DNA of 64,000 bases, from the NCBI GenBank assembly GCA_001179505.1, contig CDMY01000466.1:186001-250000 (forward strand), written 5' to 3'. Shown here in pieces: positions 1-64,000 of the stretch (position 1 is the first letter of the stretch; each line of letters starts with the position of its first letter). Below the pieces are notes generated by a model. The model was not told the DNA's origin. It did not search any database and saw only the letters and a program-made list of their open reading frames with translations. Origin of the DNA: Vitrella brassicaformis CCMP3155 (Eukaryota; Protista; Chromerida). A program made the translations under genes and the position numbers.

Positions 1-277
1 AGCCGTCCATCTGCCAGGTCCATCTGGGTGGCGCCAGTGGGCGCTGGATGCAGCCGCACAGACCGCCCACAGTTCCGGCCTGCCAGCACCGATCCAGAGA
101 TCCCGGCCTTTGGTCGATGGAGAGCGCAGCAGTCATCTGAATAGCTTTTGAGAGGTATGTTGCGGACGGAAACGGTGAACAAGACCACATTATGTAACTC
201 ATTGCCCATCCATCTGCGTTGTGTTCCAGGGTGACAAATTCACTCTTTCATCCGTCGGTTGGCGGCCACCTGCTCGC

Positions 278-3200
278 ATGGATACTTCTCGTCGCCCCTT
301 CGACATCGACGTGGCCATAGAGCACCTCTTGTCACCCGACCAGCTGCCAGATGCCACACTCGATAGGAGCCTCACTCAGGTGATCAAGTATGCCACAGCT
401 GTAGCGAGCGGAGAACTGAGGTGCGGGGCCGTCGAGAAGAACCTCTTCGACCAGCGTCTGTTGCGGCGGCTGGTTGGCGCCATGACCGACGTCAGCAACA
501 CGACACGCCGGGAGATGGCAGCGGTAGTGCTGAGGTGGCTGTGGAACCTAGAGGCCGACGCCGGCGCGCGATTCGCCGGGCGACTCATCTCAGCTCACGG
601 CTCGCCCCGGAAACTCATCAGCGCCCTCGCCGCTGTGCTGCCGCAGCCCGAGGAGGAGGAAGCCGGCTTCACCCTGCTGACGAGCACCATGCGTAACGGA
701 CGGCGCGAGGGCAATGCAGCCGACTATCGAGACTATTTAGTGCAGCACCACCCTGCCGTCCTCGAACGTGCTTTGGCGCGCGTCGAGGGGCTCGGGGAGG
801 ACATGCCCGTTGGCGTCTTGGCGCTGGCCTTCGTGCGGTCGGTGTTTTGCACGGATGGTCGCGACGGCCCTCCCTTCCCGCCGAGTGTGGCCATGTCGAG
901 CGGCTGCTGGTGGGTGCGGATCTTTCGGGTGATGGTGGTGGTCATGTCACGGTTGCCGGCCAAGACCCGAGAAAACATGTATGTGCTGACAGTGCACTAA
1001 ACCGCACTGCAGCAGTTCATCGGACCTGCTGTTCCTTGTCCTTCAGGTGCGATGTTGATGTCAGTGTTCTTTCTAGCGTTCGCATGCTGGCCACAGGGGC
1101 CGCCATGAAGCTAGAATCTGCGTTCGAAGAAGGTATTATGGCAGACAGACAGACACATAGACAGACAGACAGACAGACACCGTGTTTCATGGGATGCGGC
1201 GGCGTGTATCCATGAATCACCGAATCAGGGTCTGATGCTGATATCGTTGGGTACATCGATGCACTCCAACAGCACATCTACCCCTACGTCGACACGTTGG
1301 CCGCCACGCTCACCTCCGACGCAGACGAGCCAGTGCGGTACCGCGCTGCCTTGTGCCTCGACCACATCTTCCTCTCCTGCCTGGCTTTGCAGCATCGCAA
1401 AGGTACCACGGCAGTCACGCGTCTTTTCGCGAACCCCACATCTGTCAATTTCCGCATCTCTCTTCGCCCACGCATGCCGTTCTTTCACTACTGTCTGCAG
1501 ATCCCCTGAGCGACGGGCCTTGGCACCGTTTCATGCGAGTTCCCAGGGCGCTGGAGGCGTACGTTGCGGCCGTCAAGAAGGGCGCCAGGTGCACCAACTT
1601 TCTTGCGCCTGACTGCGTTTCTGTGCCAGTCGTCCTTGCCGGTGGGTGAGGAGGGATCGGCACACAGCAGCCAGTAGAGACAGCACAGCACATCAGGTCT
1701 TCTCATCCCCACTTGCTCATCCATCTGCGCTTCATCGATGTCTCAATTGCTGCAGAGTCTGGATTCCGGGACGACGTGTACCGTTCCGGATGGTTCGCAG
1801 TGCTGTCAGAGTTGGCCCCTGAACGACGCGTCCTCCTGCCGCAGATCGTCGGAAATGCCGCAGACCTCACTGTCGAGAGTGGGCGAGCCAAGGTGACAAT
1901 CGATCTAGGAGAGGCAGCGTTTCATGTCAGCAAGAGAGAGCAGTGGGGTGGGTGTCTGTTGTGTGTGGTGTATGGCTCGCAGATTGCCGTGCGTGACGGC
2001 CTTCCCACAACCCTGTGTGAGATAGCCTTCTGCCTGATCAAGGGCGGCCAGGTCGATCAGCAGAAGGTGGACACGTTCGTAGACTTCGCTGTCGACACTC
2101 TTCGTGCACTCGTCAGGTACACACACTCTCACACACTCACAGACCTGCCTGATCTACAACACTCACTTCACCTTCTGTCTGTCTGTCTGTCTGTCTGTGC
2201 AGCTATGGCGATCGCGTGAGCAGCCGAGGGGGCAGGTTCCGTCCCAATTTCGTCACGCAGGCCATCCTCCAGCACGACTCGGTCAAGGCCATGCGCGCGG
2301 CCGGCCAGCAGGCCAAGGGCCGACGCAAGGGACAGCAGCAGCACCTCATCGTGCCTAAGAAGGTAGGTGACATGTTTAAGATGACACACAGATTGATGGT
2401 CACGGGGCACATTAGCTGTATGTGTTGTGGGTCAGTTGTTGGAGCTATTTGACGAGATGGAGAAGGCGGCCAACGAACGAGCCGAGGCGAATCTAGCGGC
2501 CGAGCTGGCAGATGACCACATAGATGAGGGCAAGAAGGACACCAATACCAACAGCAGCGGCGGCAGTAGGGGCGGCAAGAAGCGATCGAAGGGCAAGAGG
2601 GGCGGCAGAGGGGCAAACGGCACCAAGAAGATCGACAACAACCAAACGGCGTCATCCAGGTGGGTGAGCTGGACAGACGGGAGAAGAGGCCATTCATATG
2701 GACCGCTGATGATGTGTGTGTGTCTGTTGGGCTACACGCAGTGTTGGCGCTGACAACGTAGACGTGGACCCCGTCCAGCAGGAGCACGAAGACAGCGACG
2801 AGATCATGGTCTGCCCGGCCCCCCCAGCCCCTCACTCTCCTCCCCTCCCCGACCCTCATGCTCATTCTTCTCGTCTGCATCGGCGTCTGCGGCTGCCGGC
2901 AGTGGGCAGCAGGTGGGGGCGGGTGATGGTGGTGATGTCGAGGGCGGCGGCTTCGTCACGGTCGGTCGTCGGAAGAGGGGCAAGGGAACCGCCAAGCCGC
3001 CACAGGGCGGCCATGCACAGCAGCAGACGGACAGGACCGACAAACCACACGACAGGTAAACGCCGAGGAGAAAATGGTACCATTCACATTGTCTGTCTGC
3101 TCGTGTCCTGCGTGTGAGTGTGGTCATTCAGCTCTAACACATCAGTGTTGCCCTCTTCGTCCGAGTCGACTCGCCCCTCCTCATCCCGCTCGTCGGTCCG

Positions 3201-4042
3201 TGACGACCCCGGCAGTGCGCCGCCCCTCCCCTCCACCCTGCCACCTCGCCCATCCCGCCCTGCTCCCCCAGTCCCATCCCACATGGCGGGCAATGGTGCA
3301 TCGGGCGGCTATGGCGATGCTCCAGTGTCTCGTGGGGCGGGTCGCGGCCTCGGGGTGCCCATCCTGCGGCCACCGCACGAGATGCAGCAGCCGTCATTCC
3401 CCATTGCTGGCATAGCGACCCCCAAGGCATCGTCGGGCGCCAGTTCGTCATCTGCCGCCTGTGCACCACCTGGCGCATCGTCATCATCCAGGGGGGTTGG
3501 CTCCGAGGGGCATGGCTTCGCCCCGTTGGCAGGCATCAGTAGCGGTAGCAGTTTGCAGAGGGCGGCGGACGACGAGCGCTGCGGTGGTCAGGGCAGGTAC
3601 GCATACTTGTACTTACGCACAGGGAAGCCGAGGGAAATGGGGACACAGACAACAGCCAGTCTTGGCCGCGTCTGTCTGTCTCGCTGGCTTCCTGCAGGTG
3701 TCATGTTGAGGAGGTGAGTGAGTTGGAGACGCTGCGGCAGCAGCTCGAGGCCATGCGGGTCGAGAGGGATGCCATCAAGCGGGAGAAGGACAGGTATGTG
3801 ATTCGACCAACACGTATGAGACACGATCGCCAAATGGGTGGCTTGTGTGTGTGTGCAGGCTGGAGGAGAGCACTGACTGCGACATCTGCATGGCTGACAG
3901 GAGATGCATCGTGTTGGTGCCCTGCCGCCATTTCTGTCTGTGCGGCACTTGTGCGGCCACCCTCATGAGCCGCCCCGTAGACCAGCGGCTGTGTCCCAGG
4001 TGCAGACAGAAAATCACTGCCACAAAACACGTCTACACATGA
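278..4042 (+). pseudogene. Multi-exon member of a family with helical (ARM-like) N-terminus, low-complexity linker and C-terminal C3HC4 (XIAP/MDM2-type) RING; apparent frameshift near 2790-2805
   Basis: Exons from ORFs 221..1000 (ATG 278), 1713, 2216, 2427, 3118, 3714 and 3845..4042 (CDICMADRRCIVLVPCRHFCLCGTCAATLMSRPVDQRLCPRCRQKITATKHVYT*). Colinear with the paralog at 55694-59474. The spacer between GAC CCC and CAT GGT CTG is 32 nt here versus 36 nt in the paralog, which breaks the frame. Confidence 0.6.
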
Positions 4043-4678
4043 GGGAGATGGAGAGAGGGAGAGGGGGCGGGGCGGGGGGGCTGTGTGTTGATTAGACCAG
4101 ACCTCTGTGTGTGCCGTGTACATACATATGACATCGACTGCTGCTGCTTGAATGAATCACTGCTTGCTCCGTTCGATAGCTGCGATAGCTTTCACTCCAT
4201 CCAAGAACACACCCACACACAAACGCATCAATCAATCAATCGCCCTCGGCGACAAACGAATGTCCACACATCCGGCCATCCACACAAGAGCAATGCCTCC
4301 ATCCAATTGATCACTGGCACTCACTGTCTGGCGTATGAGGGCAGCAGCCTGACATTGGCGGCCAGAGGACTGCCCACAGGTGACACACGGATGTGGCCCT
4401 CTATCTCAAACCCATCCAAATACGCCGGCAGATGCGATGATGGCCACACCTCCTCCCTCCTCCCCTGGCCCCTCAACTGCCGCTGGTATCTGGCTTTCGG
4501 CTCAGGCGACAGGGTGGGCGGAAGTGTGACGGGGTCACTCACGTCGGGGGGCGGCAGAGCTTCAACACTGCCTCCTTTGCCTCCAGATGACCGCTCACCA
4601 CGCAGACGCGACCGAGACGGCCTGACAGAACAAGGAATAGCCCACAGGAATGACACCCAACCAAACACACACACATGC

Positions 4679-7600
4679 TTACAAGGCCGGAGGGGCGGGC
4701 TGAGCAATGACGGGTGAGTGTCTCTTCGGTGGCGGGCCCAATTGGATGTCCCGTAGCCGCTGGATGGCGTCCTGCGCCCCCCGATGTGGCGGCTCAAGAG
4801 CTCCGGCTGAGCCCATGAATTTGGTGACCGAGTTAGCGAGTGTGCAGAGGACGCCTGTGGCGTCGTAGAGTGACGCCCGCAGGTGATGGTCGTCCGCCTC
4901 ACTCTCCTCCAGATATGCACGCAACAACCTGACCACACGTGTAAGAGACATACATGTCATCAGTGTGTGGGGCAGTGTCTCTGCAGTGCAATTCGACTCC
5001 TCACTGTGAGGCTGTGCGGAGCTGCTCATTGGTCTGCCTCCTCTGTTGGTGCAGCTTTGCGATCTCCCGCTGACTCCAGTCACGCTCGTTTGCCTCAGCC
5101 TGCACACAGACGTACGGCGCAAAGGATACACGAACACCTTGCTGCCTCACCTGCCACTGGCGCCTCAGCTCAGCGTTAGATTCCTTGAGTTTGGCCAGCT
5201 CCGCCCTGAGGCCGTCAAAGTCCCGCTGGTCCAGCAGCGACGCCTCCAGCTCAGCTACCAACCGTGCGATCTCCTCCTGCATGTATGACATCCATTAGAG
5301 TGTGGTCGTCCTTTGTGTCTTGCATGCTTACGTCCTTTTGCTGCAGTTTCACAGCACTCTGCCTCAGGTCACTGCGCAGCCGATTGAGCTCCTCCTGATC
5401 AGCCGCATGCTGCTGCTGCTGTTGGGTGTCACGCTGCCCCTTGTCCGTGGTTGGCTGCACACAATGAGCAACGAGACGAAGTCAGAGATCGGTTCAGTGG
5501 TGTCGCACCTGTAGTTGCTGCAGTCGTTGTTGCAGGGCAGTGAGTCGTGCGGCTGATGATGAGGCAGCCTCGGTCGCACCCTCGCGAGCACGGCTAAGCT
5601 GCCGCTGCACACACACACATTAAAAGACACGGTGCTTGTGAAGCTTTCTGTCCCCGTGCAGTCCCTGCACCTAGATGGATGTATACCTGCAAGTAGTCGA
5701 TTTCCTCCTCTTGTGCCTTGACCTTGGCCAAAAGCCGGCTCACCTCCTACGTAGTGCACTCATACAGTCAGACAAGGATGCTGCAGCTGATGAACGGGAG
5801 CAGAGGGAAGGGCAGCTTGCCTGTCTGCTTCTCTCCTCATCGAGGACGCTTGGGGCTGCGGCCGCCGCCTCCTGCTGACTCCTCAGCTCATCCGCAAGGG
5901 TATTCCTGACAGATGAGCAGTCCGGTGTTCGATGGACGTGTTCGCTGGTGTGGCCTTAATTACTTTTCTCGTTTGAGTGAGTGCATGAGCGTGCGCAGCT
6001 CGTCGACCTCCTGCTGCAGCTGTGCCGTCCTGGCTATCTCACTTTCATCCCGCAGAGCCTCGCGCTCCCTCACGGCCAACCGCTCCTGACAGAGACACGA
6101 ACGCAGACCTTGATTGAGGGCCAGCGTATATGTGAAAGAGTGATGGTCGGCTTACCTTGGTGTGGCGCAGCTCCAATCGAAGCTCTTGCAGGTCATGCGC
6201 TGTCGCTGACCTGAATACCGTTAGATAGATGCCGTTGATCCTCTGTGTGTCGCATCCCATTCATCTACTTGTTCTCTTCGAGAGTGCGAAGTCTCTGCTT
6301 CTCGCCCTCCAACGCAGCCCTCGTCTCACGCAGCCTGACAGACAACGGGTGGCATCAATGTGACAGACACTTGTCCGTCTGTCTGTCTGTCTGTCCACTT
6401 TTGTTCGGTTGTCTCGTTGTCCTGCCGTGCCTCCCTCAGCTGGGCCTTGACCTTCTCAGCGGCGGCACGGTCCTCATCGATGCCCTGCATGCGCTGCTCC
6501 GTCAGGCGCAAAGTGGTCGTCAGCGTTTCCAAATGTTGCTGAAGACGGAAGAAAACGAGAACAGTTGGGGAGAAATGCGCGCAATAGACTGCACGGCACG
6601 CACCTTGAGTGACTGTTGTTTGCTCTTCCACTGTGCGTTCTCTGCCTCCAGCTCAGCCAAGCGGCCCTGCATGCCGTTTGCGTCTCGCAGCCTCGATTGG
6701 GCGTCATCCAGCTGCTGACGGAGAGACCTCAGCTCACGCTGGACAGACTCAGCGTCTGACGAGCGACACACAGGAAACCAAGGTCAGTGACCCACTTTAC
6801 GTGTGTTGGTGTACTATTTACCGAGGTCCTTTTGGTGCAGCTGGTCCTTGAGTCTGGCGATCTCCCTGTCCGCAGTGCGGTTGGCCCTCTCCAGCTGGGT
6901 GATCCTCTCGTTGTCACTCTCCTGTGCGCTGTGATGCAGCTGCTCCAACTCACGGGCCCTTATGTCCGCCTGGAGGCAGCCAGGACACAGACGACAAGAC
7001 ACGTGGCACGGCACAGCTCCCACTCGCCGACCCACCTGTGTTTTATCGGTCTTGAGGGCCATGTATTCCCTTCGCAGCTGCTGGTACTTGTCCTCAATCC
7101 CCGCCTTCTCCTCAAACTCTAATTCTTCAAACGCCTGTATTCACGTCAGCATACACATACAGATGGAGACACGCTCGCAAGGAAGCCGACCTAGCTGCCT
7201 ACCTGCATTGTCTTGGTGAGGTGCAGCAGCAGGTCATCGTGGCGCATCTTGAACAGCAGGTTCTGGGCAGAATCGCTGCACACAGCCGCCCCGCCACACA
7301 CATGTCTCCGCTCCCTCTCCCTCCCTCCCTCCCTCCCTCCATTACCCTGCCTTGCCTACATGAGCTTGAAGTTGAGCTCCTTGATCATGGCAATGTCCTC
7401 TCGGGTCAGCCGCTTCACTCTGCCCTGCCCATCCTCCTCAGCACCAAGCCGCCGAAGCTGCGAAGCACACCATGCCGCCTCAAGTGAGGGTTTCCTCTCT
7501 GACATGATTGGTGCTGACCTCTGCCAGGTATCTCTCTTCCTTGTATCGGTGTGTGGGAGACTCGATGACGGCCGCACGAGGGGTCGATCGATTCGACCCT

Positions 7601-10600
7601 GTGGTGCCGCCAAGCATACTGTAAGACCAAGGTAAGACAGTATAGATGTGCACCAAGGCTGAGAGGCCACGTGGTGGATGGTGGGTGGGCAACAGTAAAA
7701 CGCTCGCTGACTTGACTCACCGTGCATTTGTGTCCGTCAGAGAGCGCTGCAAAAAGACGAACGGAGGCGCAAAAGACAAGAAACAGACCAGGAAGCTATG
7801 GCCCTGACCCACTCAATGACTCACTCACCCGGAGCTCCTCGGTGCCAAACTGTGGGCTCTCGTCTGCAGCACGATCTCCACCCTCATACACGGCCAACGC
7901 GGGCACAGCGGAGCCACCCTCCAGCCGGTCCCTGGCCCTCTCCTCGAATGTCGCCAAGGAAGCGCCCTGAAGCGTGGCCGTTACCGCCTTGCCCTGAGCA
8001 GCAGCCGACGCTTTCTTAGCAGTTGCAGGTCGGGGTTTGCTTAGAGGGCTCTCAAACCCGAGAGACATGACCTCCCTCTCCAACCTCTCCCCTTCTAGTC
8101 TTCTTTCCAGTGTCCTGTCAGGCGGTGCCTTTGCAGCAGGGGGCGGCCCTCGGCTGGAGGAGCTGGCCGAGTCGGCTCCAGCCATGACCGCTGCCCATGT
8201 GGGCACAGCTGCGGTCTTCTTGGCCTCAAATAGCGGCACAGATGTGGAGGGGAAGTGCTGGGCTGCGCTGACAGCCGGTGGGGGAGTGGCGGCGCGGGGA
8301 GGGATGGGGAGGGCGGCCAGTGGGGGAGGGGGAGGCATGGACGGGGTGCGAGGTGGGGGTGGGCCAGCTAGCTGCATTGGGGGAGGGCGGACAAACGAGG
8401 GAGGGGGGACCTTGTAAGCCGGCATGAACACACCACCAGAGGGAACTGGGGACCTGCATTGCAAAGCCAGATAAGTGTGTCATTCTTTCTGTTTCTCTCC
8501 CATTACCCAGGTCTCGACGGAGGCATGGGTGGTCTGGCGTGTGGTGGGTAAGCCACGGGCGAGCCAAAGGGAGGTCCAAAGTAAGGCGGACTCTGCATCG
8601 CTCTGTCGTCCTTTTTCGGGCTGAGAGCCTCAGGCGTGTGAATTGCCGACACCTCTATGTCAAGAGTGCCGGGCGCGTGCTCGACCTGACTGTGGACAGT
8701 GAAGTCGAACAGAACTCGATCAGACGAGGGGGCAGAACTCTTCGCAGCCACTGGAGGAGGCTTGGACAGCCCCTCTACGTCACCAGTCGACACGTCAATC
8801 CAGCTGCGGTGCTCTGCGAGTGCCTTGGCGGTAACGCCCTCCTCGACCGGCTTCTTGCCGTCACGTGTGCGGCCCTTTCTGCCTGGCGATCCGACCTGTC
8901 GAAAGTCGAGTGTCGGTGCTGCTGTGACGGTGGTCGACAGACCACTGGGGTACGGGGGCGAAGGCTTTGACCGGTCCGTGATGCGCTGAACACTCGACGA
9001 GGCGTCAAATCTCAACGAGTCACGCGGTCCGATGGCTCGCCGCAACCTCCTCAGCTCAGTTCTCAGCCTCTCTGTGTCGCAGTCGCTGGAATCGATGTCT
9101 CTGCCAGAGCTCTTTTGCGACGTCAGCTGGTAGCTGGATGAGTCACGCTCACCACTGGACGACAGACGATTCAGAGACAGCCGTCCCCGATGCTGTCTCA
9201 GCGCGTGCTTGAGCCGACGGTTGTCGACGAAAAGAGAGCCTCTCTGCCGGCTGGGGGGCGTCACAGATCGGCTGTCGGCCTTCTGCTGTGACTTTTTGCT
9301 AGCGCGAAGTGCTGCCTTGAGCGGCTTGGAGTCGAAGCCGACGGTTGTGTCGTCACTCGACGATTCTTGGTGACGAGTCTTGGGGCTTGGCAGCTGGGCG
9401 GGCAGGTCACCCACTGCTCGGCCGAAGACGGGAGAGTGAGACTGTGGCTTGGGGCCGACGGGCTGAGTGGTCTGCGGCTGCGGCTGCGGCTGCTGGTGGT
9501 GGTGGTGGACAGCAGCCGAGGGTGTGGGTGGTGTGTGGAGGGTGAGAGCGTTGGGCGAGTGGATGGGGCTGGTGGGTCGGCCGATGCGGATCGATGGGGC
9601 GGTCTGCGCTCCGATGTTGACTGTATGTGAGAAGGAGGGAATCTCACTGGCCGGCTGGGGCCTTGCCACAAAGACGGGGAGAGGAGAGACGGACGGCGGC
9701 GAGAGCTGGGGATGGCCAAATGCCAGCGGTGTGGGGGTCTGGTATCTGGCTGACAGGACGGGTGAGCTGACTGCCGAAGGGGTCACGCACACTCGAGGCG
9801 GAGAGACAAATCCCAACAAGTGAGGCCGGGACGCTAGGGCAGAGTGAGGATAGCCAAGAGGCGGCCGGGCGGACTGAACAAGAGGGACAGAGTGAAGAGG
9901 TTGAGCAGGGGAAGGGGAAGGGGCAGGGGGAGGAGCGGAAACGCTCCTGGGAGGGATGGCAGTGGGCGGGGCAGAGAGGATTCGTCTGGCCGGCAGCTCA
10001 CACCAGTACGGCAGACCCGGCGTCCAATACCGCTGCACGGGACGACCGAATGCCGGAGGCTCCAAATAGATAGTGGTCGCTTGACCGAAGTGACAGTGGG
10101 CGAAGGGACTGTGGGCAGCAGTCGGACCTCCTCAGTCGCTCCAGCCTTCTGCTGCAACTGCTGCTGGTGGAGTGACAGGGCGCCTCTGGGCGGGAGCTTG
10201 GGCGTTGACAGCGGTGTTTTCCATTCGGGCAGGACCGTTGTTGTGGCACCTAGGTCAGAGAAAGTGGGGGGGCTGTGGCACTGCGGAGAGACGTTGACAG
10301 GCGACCGCACCGGAGACGGAGCGTCCTTCTTAAAGCCTAAATCACCACCAGGGCTCGCGAGGACCGCTAGACGAGCACCATTCCCCCCAGCAAAGTGAAG
10401 ATCAGTGACTGTGCGGGGCGGCGGCCCGGCAAGTGAGCGGGAGACGACGGGCGAGCTGGTGTGGCTGAAGGGTCTGCGGGGGAGGCCTTGTCTGAAGCGC
10501 CGCTTCGGAGGGACCTCTGTGGTGCAGCAGAGGACGTCTGAGAGGCAGGGATCAGGGTTGTCGGTGGAGTCAGAATGGTTGATCGATATCACTCCCTGAA

Positions 10601-10713
10601 AGAATGAAAGGACACACACAGACGACGAACGTGACAATGGCAACTTTTGGCCTTCCCACTCTGCCAACGTGCTGTACTCTCACTTCAGAGGGGCACTGAT
10701 GAGCCGCTGCCAT
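4679..10713 (-). CDS. Large hypothetical protein: Pro/Ser-rich disordered N-terminal half plus long coiled-coil C-terminal half (many exons)
   Basis: Proposed ATG at 10713 (MAAAHQCPSE|GVISIN). Long Pro-rich exons (ORFs 9834, 8503, 7796) are joined by GT-AG introns. Heptad-rich exons follow (e.g. QEEIARLVAELEASLLDQRDFDGLRAELAKLKESNAEL, ELRSLRQQLDDAQSRLRD). A single-gene model is inferred from phase-compatible splice sites. Confidence 0.6.
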
Positions 10714-11285
10714 ATATTGCCAACACGAAACTCGACAGGTGACCCTGGGAAGTGCATGCTCTATGTGGATGGATGAATGGATGGGGGAAGAACGTCGGCT
10801 AAGAGATGCTGGCGGGGTGCTCTATGGCGTCGCTCCGTGATCCGTTGCACACCAGATGTCACTGCAAGCAAGGTAGAACAGGACAAGCATCCATGTCACA
10901 GACAGCGTCTCAGTCAGTAATGGCTGCAGCAGCTTGCAGGGGCTGTGCACTGGTGATTCACCTTTGATTCACCTACAAAGATGCCATCCCAGTACTCCCC
11001 CGCCGCCGTCTTTCTCGGAGCCCCCATCCGCTGCAAGCCCGCCCCCAGTCTAAGACTTTTCTCTGGAGCTCGCAAATCTATCTCGCGTTCTTCCCTGTTC
11101 CTTTGGTCAGTGAGTTCGTTGGCTTCTGGTCGACCCCGCTGCAGCCTCAAGCAAGCATCCAAGATACATCATCATTATCAGCAGGATACGGCGCAAGATA
11201 CGGTGTGTGTAGAGTAGCCCAGAGCATCGGTTGCATCGCGTGGCGTTGGCATCGGTGGAGGGGCGAGTTGAGTTGGAGGTGAAGC

Positions 11286-12506
11286 ATGGGCAAGACGTTT
11301 CGTGTCCTTCTCAAGGGGCATTGCGTCTACAGGTAAGCACGGAGAGAGAGGGAGGGGGACAGGGTCAGGCAGACAGACAGGCAGACAGGCAAGTGGAGGG
11401 GGCACCGCAAGCCAAGGCATATCAGCAAGTCAGAGCTGAAGCTGCATTCACTTGGAGCGAGGGCCAGTCTAGTCTCTAGTCCGTTGTGCACAATCACATG
11501 GCCATGCCCTGTGTGTCCCATGCTTGCCTGCCTGCCTGCTTCCCTTTGTGCTGTGCCTGTCTGTCTGTGTCCCTCTGCGTGTTGTGTCCTGCAGTTGCGT
11601 TGACTGCGGCACCCACCTGACCCACCACGACGAGCTGGTCTCTACCAGTTTCCGAGGACGCACGGGCCAAGCCTGGCTCTTCGGAAAGTGAGTCATGCAG
11701 AGCACCACCACACGCCACGAACACACACAACAGAACAGTGCATTGGATTGGGTGCTCTGCTCTCATGTCTGCCTGTGTGTATGTGTGTTTGGTGTGCAGG
11801 GTTGTGAACGTGTCTGAGGGTCAGCATGAGAACCGCGACATGACCACCGGCCGGCACACCATCGTCGATGTCTTCTGCAACGAATGTGGATCCAACCTCG
11901 GTGCGTGTCGTTGGCTGAATGGATCCATGTCATGAGGCAGGCTGGCCGGGCCGCACTCCCTCCCTCCCTCCCTGTGGCACTCTCTGTGGGTGTTGATGTG
12001 ATGGGTGTCATGTCAGGTTGGCGGTACGAGGAGGCTTTTGAGGAGTCGCAAAAGTACAAGAAGGGCAAGTTCATCCTCGAAAAGGTCAATCCAATCAGCC
12101 ACCCACAAAGAGAGCCAAGCCACACTTGGCTGGGACCGGACGGCCTCCCCGCCACCATCCCATCGTCTTTCTTGTTTTGCTTTCTTTCAATTAGGCGTTG
12201 CTGCGTCCGATTGACACCGACATGGACGACGAGAAGAGCCCCCAGTGCTCCTACCGTGAGCACCACAGCAGTGCCATGGACCCCCTGCTGGTCGACCCCA
12301 CCCACACCGACAGCCAGTCACAACACCCATCATCGCCTGGCCTCCCACCCTCAGAGAGCGACCTGCCCTCACTCGCCGTCATCAGGGGGTCCGAGGGGCT
12401 GCGGACACTCGGCATACGGCTGCTCAACCAGGATCCGGACGACAGAGGGGCGGGGGTCATGGGCAGCCCCAGAGCAACCAACACTGAGATACCCGAGATC
12501 GACTGA
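11286..12506 (+). CDS. YPEL: Yippee-like (YPEL) zinc-binding protein, 5 exons, with acidic/Pro C-terminal tail
   Basis: Exons 11286-11332, 11595-11687, 11800-11900, 12017-12084 and 12195-12506 splice in frame. Product: MGKTFRVLLKGHCVYSCVDCGTHLTHHDELVSTSFRGRTGQAWLFGKVVNVSEG...[42 protein letters not shown], the canonical Yippee motifs. Confidence 0.95.
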
Positions 12507-12649
12507 CTCACTGACTCACTTACTGACTGACCGCGATAAAGGAGCGAGGGGATGGTGGGGTGGTACACATGTATTGTATCCTGTGACATGAAGGGACTGG
12601 CATGCCCGATTTCTTGAGATTACTCCGAAGCAAGCATGCCTCTTTTTTC

Positions 12650-13800
12650 ATGTGCCAGACACAATTGCCAGGGAGGGAGGGAGGAAGGGCCGTCAGTGGC
12701 TGGCTTGTGTGGTGCTGCCTGCCCCGTCAAGTGGTGTGAGGTGTACCGTGTACCATGGTTGGTTGGTTGGGTTGGTTGATTCCTTTCTTGCTTTCTGTTT
12801 GCCAGCGCATCAGTGACTGCCTGACTGATGACCTGCCTGTACGAGTATCGTTTTTCACTCTGCTTGACTAACTTAACAAGGGGAGGGGGGACGAACGAAC
12901 GAACACACAAACGAAGGAACCGGGGATAAACGGGTGGGCCTTTTAAATGCAGACAGACAGACAGACAGACGAGAATTCAGCCCGCCGGAGAAGGGGACAC
13001 AGGGAGGGAGGGAGGGAAGGCCCGTCTGCTGTTTGTTTGTGGGTCCGTGTATGTGTGTGTCTCGGTGTATTTCTGTGTGTTCTTCTGGTTGGTTGGATGG
13101 ATGGATGGGAGGCGGTCCCTCCCCCTCCGTTTTTGCCGACCCTGTGCCAGTTAGTCGGCAGACAAGCCCCTCCTTGCCTCCCTCCCTCCCTCCCTCCCTC
13201 GCTCTTTATCCTTCACATGCCTCACTCACCTATTACCTTGCTGCCTTCTGGCTGGCTGCGGGGGAACGAAGAACCTGCTCGGATGGATGGATGGATGGAC
13301 CGGGGGGCTGGCTAGTTTGTCTGTGCGGGAGAATTCGGCTGATGATCGACACCACACTACAGGCAGGCAGATCCAGACAGGCAGTGAGTGGGGTGGGGTG
13401 GTTCGGTTGCTCTCTCCTTCCCCGATGTGTCATGACGGATGTAGGGCCAGTGGACAGACAGGGAACCGATGGATGGATGGATGGATGGATGGCTGCACGT
13501 CTGTCTGTCTGTCTGTCTGTGTATGTGTGTTTGCGAGAGCTGTCTGCCAGCTCTCGGCAGGGCAGCCAGCCACCCGGCGTCGCTACCATCCATTCATCCC
13601 ATCCATCTGTGGTGTCTGCGTATGTTTGTATGTTTGTTTGCGAGAAAGGCAACTCGAGGCATGACGGTGCAGGGGTGCACCTCTCTCCATTCATTCGTTC
13701 GTCCACTGCATTGCATGCATTGGACTGACTGCATCCCTGTTTGCGTGGAACAATCATGCAGACAGACCGACACAGCTCTCTCTCTCTTTCTCGCGCGCCT
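12650..13800. repeat. Microsatellite/low-complexity intergenic tract ((GACA)n, (GGAT)n, (GGGA)n, (CCCT)n, (GT)n)
   Basis: Directly visible arrays, e.g. 12950-12972 (GACA), 13285-13300 and 13470-13490 (GGAT). Lies between the convergent 3' ends of YPEL and the GPX-like gene. Confidence 0.85.
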
Positions 13801-13880
13801 CCCAAATGTATCTATCTGTCGTCGTGAAAGAAAATGTGACCGAAGCACCGCACCCCCTCACGTACCGCACCGAGCCACAA

Positions 13881-15186
13881 CTAAGACGCCTTATCGACAA
13901 AGTAGTTATAATTCTCGCGATAGGCATAAGTGTCCTTCTTCCTCTCCCTCTCGGCCTTCAGCCACGCCAGCTGGAACTCTTTGGACGGCGCGCCCAGCTG
14001 CCGCCCGTCCAGCAAGGCCCTGAGGTCATACTCAATCTCCAGCGGGTCCCACTGCCGCGGGTAGCGCCGCACCGGCACGCCATCCCCGTCGAGGAGGAAC
14101 TTCTCGTAATTGAGAGAGATGTTCTCCCACGACTTGCCGGCGATTGGGTTGCGCAGCTGACGGCCGAGGTAGGTGTAAAGGGGGTGCGCCTGTGGGCCGA
14201 TGACATCCACCTTGTCGAAGCATACCGCCTGCAAAAAAGAACGAAAGAACGGTACGGCTGGTCTGTCGCATGTGTGGGTGAGATTAGTGGACGAGAGCGA
14301 CCTACCTGTGGGTATTGGCCGAAGCCGAATGTCTGGTAGACGCGTATGCGCAGTGTGTCGTCTGTGTCGGGCTCCGCCCACCCTTGCAAGGTCGGGAACA
14401 TCATCACTGTCAAACCTGCATGAGACCACACCACACCACACCACACACACCACACACACACCACATCAGCTATCTCCATCACTGAGTGCGAGTGCACGTC
14501 TCTCTGCCTGCCTGCCTGCCTGCCTGCCTGCTTGCGTGTGTCACGCGCTGACCTTGCTTCCAGTATTTGTCGACGAGGTATTTGAGTTCGCCGATTTGTC
14601 TGCTCTCCGGGTCGTCGAGCTTGATGTTGACGACCAGGGTGGCCCTCCTGCCCAGGAACTTTTCTATCGGGATGCTCTTCTTGCGCAACGGAATCTCCAA
14701 ACCTGCATGACGAAAGACAGACAGGACACATCGGTCGTTGTTCGCTCCGCATCTGTCTGCTGTTGGGTGTGCACTGCACTCACCCCTGACAGACGAGATC
14801 TCGTTGTATTCGATGTCAGACGCGATTTCTGACAGCCTGCTGCCTTCCCCACCTTCCTCCCCTTCACCCGCAGCAGCTGATGCACCCATCCCACCGGCTG
14901 TCAGTGTGATCACTCCAATGCCAGCCGCACCTACTCCACCCAGAAACACCCTCCTGGGCGTCTCGGCGTCGATGTCAAGAGCACCACTGCTGTCCTTCAC
15001 AGCATGTAGGCGTGGCGGCCGGCTTGCAATATGCCTTGCGCAGGTCGTCAGAGCATTGGACGATGACGGTCTGGATGGCGGTTGGAAGGCCGCTGCGAGG
15101 GCCAACCACAGAGAGGAGATGAAGAGGCTCAAAGATGGACAGATGAGCGGCACCGCCATTGAACGAAGATCTTCAAAGTTTGCCAT
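13881..15186 (-). CDS. Glutathione-peroxidase-fold protein lacking catalytic Cys; bipartite plastid leader plus RRxFL Tat-like lumen signal
   Basis: Spliced: ...LWLALAAAF...PRRVFLGGVGAAG...FLGRRATLVVNIKLDDPES...KYWKQGLTVMMFPTLQGWAEP...FDKVDVIGPQAHPLYTYL...ISLNYEKFLLDGDGVPVRRY. This matches the GPX pattern VN..C / FPCNQF.QEP / KxDVNG.AHPLY / WNFEKFL. Confidence 0.85.
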
Positions 15187-15288
15187 TCACAGACAAAGCT
15201 CGCAACAGTTGAAAGGATCACGGGGCGGCAGCATGAGAACCCTTTCGTCATGTGGAGAGCCCATGAGACCGTGATCTGATGAACTGTC

Positions 15289-18200
15289 ATGGACCGAAAC
15301 GGTGATCTGATGAGTCCAGCATGAGCTCTCGTGCTGATGTGTTGGTTCCGCACACAGTGGCGACGTGGCGTAGCTTCATTGCCTTCGGGGAGATCCTAGA
15401 GTGCCCCATCTGCAGAGATATACTGCACGTGCGTGTCAGACAATGAATGAATGAGGCGAGGCGAGTGGTAGCAAGTAATGCATTTGTGCCTGTCTGGTCT
15501 GTGTTTGTGTGCAGGATGCGTGTTGGTTCGACCCCTGCGGCCATGCATTCTGCCGTGAATGCCTCACCAGACACCTTCAGGGTATCTATGAGCACACCTT
15601 CACTGCATACCTGGTCTCTGTCTGACACCCATTCTGGTCTGTCTGTCTGCAGAGAATGCGTGGTGCCCAGTGTGCAGGGCTGTCCATACGGGCCGGCGGC
15701 CGCTCAGCGAGATCAGAGTGAGCAAATGACATCCATCCAATTCACTGTTGCCATTCCATGGCCTCCTCGGCTCATGGTTTGCCGTCATCCCTGTGTGCAG
15801 TCATTCGGCACAGTGGACGACCTCGCCGCCCAGCTGCGCACCCTCATGGCCAGCGAACAGATGTCCGCCCTTCAGAAGCTCATCGACCCCCTCATGCACC
15901 CACCAGCATCCTCAGGCGGCCCTCCTGATGAGGCTCCTCAAGAGGAAGAGGCCAACAACAACGGCGGTGATGCCATGATGGTAGACCAAGAGAATGAGGA
16001 GGAAGAGCCACCCCACCTCGACACGGAGATGCGGCAGCGGGCGATCGACTCTGTGACCGACGAGGATGTCGGCCAAGCCATGGACGTCGAGAGGGACAAC
16101 GGAGAGGGGCAGCACCACCAATGGGCCGAGCTGCCGCCCTTCCCATGCCAAGACGGGGACCAGCAGCACGAGTGTCCTGCTTCCGAGGCCTATCAGCCAC
16201 GGGCCATCGACGAGCAGAGCAACGCATCCAGCGAGGAGCCGGCGTGTGTCGTGTGCGACGGCACTGAGACGTCCGAGGGCGACGTGATGGTGTTCTGCGA
16301 TGGCGACAACTGCAAGACGGTGGTCCACCAGCAGTGCTACGGCATCGCCGCTGTGCCCGAGGGCAAGTGGTACTGCAACGCCTGTGTGAGGCGGCGGGCG
16401 GAGCAGGGTGTGGATGGGATGGACTCGGACGAGGAGCCGTTGCGCAAACGGAAGCCGCGGACGAGGCGAGACGAGCTCACCTGCGTTCTGTGCGGCAGAT
16501 CCGACCCACAAGGTGAGGTGGGCTGACGGCGATATATCGACACACACGCGCATTGCACATGCCGTGTGTGGCTTGGTTGTGTGATTATGCAGGGTTCAAG
16601 CCGACGGATGACGGTCGTTGGGTCCATCTTCGGTGTGCGTTGTGGACTCCCGAGACTGTGGTGCTCGACACCGACCGGCAGGAGCCCGTGAGTGGCCTAG
16701 GGTCGATCGCAAAGGGCAGGTGGCGCCTGCGGTGCTGCATATGCGGCGTCAAAGGGTAGGTACGCGGGGGCTGTCGTGCTCTCAAAAGGATCTGTCCATT
16801 TAGAGGATGTGTCATGTTCTGTCTGTCTGTGTGTGTGTCAGTGGCGCGCCGATTCAGTGCGCCAACCGCGGGTGTGCGGTGGCCTTTCACGCCTTCTGCC
16901 ACAAGAAAGCTGGACTGAGGATGGAGGTCAGTGAATGAATGAGCATCAGAAACGGCCAGCCACTTCACCTCACCACCCCTTTCTCTCTCTGTGTGTGAGT
17001 GCAGCTCAAGGACTGCGGCGACAGCGTGCTCCGCCGTGCCTGGTGCCCACACCACTCACAAATATCCCCCTCCCCCACGGGCTCGTGCCACTCGCCCACC
17101 AGCGCCCCAGGACCAGCATCCACCCGACAGCCACACGTCGACCGCAATGGCCCAATGAGGGCGAGCGACGGTGCGGCCGACCGGCGGCATGGGACCAGTT
17201 CTGGTGGCGCTAGCAGCAGTGGGGGTGAGGGTGGGGGCCGTGTTTGGCGGGGGCGGCCGAGGGGTGAGGTGGTGCTCCTGGGATCATCCCTGTCGAACCA
17301 ACAGCAGGTGAGAAAAGGACCTGGTCCTCCAAGCATCGATGGATTAGTCGTGCGCATATGTGTGGGGGTGTGCGTGTCACGTCACAGAGTGTGTTGGATC
17401 GGTTTGCTGACCGTAGCGGCTGCCGTGTGGTCCCGTCATATTCGCCAGAGGTCACGCACCTCATCGTGCGATCGAAGTAGGCACAATGAGGCACTATTCA
17501 CCCGCCACCAAGTGCGCCCATTCCCCAGCTGGATGTATTTCTGTCTGTGTGCAGGGAGTGCCGGCGAACGGTCAAGTTCCTCAAAGCCCTTCTCACTGGC
17601 AAATGGATCCTCGCATTCGACTGTGAGTCACCCAAATACTCACCCACACAACCACCGCTCTGCATGTGTGTGTGTGTGTGTGTGTGTGTGCAGGGGTGTC
17701 CCGGTGTTTGTCTGGCAATCGTTGGCTGTCTGAGGACGGCTATGAGGTGTCCAAAGACATGACCACCGGCGCACCCATACCGCCCAGGAGACAACGCACA
17801 CACGACACGGTGGGTGGGTGCGGATGACACATTGACGGCAGGCAGGTGTCACGTCGCGGCATTCAATGCTTCATGTGCCTTGTGTGTCCTCAGATGGGGA
17901 GGCTGTTTGGCGGTCTGCGTTTCTACTTCCTCGGCACCTTCACCGACCCCCTGCCAACCGCATCAGAGTGAGCAAATGAGTGGGCACCACACCAACACCA
18001 AGTCAATGCAGCACATCCCTCCCTCCCTGTCTGTGTGTCAGGGTGAAGGATCTGCTGGAGCTGGGTGGCGGGTGTGTGGTCACCACATCGCCCCAGAGCC
18101 TCACCAGGGCCACCCCACTGCCACACCCATCACAGTGGGACGAGGCCGGTGGGGGTGATAGCCCAGACGGTGGGCAGGGACAGCAGCTCATGGTGGTGGT

Positions 18201-18297
18201 GGCTGGGGATGCACACGACCCACACAGGCCCAACGTGTCGTTTCGTTGGGTCTGTGACTGCGTTTCGCATGGAAAGCTGCAGCCACCCACTCGATAG
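15289..18297 (+). CDS. BRCA1/BARD1-like protein: RING + PHD/Zn-knuckle/ePHD (PZP) + tandem BRCT
   Basis: Spliced RING CPICRDILHDACWFDPCGHAFCRECL...WCPVC. PHD CVVCDG...FCDGDNC..VHQQCYGI..VPEGKWYCNAC. ePHD WVHLRCALW...CCICG..GAPIQCANRGC..AFHAFC...WCPHH. BRCT1 VTHLIV..ECRRTVKFLKALLTGKWILAFD. BRCT2 GRLFGGLRFYFLGTF...DLLELGGG...SFRWVCDCVS. Start codon uncertain (15289 or ~15337). Confidence 0.85.
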
Positions 18298-18736
18298 ATA
18301 GACGAGCGGCTGCAGCCAAGACAGACAGACAGACAGACAGATAGCCAGACAGACGGACGACAAACACTGTGCGCATGTTGTGCATGTGTGTGTGTATGTG
18401 AGCGTGTCGGATGGATGTGTGTGTGTGTGTCAATACATATTCGGCATCGATGGATTCAGCAGCGGTATTGTGCATGTCCATGGCCATGTCCGTCCGCACG
18501 TAGCCACGTACTGTACAGACCCCCACACACGGGTGAAGCGATGGATGGATGGATCCACACACTCACACATAGACGCATACACACACGCACACGCACACGA
18601 AGACACCTACGGGCGGGGCCGATATCGAGCAACGAGACAACGAATTCAACCGATCCTCAGACCTCACTCTCTCTCTCACTCGCAGGCAGGCAGACAGACA
18701 GACAGCTGTCATCTATCTATGTATGTCTGTGTCAGT

Positions 18737-19607
18737 CAGTTTTGCACCTGCACTTTGGTCTGGACCTTATCGAACGGCCCCACTCCTTTGGTCTTGACAT
18801 ACACCTGCGCGTACTTGACCTCATCACATATATTCTTCGGGGTGTACCATCTGAGAGAGACACAGAGAGGGGCGGGAGGGAGGAAGGGATGGAGGCAAGT
18901 GTGCTGGGCTGGTTGGTTGTTTGTTTGTGTGGTGGCTGTCTACCTACCTGTTGAGGGTGAATGGGAAGATGAGCCTGGAGTTAAGCCCTCCGGGGTTCCA
19001 GGTGATGCCCATCCTGGTCGACTGCTTCACACTCCACCCTGCACACGCACACCCAAGACAGGCAACCTCCCACTGCTTTCACAGACCCGTGTCTCATATA
19101 GTCACTGGCGTACCGTAGTCATGGGAGGCACACATAGGGTAGGGGTACTTGTCGATCGGATCCCGGTTGTGCCACTTGTCCTCCGCACCCATGATGGCCA
19201 GCCCAGCCCCGGCAGGCTGCGGCTTGCTCGGCACCGTGTGGGGCCTCGCATAATAGGTAGGGATATCGATCTGCCGGTCCTTGTTGGTGATCTTGTCCTC
19301 TACAAGACTCAGCTTCTTCAACCGGAGCTGAAACACGGGGGAGATCCGCAAATGCTTCTGCATGCAAGCAACACAGAGAGAGACAGACAGTCAGCCCAGC
19401 CAGAGATGGGCTCGTTTCTCTTTCACCCTGGCTGGCCCCCTTTGCCTTCGTGTGCTGACTGACCAGCTCTTTGTTGACGGTCTCCTCAAATATGCGATGT
19501 GCCGCCGTGATGTTGCCTGGGTCGGAGCCGAAGCCTCTGAAGTCCCTGCCACCGCTACCCCCAAACGGATGCTTCTTCGGCCCCTTCTTCGCCTCAGCCA
19601 TGGCCAA
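18737..19607 (-). CDS. FAM183/CFAP144-like flagellar microtubule-associated protein (putative)
   Basis: Four exons: IFEETVNKELVSQH..LRISP...DPIDKYPYPMCASHDYGW...RWYTPKNICDEVKYAQVYVKTKGVGPF. The P..KY..P..S.E/D.GW motif and terminal Y....G..PF resemble FAM183 (recalled from memory). Confidence 0.6.
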
Positions 19608-19877
19608 CCAATGAAAGTTCCCTCCGTCAGGCTGGCGGTCAATGAATCAATGAATCAAGCTGCAGTGGGGCTCTTGTCTCAGCTGCCGTCTTTTCCCTCT
19701 CCTTCTTCGCACACGTATGCAGACAACAACAATCGCTCTTCCGAGCGCGAAAGCGCCGCGGCGCGAGGAGGAAACACTGGCTAAGCTCGCACGAGCCCCC
19801 AGTCTCAAGTGGGGAGGGGAGGCTGCCAACGACCCGTCCTTCTCTCTGGAACTGTTCAGGCTGCTGCGGGTGCTGTG

Positions 19878-21932
19878 ATGGGATCGCAGGGCACACCAAC
19901 TCAGACTGATGCTAGTGCTGACGCTGTACATCCCACCTCGCGACTAGGACCTCTGCTATTCGAGCGAAGCGATACGATGGACCTGATTCTGATCAGCAAG
20001 GAAGGCGTTGAGGTCCATGCTCATAGGGCGGTCTTGTCCACCTGCAGGTCAGACGAGAGGCACACACCAAGACTCTGATGCGCATGCATCAATCTAGTTT
20101 CTGTGTTGGTGTGTGTGGTGCAGCCCCGTGTTCTCCACCATGCTGTGCGGGAGCATGTGTGAAAGCAGGACGGACAGGCTGCCAGTGCAGTACAGTCACG
20201 CGTGCATCCTCGAGCTGCTCAAGTTCATGTACACCGACACCCTCAGCACCACACTCAAAACCGTGGAAACCGACCTCGACTTCGTCATCGAGCTCTGCTA
20301 TGCCGCCGACTACTACGGCTGTTCAGCCCTCCTGCGTCACATCGACAACCTGTTGCTGAGCGGCCCCATCTACCGCGTCGAGCAGGCTGTCCGCATCCTG
20401 GCGGCCCTGGGAGAGGCCCGCGGCAGTGGCATCCAAAACACGGAAGCCTTCCGCTTTCTGTGCCTGTTCCTGCAGAGGAACCTCGCGTTGATCGTCGGGC
20501 TCGGCGGATCCGACCCTGTCGTCCAAGTGGCATTGGATGAGCTGCCGAGTGACGTGTGGATCAAGGTGGTGGAGAGCGACGAAACGGCCGTAGATGAGCT
20601 CGGTATGTCGACCGGCGCTCCCTTGCAAGTGCTCACACATCTTTCCTGCTGTGGATGGATGGCTGTCTGCAGAGCTGTTCCATGTGTTGCATCGGTGGCA
20701 CCAGCGCCAGAGCGATACGAAGGCATGTAGTCGGTCGAGCAGTGGCGGCGAGGGAAGGGCAGAGGGAGGAAACGCCGACAGCAGCAGCAGCAGCAGCAGC
20801 AGCAGTGAGCTCTTCCGGAAGGTGCGCTATGGCCTCATTCCGATGGACAAGTGAGGGAATGACAGACAAGGAGCAAGCAGCCACTGTCGCTTGTCATGTC
20901 GTCCCCTGTGCGTGGCGTGTTTCAGGCTGGTCACGGATGTGAAGCCGACATGTATGGCACCAAGAGACCTCTATGCGATGGCGCTGGAGCATCACGCCCA
21001 TCCCCCGCTGAGCCCCTTCAACGCCACAGAGACCCTCAACGTCTATGCCAAGCCGCGAGCGGCGAACAATGGAATGCCCCCACCACCGCAGAACGGAGAG
21101 ATCGGTACTGGAGGGAGTGGAAAGGCACAAACGATACACACGTGTGCAATCAATGAGTGTCTGTCTGTGTGCTGTGTCGGGTCGGTGTGTGCGAGTGTGG
21201 GTGCAGACACTTTGGTGCTGGTGAATCCGTCTCGGCCGCCGAGCAAGGGCTTGCCCATCCTCACCCGGCAGCCCACGCCGATTGAGGGCACAGACTTCGT
21301 GTTCAAGGCCCTCATATTCCCCTGTGGCAGCAGGATGGGCAGCCCCGAACACACGTCATGCTTCCTGCACGTATGCATGTATCAACGCATGCACACACAA
21401 ACACCCAATCGGTATACACACAGTCGATAGTGGTGTTGTGTTGTGTTGTGTGTCTAGGTGGCCCCGAGATTGCTGCATGATGAAGCCGAGAGCAACTTGA
21501 AGGCGCACGCAACGAGCCTAGCAGCATCACCGGCGCCATCAGCAGCAGCAGCAGCCCCGGCTTCCGGCACCAGTCCTCCTCAGAAGGCAGGTGCTGGGCG
21601 GTGGCCGAGTCACCCGCCGGTGCAGTACACATTGCAGTGCTGGGACTGGCAGGGGCAGGCCTTTGTGAAGCGGCAGGACAAGTACACCTTCACCCCACAG
21701 CATGACGACAGGGGCTGGCACGACTTCTGCCAAAACACGGTGGGTGAGCCAGCCATCAAAGTCAGGGGGGTCTATGCATTAAGCTGCTCTTGAAGCTCTT
21801 TCTTCTCCTTTGTGTGTGCAGAGGTCGTTTGGCCCCAGTGGCGTGATTGTCGTGCGTGCGTCTGCGAGGCTACAGCCCGAGAAGCCATCGCAGCCCGCTG
21901 AGTCGTCGAAGGACCCAAGGAATGCCAGCTAG
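19878..21932 (+). CDS. BTB/POZ-BACK protein with C-terminal MATH-like domain (Cullin3 adaptor)
   Basis: DLILISKEGVEVHAHRAVLSTC|SPVFSTMLCGSMCES...LLKFMYTD...ELCYAADYY (BTB). ELPSDVWIKVVESDETAVDELELFHVLHRW..FRKVRYGLIP (BACK). FKALIFPCG...SCFLHV...YTFTPQHDDRGWHDF (MATH-like). Confidence 0.85.
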
Positions 21933-22431
21933 CCTTAGCCTTTGCACACTGACTGACATTCGTTGGAGGCTGCATTGCGTTATGTAATGTGACTGAGGGA
22001 TTGATAGTCGGCAGTGAATGCATTCGTTGGTCCCTATGTGGATCGGTCGCATGACGTGACAGTCAGTCGGGTGTTTGCCACAGAGGACGAAAGCACTTGC
22101 CAGCTGCGTACCCAGCTAATTGGCAGACAGTCCTCCTACCTACTGAGTGCGTGAGTGAATAATGAGTGCAGTACACAGACACATACACACGTCTACACGA
22201 ATGAGCACCATACACGCCTGTCTGCGCATACAGAACAACGCTCACACCAAGCACTACGCAGTGAGGGAGGAGGCCACACACCAATCAATCGACGAAAACC
22301 ACACCAAGGCCAATGAACAACAGACAAATAAACAGACTTGTGGATTGCGCGTGCAGCACACACAGACACGCGATGTGGATACACACGCACAAACGGCGCC
22401 CTCCCCCCTCCCCCCCTCCCCTCATCTCATC

Positions 22432-24978
22432 TCATCTCTCCACACACACCGCCTTGGAAGGTTTCAAATCTTTGTCTTTGTAGTTGACCGGCACCGCCTG
22501 GAAGCACTGCAGCGACTCGGCCGGCAGCGGCAGCTTCTGAATGACCTCCTGGATGGTGTCGCGCAGGGAGAAGGCGTGCTCGAACCCCCTCCTGGTGTGC
22601 ACCTTGACCAGGTTGGGCAGCCGCCGCCCGCCTGTCGCCTTGCGCGCCTCCTCTATCGTCCCTGATAGCACCTTCCACTGCAACGCCCCAACCAAACCAC
22701 CACCCCGTGACGACGGACACACACAATGAGAATGAGAGACACACGATAACATAACGACGTTCTGCCGTCCATCGTTTGCACTGACTGACCTTTTTGATGT
22801 TGGTGGCGCCGTTAAAGCTGTAATGCACATATGGCGTGGAGGAGGCCCTGCCACTGAAGAGGGCCGAGGGCGGCCAGTGCGGAACCGCATCCCACTGCAG
22901 CCGGAATGCGCGGGACGACCAGCCATCCTCCAGCTGAAACTCCAATACCTTCTCGCCGGCTGGGGTCACCTCGGTGTAGACGGGGCGTGGGGACGACCCT
23001 GATCCCCCGCCGCCACCCCAGCAGATAGCCGTGTTGCCGTTCGATAGCTGCCGACAGACAGACAGACAGACAGAACAAGTCTTGACGCGTGGCTGTTCCG
23101 TTTGTGTGCCCCCCGCCTGGCCTGATCTCACCCACCCACCTACCCTTTGTGCGTTGCCGTTGAATGGTGAGAATGGCCCCTTGTACTCCCAGACCTTCCG
23201 CAGCCCGTGCCGCCCCCCCTTGCCCATGCTCAGCTCCAGCCGGTACTCCACCGCACGGGAGTAGCGGGGGTGCAGCGACGGGCTGCTGTTGTCGAACAGC
23301 AGCAGGTTGCCGTTGTCCAGGAGCTTTGGCGAGTGCTGCAGCGAGAAGGGCCGGGGGTCGTTGAGGTAGGTGAATTGGTTGAAGGAGGGCAGGTGTCCAA
23401 GCTGCCAGATGGTCTGCCCTGTGTGGCGGTCGACGAGCAGGAGACCGAAGCGGCGGAGGGAGATCAGGATGTTGCCACCCTTGTCCCAGTCCACACTGCA
23501 CATACATACACACACAAGGAAGGCTTGCAAACAGCACACAAGCCTTCTCTCCCCCTCCTAGCCCCGCCCCGCCCCCACTCACATCCATCGTACCTGTTGA
23601 GGTGCAGCATGTTCTTGATGCCCTCCAAGTTCGCCTTGGACCCAGCAGACTTCTCCAAAGCCATCTTGACGGTCCGAGAGATGATTGGGTGGTCGATGGA
23701 TCGCCACTCAAACAGTACTCTTCCCTTGGAGTCGATCTCCTGCACTATCGAGCCAGCGACCTGGGCGCTTTTGCCACCAATCACCAGCGGCTGCAAGTCG
23801 TAGACGGCAGCCAGGCTGGTGCCGTCCTTCCGAATGCGGAAGGTGTGGCGGTTAGGTCGATACCCATGGCCAGCCCGTCTGGTCCGTACGATGCGATACC
23901 CCTTGTCTCGCTCAACCCAGGCCTGTACCAGCGGGTCGTAGTACCACAGATGGCCGTTGTCCTGCACTCTGAAGTCGGTCGTGCCCGTTGTGCTGACCCT
24001 GCTCTTGGATGGCCGCAACCCTGTCAGCTGCTGCCAGTAGATCAGCCGACCCTTCTCGTCCATGATGGTCAGGAAGTCGTGCCCGCTGGTCGTGTTGCGC
24101 GGCGCAAAGAATATCAGCCCGTCCTGTCTGGCGGTCTTGTTGGCTTTGGCAGGTGTGACCACTCGGACACGAGGGAAAATGGAGGGCACAGTGCGGTAGT
24201 AGAAAGGCGGTGTGGCGGCGGGTGCGTAGTGCGGCCGCCTGGTGAGGTCCACCTGTGTGGCCTCCGCGTGTCTGCCGTCGAATGCCGTCTCTTCATGGGC
24301 GACGGGGGAGTAGTCATCGACGTCAGTCTGGCTGACGTAGTAGCCCTCCGCGGAATTGGACACACGAAAGCTCCAGTTGATGCTGTCGAGGCTCTGGCCC
24401 GTCGCAGCCTTCAGGCCGGGGTGTATCCTCACGAACACCTTCTCACCCTTCGCAAACCGGTCACCCTTTCTCAGCTGAAAGACCAGCGTCTGTCCATCAT
24501 CGCCCATCGAGGTGGCGCCCTCGTGCTCGCCACTCCACTCGCCCTTGACAGTGATCTTCCTGGCCATTTCTTCCATGGGGTTCTTGAGAGAGAGCCGCCA
24601 GTCGCGTCGGGGCCGCAGGGCGACAGAAGTGAAGGGCGAGACCATCTTGGCGTTTGGCCTCGGATTGAGGTAATAGAAGAAGGGCTCGTCGCCCTCAACC
24701 CCCGTCACTTCTGCCAGCTCCATGATGCCGGGCGGGTCCGCCATCTCGTCAGCCAGGTGGAGCAGGTCAAGCTCATCGCCGCCTTCTCCGATGTCGGTCC
24801 AGTCGATGTCGTATTGGTCGGCCTCAGCGCCCTTGAGATATTCGCCTTTTGCAGTGTCCCCGGGGCTGTGGCCGGCTGACGACGGAGGGATGCCCATCGG
24901 CACAGGCAGGGCGAAAGCAGTGATGCCTACGGTGGTACAAAGGACCACCTCTCTTACGCCGAGAGGAAGCCGACGCAT
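22432..24978 (-). CDS. Arylsulfotransferase (ASST-like beta-propeller) with N-terminal Ig-like domain, signal peptide
   Basis: HLN|SVDWDKGGNILISLRR...DRHTGQTIWQLG...FSLQHSPKLLDNGNLLLFDN...SRAVEY...KVWEY...GNAQR|LSNGNTAICWG...TEVTPAGEKVLEF...SRAFRLQW. Start probably MRRLPLG at 24978; the ORF extends to 25107. Confidence 0.88.
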
Positions 24979-25077
24979 CGCAGACAATCCACAGGAGGCG
25001 GCTGACTGCTCTAACGGCTGCACAGTACTTTTATTGCGTTTCGCTACGTTTCGCGAATCCCGAATGACAACGCGCGC

Positions 25078-26695
25078 ATGGCTTTCCTTCAATTTCTGTT
25101 GCTCCATTGTGCCTCCCTGTTGTCCCCAGCAACCGCACTTACATCTCCCCGAAGGTCATCTGTCGCATGGCTGCAGCCGTCGTCAAGCTCCTTCCCCGCT
25201 CCGCACAGGCGAGGCAGACGGAGATCTGTCGGTGCCAGGCGCAGGCCGCTGCACGGACGACCCGCCAGCCGAGCAAGAAGGTGGTTCTGCCTGAGTGCAT
25301 CGCCTCAGAGGGACGTCGAGCAGCCGCTGTCATTGGAGTTGCTGTCACTGGACCATGATGAGGTGGGCAGGTCGCTGGGCGAGCAGGTGCGGCAGTGGCT
25401 GGACGAGGAATGGATCCCGCAGGAAGATCATGCCGTCATCGGAAAGTACGCAACTGTGTTGTGTGTGGTGGCTGGTCCGCTTGCTGTGCTCATGGCGTGT
25501 TGTGTTTCATTTCATTTCATGCTGTGTGCAGTCGCATTCAGGCGATCTACCGCGATTTGCGGGCGTCGGGTGACGTGGAGGATCTGCCTGGGCTGCTGGT
25601 GGGCATGGGCACACAGCTGGAGAAAACTGACCTGGGAGAGGTGAGATGATGGAAAGCAGCACTCGCCTTCACGCTGTCTGCATCCCTGCATACGTGTGTG
25701 TGTGTGTGTGTGTGTGGCATCCACCCGTCAGGCGTTTGTGGATGCGTGGACGATAGCCAACTACGTCTCAGACTGCGTCCTGGAGAAGATCAGGCAGCGA
25801 CAGGGCCAGCAGAGTATGCCAGCCGCTACCCCCTCCCCCTCCCCCTCCCCATCTCGCTCCCCTCCGCCCTTCTTCACTGCCGACCGCATCAAGACACTCC
25901 GCCGGTCGCTCAACGACAACTTCAGCCGGTGGGTGTGGCAGAAGGACGTCTGTGACCTCGACGTGTCCTGGGATGACCTCAACTGCGCCATGGCCATCAA
26001 ACTGGGCTATGACCTCAACAAAGATGGCGAAATCGACGTCACGAACCTTCATGTGAGCCAATGGATGAGTACATGGCTGGAGTGACTGGTGTTATGTGGG
26101 TGTGGGTGTGTGGGTTCTCTGCAGCCGCCATGGGTGGGTGAGTTTGCTGTGCCGCCCGACTTCCGCATCGACGACCGTGCGTGGTTCAAACTCTCACTCG
26201 ACCTGCCGGAAAGAGCAGACCAGCAACAGTCAGCCAGCAATTCAGCCACCCACACCCCCTACAGAAATGGTGGACACTCTGTGTGTGTGTGTGTGTGTGT
26301 CAGATTCCTCGACAACTTCCTGAAGAGTCTACACGGCGCAGAGGCCGTCGCAATCCGATACAAACAAGTGATGGCATGAGCGAGGCGGGAACACTCAGGG
26401 GGCGGAGGACACTCCAGTGATCCGATGGTGGCGTGTCATCGCCTTTCAGGCGAGTCCCGAGGACGAGGATTTCGTGCGGCGTGCGCAGCTCTTGAAATGG
26501 CTCTACATGTGGGACTTCGGCAACTCAGGTGTGGTGTGTGAGGCAGACAGAGCCAACAACCCTACCCTGGTCATCACGTGTGTGCATTGCCTCTGTGTCA
26601 ACCAACCAACAGGCTTGGTGGCCACATCCCTGTTGCCCCCTGAGAGCAGAGCCGACTTCGACCCTGATGAAGACGATGATGCCCTGGATCAGTGA
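25078..26695 (+). CDS. Putative plastid-targeted protein with a cyanobacterial/plant-type conserved uncharacterised domain (WLDEEW...AF...W.IAN.VSD) plus C-terminal extension
   Basis: Signal peptide MAFLQFLLLHCASLLSPATALT and an R/S-rich transit region. Spliced QVRQWLDEEWIPQEDHAVIG..IQAIYRDLRASGDVEDLPGLLVGMGTQLEKTDLGEAFVDAWTIANYVSDCVL, followed by 5 further exons. Confidence 0.65.
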
Positions 26696-27272
26696 CAAAG
26701 GGCCTTTGCAATTGGCACCCATGTTCGTCGACTTCTGCTCGCTTGTCCTTGTCCAGTCTCTCGCTCAGCTTGAGGACCTCAGGGGCCCGCCTGAGGTTGT
26801 CTTGCTGGTCAAGAGAGTGGACAGGGAAGGGAGCAGGGGTCGACGCCAAGAAAGGAGCGGGTGCACTGCATTATGTGTGTGATGTGTGACCGAGTTGTGT
26901 GTGTCGTGTATGTGTGGTTTCGATGATGGCCACGCATATGCACCCTCTTCGGGCTTTTGTGGTTCAGTCTGGGCACGCAGTGAGGAGAGTCTGACCGCCG
27001 ATTCTTCTCACTTCGTGCCCAGCGGGCGCACACGAAGGCCAGAGAGGGTGCACAGAGACACTTGGGCGCGCCATCGCTGCATTTAGTGGTCGAGAATCAT
27101 GGGATGCGAAACAATCTTCCTCATTCGGTTGACGGAAAAAAGCAAAAGTACTTTCCCATGATGCAGTGTAGTCAGTCCACTCACTCACGCACGCACACTC
27201 ATGAATTACCGTTATATACGACGCACTCGCGCCTCTGGCACATACCCACCATCCCTCACCGCCCCTTGTTCA

Positions 27273-28478
27273 TCAGACGAGCTGTTTGACTTCGAAGAAT
27301 GACTTGAGGTAGTAGATCTGAAAACCCGCCAGCACCACCAACACAGCCACCTGAGCAGTCAGTGAGTGCACCACAGCCACACACCAGACAGACACATGCG
27401 ATGCGTCCATTCTACGTGTGTGTGGGTGGGCTGTGCTGACTGACCTCTAGGAAGGTCCACCATAGGATGCGGCTGTTGGTCGTCTCGGATGCTGACGCAC
27501 ACACACATCGCATAGGCAGAAGGTGGCATGCAGTGCATCGGCTTACTGTCTCGGTGCACGGCTTCCCTCGTGGTGGCGTAAGACTGCTGCGCTGAGATCT
27601 CCTGCACCTTCTGCACCCACACATACACCATAACATGGACACACGAGAAAGAAGAGTGCATCCATCCATGCCTCCCGTCCCCTCCCTGCCTCCCTCACCC
27701 CCTCCAACGCGGCCACCAGGGCCTCCAGCTTCTTTGAATCGTCTGCACACACACACACACACATACGCATGCGCGCACACACACAGAGAAAGCAGCGTTA
27801 CGAAGGTCCTCATTGGATCCTCCAGCGACCCACCCAGTGTCGCCAGCTCTTCTGGATGGGTCTCCTGCTTCTGGGCCCTGCACACAACACACCATGGAGA
27901 GACGGGCACAGGCGTCCATCCCATCCATTGTGAGCGGGGCAGGCATGTGTGTGGATGTGTCGTCGTAGCATATCTAGTACCTGACGTTGAAGCTGATGGT
28001 CTGAACGTACGACAGCAGACTCTTAAAACACAACCGATACTGCCCATCCTCAGCTGACACACACACATCCACACATAGCTTCTCCCCCCCTCCCTCCCTC
28101 CCTTCCTCCCCTCTGGTGCCACTCGCTCATCCATCCTTCATGGCTGCCTACCAGCGGTGATCCGTTGGTTGCCTGAGGCCTTGATTTCGCTGTACAGCTC
28201 CTGCTCCTTGAATGAGAGTGACGTCCGTACCGACCGGTCGCTGCCGATGGCCTCGAACGAAAACACTATGTCGTCACCCGACTTGGCGTCCACTCCAAAA
28301 CACTCTGATCGATGGACGGATGCATGGATGACACCACACACAACACAATCACCACACACACGCAACACACCCTGTTCGTTTGTGTGTGACTTGACTGACC
28401 TCTGGCATTGGGTGAGATCTTGAAGAAGAGCGCTCGGGCAGGCACAAGCAGAAAGGTGGCCGCCACAAGCACACTCAT
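27273..28478 (-). CDS. emp24/gp25L/p24 (TMED) cargo receptor
   Basis: MSVLVAATFLLVPARALFFKISPNAR|ECFGVDAKSGDDIVFSF (signal + GOLD). Coiled coil ...EISAQQSYATTREAVHRD..ETTNSRILWWTFLEV..AGFQIYYLKSFFEVKQLV*, the classic p24 tail. Confidence 0.92.
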
Positions 28479-28820
28479 TTGACGCTGCCTCGCATCTCCT
28501 CGCCGCCTCTTTGGCGTCGGCCGTGCCGCTGGCCTGCTGATGACTGCAGCGGCCTCCGGGGCGGCGACGGGTGCATCTGGCAGTGGAGGTGACGATGGCG
28601 GCGCATCCTGGGCCCTGATCTTCATGCTGGACGAGGGAATGACGCTTTGTGCAAGAGTTTGGCAGGGTTTAGGGTCCAGGGTTTGGCATAGGGTCAGACT
28701 CCACACCGAAAGAATGAGTTCCAACGCGTCTGCTTCCTTCAATTGAGGGAAACAAGCTACTCAGTCAGTCACTCAAACAAAACACATCAAGGCATCCCCA
28801 CCCACCCACGCCACCCGCCA

Positions 28821-29575
28821 TCACTGACTCCGGTCCTTCGCAAAGACCGTCTCCAGCACAACACTGGACAACCACCAGTAGAGAGTGAAAAGGATGAACA
28901 GCTGGATCGCATTGCCGTCTAGCGCCTTCCACACTGCTGACACCACTGCCGCAAGCAGTTTGGTGATTTCGGTCTGAGACTCCTCTGGACTGGACCGCAG
29001 GTAGACATCGATGACATAGACGACAAAGAGGAATTTTGCACTGGTCGCAGCAAGGTCGCCAGAAATCGTGACCACCTCCTCAGCGACCGTGAACAGGACC
29101 TTTTGCAGGCCGACAGACACTGAAGGAATGATAACACAACGCAAACGCACACGCCACCAGTACTTACACAGAAGGACAGGCCGACACAACCAGCGCATGC
29201 CAGACAGGCCACCGACCACACATGGCCCTGCCACACACAACTCCTACCTGACGGTCCAGGCCACGTTGGGCCCTCCGTCTGACGTTGCCCCTGAGCGGCA
29301 CCCTCCTGCGGCCGCCCACGCACACACACGCACACGCACACATGCATCAGAATGGCAGTGTGCTTACTCGTTCAGGCACTCACCTGGTTTCTGCCCTGAG
29401 ACCACATCCGTGTCGCGAAGCCGTGTGTCGGTGATGCCGAGCGGTGAGTGCAAGAGAGGCGAACGACAGGCGGCACAAATGTCGACACTGCGGCTGCGGG
29501 ATAGCAGCTAGCACCCAAGACGAGCAGCCAGATGATCAGCAGCATAATGAGAGGATGGGGAGGCCGAGAATACAT
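28821..29575 (-). CDS. Small putative plastid-targeted membrane protein, unknown function
   Basis: Signal peptide MLLIIWLLVLGASCYPAAAVSTF and a transit-like segment. Final exon has two hydrophobic segments (AKFLFVVYVIDVYL; AIQLFILFTLYWWLSSVVL). Confidence 0.5.
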
Positions 29576-31136
29576 ACCTGCACACATAAAGCATGCATGT
29601 AGTGCATCAATTGGATGAGGGACGTTTGAGTGACTGCGTGACCTTTGACTCACTCACTCTTGCCGAGATGACGGTCATAACACACACCGACCAGCCATCG
29701 GACACACACGCACTGGTCTGATCCTTAGTCAACACGCACACACACACACGCACCGAACAGCCACACGTCGCATCACATCTCTGGCCGCTTGCGTAGCCGC
29801 AGCCTACCGAGACCTTGGAGAGAATGAATGAATCTCACCTGCCATACAGAGCACACAATTCAGTGCGTGAGGTCGTCTTCCGCATTTCTCCTGTTTACCC
29901 TCCTCCCATGCGAATTCCGAGAAAGATCGTGGTAGGGAGCTGTGGTTCAGGGTTTGAAGGGTGCAGGGTTTAGACAGGAGCGGAACTCGAGTGTGCAGCT
30001 TTTTGAAAGGCTCTGGACTGCATCTGGGAAGATCGATCCATCACACGACAGACAGAGAAACACCACCACACACACAGACAGACAAACAGGCGCCATCTGC
30101 GGTGCCTGGCATGTGAATGTGTCGTCTTCCCCTCTGTCGTGTGCCCCCGTCGACGGTCACAGACCGAGAGCATGTAGGTGCCCTGGGTCTGTTACGGTCG
30201 ATATCGACACAAAACAGTGGAAGATGGACACAGACACACTTGCACCGGCAACGTGCTCACAGGCAAGTACTAGCTAGTCTCTTCTCTTATCTTCCCATGC
30301 GTCCGTCGGTTTGTCTGCGTCGCTTGGTGTCGTTCCACTGCCGCCTGCCATCGACTGACCACAGGAAGGTGACACCACCTGCGCCAGACGATGACCAACT
30401 TCATTGCGACGACGCCATGCCGCGCAAGACAAGCGCAACGCGACCCAAACGGCATTGGTTACGACAAAGGCTATCGTACATATACATAGGCAGAGACACA
30501 CACACAGAGCAACATCTGACTCAAGCAAGTCTTTCCTTCATCCACTGCACTGCTCGGCAACACCAAAGGAAGCCCAAAAGAGGGAGGGGGATTGGGGAGA
30601 GGCCCGCGCATGCCTCCCTCCCTCACGCACCAACCAACCAACCAACCAGCGGCCAGGCCCCACTCGATGACAACACAACCATCCATCCATCCCTCTGTCT
30701 GTCTGTGTGTCTGTCGTGAATTGATGGCGTCCATGCACTGCACTCACACATAGGGATTGAAAGGACCACATACGCCAAGGTAAGGCATGAAAGCTCTTTC
30801 TCGGTTGCTATCTATCGGTCGGCCAGACAGACAGACACACACACACAAAAAAGAGAGAGGCCCATTTCATTTCCGCTGCACGCTTATGACGCACACCGGT
30901 CGGTCAAAAAGAAAACGACAGACACCATACATACAGACAGACCAACAGAGAGGAAAAATCTAGACATCCCTCCCTCCATCCATCCACTGCCGCACCACGT
31001 CGCGTCACTCACTGACTCAGCCATATCGATCTACTTTACAGCCCACCACCACCACCCGCCCCGCTTACGCACGCACAAAAGCGACACCGACACCCCAACT
31101 AGTCCATCCATCCGACCATCCATCCATGTGTGAGGC

Positions 31137-34100
31137 TTAAATGTCTGCCTGTCCGCTGCTGCTGCTGTGGTGGTGGTGTGCGTGGCAGTGCTTGGCGGCC
31201 GCCTGCTTCCACGACCGGATGAGCCACGCCGACTTGCGGGCGCCCTTGCGGACAGGTGTGGCCGGCTGGGAGCCCTCTGATGCCTTCCACTCGGCCAACA
31301 GGTCGCGAATCCTGCACAAGTAACAGCAGCACACAGAGACATGTCGGTCCGAGCCTGCCCATCCCTCCTCCTCTCTCAGCAGCTCCCTCCCTCCCTCCCT
31401 CGCTCCCTCGCTCCACACACTTGTGGCTGATATCGGTGGTGATGTAAGTGGTGGAGGGCAGCTCCTCGGCCTGCTTGGCCCCCACGCCCCACGTGCACCC
31501 TTCTGGCCTCTGACCCTCCTGGCAGCCCTCGTGTCGGTTGCAGCAAAAGGGGTTCTTGCTGTCCTTGGCGATCGTGAAACTCTCCCTCCCTGCACCTGGT
31601 GCACCTGCACCACTGGCACTGGCAGTGGCAGCGGCGGCAGTTGTGTCGTTTGGCTGGATGTCGGCGCCCTCGGGGTGGTACCAGCAACCGTCCGACGGCA
31701 GGGGCGTGGCGGGGAAGGTCGACAGAGACGGCGAGGACGTGCCGGCCGAAGAAGCCGGGCGGAGGGACTCGAACGACGACTTACCAGCGCTGACAACACG
31801 GTGTGAGAGACAACAGGCTCTGTGGGGAGAAAACACTCGCCTCTTTCTTTCTTCTGTGAGTTGCCAGTCAGTCAGTCTCACTCACCTGTCGTCTTGCATC
31901 TTGCGCATATTCCACCCCCTGCCGCCCCCGTCTTGCTGCCCCTTTCGCTGCCCCAGACCGCCAACGCACGGGAAGCCGTACGCACTCCTGCCCATCTCCG
32001 ACGCGGGTCGTGAGAAGGACGGCCATGAGGTGCCGCCGCCGTTCGTGTGCAGAGTGGGCAGCGGGGTGGTGCGGGCCGTGGCGCGGCGGGGCACTTCGGG
32101 CACCTCCACCATGTCCATGTGTGGGTGTGCTGTCACGTTGACGTCTCGCGGCACCACGGGGGTGCCTTCGAAGGGGCCGCTGCCGAAGCGGAAGGGCTCG
32201 TGGCCGATGCGGGCAGAACGACTGACAAACCGGACGGACAAGAGAAGGGAAAACAACAAATGAGCTGAGAGATGCAGCGAGAGGGATCTCTCCGATAGCT
32301 ATGTGTGCGTGCGTACCGTTTGCGGCTGGTGATGGGTGCGAAGTGGTCCACATCCAGGTCGAACTCTACCGTGTTGTCCAAACCCTGACCGACCTTGGTG
32401 GCACTGGTCGGTGGCTTGGTGGTGCCGGTGGTCGTGGTGGTGGTGGTGGCCGCATCTGGCTGATGGACAGTTGTGGGTTTGGGCTGCCAGGGCATGCCCC
32501 AGAGGGAGCCTGCGGGTGCCGCTGCTCCTGTCTTGGCAGTGGTAGTTGCAGGTGGTGTGGCGGTCTCCTTCGGCGGTTCCCACGGCATGCCCCACAACGA
32601 CCCGTTACTAACAGACAGACAGACGGATGCAAGCCAGAGATACCGAACAGAGACAAAAGGGGTGTGTGTTTGTGTTTGTGTGAGTGTGTTTGGTAGGTAC
32701 TGTACCCGTGTTCGATGGTTTGTGGTTTGTCGATGGGGGGCGTGTCGACATCAGCGGTGGTGTTTGCGATTGTGTTGTCCTGAAGTGAGGAAGGACAGGA
32801 CGCGGCATCAGCATGACTGTCATGGTCAGTGCGTGAAGCGGCCTGGCGGCTGAAGAGTGCCCGATCCAGGGATACAACTGTGCTCACGTTCATCGGCAAC
32901 AAAGAAGCCTTCTCACACCTGCACACACTCACACGCAGACAGACAGACAGACAGACTCAGGCATGAACTCACTCACGTCAGTGCAGTGCAGGTCTGACTG
33001 ACAGGCCTCCCTCCCTCCCTCGTGTGTGTGCAGATCCTTTTGCTCACCGGTCCTGGCCGCCTGTCGTCTTGGTGATGGTCACCGTGGCGCCCTCGACGGA
33101 CCCCGGCTTCATGTTCATGTCAGCGATGATGCGGGCCAGGCGCCCCTTCTCCGCAGCAGCCTCGTGGTCACCCTCACTGGCGCCGCTGGCTGTGTCTGTG
33201 GTCGTCGCCGCGCCCTCCTCATCACTGGTGGTGCTGTACTCGTCCTCCAGCTGCACAGTGGTGCTGGTGGGCTTCGCCCTCTCTTCTGCCAGGTGCTGCT
33301 TCATCTGCTGCAAGACGTCGTCGAGGGCCGCCAGGTGCTCCTCGATGCTGCTGACCATCTCCTGCTCGCGATCCAGCTCCGTGGCGATCTTGCCCTCCAG
33401 CGTCTGCAGGCCGGCCATGTCATGGCTGACGTCGGGGTCCAGCTCGCCGTCCGACAGCTCCGACGAGTCGCTGAGGTGGTGCTGGGTCTCCTCGCCACGC
33501 AGCAAGTCCTCCATCTCGGCTTGCTTCTCGATCAAGACCACCATTTGGTCCTCCCTGGCGTCCTCGAGGTCGCTGCGGCGCATCTCCAGCTCCTCGGCTG
33601 TCCTCCTGGCCTCGGCGATGGCGTCGCAGTCCTTGGATGTCTTGTCGAGCGAGTGCGTGAGCCGCTCCATCTGGCGGATCCAGTCGCGCACCTTCTCGTC
33701 GGCCGCGTGGAACGACTCCTCGGTCGACTCGATGGACGACTCGAGCTCGGAGGCCTTCTTGTGCAGCTCCTTGATCACCCACGGGTGGTGGGCCGCCGGC
33801 TCGTGGTCAGACTCACTCACCGAACTCTCAGCTTCTCCCTCGGACTCTGTTGCGGTGGCCGTCACTGTGGTCGCTGCCTCGCTGCCGCTGCTCGTGGTGG
33901 TGGTGATGGTGCTGGGTGGCTTTGCGCGCAGGACGTCGGCGTCCTTGACGGCGTCCTCGATGTGTGCGAGTGCGCATGCATGTGGGTGCTGGTTGTGGAT
34001 GGCGACGGTGAGGTCGTCCAGCTGCTGGGTGAGCTGCTCCCGCCAGTGCTTGAGTCGCTTGTGGAAGCGGTTGGAGCAGTGCCAGTGACGCGCCAGACGC

Positions 34101-35432
34101 CACGTCACATTCTCAGACGTCACCGACTGATCGATCAACGAATGAATGTATCATATCAAGGAAGAAACCAGATAGATCCACATCAGCAACGAACGCACTG
34201 ATGAATGAGTGGGTCTATCTATATGTTGTGAGGCTACTGAACTGACCTGCATCTCTTGGTTGACGATATCTCCGATCTGTGCCATGTCTGTGTCCGTGAG
34301 GCCCTTGCCCTCCTCGATGGTGCCGCGCAGCTCGCCCACTCGTGTCTTGATGCTCTCGGTAAGGTATGCCCCGAACTGGTCCAGCTCCCTCTCGAACACC
34401 TCGGGCCAGCCCTGCACGCTCTCATCCACCTTGCCCACGGCTGACTCCAGCTGTGCGATCCGCTCCGTCAGCTGCTCCAGGGTCGTGAGGATGGGCGAAC
34501 CGTAGCCGCTCAAGGTCGACTGCACAGTCGTCAGCTGGTCCTGCACCAACACCGACTGGCGAGCCATACGCTCCGCGTAGTCCTGACCCATCCCATCATG
34601 ACACACAGAGAGAGATGAGCATTCAGCTAGGGAGGTATTTCCCCCTCTCTCTATCTGTCTGTGGGATGTGATGGGATACCTGAATGCGAACGAGCAGGTC
34701 ATTGGCAAGTTTCTGTTCCCGCCTGATGTGGGCCGTCTCTTCCTGAATCATCTGCCTCACGCCCTTCTCGACGGCCGCCACGTCCACCGCCGCCCCGCCA
34801 GCCTTGCTCGCCTCCTCCAGCCGACGCAGCGCCTCAGCCGCATGAGCCGAACGCTCCAGCAGTGTCTTCTGCTGCTTCTCGAGCGTCTCCAGGCGGCCGT
34901 CCATATTTAGGAGGGCGCGCTTGACGTCCGACATGCCGGCGAAGAAGGCCCGCCATGCGTACGCCCCTGCGTTGTGGTGCGAGCGGGACTCCTGCCGCAG
35001 CTGGTCGATGCGCTGCTTGACGCCCGTGCAGCCGACCGGCACGGGCGGCGGGTGCTGCGGCGCCAGGGGGAGCGGCTCGTTGGCGGGCAGGTGGATCGTG
35101 TCGGACACAGGCCTGTCGGTGGCCACACTCTGCAGCGCATCCTGCACGCCCTTCTGGTGCACCAGCAGCTTCTCCGTCTCAATGCCCTTGGCGTTGACAC
35201 CAGACGCCGTCGAGCCGGCCGCTGCAGCGGGGTGGGCGGCTCCACCTCCAGCCACCTTGGGCTGCCATCCTGCGGGCTGGGTCCATGTCGTGTGTGTCGT
35301 TGTCTCGTGGGCAGCGGGGTCGGTCCAGGGCCGCCAGACCATGCGCGCGGCGCTCCATAGCTTGCCCGGCCTGTCCTTGCCGAAGTGCTTGATGACGTTG
35401 CGCGCGTAGAGCTCAGAACTCCGCCCTGGCAT
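31137..35432 (-). CDS. Large hypothetical coiled-coil protein with acidic helical middle and low-complexity C-terminus
   Basis: ORFs 34623..35432, 34151, 33044..34138 (E/D-rich heptads), 32133, 31882 and 31137 are colinear and linked by GT-AG introns containing microsatellites. Confidence 0.65.
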
Positions 35433-35670
35433 GACTCACTGGCGGGCAGCTGATGCGATGCCGGTCAAGTGAAAGCAGCTCAGGCCAGGAGCTTTCGACT
35501 TCTCTGCCACTCCACCACGCGCCGTCAGCCCCACCTCGTGCCTTCGCGAGCTCAAGAGCTCGCAAAGGTGCATGCGCTTTGATCTGTGCCTTCTGTCCCA
35601 AGCCCTGTTCATTGGACCTCTGCAGATCCGCCAACCCTACATTGAGCCCGAGATCTGCACTCGCCGCATC

Positions 35671-37972
35671 ATGGCAGATGTTGACACGGCCGCCACTTCC
35701 CCAGCATCTGAGAGCCAAGCAGATGTGTTCATCCAGCGCCGAGATGGCCGCCTCTGGCTCGGCAAAGATCCCTTCCGATTCGCCGGTACGCAGATCTTCA
35801 CACGCACCATGCTCTGCTGCATGTGAAATCGATGTGCACGACCCAGGGTGCAACATCTATTGGCTGGGTCTTGACGAGAATGTTGGAGGCGTGGATTTTC
35901 CCTCTGAGTTCCGCGTACGCGACGCCCTCGAGACGGCCAAGGAGATGCAGCTGCGGGTGGTGCGGGCGCATACACTGGGGATCTCTTACGGCACGGAGGA
36001 CAAGTCGTTTTGCGAGGGGCCGGGCAAGTTTGTGCACGACAACCTCAGGATGGCCGACTACGCCATCACGGTGGCCAAAGAGGTGCGTGGTGTGGGCAAA
36101 ACACGGTGGGTTCACTCGAGTGCATTGCAATTGCATGAGAGTCTTGTTATCTTACCTGGGTTGTGTCAGTTGGGTTTGCGTCTGATAGTGCCTTTGATGG
36201 ACAAGTGGGACTACTACCACGGCGGCATGAAGCACTTCACCAGGTGGCGGGGCAAGGAGAGGAGGGAAGACTTCTACACTGACCCGCAAGTCATCGAGGT
36301 AGGCAACGCACATACAGCAAAACAACAAACGCCTCTGCCTACCGTCCGTCTGCCAACCTGTGCGGGGCGGGGCGCCCACTCCCTCCCTCCCCCCGGTCAT
36401 GTTTATGTCTGCAGGACTTCAAGACTTACATCTCCGAGCTGGTGAGCCACGTCAACCCCCACACAGGCCTCGCGTGGAAGGACGAGCCGTGCATCATGTG
36501 TTGGGAGACGGGCAACGAGCTCGACTCGCCGCCCGAGTGGACGCGTCAGATAGCCGACCACATCAAGAAGGAGGCGCCGCGGCAGCTGGTCATGGACGGA
36601 CGATGGGGGGTCGACCCCGCCTGCCTCGCCATCGACAGTGTCGACATCGTCTCCAACCACTATTACTTTGTACCTGCTGTGGAGCTGGGTCGGGACGTCT
36701 ACGGCGGGGCCTGGAGCGCTCAGCAACAGGGCAAGTGCTTCGTCGTCGGCGAATACGGTACGGTCAGCTCAGCGGAGGGAGGGAGGGAAAAGAGAACAGA
36801 GGAATGATATCCGCAGCTTTCATCCCGTCTATGGCTTGTCCATTATTGTGTTGTGCGTGTCAGATTGGAAGGGCTACCCCTACGGCACATTGGTACCCTT
36901 CCTGAACATGGTGGAGAGCAGCCAGTGCGTCACAGGAGACCTCTTCTGGTAGGGTAACCAACACGCCACCGCCACCCACACCACACCACACCACACACGG
37001 GCAATGAATGTGTTCTGCCCTCTTCAGGTCGCTGTTCCCCCACCACGACGATGGAGGTTTTGTGGCGCATCACGACGGCTTCACTCTCCATTACCCTGGC
37101 GACGACGCCCGAATGCGCGACAGGGCGCGGCTCATCAGGCAACACGCGTGCAGAATGAGGTGCGTTTGAGGGACGACAAGGCGGCGGTTTAAAGCAAAGT
37201 ACCATTGGCATGTTGTGTGGGCTCCTCAGGGGTGATCCAGCTCCTGCTGCCCACCGCATCCCTTCAGCGCCTCACATCACGCAGATCCAACACAGGTACG
37301 TAGACCTCATAGTCACGTCTCCTCACCAATGGATTCACGCTTCTCTCTCTCTCTCTCTCTCTCTCCCTGTGCAGCCACATCCGATGGCGGGGCGCCACGG
37401 GTGCGGCGACGTATTCGATCGAAGTCAGCCTGTCGGACGATACATCCTCTGGCCACCACAAATGGCACCCCCTCGTGCAGCAACACATCACCGCAGACCC
37501 AAAGGAGTCCGATGGCCAGTCATCAGCCACGCTCGCATCGCCCTTCTCGTCCCTCCCCCTCCTGGCCACCGACTTCTCCCCGCCAAAGTCGCGGTTTTCT
37601 CTGCCTCTCTACTTCGCCAGCCACGCAGCCCCGCTCCCGCCCGCCGCCCCGTCGGCGTGCGAGAGCCCCTTCCCGATGTCATGTGGCGACAACCTCTTTG
37701 TGCGGGCCATGAATAGGGCGATCGAGGGCAGTGAGGCGCTCGTGTCCGAGTGGGTGGCGTGGAGGGCGGGCGAGGCAGAGGGTGGGTGGAAAACGCATAG
37801 GGGCCTGTGGGGGGTCCTGCTGGACACTTTGTTGAAGGAGGGGCGGGTGGGTCAGAAGCAGACCCGGCTTTACTTCCGTGTGCGGGGCATGAACCTCGAT
37901 GGTCTGCCGGGGCCGTACTCGGATGTGGTGGCCTTTGATGTGAGCAAGGCCAATGGCGAGAGGGGGGCGTAG
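35671..37972 (+). CDS. Glycoside hydrolase family 5 endo-beta-mannanase-like with C-terminal beta-sandwich (FN3-like) region
   Basis: FIQRRDGRLWLGKDPFRFAG|CNIYWLGLDEN...LRVVRAHTLG...LGLRLIVPLMDKWDYYHGGM..F...FYTDP...VNPHTGLAWKDEPCIMCWETGNEL (acid/base NE)...FVVGEYG (nucleophile). Confidence 0.9.
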
Positions 37973-38974
37973 GCAGGTAGACAGACAGACCGACCGACGG
38001 GCAGATTGACTGATGGGGGTGTTTTGTGGCGCCTGCATGGCTGGGATGGCTGTGCTTGCAGTCATCAGTTTTGTTGGGTGTGGCTAGTGCAGCAGTTCGC
38101 TTATGATTGTTCGGCGGTCGTCAGCGCGACAGCTCTCTGGGAGCTGCATCCACGGGGAACTTAGCCTCCCGCTGTTCGTTGTCTCACTGCTTCAGCCTTG
38201 CTGATCATTCCCTCTGCATGGCCGCTTGTGAAGAGTCCTTCTAACTAGTAATATGGTGACCGAAACCAAGCAGGCGTCTTTGTACAATGGGAGACTTGTG
38301 TGACTTCTTTCAAACTGAAAAGGATATGGTCTGTGCGATTTCGTTAAACTTTGCTGACAAGGCACTGACAAGACACAACTTAACATACACGTGTGTCCAT
38401 CAGACTTCCGATGCGTGCTCGTTTGTTTGTCTGTCGCGGTGGCGTGGCGACGACACACCAGACCGTTGCACACGGCACCGCAACGACAGGCAAATGAGCA
38501 CGCGCCAACCACGTCACGTCACACGAGCTCACACACCCACACAACACAAGACACACACTATTTATCATGAGTATGTCACCCCTGCCCATGCCTGTGACGG
38601 CGCTCATACATAGATAGCATAGATACCTCCCTCGATGAGCGGAGCGGAGTGCGCTGTGCCGCCACATGTTGCAATAGCAAAAAGGCTGACTGATCGAAAA
38701 CTGCTCGTGCAATAAATACATACACATCAACACATACAGCATGGCGAATCGGGCACAGGCACTGGAATACAGCAACAACGGAGGCCGTCGAGGATGCTAC
38801 CTACCGGGTGATAAAACCACACACATGAATCACCGACCGACTCTGGCTAAGGTACACACACCATTCCAACCAACCCTGCACTCACCCCACGCACAATCAC
38901 GGTACAAAAAGGATCTCTCTCCCTGCCTGCCTGCCCGGCTCTCCCTCCTGTCAGTCAGTTTGTTAGCATCAGCA

Positions 38975-39824
38975 TCAGCAGCAGCAGAAGCGCTTTGTCT
39001 TGGGGCCAGCGGCTCGTCGTACGGGCGGCTCATAGACGTAGTAGGGGTAGCCGTGCAGGTAGGGGTAGTACTGGGGAGGGTATCCTGCACCTGCATAAGT
39101 GGCGGGATAGCTGCCGTAGCCGGGATGGCTGCCGTAGCCGTAGGCGCCATACGCTCCGGGATAACCCTGCATGTACCCTGCACACACCGCACCGCACCAG
39201 ACACCACACACCAGAGAGAAGCACGACAGACAGGCAAATCATCCGGTAGGCCATTCTTGGATTGGATGCGTTTCAGATTCTTTTCTCACCGGCCATAGCA
39301 GCAGCATGTACGTCAGCGGCGTTGCTTGCCTCTGCCATGGGTGCCATGGCCATAGCGGTGCCGGCACCCATCTTGCCCGCCTCCGTCCCATGACCCGCCA
39401 TGGTCGGCGCCCCATTCGACGCACCGGCAGCACCACCACCGCCGCCCACTCCAGCAGCAGCAGCAGTGTGTGGCCCAGCAGAGAGGCCGTAGGCCGGCAT
39501 GGGCATGGGCAGTCCGGCGGGCAGGTATGGGTATCCTCCCACTCCAGGGTGGTAGGGAGGGGGGTTGTATGAGTACGACGAGGCGGGAGAAGCCGAGGCG
39601 GCCGGCGCAGGCATCGTCGACGAGTCCATGATCCTCGGGGGAGGAGGGGGAGCTGGAGCTGTCTGCCAAATGCCTCTTCCTGCGGGGGGCGGTGCTGGTG
39701 CTGGCGCTGGTGCTGGTGCTGCTGCTGCTGGGGGATATCGTGCGTGAATGGGCGGATGCTGAACAAGATCTGCGCGTGGTGGATCAGGGACGTAGATGAT
39801 GTGCTCAAATGACACAAACGACAT
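38975..39824 (-). CDS. Pro/Tyr/Ala/Gly-rich small protein ending in polybasic-CCC
   Basis: Two exons join in phase 1 (MAG|gtgaga...ctgtgtgcag|GYMQ). Ends ...YEPPVRRAAGPKTKRFCCC*. Confidence 0.6.
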
Positions 39825-40051
39825 GCGCGGGTAAGCACGTCGCCACACAGATCCTGACGCGCTCTTTTTGCGAGCCAGAGAAGGGTCTGCATGCTAAGCT
39901 CGCAAACTGACGCGCCTGACGCTCGAACGAAAGGCTTCCCGTGTGGCTCTCTCGACGGAAAGAGTGCGTTTGCTGTCTATTTCTTTGAGTTCGTCGCCAA
40001 TTTCGTCTCATCAGATTCTGGGGCCGCTCAGCAATGCGTGTTGCCCCGACA

Positions 40052-43000
40052 ATGCGTCGCGGCTCGTCGGCGTATGCGTCCACCATCTCTCCCCCCGACG
40101 CGGCACCCACACCCCCATCATCATCATCGTCATCAAGATCATCGTCACAGCGCCCCGATGACTCTGTCCATGCCCACCCCCTCCCTGCCCCGCCCGTCGC
40201 ACACGACGATGAGGACAACATCAGCAGCGGCCTCAACGAGACCGTCGAGGCATTCCTCGATGAGGAGGCATCGGCCTCGCCAAGACGTGTCCGAATCTCG
40301 GTCCACTCATCGGCCACTGACGAGCTCACGAGCCCCTCCTCCCCCTCGTCTCCTTTGAAGCCTGGCGCCACGCTGCCGGCCTTCCCCTCGCCCACCGCCT
40401 CGCAGTCCCCCCGCATGCATCGCCGGTCAGTGTCAGCGGCGTCCATTCACGTCAACACGAATGTGCGGCAGATCCGCTCCCCCAGACAGACAGACTCGTC
40501 CGATGACGTCGACGAGCCCTTCGAGCGGGGCATCAACAGGATCCTACGCAGCGAGGCCGACCGGCGGGCGCCCGAGCTGCTGACGAGGGGCATGTCGCGG
40601 GCCATCCTCAGGGGCATCATCTACTCGTGCAACAGGGTCGCCAGGCGCGTGTGGCGGACCAGACGGCAGCAGGGGGCAGCGGGGTGGAAGGGCAGTCGGC
40701 CTAGCGTGCCTGCGTATGATGCGGTGCCGGTGCTGGGGACACAGGAGACACTCATGGAAGAGGGTGCCTGGGAGGGCGGGGTGAGCGGACCGCCGAGGTT
40801 GGCAGTCACGTTCGCCTTCCGCAGCGTGTCCTTCGCCATCCCGCGGCGCGGGAAGCCGCCCAAGCAGATTTTGCATCCTGTGTCGGGTGTCTTCCCTGCG
40901 GGCAGTGTCGTGGCTCTCATGGGTAAGCCAAGCCAAGCGACAGATTGGGTAGCAAGGGGCGAGGTGACCATAGATGATGGGTGTGGGTGGTGTGTTGTGA
41001 TGTGATGTGCAGGTCCGTCTGGGTCAGGCAAGTCGACGCTGCTGGTGAGGGAGGGAGCAAGACAGGGCGGGACGGGACCTCTTCACACACAACGTGTCTG
41101 TCTGTCTGTCTGTCTTTTCCTTTGCGGTGTTCGTTCAGGACATCTTGGCAGGCAAGAAGAAGGGCGGCTTCGAGGGCAGTATCTACGTCAACGGCGTCCC
41201 CAGAGACAAATACTTCAGACGCATCGCCGCATACGTCCCACAGGTGAGTATACCACCGGCCCACCCCCGCCCCAATCCATGCCGGCTTCTCAACGCTTCT
41301 CTCACCGTCCTTCTGTCTGTTCATCCATCGCAGGATGACATTTTGAATCCGAATGAGACAGTGCGTGAGGTGCTGGAGTTCGCGAGCAGCCTGACGCGCA
41401 CCTATGAGGAGCAAAATGGCGTCAGCGGTGTGGAGCAGCGCCAAGAGGACCTCATGAACCTCATGGCCATGCTCGGACTCACCGACGTCGCCGACTCGGT
41501 GAGACAGAAAGAGAGGGAAGCAATGGGGTGGGTGGATGCCTCCAACATGTGTGTCTATGTCGGTGTGTCTGTGGGCAGCGCATTGGCAGTACAATGATGC
41601 GTGGCATCTCTGGCGGTCAGCGGCGGCGGGTCACTCTGGGCAAGGCACTCGTGTCCGACGCCGCACTCGCCTTCTGCGACGAACCCACGTCAGGTCGGTG
41701 AGGAACTAGACAGACAAAGACAAAACACATGTGCCGTCTTCGATTCGTGTGTATGTGTGTATGCGTGTGTCAGGTTTGAGCGCTGCTGATAGTGAGCTCG
41801 TGATGCAGGCCATACAGAACATCGCCAAGGTACACACACACATCCACACAACAACACACACACACACGACCAGTCCATTAGTGTATCGCCATCTTTGTAT
41901 GTGTATTGACTTCAGGTAGCGAGGGTGACCTTTTTCGTGGTGATCCACCAGCCGCGTGTGGAGGTCTTCCAGCGGTTCGATCACGTCATGCTCCTCGCAC
42001 AAGGACGCGTCGTCTTCTCGGGGCCCCCACACGCTGCCGCACCGTACTTTGAAAAGAAAGGTATGTCGGTGAAGGAGACACACAGACACACAGACAGGCA
42101 CGCGAAGCGAAGCACACCGACACATGAATGTTGCTTGGGTGTCTCAGGTTTCATTCTCCCGCCACACACGAATCCGGCCGACTTCTTCCTGGATGTGTTG
42201 ACGCCTGGCCGCGATGGCGCCGCTCCCGACCTGCTCGCCCAGGAGTTCCGGGACAACGAGGCAGCCAAGATGGAAAAAGTACGCGCATCGGACGAGAGGG
42301 TAGAAGGCACGTATTGACGCACCTGTGTGTGTGTATGACTGTGTGATGATATCAGGAGGTGTCTCAGTCGATCGCCGGCGAGATGGCTCGACACCCGAGG
42401 CTGTCAGAGCTGCTCGAGTGCCTCCCAAGGACCACGCGAGACAAACGGTGAGGACACACGCTGCCTGCAGGGATGCACCCACCCACACACCGACCATACC
42501 TCTGGACGTTTCTCCTCTGCGTGTGTGAGCTTGATGAATCCATTTCACAGGTACGTCAAGTCGTCCCTGCAGCAGTTTGCCCACCTGACGCGTCGCGGGC
42601 TGACCCTGGCGCTGAGGGACCGGGAGACGGCCCTCACCATCCTGTGCAACTGCATCCTAACGGCACTGCTCATCGGCGTGACCTTCTGGCATGTGCGCAT
42701 CGACAGACCCGTGCTGTACCATCTGTCAGCCGCCCTGATGATCAACATGCCCATCAAGCTGACGGCCCTGTCCAACGTGTCGCTGCTGATCGAGCAGCGA
42801 GGTCAGTTCTTCACTGAGAGCAGCGACGGCTGGTACTCCCCCCTCCCCCACATCGCGGCTCAGCTGCTGACGTCCAACATATTGCCGCTGGTGGGCAACA
42901 CGCTGCTGTGTGTGATATGCTGGGCGTGTCTGGCCTTCGAGTGGCGGCACTTTCCCTTTTTTCTGCTCATCAACCTGCTGGGCTACCTCGTGAGCGACGC

Positions 43001-43946
43001 GTGTGTCAACCTGGCGGCTGTGCTGTCGTCCAACGTGCCGATGGCGGCGTCGCTGGGCGGCGTCATGCTCGGCATTCCCGGCATATTCAACGGATTCAAT
43101 GCCAACCCACGGTGAGCATGCACAGCAGACGACAGGGGACGATGGATGGGTGGGTGGGCGGGTGGAGGGATCGAGATGGACATGTTTGTAAACTAACTAA
43201 GCGTGTCTCTCTCTGTGTGGTGTGTTGCATCATTCCATCAGGTCTATGCCTCGTTGGCTGGGGTGGATTTGCTATACGTCGCCCTTCTTCTACGTCTTCG
43301 AGGGGTGCGTCATTGAGCTCTTCAACGACTACCAATTCAAAGTGGTCGGTCAGCCAGACACACCGACATCATGTCTGTGACAATGTTGGTGTTTCAGACT
43401 GACGAGTTTGGAAGCGCCGAGGCACTGTACTGTTTCTACGGCCTGGCGGGCCGCCACTCGTGCAACCCGGTCACCCCCAGCCAGGCGGCACTCCGCCTCC
43501 TGCTCGCCACCCAATGCCCTCAGGTCGAAGCGTCGCTCCCATACTCACTCGCATCACTCAATCGCACGGTGGCTGACGCATCACTCCCAATGAATGCCAC
43601 GGACTTCAGCAATGAGGCACCGTTGATCGATGGCGGATTCAACGAGACGACACTCAGCAGTGGGACCGGAGAGCTGCTGCACAATGTGACTGCGTCTCTA
43701 TCTGGGGTCATGAACACCACCGCGACATTCGCCGGGCAGGCGGCAGCGTCGTTCTCGGGAGATGTGTGTGGGGAATTGGTGGCCATGATGGCGCGCGCGG
43801 TGGACGTCGGGAAGGGGGGCGGTGGCGGGATGCCAGCCCATGTGTACAAGTGGGTAGTGGACGCGGCTGTGTTGGCGGGTATGTGGGTGGTCCTGAGGCT
43901 GCTTGTCGCCTTTTATCAGTCGTTCTTTCTCAGAGTCAAGAGATAG
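40052..43946 (+). CDS. ABCG: ABC transporter G family half-transporter (White-like, NBD-TMD)
   Basis: Walker A GPSGSGKSTLL, Q-loop AYVPQDD, signature ISGGQRRRV, Walker B FCDEPTSGL, H-loop VIHQP, followed by a hydrophobic TMD. Confidence 0.95.
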
Positions 43947-44109
43947 GGAAGAGAGAGAGAGCGTATGTGTGTACAGTGATTTTTCGTCGTGTAGTGTACA
44001 TACATATATATGAAGCGTCTGCGTGTACAGTCCACTTGTGTATTTGTCACGATGCAGACACCCACTTTTCCGTTGTCATTGACTGACTTTTTCAATCCAT
44101 TTGCATGCA

Positions 44110-47100
44110 TGCATCATAGTCTCATCGAGGGGGCGGCCCCCCAGTCTCTCGAATTCCTCGCCTGGTCCCCCGTGGCTTGCCTCTCCGCTGGTCGTCATGA
44201 ATCAGGCGCCTCGTCCTCTCGCGGTACCGTGTTTCATTCCTGTGCTGACCGGCATGCAGATGTTGTCGAGGCCATACGGGGTACAGAATGAATGTTGTGC
44301 GCCATGAGATCCTCACCCATCTGATTGGTACGCACGTCACGTACGCCTCTGTCAGGTCGCCACAATCAGCCTCAATGACATCGAGGATCTGTTGCTGCAC
44401 TCCCTCGCCTTCTCGGCTTCGGTCTGCCGCCCCATCATGAACCAACTCACACACTTTCTAGGGGTCAGGCGCTCAACTGGCGAGGAGATCACGGCGAGTC
44501 GGGCGTCAAGCGACGCCGGCAGCGGTGCTGCCAAGGGAAGTCGGCGGGAGATGGATGACACACGGGTACGAAAAATGCTGGGGTCCGGAGCCTCAGTTGA
44601 TCATTGGTGCTTGTTCCCTTTGCGCAGGTTGAGCTGCGAATGCTGCTGCGTGAACTCTACTTCACGCCTCTTTGCCAACTCAATGTCAGCGCCTGGAGTG
44701 ACTTACTGCCGGACGTGTACCTCAATCACTCGTGCCGGGACAATCTGCACGCATTCGTGTCGGCTGTGGCTGTCGTTGCCAATGGATGGCTGAGGTATCA
44801 CCGCATCCAAAGCTCTCTTCTTGTATGTTGTGAGTGGTCTGTTTGCCCGTGCAGTGTGGAGGCCGTGGCTGACCTCCGACGTTCATATGATCTGCATGAA
44901 AGGCAAGCCAGCCAGAGAAAACAGTGTCAAGATTGCCTGTGTGATGGGTGTGCGCGTGCACAGGGAGGCCTTTCATAAGTACCTCGTGTGTGGGATGAAG
45001 CTGACAAAGAGCGTCGTCAACCACGCCCTCCGAATGTGCGACCGCGTCCTGAGCACACCCCTCTTCAATGACTGGGCGGCGTGGCACCTACACAAGTCAA
45101 ACGACCTCCTCGCATACACGTACGTACGTACCCATGCGGACAGAGACACATGTACCATTCATTCCCGGTTGCGCTGTCAGGCAGGAGACGCCCACAGAGA
45201 CAATTGGCTTTGTCCGTCTCGGGGAGTTCCTTTTCCTGGCGTCTAACTCTCTCCGCTACCGTGACCTGATTGAGCGAAACGCTGTCCCGCAGCTGCGGTG
45301 AGCTGACGTGTGTTTCTTGTCACAAAGACCGGCATTCATGTCTCCCGTTGTCTCTCTGTGCGTGTGTGCAGTTTGGCAACCACCAAGTCGTCGAGTCCCT
45401 CCATAGTCTACGACTGGACAGAGCAGCCGATGAGAGGCGTCTTCAAAATATACGACGTCGACAACTTCGAGCACATCATCAGCCCACAGGAGGAGCACCT
45501 GCAAGCAGCAGCAGACGAGGAATACAGAATACGGAAGCGCGCAGGTGGACAGCCGGGTCCCCCTCTGCTCGGCAACCTGAAGATGGCCGCCGCCATCCAC
45601 CGCCCAGCCAGCTCAAGCGGCATGCTTCTCTCCAGCAACTTCACCGCTGCCCGTTCCAGCGGGCCGCTGACCCCCACTGATGCGTCCAGGCAGAGCCGGG
45701 CGACGCTGCGGCAGAGGGTCCGAATGGCCGTGGAGGAGCCCAAAGAAATAGAAGAAGTCCTGGACAGGTGCGAGCTCATACACGAGAGGGGAGATGCGTG
45801 TCCTTTTTCTCTGTCTTCAGGATGGCATCATCCCATATAGGGCCTCGCGAGCTGAGGCGTATCGGCCTTACCCGAGCTGAGTTCGAAACCCTCTTACGAG
45901 ACCGAGAAGTGACCCAAATGATCAAAGTAAGCAAAAACAGGAGATCTGGGGTGTCTCATGCCTCCTCCTGTGCAGCACATTCAAGAGGACAAGCAGGCCG
46001 CATTCCACGCCCGAAGGGGGTGGGATGAGCGGGCAAAGACATTACAGCTCTCACACCAAGCGAGCCGGGTCGCAGGGAAATCAACCGATGATCTGGTTGG
46101 CCAGAGAGACATGTCAAAAGCCTCCCCAAATCGCGCTTGTCTTCCATGCAGACTGGCATTGATCTATTTCGCCGGATCGCTCAGAAAGTCATCGACCTCC
46201 GGAGGCAAGCCGAAGACGGATCCGGTGGACCTACTGTCGGCCTCAGCCAGGCCCTCTCGCAGAAGGGAAAACAGGACGCAGATGAGGAGCAGACGCGGCC
46301 GATGACCGCCCTCATGAAGAGACGCCACACTCTGTGGAAGGAGCATGAGGAGGGCCAGGGGCGGCCAGCTACCGCGCCCGCCGCAGACAAGGGCAGGAGG
46401 GAGCGTCGATCGCACCCATCTGCATGGGCGCGGCAGCCTGTCGGAGTCTCAAGGAACCCAAGGCAGCTCAACCAAAAGAGACATCAGGTAGCGAGGCGGG
46501 TATGTACGCACGCCCACACCTATAGGTGTGTCTGTGTGTGTCAGGTGATGATGTCCCAAGGCAGCCCACAGCAGTGTGCAGCCCAGCAGACGCTGCAGAA
46601 CCTCCAAACAGCCCGCCTCCAGCGCAAGAGGCGGCCCCCCATGTCGAGACACGACCTTCGCTTCTCGATCACTACCGCCCCCCTCACTCGACAATTTTCG
46701 CACCTGCCCACAGCCCCCCTGTCACGCCAGCCAACCGTGCAGCGACCCCTAGAAGAGGACCACCGGCCAACGGACAGTACCCCACAGCCACAGAAGACCA
46801 GGAAGAGGGTGGGCCTGCTGCCGCCTCACCCGGTCGCATCGGCAAAGCCCGGTCCCAAGGTGCGGCGTGAGCGCTACGGAGTGGTGGACGCGCAGAGGCA
46901 GGAGGGGGTGCCCATCGCCTTTGAGGATGCGCTGAGAATAGGGCGCTTCGAGGGGCCGGACGCCCACGAGGCGCTCACGCCTGATGACGTCGAGTTCTTC
47001 AACATCCTCGATACGTGAGAAAAAAGTGATATCTGCCGTGCTTATAGGATGTCTTCCGGTCCCTGGCCCTTGATCTTAGGCTGGAAGACTCATCTCGCCG

Positions 47101-47323
47101 GATGCTGCGCGTCAGAATTCTGCCTCGGGAAAGCGAGAAGAGGAAGCAGCGCCCCACCAGTGCCGCCAGTGCACCGGTGCGGCCGTCCACTCCTTTGCTA
47201 ACCACACGAGTGCCAAAGGAAGGTGACAAGAGCATTCCACGGCTTTACTGGAAGGTTGGCAGCAAGGGACGGCAGTCACGGCCGCAGACGGCAGCTGCAG
47301 AGAAAAGAACAGATACAGTGTGA
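44110..47323 (+). CDS. Hypothetical multi-exon protein, unknown function (basic/Pro-rich C-terminus)
   Basis: Coding-like spliced blocks (ORFs 44392, 44604, 44821, 45310, 45768, 45958, 46137, 46526, 47102). No recognisable domain; the 5' end is unresolved. Confidence 0.5.
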
Positions 47324-47431
47324 GAGATCCTCCGAGAACACAGAGGCCTTGAGATGATCATGAGACATACGAACAGTGACGTACACACAGGTACACGTAA
47401 GGGATTCATCATGTGTCGTCAATGCGTCCAA

Positions 47432-48831
47432 TCACACCACAGAATGCCCGATGACTCGACCGTCAGTGGTGGATGCCGTCTCACTGCGGCTAGACGCCCC
47501 TGCCATGAAGTTCCTTGCAAACCACGAGTCTTCCTTTGCAGGAGCCACACTACCGCCCCCTCTTGCTTGTCCCTTTTGTGGTGCGGCATTGGGGAGTGTG
47601 GCCATCACAGCATCAGCACCTGGAGGGGGGGGGGGGCAAACAGTGAAACTGTAGGTGCCATGCCAACACTGGAGAAGTTTGACCCCCGCAGCACCTTTGG
47701 GCTCGTTGCGCTCGTCTTCGAACTGAGCGTACCTTCGCTGCTGCGCACAGAAGGGACATGGACCGCGTTAAGGGGAGGTGAGATGGTTGTGGTGCGCCGC
47801 CTATCAAGTTAGTACTTGCTCACTCTATTGGCATAGGATTCGGTCATCTTGCCGTAGATGAGGGCTGCACAGAGACCTGTCGCAAGACCTGTCAGGTCAT
47901 CTGACAAACACACGGAGAGAGACACGGACAAAGGGGGGGATGCGTCGTCTCTGCACATGGCAAGAATGCCTTACCTTGCCAACTGACGCGTGGGTCCTTT
48001 GGGAAGGCGCCTTGGAGAATTCCGAAGTACAGCAAGCCCCCCAACACAAACAGCTGATGGACGGAAAACGAGAAGAAACACATGGCGACCGAGCATAGTC
48101 GTATGAGGCTTCTGTCTCCCTCCTATTGCGTGGCTTTCTTACTGCCAGATTGACGATGCGAAAAGGCTTCTCAAAGAATACGATAGTGAGAAGGTACCCG
48201 AGGAGAGCGAACACAACGCCGTTCATACCCTGACACGATCGAGACGGGAGATGGGCGAGAGACACAAGCCTTCCACGTGCGCTCACATGTGCTGAGGGAC
48301 GTGGGCCTGTGCGTACGTACCGTGTGGACATGTGGGCTTCCGACAACCCACAAGAAGAATCCGCCGACCACCCAACCGAAGATAAAGGCATACACCCACT
48401 GCACAAATGAACGCCACAAATGCAGCTCAGCTGCAGAGACAGACAGACAAGACAGACAGACAGACAGACAGACGAAAGAACACGCATGCATACATACATC
48501 CCTGTAATCACGGGCTCGTGTGGTGACTGTCGTTGCCTACTGATGATGGCCAGCATGAGGGCGTTGACGGCAGCGTGCTCTGGTGATGCATGTGCTAGTG
48601 GTGCGGTGAGGATGCCGCCGAGCGACTCGCCTCTGCGTGGCCTGATGCCGCCGAACTTCATGTTGGCCATCACAGGAATCCATATCGCCTGAGGCAACGG
48701 GGTGAGTGAATGGTTGGCAGGGTCCGCGTGTCCGCATACACGGTGCTTTTTACCAGTTGGAGGACTGCGTGCACGGCCAGGTGCCCCTTGATAGTGCGTC
48801 CGAGGCTTGAAGACCCTGATGACCCTTCCAT
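47432..48831 (-). CDS. Bacterial-type rhomboid-family membrane protein, predicted catalytically inactive
   Basis: Spliced: GGIRPRRGESLGGILTAPLAHASPEHAAVNAL...WVVGSPHVHT|GMNGVVFALLGYLL...FEK...PRVSWQ|DDLTGLATGL. This aligns to the bacterial rhomboid pattern GI.PR..GL.GI..AP..H...HL..N / GASG / SWEGHL.G. Confidence 0.75.
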
Positions 48832-49036
48832 TTCGCCAAAGATTGCCCCTTGCGAGCTGAAGTCTCAGACGGGAGCCCCAACTCAGGCCCCCACCCCTCG
48901 CACGCTAAACGAGGTTTCTCTCCCAGTTGGCCAAGTCGGGTGCACCGGTGTCAGTGTGTGGCGCGCAGAGGGGCCCGCTCTGCAGTAGTGTGGTCATTTT
49001 GGAGCCCCGTCTATCGAAGAAAGAGATTCGAGGACA

Positions 49037-50304
49037 ATGGGCCAAATCAGTTCGTGTTGCCACGTCGACGAGCAGCAGCGAGGCACAGGGGCCACATACA
49101 TCGGTATGTATGATGAAGAGGGTGGAGAAGGAGAGCCAGTACATCACATGTATGGCCCTGTGTGACGTCACGAGTGCCGTGCAGAGGTCCCCCCGAATGC
49201 GCCTGAGCAGCCATCGGTGAAGGGCCCGACCATCGCCTCTGAGGATATTGGCGGCAATGCAGACGTGAACGGTGACAAGGTACCATGCAAGGCAGCTGGC
49301 CATCCAGATACATACATACATGCACGCACCCTTGCCCTCTCTGTTCGGAATCCTCTCTTTCAGGGTCTTCTAGATGGTACGCCACGCCCCCTCACTTAAA
49401 TCGCCTCACGGTGGCTGCCATACACCCACCTCTCCGTCTGTCTGTCTGTCTGTCTGTCTTGCACCAGCTCGGCATCAAACGATATCCTTCCCGCAGAGCA
49501 CACTCATCAGCACACAGGGAGCGGTCCGTACGCACACAGTTGCACCAGCAGCCTCTGACACATATGTGATGTGTCTGCCGTTGTTGCCCCTGCTGTCCAG
49601 TCGTCAGCCGGTGCGACTGAGTTGACGCCCGAGCTGCAGGCCTTCCTTCGTATCGCAGAGGCGGACGGCACCAAGATCGTAGTCCTCCTGCACGTAGGCA
49701 CATGACATGAGACAGGAGAAGGTCTGGGGGTGTGGGTGAGGGGGTGTGGGTGTGGGTGTTTGTGTGTGTGTAGGGCGGCAAGGACGTGGAGTGTCTGTTG
49801 AGACTAAGGATGGAGGACAGGGTCATCGTCATCTCCACGGACGTCAGCAAATACACACAAGCAAGCGAGACATCAACATCCACCCCACCTCTTTCCCTGC
49901 TCTGTCGCTGTCGCTGACTGCGTATGTGGCCTCTCTCTCTCTCTCTCTCTCGTGTGGTGGCTGCGTGTGCAGGTGAAGAACCGTGAGGTGCCGATATCGT
50001 CGCTGAAGGGCGTACTCTCGGGGGAGAACCAGCTCAAAAAAGTCGAAATCGACGCCGACCTAGAAGCAGCCACGTATGTGTCTCTCTCACCAGCTAAGCT
50101 TACGTGTTGTGTTTTGTTGTGTGTCGGTTTGTTGCGTGTGTGTGCAGTTGCTGTGCGTTGTATTTGCGTGAGGGTGCGTGCATCCCCATCAAGTTCATGG
50201 AGAGCCAGCACAAGGACCTCTTTGTCGACCTCCTCCGGCACCTCCTCGCCGTACAAAAACAAAAGGAACAGCAGCAGCTCAAGGAACAGGCGCAGGACGA
50301 ATGA
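49037..50304 (+). CDS. ISP: IMC sub-compartment protein (ISP family; PH-like fold, N-terminal acylation motif)
   Basis: N-terminus MGQISSCC. Eight exons in frame, including a 13-nt micro-exon at 49364-49376. C-terminal GTKIVVLLHGG..ECLLRL...VKNREVPISSLKGVLSGENQLKKVEIDADLEAATCCALYLREGACIPIKF...KDLFVDLL matches the apicomplexan ISP core. Confidence 0.85.
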
Positions 50305-50977
50305 CTCATGAGTGAGTGGATGGATGCATGACACGCCGACTGACGACAGACGCAATCAGAAAAGGTGGTTGGCTGGGTAGGCAGTGGGGGTATTTTGCCG
50401 TGCAGGTGGACGGATGGATGGATGGACGGACAGATGCACGTGTGTGTGGGTGGGCGAGTGCGCGAATGCATACACACCAACCAACGTACATAGCACCGAC
50501 TGGAGTGTGTCGTGCCGATTGTCTTGTCGATCGATGGCCCGACGCCCCGGAACTACACATACGTCCACCCACCCACCATATGTATGATAGTCCATCCAAT
50601 CCACTCAATGTGTCTGACAGATCCGATCCGTGTCATCCCGCTTGGCCTGGCTGTGCTTCACACAGGGGACGCATTGCGCCACACATACACACACACATAT
50701 GCATGCCTACACCCAGCGCGGCGTGCATATCGTCAATCGGGGAGGGAGCTGACCTGACACAGATAAATAGTAGCCTCTCGCACCCATCCCAACCCCTACT
50801 CACACGACCAGCTCGCTGCACACACCACCACCTCTCTAGCACCTAGTGACAAAACCACCCACTGCCCAACATGTCGGTCTGTCTGTCTGTGTGCCTGCCT
50901 TCGTTCCCACACACAAACCGACAAGTCCTCTCCATGCGGGGACGAAAAAGACCCGCACAGCCCTCTCTGCGTCGTGT

Positions 50978-53970
50978 TCACTGTGACACGGCTGCCATGA
51001 GGTCCCTGTACCGAGTGTCAAGCGTCGCCGAGTCCCCTTGCCTCTGCCGCTCACTGATCAGCTGGGCCGCCTCACTGCCTGTCGCCGTCACGGCCTCAAA
51101 GATCTGACACACACACACACACCAATCCAAACCAGCGTATGGACATACACCCAGTGTCCATCTCACCCAGCCCCCCACCCACCTTATTTTTCGACACTTC
51201 TGGCCGGCAGAGTGCTTGGGCGCATAGATCTGCCACCTGCTGCCTGCTCACGATACCGCCGTACTTCTCGTCTGCCCCATACACCACCAGCGGGTGTTCC
51301 CTCTCGTAGTCGTCACCGGCCCTTTCAAGCCCGCCTGGCCTCACAATGGTGTACTGGAGGCCGCTCTTCTCCAAGAGTCGTTCAGACTGCCTCTTGATGA
51401 GAAGAATGCCGCCGAACAGGTTAAGTGATGACGCCGGGAGGCCGAAGGAGCCTGTGCCGAGGCTGGTCACTAGAACAAAGTGCCGCAGCAGCTGATTGGT
51501 CTCTGTGGAGTACGGTGCAGTGGCAGCCGAGATGCGGATGAGATTCTGAACACACACACATACACATGCTGACACACTCATGTGTTGTTTGTCAAGGTTG
51601 GCCACTGACCTGTGTAATCTTCCCGTCGACCGTCGATGGTGCGGCAAGAGAGAGAGAGTTAGCCCCCAGCGCGCACACGACGAATGGGCAGCCCTGGATG
51701 GCCCTGCTGATGCTGTCCTCGTTCATCCCATCCCACTCTCTGAACTCAAGCCGGCCCTTGATGTCCTCCTCTTGCCCAATGAAGCTGCTGTTGGCATAGA
51801 TCGCCTCCGCCCGAGTGATGCCGCCCGGTCGCACCCCCGCAACAACACGCCAGCCCTGTTCCAGCAGCGATCGGACGACCCGCCTGAAGAGTTCGTCCCA
51901 CCCTCAATCAAAGACCACCAGAGGTGCGTGCGATATATAAGTGTGCGGTAAGTGATTACCTACCGTCCAGTGCGCCCAGTAGCTCCAGCGACGAACACAG
52001 GCCCCGATAGAGGCTCCAGCGACGTCCACGGCTGACCGCTGGCCTGCTCTTCCCTATCGGCCTTGACGACGGGCGGCGACGCCGACAACTCGTCGTCACT
52101 CTCTCGGCTGCTGCCGCCTTCGATCGGTATCTCTGTGGCTCTTGACCTGCCGGGGAAGCGGTCCACGAGTGTCCTCAGCAGCCCCTTCTGTGAGCTGAGA
52201 CCGAGGTAGCTGAGGGCGGCGCGGAGCCGTTGCCGCGGTGTGGGCTGCCTGATGATGTATGCAGAGCGACGTGCGATAGACGCGAGGGGGCCGCCGAGTG
52301 TCACCCGGTCGCCCAGGGCCGCCACTGAGCCGTCCAGTGGACCGAAGGTCAGCATCTCGCCAAGCTTGGTGTACCTGCAGCCAACCAACACCATGAACAA
52401 CATGCCATGCCGGTCGGGTAGGTAGAGTTGTGGATGTTTGGCATCTGCTTGACATGACATGCATCTCGCCAAGCTTGGTGTACCTGCAGCCAACCAACAC
52501 CATGAACAACATGCCATGCCGGTCGGGTAGGGAGAGTTGTGGATGTTTGGCATCTGCTTGACATGACATGCGCCACGCACCGCACGGCACGCACCTGTAT
52601 GCGAGTGGCTTTTTGTCGTTGTACGATGCCCATATGTTCCAGACGAGGTAGTCGGCCTGCTGGAAAGCCGCCTGTGCAGTGCCCTCACCCTCCACTCCTC
52701 CCAGGTCAGCCACGTCACCGATCGCATACACATCCCCAAGACCCTTGACTGCCAATGTCCGCTCCACCGCCAGCCGACCGCCCCTGCCCCTCTCCACCCT
52801 GCCGTTGACCATGTCAGCGAGGCCGCTCGCCCTCACACCAGCCGTCATGATGACTAGGTCGGCCGGCAGCACAGAGGAGTCCTCACTGCCCTTTTTCTGC
52901 ACCACCACCTCGCTGCCCGACGTGTCGCTTGCTGGCCGGATGGAGGCCACGCTTGTCTCCAGGCTGACGTCGACGCGAGCCTCGCGCAGCGCACGGATGG
53001 CCTGCTTGCGGTTGTGCTCGGCGGAGAGGGGCATCAGCTGGGGGCCCCTGTGCAGCAGGGAGATCTGGGGTGGGGGGCTCTGTGAGGAGAGGGCGGCAGC
53101 GAGGTTGGTGGCGAGCTCCACACCGATGTACCCGCCGCCAACCAAGACGACGCGGGCTGGGCGGTCCCGAATGCGCTGCAACAAACATGCCAGGACAGGT
53201 GAAGGAGAGCGATCGATGCGTGATCTGCTGTGCCTGTGTGCCTGTTCGTGTTCGTGCTACACCTTGATGCGTTGTATCTCCTTTTTGAGCTGAATAGCGT
53301 CATTGAGGGCTGTGAACCTCAGCGCCCTCTCCACTCCAGGGATGCCCCCCGCCGACGGCTCCCCACCCATCGCAAGCACCAGCCTCCCGTAACCCAGCTC
53401 CCTCCTTTCTCCTCCTGCACCGCTGACGCTCAGCTTCTTCCCATCGACGTCTATGCTGTCGACCCTGCCCTTGACGAATCGTATGCCGGTGCCGTAGAGC
53501 AGCTCCCTGAACAGCGGCGCCACCTCCGATTGCTCGGCGGTGCCCACGGCCAGCTCGTATAGCAGCGGCAGGAAGACGAACTGGTCCTTGGTGTCTATCA
53601 GTGTGATCTCGGGCTGCACCTTCCACGGCAGCTTGCTCAGACCCAAGGCCGTCAGCAGACCGCCGAAACCGCCGCCCACGATGCAGATGCGATTCGCTGA
53701 CGACTCGGCATCGCTGCCGCTGGTGCGGGCAGATGCAGCAGTGCCGTCAGCGGCTGCTGGCAGTGCTATGCCGTTCCTGCGGATAGATCTGATGGACGAG
53801 ATGGATGCCGATGGCTGCAGCCGTGATGGTGATGAGTGGCGTGGCGTGTTGCGTGGTAAGCGTGGTGCTGAGATGCGGAGGAAAGCTGCGCGGGCGCTGA
53901 TGTCGTGGTCTGCATGACAGTAGATCAGGGACAGGGTGAGAGAGATCAAGAGCTGCAGCGGCAGGCACAT
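50978..53970 (-). CDS. NDC1: Plastid-targeted type II NAD(P)H dehydrogenase (NDC1/NdbB-like) fused to a C-terminal Tic62/NmrA-like NAD(P)-binding Rossmann domain
   Basis: Signal peptide + AAF + transit peptide. RICIVGGGFGGL..ALGL...FVFLPLLYEL, VVLVGGGYIGVELA, VYAIGDVA, TAQAAFQQADYLVWNIWAS...YTKLGEMLTFG. The same exon continues without a stop into VFVAGATGRTG|RRVVRSLL...FVLVTSLG...KRQSERLLEKSGLQYTIVRPGGL...SRQQVADL...NK|IFEAV. Confidence 0.88.
52352..52569. repeat. Two-copy 109-bp direct tandem repeat spanning an intron 3' end and exon start
   Basis: 52352-52460 and 52461-52569 are identical except for one base (ggtaggtag versus ggtagggag). Confidence 0.95.
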
Positions 53971-54081
53971 TTCAACAAACGTCCTCATTGTCTGTGGTTG
54001 GAGGCGCGATCTTTTCAGGTGAAAGGGTTTTCAGGGTCTAGGGTTCTTCCCTTTTCCGAGGCAGAGCTGCTGGACAGATCG

Positions 54082-55600
54082 ATGGCGTCGGTGTGGAGGT
54101 GAGTGAGTGTCACACACAAATGCAACACACACTGGTGTGTCCGCATTGTGTCCATTGTCTGCAGGCTGCCCATTGTGCTGCTCGTTCTGTCCGTCGCCCT
54201 ATCACCGTTGCTGTCTTCTGCCGCCTTCGTCCGGCCCATCCGGCTGACACACACAGGGCCCATCGGAGTGGCACACCAACCGCAGCCCACGCCGACGTCA
54301 ACTGGAGGGAGGCCGTTGACCGCCCTGAGTGCTGGAAGATTCAACCTCTACAAGCATCTCAGCCAACGGGATCTCACCTGTGCCAACGTGGGGGCGTTAA
54401 GCGGCATCCTGATCTCTTGGTGGTTCACCATCACGGCCGCCATAGTGGGGCAGTACATCGACGCCATTTTCATAAGGTATCTTGCGTGAGGGTGGCTGCA
54501 TCGCACATCAGTCAGTCGGCTTGTCTGTATCTGTCTGTATGTGCATCTGCGTGCAGTTCGAGCGGCCAAGAGATCGTGACCAAGTGGGCGAGTGTGGAGG
54601 TTGACGCCGTTGCCGTACTTTCTCAGCTTGCCTTGGCGACAGTGCTGCTGGTGCCCCCTACCGTGTTCTGGTGAAACAAGATCCCGGGAAGTTCCACCAT
54701 AACCAGAGATCGTAACTGATGGATGGGCGGATGCAAGTCTACCCACATCCATGGACATCTTCTTGTGTATGTGTGTTGCGTCGATCAATCAGGTGACCTG
54801 CCGTCGGACGTACAACTGCTCGAGAACAGCTGGACAAAACCTGCGGCAGGAGAAGAACAGAAGCCGCTGGCTCCCATGAGGATGCGGGACATGAGTGGGC
54901 CGGATTGGAGATGCGTGTTCCTGGGCCAGGCCGTTGGCTGTCTGCTGTTCGGCTACGTCAAGGCTTTTTTTGACGTAACATCTTTGAGTATGGCGGGTGT
55001 CGAGGGGGGCGCACTCGGGCTGTTGGCGATTGCAACGTTTGCCGCGCCCACGTTGGTCTGGGGGTATTGGGTCTCCTTCTGGTGGAAGGCTGTCGTAGAG
55101 AGTGTGAGTGATGGATGGATGGATGGATGTGACGCAGAGAGAAGGTCCAGCAGCAAAGGTAGGTTTATACGTATCGAGGGAGGGATTTAGGTAAATAGGT
55201 CGGCAGTTTATGTATCGTATGTGAGTGTGTGGCGGCAGAGCACGTATTGAGGCACACACGAGCACAGGCAGGGCGAGAGGGCGGGAAGAGGGAAGTCTAG
55301 ATGGTGGCGAGAGGGCGAGTCTTTTGTCATGCGGGGACCTAGTGGACCTGGTATTCAGGTGGCTTGGTGCCTGGGGTTCGGGTCTTTTCACAGCTATGCC
55401 AGGCACACGGTCAGAGGGCCCCACCCCACCCCAGGTCTGCTGTGCGCGGACATTGGTGTGTGTATGTGCCAGCATTGGATTGATTGACCAATTGATGCCT
55501 TTGTGTGTGTTGTGTTGGTTGACGGATGGATGGATCGATCGGTTCAAAGCAGTCGCAGACAACGAAGGGAGCAAGGAAGGGATTCATTCAAGCGGCAGCA
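54082..55600 (+). CDS. Putative plastid-targeted multi-pass membrane protein with an in-frame TGA at 54672-54674; 3' end uncertain
   Basis: MASVWR|LPIVLLVLSVALSPLLSSAAF (signal + F motif), followed by several hydrophobic helices in exons at 54165-54476, 54557-54711 and 54793-55110. Confidence 0.5.
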
Positions 55601-55693
55601 GTCGGTATCGTATGTATGTACACCGCACACAAAGAGGTCTGGTCTAATCAACACACAGCCCCCCCGCCCCTCCCCTGTCACTCCCTCCCTCTC

Positions 55694-58600
55694 TCATGTG
55701 TAGACGTGTTTTGTGGCAGTGATTTTCTGTCTACACCTGGGACACAGCCGCTGGTCTACGGGGCGGCTCATGAGGGCAGCCGCACAAGCGCCGCACAGAC
55801 AGAAATGGCGGCAGGGCACCAACACGACGCATCTCTTGTCAGCCATGCAGATGTCGCACTCAGTGCTCTCCTCCAGCCTGCACACACACAAGCCACCCAT
55901 TTGGCGATCATCTCTCATACGTGTTGGTCGGATCACATACCTGTCCTTCTCCCGCTTGATGGCATCCCTCTCGACCCGCATGGCCTCGAGCTGCTGCCGC
56001 AGCGTCTCCAACTCGCTCACCTCCTCACCACCACACCTGCAGACAGCCAGCGCGTACCGACAGACGCGGCCAAGGCTGGCTGATGTCTGTGTTCCCATTT
56101 CCCTCGGCTCCCTGTGCGTAAGTAAATGCGTACCTGCCCTGACCACCGCCGCCCTCGTCGTCCGCCGCCCTCTGCAAACCGCTACTGCTACCGCTACTGA
56201 TGCCTGCCAACGGGGCAAAGCCATGCCCATCGGAGCCAACACCGCTGGATGATGACGATGCGACACCTGTTGCACAGGCGGCAGATGACGGACTGGCAGC
56301 CGACGATGCCTTGGGGGTCGCTATGCCAGCAATGGGGAATGACGGCTGCTGCATCTCGTGCGGTGGTGGCAGGATGGGCACGCCGAGGCCGCGACCCGCT
56401 CCACGACGCACTGGAGCATCGCCATAGCCGCCCGGTGCACCATTGGTGGCCATGTGGGATGGGACTGGGGGAGCAGGGCGGGGTGGGCGAGGTGGCAGGT
56501 GAAAGGGGAGGGGCGGCGCATTGCCGGGGTCGCCACGCACCGACGAGCGGGATGAGGAGGGGCGAGTCGACTCGGACGAAGAAGGCAGCACTGATGTGTT
56601 AGATCTGCATGAGCACACTCACACAGACACGAGTAGACAGCCAATATAAACGGTCGGTCTTGTTGCTTGTACCTGTCGTGTGGTATGTCGGTTCTTTTTG
56701 TCTGCTGCTGCTGTGCCTCCCCGCCAGACGTTGGCTCGGTGCTGCCCTTGCCCTTCTTCCTACGACCGACCGTGACGAACCCGCCGCCCTCGACACCACC
56801 ACCACCATCAACCGCCCTCACCTGCTGCCCACTGCCGGCAGCCGCAGCCGCCGATGCAGACGAGAAGGATGAGCATGAGGGTCGGGGAGGGGACGGGGGT
56901 GAGGGGCTGGCGGGGCCGGGCAGACCATGATGGTCTTCTGTGTCCTCCTCGTGCTCATGCTCCTTGGGGTCCACGTCTATGTTGTCAGCGCCAATACTAC
57001 GTGTAGGCCAACACACACACATCATCAGCGGTCCATATGAATGGCCTCTTCTCCCGTCTGTCCAGCTCACCCACCTGGATGACGATGCCGTTTCATTGGT
57101 GTCGGTCGTCTTGGTGGCGTTGGCCCCCCTGCCGCCCCTCTTGCCCTTCGATCGCTTCTTGCCGCCCCTACTGCCGCTGCTGCTGCTGGTGTTGGTGTCC
57201 TTCTTGCCCTCATCTATGTGGTCATCTGCCAGCTCGGCCGCCAGGAGTGAGTCGGCCCGCTCGTTGGCCGCACGCTCTATCTCGTCAAAGAACTCCAACA
57301 ACTGAAGACAACATGCAGTCAATGTGGCCTGCGAACAGCCATGTGTGTGTGTCATCTGATGTGTGTCACCTCCTTGGGCACTATCAGCTGCTGATGTCCC
57401 TTGCGTCTCCCTGGCTGCCGTGCGGCCGCGCGCCTCGTCTTGACGGACTCGTGCTGGAGGATGGCCTGGGTGACGCTGTTGGGACGGGATTTGCCCCCTC
57501 GGCTGCTCACGTGATCGCCATAGCTGCACCGACAGACAGACAGACAGACAGACAGAAGTGGAGTTAGTTTTGTGGATCGGGCAGGTCTGTATGTCCGTGT
57601 GTGTGAGTGAGTGTGTACCTGACGAGAGCACTCAGAGAGCCGACTGCGACGTTCACGAATCTATCCACCTTCTGCTGGTCGACCTGGCCGCCCTTGATCA
57701 GGCAGAACGCCATCTCACATAGGGCTGTGGGAAGACCGTCACGCACAGCGATCTGCAGTACACACATACATGGCCGTCCTCCCTGCCGGCCTGTCTGTCT
57801 GCTTGCTTGCGCGTCTGACCCTTGCCCGTTCGTCAGTGAGGTCTGTGGCGGCCCCGACGATCGACACAAGCGTGTCAGCGAAGTCGGCCAGACCTTGCGA
57901 TTCCGTGCTGATGCGGGAGGGCAGCTGCGACATGATCGAGATCCATCCAGCGCGGCACAAGTCGTCATGGTAGCCACACGCTGCAAGGAGGGAACAGATA
58001 GCAACATCTCTTGTGCTGCACCCTCCCCTCTTCACCGGTCAGCACAGACGGGACATGCACAGAGAATAAGAAAGAGGCAGTGCGGGCGTAGGCGGAGATG
58101 GCGGTGTAGGCATCCAGCGCCCCTGGTACCCCCATGAAGCGCTGGGCGGGGCCGTTCGGCAGAGATGCAAAATGACCCATACCTGCGCATGAATGGGTAG
58201 ACAGACAGATACGCGTATCCACCCACGTGCGGCTATGTTGTGTACCTACCGGTCGCTCGTGTGAACGCTTTGCCAAGGAAGAAGATGTTCTCCACGGACC
58301 GGGCGGCACCGCGGCGCACGCCCTCGTCTGCGTCAGGAGACGTCAGCGTGGCGGCCAGTGTGTCGATCTGACCACATTAGCCAAGACAGACATGTGTTTG
58401 TGCTGTGCGGTGTCTGTCTTGTTTGACATCTACCAGGGGGCATATGTGCTTCTGCAGCGCCTTCAGACACTCAGCACGATCGGAATCCGACCCTGAAAGG
58501 GCACGTGCAGGGCATTAGCCGCACAACTCAACTTCCATTGTCGGTGTGCCTGAGCACCTTTGTCGCCCAAGCAGCGGATGTAATGGCAGCAGTGTGAAAG

Positions 58601-59474
58601 GATCTCCTTTGCCATATTATTGCTGACCCTAAAGAGCAAAGAGGAACGTGCACCATATCAAGGCTGTCTGTCTGCCTGCCTGCCTGCCTGCCTGTCCCAT
58701 TGCTTGCATACTTTTCGTCCCGGATTTCCTTCCTCTCATGTGTCCTGATGAGTACCGTCACTCGAAACAGGGCACCCAGATGAACGTCGGCATGGGAGCC
58801 CATGGGAAGGCAGGCCATGGGATGTGACGCGGTGTGCAAAATGCCGATATCAGGAAGGCCATTGCCATGGTGCCGCGCTCATTGTCCTCAGCGATCTTCT
58901 CCAGGGACTCGATGGCTCTCTCGAATACGCCAGGATGTCGATGCACCAAATGGTCGCGGGTGTCGACCGCGTTGCCCTCGTGCCGGCCCTTGACCATGGA
59001 GTCCGCCAGCAGCGCGAAGGCGGCATTCTCTACGGTGAAGCTTGCTTGGTTCAGGTTGGCCTCGTCCAGCACCCGGGCGACAGAGCTGATGAATGTTTGG
59101 GGCGAGCCACCGACCGCCGAGATGAGCTCCTTGGTGGTGTAGGGCATCGGGCGACACTCGCCCAGAAGGTTCAGCACCTTGGCCGCCGACTCTTGGCGTC
59201 CCCTGTTGCCGCCATCGATGAACGACCCACACACCCGCCCCAGCAGACGCTCGCCGCACAGCCGCTCCGCCAGCTGCGCCACCCACCCCGGAGGCTCCTC
59301 CCCCTTTGGTATAGCCGCCACCGCGCCCTGAGCTGCCCTTCCGAGTGTGCTGAGGCCATCGGTGAGTGCGTCATCGGACGGCTGATGCGGTGACGAGATT
59401 CTTCTGATGGCCGCGTCGACGTCAGAGGGCCGGGGGGAGGCGCCAGGTGAGGCGCTGATGCTGCCGTCACTCAT
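55694..59474 (-). CDS. Helical N-terminal domain + C-terminal C3HC4 RING E3-ligase-like protein; paralog of 278-4042
   Basis: ORFs 58758..59474, 57739, 57564, 56321, 56025 and 55694..56275, ending ECDICMADKRCVVLVPCRHFCLCGACAAALMSRPVDQRLCPRCRQKITATKHVYT*. The frame is continuous across the segment that is frameshifted in copy 1. Confidence 0.8.
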
Positions 59475-59799
59475 GACAGAAGCCGGGATGGGTCAGTGCT
59501 ATCTCAGCGCCGTGATGGATGAATGCACGATGGCACCCCGCGAGAGTGATCCAGTCATAGGAACCGCTGGCAAGTGCGGATGCTTCTTTTCCATCTTTGC
59601 CTGCCCGCGTGCGCGATGAGGCCGCATCTATGTATTTTCTCTCCTACACCACAAATGCCTCCTGTCGATCCACTGATAAGCTCGCATCTTTCAACTACTG
59701 ATCCCTCCCGTGCCGTGCGTGCGCTGACATCGGCAGGCGCGGGAGAGAGTGTGGGCGTCGTATCGCAACCTGGGCATGGTTGGTCCGCGTGCCTAATCG

Positions 59800-61238
59800 A
59801 TGCGTCGGTACCAGCCCTGCCAGAGCCAAAACATCCAAGTCGGGGTGCGCGTCAGGTATGTACACAGAGGGATGAAAGGGAGGCGGGCCAGATGCACGGG
59901 CGGAACGTCGGCCTGATGGATTCATGGATGGATGGATGGATGTGGGCGTGTTGTGCAACCCACCTGTAGGCCTCCGTTGGGTGAGTGCGAGTCGTCTGTG
60001 GTTAGAGTAGTGGGCAATGCGGTGCAACTGTCGGGCCTCGACAAGAGCTTCGTCTTCGACCACGTCTTTGACCATGACTGCACACAGCAGGAGGTCTTCG
60101 CAGGTGCGTATGTATGTGTGTTAGTCGGCATGCCGTGTGGCACCAAACACAGCCGATATCACAAAATGCACATACGTGTGTTGTCCTCCCTGTCTGCTGT
60201 CTGGTTGGCTGGCTGTGTGTGTGTGTGTGTGTGCGTGTGTGTGTGAGCAGCCATCGGCGGGCCGCTTCTGCAGGCCGCCACAGAGGGATACAACGCCACT
60301 GTGTAAGGGGAGAGGATATCATATCGACAACGGGCACATCAATCCCTCAATCTGTTTCATGTGATGTGTGGGTCAGGTTTGCGTACGGGCAGACCGGTTC
60401 GGGCAAGACGTATACCATCCAGGGCCCTCTCGCAGATGCGGACAACCAGGGGGTCCTCCCCAGGGTAACCACAGCACCACCGCACACCTACAATACAAAG
60501 AGCACAAGGCTTTCGTTCGTTTGTTTGTTGGTTGGTTGGCTGGCTGATGGATGGCCGGTGTGGTGGGTGTGATGGCTGTGCTGCGCTGCACACACAGACG
60601 TTAGAGCGCATAGTGGACGAGAAGCGTCGCGTAGAGGTTGAGGGTCAGCAGCAGCTGCTGATAAAGTGTTCCTACTGCGAGATATACCAGGAGCAGGTCT
60701 ACGACCTGCTCGTCATCAACAGCCCCGCACTCAGCCTCAGAGAAGACATCAACAAGGGGGTAACTAACGAAACAAACATTGACTTACACACGGCACGGAC
60801 AATAGCAAAGGGTTCCTAGATGGGATGGCTGTGTTGTGTTGTGTGTCCGGGTCAGGTGTACGTTGACTGTTTGTCTGAAGAGGTTGTCGAGGAGCTCGAT
60901 GAGGCACTCACGGTACGTCACACAGGCACATCCATCCATCCGTCCGTTCAACTACACTGTGGTGCTGGTTGGCCTGGCGTGCCCTGCCAGCTGTTTGAGC
61001 GTGGTGTGGCCCACCGGCACATCGGCGAGACCACCATGAACAGAGAGTCGTCACGCTCACACGCAGTACGCCATCCCATCGAGCACCAACCACAAAGGAA
61101 TACCTGTTTGTCCAACCCTCCCTACTTGCATCTTCCTGGCGCCATGTCATGTCAGGTGTTCACCATCTCCATCCAATCAAAGCGGGCGGAGTCTGAGGGT
61201 AACTATCGCAATATATGCAGCAAAGACAATGAAGCCTG

Positions 61239-61269
<31 letters not shown>

Positions 61270-64000
61270 TGCCTTGTGTTGTGTGGGATGGATGGATCAA
61301 TCAGGTGTGACGAACACGCGTCGCTCTCTGTTCCACATAGTGGACTTGGCGGGCTGTGAGCGGCAGACGCAGAGCGACTCGACGGGCGAGAGGCTGCGGG
61401 AGGCCGGCATGATCAACAAAAGCCTCTCAGGTACACACACATACACATACACACACACATGAGCACCACACACACTGCAGTGTCGTGGATTCATTCGTGT
61501 GTGGTGTGTATGCCCGTGTGTGTCAGTGTTGGGCAACGTGATCAATGCGCTGTCGATGGAGGAGCGGGGTTTCCGCCGCAGACACATCCACTACAGAGAC
61601 TCCAAACTCACATTTCTGCTGCGAAACTCACTCGGGGGTAAAAAGGAAATACACGCGGCCGCATGCACACTGCGGTCGTGTCTGCCATATGTGTGTGTGT
61701 GTCGAGTAGGTAACTCTCGCACTGTGATGATTGGCACTCTGAACCCCACGGCCTCGTGCTGGTCCGAAAGCCACTCCACTCTACAGGTAAGTGGGGCAAC
61801 CAACCACACCACACCACACCACACACAGACAGACAGACAGACGATGTACCACTAACTATGTGGTGTCTGTCTGTCATGTGGATGTGTGTGTGCAGTTTGC
61901 GCAGCGTGCCAAGAAGGTCCGCAACAACGCCGTCATCAACGAAGACATATTCGGTACGCAAATGCATTCACATCCACACATGCTATCCTCCACGCGACGG
62001 CCCGCTGATGTGTGTGGCCGTGTGGCGATATATCAGGGTCTGCGGAATACCTCCGTCAGCAGAACCGGAAACTGCGCGAAGAGCTACAGCAGCTGCAGAA
62101 CCAAATGCAGCACCAGCAACCAAGTACTTTATTCAGGGAGGCACAGAGAGAGCTTCCCATTATCTTTTCCATCCATCCATCCATCTGTTAGGCGGTGCGT
62201 ATGAGCGGTCCGGGTCCCACTCGCCCCGCCAGCTGCCTGTGTCCACCAAGGTACGCACGCGCACCACATTCACTCATCCACTGACATGTCTGTGTCAGTC
62301 AGTATGGGTGTGTTTGTCTTGTTGTCATCCCTCCCTCCCCCCCTCCCTCCCTCACCCCTCTGTAATCCATTCAGCGTTTGCGTGAGCTGGAGGAGTCCAA
62401 CGTGCAGCTGCAGAAGTCACTCAAAGAAAGAGAGGTAGGTCGGGTCGCCCCCTCACCCAAACAGACAGACAGACACGGAGTGGGCTCACCAGTGGACGTG
62501 ACGTGGATGTGGGCGTCTGTGTGCGAGTTCCAGGCGACGTCTGAGGCCGAGATCAGCCAGCTCCACGTACGCCAAGTGCATCCACCACACCCACAGTACA
62601 GTGGATCAATGTGGGTGTGCCGTCTGTGTCCGTCCGTCTGTCTGGTCAGGAGCGCATCTACGATTTGGAGCGCAAGGCCGACCGGGGGCTCAAGTCACAC
62701 TGGATGCAGAAGGTCAGCTCAGCCAGGGGCCACCCCACCAGCGTCCAGTCCAGGTGGGTGTCATTCTACCTCACCTGTCCTCCTCATGTGGGCAGGTCAA
62801 GGACGCCGCCAACGCACAGACACACAGCAACGGTCAGTCAGCAGGCAGGGAGGGAAAGAGAGAGGAACCCTCCGCACACTCACTTCACCCCCGCTCATGC
62901 ATCGCCCCCCCTTCCACGTTTCTGTGTGTGTGTGTGTGTGCAGACGTGAGGTCTGCGGCGAGCCCCTCCCCTGTGCGCGACGACACCGAGCGTAAGCTGG
63001 CCGACTACGACCACATGATGGACCGGATGCGGGAGTTGGAAGGTGCACTCAGAGATGCTGAACGGGTAAGAGGCAGGCCAGGTGGGGGGATATATGGGTG
63101 AGCGAATGTCCTGTGTTGATTGATTTGTGAATGGATCGATGGCTCAGGAGAAGCGTTCGGCGGAGAGTCGTGCGGAGAGTTTGGCTCAGCGTGTGGTTCA
63201 GCAGAAGGGGGACCACGAGCGTAGCGTGGAGATGCTGCACGACAGGATAGCCGAGCTGCGCCAGCAGAACGAGGACGTCGAGGAGCGCCGGCAGGGGCTG
63301 CAGCTCCAGTGGACTAAAGACAACAGAACCATTGTGCAACTCAAGCACGAGGTACGCAGACACGCACACACCTGTTTGGTGCAACAAGAGGCATTCGTGT
63401 CGTCGTCGCGTGTTGTATGTCCCTTCTTTGGTCAGATTGAGACGCTCAAGAACCAGCTGACGACGGAGCGAAGCCTTAAAGCCGTAAGGGCAGTGCATTG
63501 ACCGAAATGTCGCCATCCGGTGGGTCAAGTCACAGACAGTGCCGTTGGTTGGTTGTGTGTCGTTCAGGACCTTCATTTCGAGGTGACCCGACACCGCGAC
63601 AGACGGCGAGAGAAATTGCAGGAAAAGTAAGGCAGCAGCAGCAGGCAGAAACCATCACCGCACCATCCAGTTTACGCGTCTGTGTGTTGCACATCACATA
63701 CCCACCATATATCAGGAAGCGTCGTGCCAGTTTGGTGCCGATGAGCAGCCACAGCTGCGGCGACATCGACGACTCCCCGCCAAAGGAGACCCCACCCCGC
63801 AACCAGCCCCGACGTCGCATGACCATGGCCGCGCCAGACATGCCGCTGCCGCTCTCCGCCGGCACCTCAGAGGACGATGCATCCAGGAGCCCACCGTCAG
63901 GCTCGCCACAGGAGCCACAACCGTTCAAGTGACTGAGTGACGCACGGAGATCTTGCAGCATCCACCTCACCTGCGGCTGTGGTGTTGTCGTGTTGCAGCA
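59800..64000 (+). CDS. Kinesin motor protein, kinesin-12/KIF15-like, with coiled-coil stalk; probably continues beyond the window
   Basis: [129 protein letters not shown]. Confidence 0.93.

What the first reader, a model, noticed from the sequence alone, without database searches (positions are those of the whole stretch)
50978..53970. In-frame fusion of NDC1/NdbB-type NDH-2 with a Tic62-like Rossmann domain
Seen: one exon (about 52374 to 51965) runs without a stop from the end of the NDH-2 domain (LGEMLTFG...RQRLRAALSYL), through an acidic/Ser linker, into VFVAGATGRTG. Three more exons complete an SDR/Tic62-NAD-type domain. Known: NDC1/NdbB reduces demethylphylloquinone and other prenylquinones in plastids, and Tic62-family Rossmann proteins sense NADP(H); these are normally separate proteins. 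Inference: a Rosetta-stone fusion that couples stromal NADP(H) sensing or supply to quinone reduction in a secondary plastid. I know of no description of this fusion.
Basis: partly seen in the sequence, partly recalled or inferred. Interest (0 to 1): 0.72.

Follow-up and report, generated by a model that had tools for sequence, protein, structure and literature searches.

The report
Quinone reductase fused to Tic62 module
A real, transcribed gene of the alga Vitrella brassicaformis joins a plastid-type NAD(P)H:quinone reductase (NDC1 family) to a Tic62-type NADP(H)-binding domain in one 826-residue protein. I found the same join only in its relative Chromera, and it suggests that these two families, which share plastid lipid droplets in plants and cyanobacteria, work as a pair.

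Summary
A six-exon minus-strand gene (53988-50978) encodes a Pyr_redox_2 NDH-2 domain, a roughly 60-residue acidic/Ser linker and a NAD_binding_10 Rossmann domain. The junction lies inside exon 3 (52374-51964).

Spliced contigs from three studies remove all five introns exactly as predicted. Each crosses the junction, and one contig covers the whole coding region.

The organism is Vitrella brassicaformis. The 826-aa protein is already in public databases under a generic name.

The NDH-2 half falls in the NDC1/NdbB (demethylphylloquinone reductase) clade. The Rossmann half is a Tic62-type N-module, 40-45% identical to named TIC62, with its NADP-binding residues kept.

Only one other protein with this architecture turned up, Chromera velia Cvel_8313 (42% identity over the full length). 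The two Rossmann halves are sisters, so the fusion probably arose once, in a chromerid ancestor. All other NDC1 and Tic62-like relatives listed were separate proteins. I found no paper describing the fusion.

The function is inferred: an NAD(P)H:prenylquinone reductase carrying a built-in NADP(H)-binding regulatory or tethering module. The literature places NDC1/NdbB and Tic62-family proteins together on plastoglobules and cyanoglobules, which makes the Rosetta-stone reading credible.

This is a new variant of known kinds, of moderate interest.

The parts
53263..53988 (-). Exon 1. It holds the start codon (53988), a hydrophobic signal-peptide-like stretch followed by a Ser/Arg/Pro-rich transit-like region (residues 1 to about 95), and the first dinucleotide-binding part of the NDH-2 domain (GGGFGG at residues 105-110).
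   Evidence: Pyr_redox_2 9.9e-15, residues 100-236; contigs start at 54017 (X6) and 53984 (X7), and the joint is 53263/53175.
52595..53175 (-). Exon 2. It holds the second dinucleotide-binding part of the NDH-2 domain (GGGYIG at residues 255-260; His-Arg at 284-285 where NADH-specific NDH-2 enzymes carry an acidic residue).
   Evidence: Pyr_redox_2 4.9e-26, Pyr_redox 5.7e-09. (alignment of that position). (joints).
52352..52571 (.). Tandem duplication of 109 bp, two copies, 99% identical. It covers the 3' end of intron 2, its acceptor and the first 22 nt of exon 3, which creates two acceptor sites. The transcript contigs use the downstream one at 52375/52374. Use of the upstream one would add 109 nt and shift the frame.
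   Evidence: TRF score 433; the only joint seen skips 220 nt, and a 58-nt contig in DNA run X3 (52433-52490) spans the boundary between the copies.
51964..52374 (-). Exon 3, the fusion exon. It carries the C-terminal segment of the NDH-2 domain (residues 437 to about 495), the linker, and the first beta-strand and glycine motif of the Rossmann domain.
   Evidence: 136 codons, no stop; contigs from X1, X6 and X7 lie uninterrupted over 51963-52298/52372.
52005..52193 (-). Linker, residues about 497-559. It is acidic and Ser-rich, poorly conserved, and 27 residues longer in Chromera.
   Evidence: alignment A1. No Pfam hit.
51610..51883 (-). Exon 4, the N-terminal half of the Tic62-type NAD(P)H-binding domain.
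   Evidence: NAD_binding_10 6e-4. (whole domain 1.7e-26, residues 566-776). (joints 51964/51883 and 51610/51545).
51183..51545 (-). Exon 5, the C-terminal half of the Tic62-type domain. It holds SLGTG, LNLFGG..K715, IVRPGG and the group-I-like motif ERAGDDYEREH.
   Evidence: (7.8e-16).
50978..51103 (-). Exon 6, with the C-terminal tail and the TGA stop (50980-50978). The 3' UTR continues beyond 50900.
   Evidence: joint 51183/51103; contigs run past 50900.

Best explanation
Shown: this is one transcribed gene of Vitrella brassicaformis encoding an 826-residue two-enzyme-fold protein. It has an N-terminal leader, an NDC1/NdbB-type type-II NAD(P)H:quinone oxidoreductase domain (about residues 100-495), a flexible linker of about 60 residues, and a Tic62-type atypical-SDR NADP(H)-binding module (about 560-800). 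The same architecture exists in Chromera velia. The two Rossmann halves are sister sequences, so the fusion most likely arose once in a chromerid ancestor and has been kept.

Inferred: the leader looks like a bipartite signal for a secondary plastid. The NDH-2 half reduces prenylquinones (demethylphylloquinone, plastoquinone) with NAD(P)H at a plastid membrane or lipid-droplet surface, as NDC1 and NdbB do.

Most likely role of the Tic62 module (inference, about 0.4 within this explanation): it binds NADP(H) without acting as a classical dehydrogenase, because it lacks the SDR catalytic Tyr. It would then set the membrane or lipid-droplet association, or the activity, of the reductase according to the stromal NADP+/NADPH ratio, as reported for plant Tic62.

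The fusion makes covalent a pairing that proteomics finds as separate proteins on Arabidopsis plastoglobules (NDC1 with At2g34460) and Synechocystis cyanoglobules (NdbB with Sll1218).
For: - Gene structure and in-frame junction.
- Domains.
- Transcription across the junction with all introns removed, in three studies.
- Identity with a public protein of Vitrella brassicaformis.
- Chromera Cvel_8313 has the same architecture, 42% identity over the full length.
- NDC1 identity: the best named hits are 'demethylphylloquinone reductase' and 'Alternative NAD(P)H-ubiquinone oxidoreductase C1'. The NDC1 clade is separated from other NDH-2 enzymes with SH-aLRT support 100.
- Tic62 identity: 40-45% identity to named TIC62 over 85% of the domain. 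The domain nests among TIC62 and Tic62-like sequences, and the two fused domains are sisters at support 98. A group-I-like motif is present (motif defined in PMC1847441).
- The residues listed as NADP-binding for 1XQ6 in PMC1847441 are conserved where aligned: GATGRTG, S692, K715, PGGL, R765. The AF2 model has pLDDT 91.8 and its best fold match is At5g02240.
- There is no Tyr four residues before K715.
- Literature: NDC1 is a plastoglobule NAD(P)H quinone reductase needed for phylloquinone (PMC3635846). At2g34460 (Tic62 family group II) is in plastoglobules, and Sll1218 is the Synechocystis group III member (PMC1847441). NdbB (24% of protein mass) and Sll1218 (5.6%) are core cyanoglobule proteins (PMC12223511). 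Chromera PSI is modelled with two phylloquinones (PMC12830998).
Against: - No biochemical, localisation or binding data exist for this protein. Plastid targeting rests on reading the N-terminus by eye.
- Contigs cannot exclude an additional internal transcription start or a proteolytic split of the two halves.
- The fused module is of Tic62 group I, whereas the proteins that co-localise with NDC1/NdbB are of groups II and III.
- Two bacterial NDC1-clade loci showed no NAD_binding_10 neighbour.
- The group-I motif is only partly kept in Vitrella (6 of 10 specified positions) and is disrupted by an insertion in Chromera.
- NAD_binding_10 relatives such as biliverdin-IXbeta/flavin reductase and ChuY are true enzymes without the Tyr, so lack of Tyr does not prove a sensor role.
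Confidence: 0.6

Rival explanations
1. A bifunctional enzyme. The Tic62-type module is itself a catalytic NADPH-dependent reductase or dehydrogenase acting in the same prenylquinone or chromanol pathway, for example on a quinone, flavin or lipid carbonyl. The fusion would then channel substrates between two active sites.
For: The fold neighbours include real enzymes of the same Pfam family that lack the SDR Tyr: biliverdin-IXbeta/flavin reductase, ChuY, pinoresinol reductase. S692 and K715 are conserved. The plastoglobule and cyanoglobule relatives are annotated as flavin-reductase-like (PMC12223511). [quoted passage not shown]
Against: No substrate is known for any Tic62-family N-module. The canonical catalytic Tyr is absent. 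The linker is long and unconserved, which does not suggest tight channelling.
Confidence: 0.25
2. A structural accessory. The module holds NADPH tightly and serves only to stabilise or anchor the reductase at the lipid surface, like the 39-kDa NDUFA9 SDR-fold subunit beside the quinone site of respiratory complex I. It would not sense redox state.
For: NDUFA9 chains of complex I appear repeatedly among the fold matches (ranks 9-49, TM about 0.58). PMC1847441 proposes a hydrophobic surface on Tic62 for membrane attachment.
Against: The resemblance to NDUFA9 is the general SDR fold (14-20% identity).
Confidence: 0.12
3. An artefact. On this reading, two neighbouring genes were merged by assembly, read-through transcription or gene prediction, and no fused protein exists.
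For: Contigs assembled from short reads cannot prove single molecules. In run X1 the 5' half lies in separate, shallower contigs than the 3' half.
Against: The junction is inside one exon with no stop and no intergenic DNA. Spliced contigs from three studies cross it, and one covers the whole coding region. Chromera, at only 42% identity, has the same order of domains with conserved residues on both sides. There is no Met at the start of the Rossmann domain.
Confidence: 0.03

Closest known systems
NDC1 (Arabidopsis At5g08740) / NdbB (Synechocystis Slr1743): demethylphylloquinone and plastoquinone reductase of plastoglobules and cyanoglobules
   Same: The N-half is a type-II NAD(P)H:quinone oxidoreductase with both glycine motifs. 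It is 34-45% identical to NDC1-clade proteins and falls phylogenetically inside that clade. It has a non-acidic His-Arg at the position that fixes NADH specificity in other NDH-2 enzymes, as many NDC1-clade members do.
   Different: NDC1/NdbB proteins are 415-590 residues with nothing after the C-terminal segment. Here a linker of about 60 residues and a Rossmann domain of about 240 residues follow. The activity was not tested.
[quoted passage not shown] 2007, PMC1847441)
   Same: The C-half is 40-45% identical to the N-terminal NADP(H)-binding module of named TIC62 proteins and nests among them in a tree. NADP-contact residues are kept, and a group-I-like ER[A]xDxY..H motif is present in Vitrella.
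   Different: There is no FNR-binding Ser/Pro repeat module, which is specific to vascular plants. The module sits at the C-terminus of another enzyme instead of at the N-terminus of its own protein. The motif is degenerate in Chromera. Any link to protein import is untested and unlikely.
At2g34460 (plastoglobule 'flavin reductase-related 2', family group II) and Sll1218 (cyanoglobule, group III)
   Same: They belong to the same protein family as the fused module, and proteomics finds them on the same lipid droplets as NDC1/NdbB (PMC3635846, PMC1847441, PMC12223511). This is the unfused counterpart of the chromerid arrangement.
   Different: They are in different subgroups. None of the retrieved relatives of the fused module carried the group II motif. 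No direct interaction with NDC1/NdbB has been reported in the papers read.
NDUFA9 (39-kDa subunit) of respiratory complex I
   Same: It is an NADPH-holding, non-catalytic SDR-fold protein attached to an NADH:quinone oxidoreductase near the membrane. It recurs among the fold matches.
   Different: This is an analogy only. The identity is 14-20%, and NDUFA9 is a separate subunit of a multi-subunit proton pump. Papers read here (PMC6668581) state that chromerids lack complex I.
LHC-like + Tic62-like fusions of prasinophyte-type green algae (for example Pyramimonas obovata, P0199)
   Same: This is another case of the Tic62-type module being fused to a photosynthesis-related domain (PF00504 + PF13460).
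   Different: The partner domain and the domain order are different, and the lineage is unrelated. It shows the module is prone to fusion, which lowers the surprise a little.

Membership tests
NDC1/NdbB-type NDH-2 | Two-dinucleotide-binding-domain flavoprotein fold (Pyr_redox_2) with both GxGxxG motifs | tested here: met
   PF07992 3.6e-44 over residues 100-416. GGGFGG at 105-110 and GGGYIG at 255-260.
NDC1/NdbB-type NDH-2 | Groups with NDC1/NdbB rather than with other NDH-2 enzymes (respiratory bacterial and fungal types) | tested here: met
   Trees: the NDC1 clade is separated from the outgroup NDH-2 enzymes at SH-aLRT 100. The best named hits are demethylphylloquinone reductase and NDC1. 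The nearest structural clusters are NDC1 and cyanobacterial NDH-2.
NDC1/NdbB-type NDH-2 | Plastid (plastoglobule or thylakoid) location | tested here: inconclusive
   Both chromerid proteins have a hydrophobic N-terminal stretch followed by small-x-small|Phe and a Ser/Arg-rich region. I read this by eye only. No predictor or experiment was available.
NDC1/NdbB-type NDH-2 | NAD(P)H-dependent reduction of demethylphylloquinone or plastoquinone | not testable with these tools
   This needs an enzyme assay or complementation of ndc1 or a ndbB deletion mutant.
Tic62-NAD(P)-related family, group I (Tic62 proper) | NAD_binding_10 / atypical-SDR Rossmann fold with an N-terminal GxxGxxG | tested here: met
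   PF13460 1.7e-26 (566-776). The sequence has GATGRTG. The AF2 model has pLDDT 91.8 and pTM 0.91, and its top fold match is At5g02240.
Tic62-NAD(P)-related family, group I (Tic62 proper) | NADP-contact residues of the 1XQ6 template (listed in PMC1847441) | tested here: met
   G/T/G/R/T of the glycine loop, S692, K715, P/G/G/L 734-737 and R765 align with the listed residues and are invariant between Vitrella and Chromera. Positions outside the two aligned stretches were not mapped.
Tic62-NAD(P)-related family, group I (Tic62 proper) | Group I signature E-R-P/A-T-D-x-Ar-K/G-E-T-H | tested here: inconclusive
   Vitrella has ERAGDDYEREH (6 of 10 specified positions). Nearly all retrieved relatives have the full motif. 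In Chromera an insertion disrupts it. No retrieved relative had the group II motif.
Tic62-NAD(P)-related family, group I (Tic62 proper) | Phylogenetic placement with named TIC62 | tested here: met
   the fused pair sits inside the clade that holds pea, Brassica and Nymphaea TIC62 and green-algal Tic62-like proteins (backbone supports 86-92, not starred). Identity to named TIC62 is 40-45%, against 42 bits to At5g02240 of group V.
Tic62-NAD(P)-related family, group I (Tic62 proper) | C-terminal FNR-binding Ser/Pro repeat module (full-length vascular-plant Tic62) | tested here: not met
   The protein ends about 30 residues after the Rossmann domain. According to PMC1847441 this module is confined to vascular plants, so its absence does not exclude membership of the N-module family.

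The most novel reading that the evidence does not exclude
The chromerid fusion is a true Rosetta stone. On this reading, NDC1/NdbB and a Tic62-family NADP(H)-binding protein form a conserved functional pair on plastid and cyanobacterial lipid droplets. The unfused counterparts would be At2g34460 in plastoglobules and Sll1218 in cyanoglobules, and possibly Tic62 itself. The Rossmann partner would gate or assist prenylquinone reduction (phylloquinone synthesis, plastoquinone and tocopherol redox cycling) according to the NADP+/NADPH ratio. That would give the long-uncharacterised Tic62-family N-module a first concrete biochemical role, outside protein import.
Probability: 0.3. Interest if true: 0.7.

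Novelty: new variant of a known kind. Interest (0 to 1): 0.55.

Why it matters
The N-terminal module of Tic62 and its short relatives (At2g34460, Sll1218) has been known for about twenty years as a conserved NADP(H)-binding domain of oxygenic phototrophs, with no defined substrate or partner. NDC1/NdbB is the quinone reductase needed for vitamin K1 synthesis and for keeping plastoglobule quinones reduced.

A conserved, expressed covalent fusion of the two in chromerids is independent genomic evidence that the families cooperate. Published proteomics supports this by placing them on the same lipid droplets in plants and cyanobacteria.

This turns a vague idea of a redox sensor into testable predictions:
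- sll1218 and at2g34460 mutants should show prenylquinone phenotypes.
- NdbB and Sll1218 should interact.
- The activity or membrane binding of the fused enzyme should respond to NADP+/NADPH.

The gene also adds a plastid redox marker shared by Chromera and Vitrella, the photosynthetic relatives of apicomplexan parasites.

Tried and rejected
- **Full-length AF2 model.** The mixed alignment A3 placed the Tic62 rows on the NDH-2 half, so I did not fold it. Only the ESM Atlas figure (pTM 0.57) is available.
- **Bacterial synteny.** The genome-contig scan used one very specific peptide pattern. It returned only distant Paenibacillus and proteobacterial NAD_binding_10 genes and no cyanobacteria. 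Two bacterial NDC1-clade loci had no PF13460 neighbour. Two short Tic62-like hits proved to be a eukaryotic contig or one too short to judge. This gives no support, but the sample is far too small to count against linkage.
- **P0188.** This 880-aa protein is the nearest neighbour of the fused Rossmann domains. I checked it for a hidden NDH-2 half and it has none.
- **His-Arg as a fusion-specific change.** Rejected. The same pair occurs in 11 of the aligned NDC1-clade sequences.
- **NCBIfam.** It gave only generic flavoprotein matches far below their cut-offs.
- **Literature.** I found nothing for Cvel_8313, for Tic62 together with chromerids, or for NDH-2 fusions. Flegontov et al. 2015, on chromerid NDH2 enzymes, is not held.
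- **ESM Atlas lead.** A bacterial cluster labelled Pyr_redox + 3Beta_HSD/Epimerase (463 aa, score 0.81) is too short for this architecture and scores below the tool's trust level. I did not follow it.
- **Limits of the word-indexed searches.** They missed the Chromera protein twice, so they are weak evidence of absence.
Full report
**What is there.** On the minus strand of the window I read a six-exon gene. The exons are E1 53988-53263, E2 53175-52595, E3 52374-51964, E4 51883-51610, E5 51545-51183 and E6 51103-50978, and every intron is GT..AG. Exon 3 translates as 136 codons without a stop. It begins with the last conserved segment of an NDH-2 enzyme (YTKLGEMLTFG...RQPTPRQRLRAALSYL). It continues through an acidic, Ser-rich stretch and ends with VFVAGATGRTG, the first strand and glycine loop of a Rossmann domain. 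The only correction is that the start codon is at 53988, not 53970.

**How the searches were run.** The full-length protein used later (P0001) was returned by a database search and happens to be identical to the model.

**Domains.** By exon, Pfam gives Pyr_redox_2 on E1 and E2 (9.9e-15, 4.9e-26) and NAD_binding_10 on E4 and E5 (6e-4, 7.8e-16), with nothing on E3 or E6. On the full-length database protein the scores are Pyr_redox_2 3.6e-44 (residues 100-416) and NAD_binding_10 1.7e-26 (566-776).

**Is it transcribed as one unit?** Eight public runs hold the stretch. I laid four of them, from four studies, on 50900-54100.
- X3 is unspliced DNA.
- X6, X7 and X1 hold spliced contigs with exactly the five predicted joints (53263/53175, 52595/52374, 51964/51883, 51610/51545, 51183/51103, allowing the stated cut ambiguity) and no other joints.
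- X6 record 14 (3984 nt) covers 54017 to 50900 in one piece.
- X7 record 17 runs from inside exon 2 to beyond the stop codon.
- X1 record 1 runs from 52298 to beyond the stop codon.

All three cross the NDH-2/linker/Rossmann junction without interruption. Contigs cannot show transcript ends, so an additional internal start cannot be excluded.

**Organism and public record.** A full HMMER scan with exon 5 against 1.84 billion representatives returned an 826-aa protein, 100% identical over residues 665-785. Its sequence equals my model residue for residue at every exon junction. It is recorded as an unnamed protein product, or FAD/NAD(P)-binding domain-containing protein, of Vitrella brassicaformis CCMP3155. 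So the architecture is present in databases but carries no functional name.

**A second fused protein.** Among the 150 best exon-5 hits, only one other protein has the match near a C-terminus beyond residue 650. This is P0075 (883 aa). It carries Pyr_redox_2 (5e-37) and NAD_binding_10 (1.8e-15). It is Chromera velia Cvel_8313, UniRef A0A0G4HSL3. The two proteins align over their whole length at 42% identity. Conserved blocks lie in both halves, for example PVFVAGATGRTGRxVVRxLLxxGWRVV, LNLFGGxLLIKR and YTIVRPGGL. The linker is unconserved and is 27 residues longer in Chromera.

**How widespread is the fusion?** Three searches looked for more fusions.
- The region search with the Rossmann half, limited to candidates of 454-1445 aa, found 409 hits. 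Among the 120 listed, only Vitrella and Chromera carry PF07992.
- The profile search seeded from the NDH-2 half found 61 hits, all standalone proteins of 454-650 aa.
- The whole-protein search found 31 hits, none of them fused.

The nearest standalone NDH-2 relatives are ochrophyte proteins from Florenciella, Nannochloropsis and Chaetoceros. The word-indexed searches missed Chromera twice, and only the top of each list is visible. 'Chromerids only' therefore means 'nothing else found', not proven absence.

**Identity of the N-half.** The best named relatives are 'demethylphylloquinone reductase' and 'Alternative NAD(P)H-ubiquinone oxidoreductase C1'. The ESM Atlas structural neighbours are the same families plus cyanobacterial NDH-2. 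In maximum-likelihood trees, the NDC1 clade, including both fused proteins, is separated from other NDH-2 enzymes at SH-aLRT 100. The chromerid sequences sit in the red-lineage part of that clade. At the position where NADH-specific NDH-2 enzymes have an acidic residue, the fused proteins have His-Arg. Several other NDC1-clade sequences have the same pair, which is compatible with NADPH use but is not special to the fusion.

**Identity of the C-half.** Named TIC62 proteins match at 40-45% identity over about 85% of the domain. In a tree of 55 domains the two fused domains are sisters (support 98). They nest with green-algal Tic62-like and land-plant TIC62 sequences.

Balsera et al. [quoted passage not shown] Vitrella has ERAGDDYEREH. 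Nearly all retrieved relatives have the full motif. None has the group II motif. In Chromera the motif is broken by an insertion.

The only solved relative found by sequence is Arabidopsis At5g02240, PDB 1XQ6. Where the two sequences align, the NADP-contact residues listed for that structure are conserved and are invariant between the two chromerids. An AF2 model of the domain is confident (pLDDT 91.8, pTM 0.91). Its best fold matches are At5g02240, then bacterial NAD_binding_10 proteins, biliverdin-IXbeta/flavin reductase, ChuY and the NDUFA9 subunit of complex I.

The domain lacks the SDR catalytic Tyr four residues before the conserved Lys, as the aligned Tic62-type relatives and At5g02240 also do. 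The FNR-binding repeat module of vascular-plant Tic62 is absent.

**Genome context.** In the Vitrella assembly, the Rossmann half finds only itself at E <= 1e-5, although about a dozen other NAD_binding_10 matches exist. The fused copy therefore appears to be the only Tic62-type module in the genome.

The NDH-2 half finds one paralog at the end of contig C748. This paralog has an NDH-2 domain followed by a long, acidic open frame of about 370 residues with no Rossmann motif. Its largest exon groups with the two fused proteins (support 95) and is nearest to the Vitrella fused gene (support 84). That points to a duplication within chromerids. Whether the paralog lost a Rossmann domain or predates the fusion is open.

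**Mechanism.** Shown: the architecture, its transcription, its conservation in two deeply diverged chromerids, and intact cofactor motifs in both halves.

Inferred from the families:
- NDC1 and NdbB reduce demethylphylloquinone and plastoquinone at plastoglobules and cyanoglobules (PMC3635846, PMC12223511).
- Chromera PSI is modelled with phylloquinone (PMC12830998), so the pathway is relevant to chromerids.
- Tic62's N-module binds NADP(H) (PMC1847441). From my own knowledge of Stengel et al. 2008, which I did not read here, Tic62's membrane association follows the NADP+/NADPH ratio.

My preferred reading is that the fused module acts as an NADP(H)-dependent regulator or tether of the reductase. 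The main rivals are a second catalytic activity and a purely structural NADPH-holding accessory of the NDUFA9 type.

The most useful outside evidence comes from the literature. At2g34460 (family group II) is a plastoglobule protein alongside NDC1 (PMC3635846, PMC1847441). Sll1218, the Synechocystis group III member (PMC1847441), is a core cyanoglobule protein at 5.6% of the mass, alongside NdbB at 24% (PMC12223511). The chromerid gene fuses members of exactly these two families. The fused module is of group I, not II or III, so this remains a lead and not proof.

**Novelty and score.** Both halves are known families, and domain fusions conserved between Chromera and Vitrella have been noted elsewhere in this scan (finding s1-226953, which I did not test). 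The Tic62 module is also fused to LHC-like domains in some green algae.

The specific NDC1 + Tic62 fusion is not described in any paper I could search. It gives a concrete, testable clue to an uncharacterised, widely conserved plastid protein family. I rate it a new variant of a known kind, with interest 0.55.

Noticed in passing
window 52352-52571: A 109-bp tandem duplication (two copies, 99% identical) covers the acceptor end of intron 2 and the first 22 nt of exon 3, giving two candidate acceptors. Transcript contigs use only the downstream one. The upstream one would add 109 nt and truncate the protein after the NDH-2 core (ORF ending at 52096). A 58-nt contig in DNA run X3 spans the copy boundary, which is what a real junction would leave in a k=31 assembly.
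   Followed up: partly
G000:C748:278200-280130 (L009:6200-8130, minus strand), at a contig end: A second NDC1-clade gene in Vitrella. It is 35-68% identical to the fused gene exon by exon. It is followed by a long acidic, Pro-rich open frame of about 370 residues instead of a Rossmann domain. Its largest exon groups with the two fused proteins (support 95). It may be a duplicate that lost or never had the Tic62 module.
   Followed up: partly
proteins P0189, P0192, P0199 (Pyramimonas obovata), P0242, P0249, P0276: Proteins of 465-582 aa carry both a chlorophyll a/b-binding (PF00504) domain and a Tic62-type NAD_binding_10 domain. This is another undescribed-looking fusion of the same module. They form two well-supported clades in the domain tree.
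   Followed up: no
proteins P0123, P0150: These have an N-terminal region with weak Apolipoprotein A1/A4/E-like matches (below the Pfam cut-off), followed by a C-terminal NAD_binding_10 domain. This may be a lipid-droplet-surface helix region joined to the same kind of Rossmann module.
   Followed up: no
window 50900 and below: The spliced contig of run X6 continues about 1.4 kb past 50900, and that of X7 about 1.3 kb. This means either a long 3' UTR or overlap with the next transcription unit. I did not examine it.
   Followed up: no
window 54100-55200: Between this gene and the RING-finger gene upstream (about 55700-56300, minus strand) lies a stretch whose plus-strand ORFs include a hydrophobic, membrane-protein-like frame (54723-55190). 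I did not analyse it.
   Followed up: no
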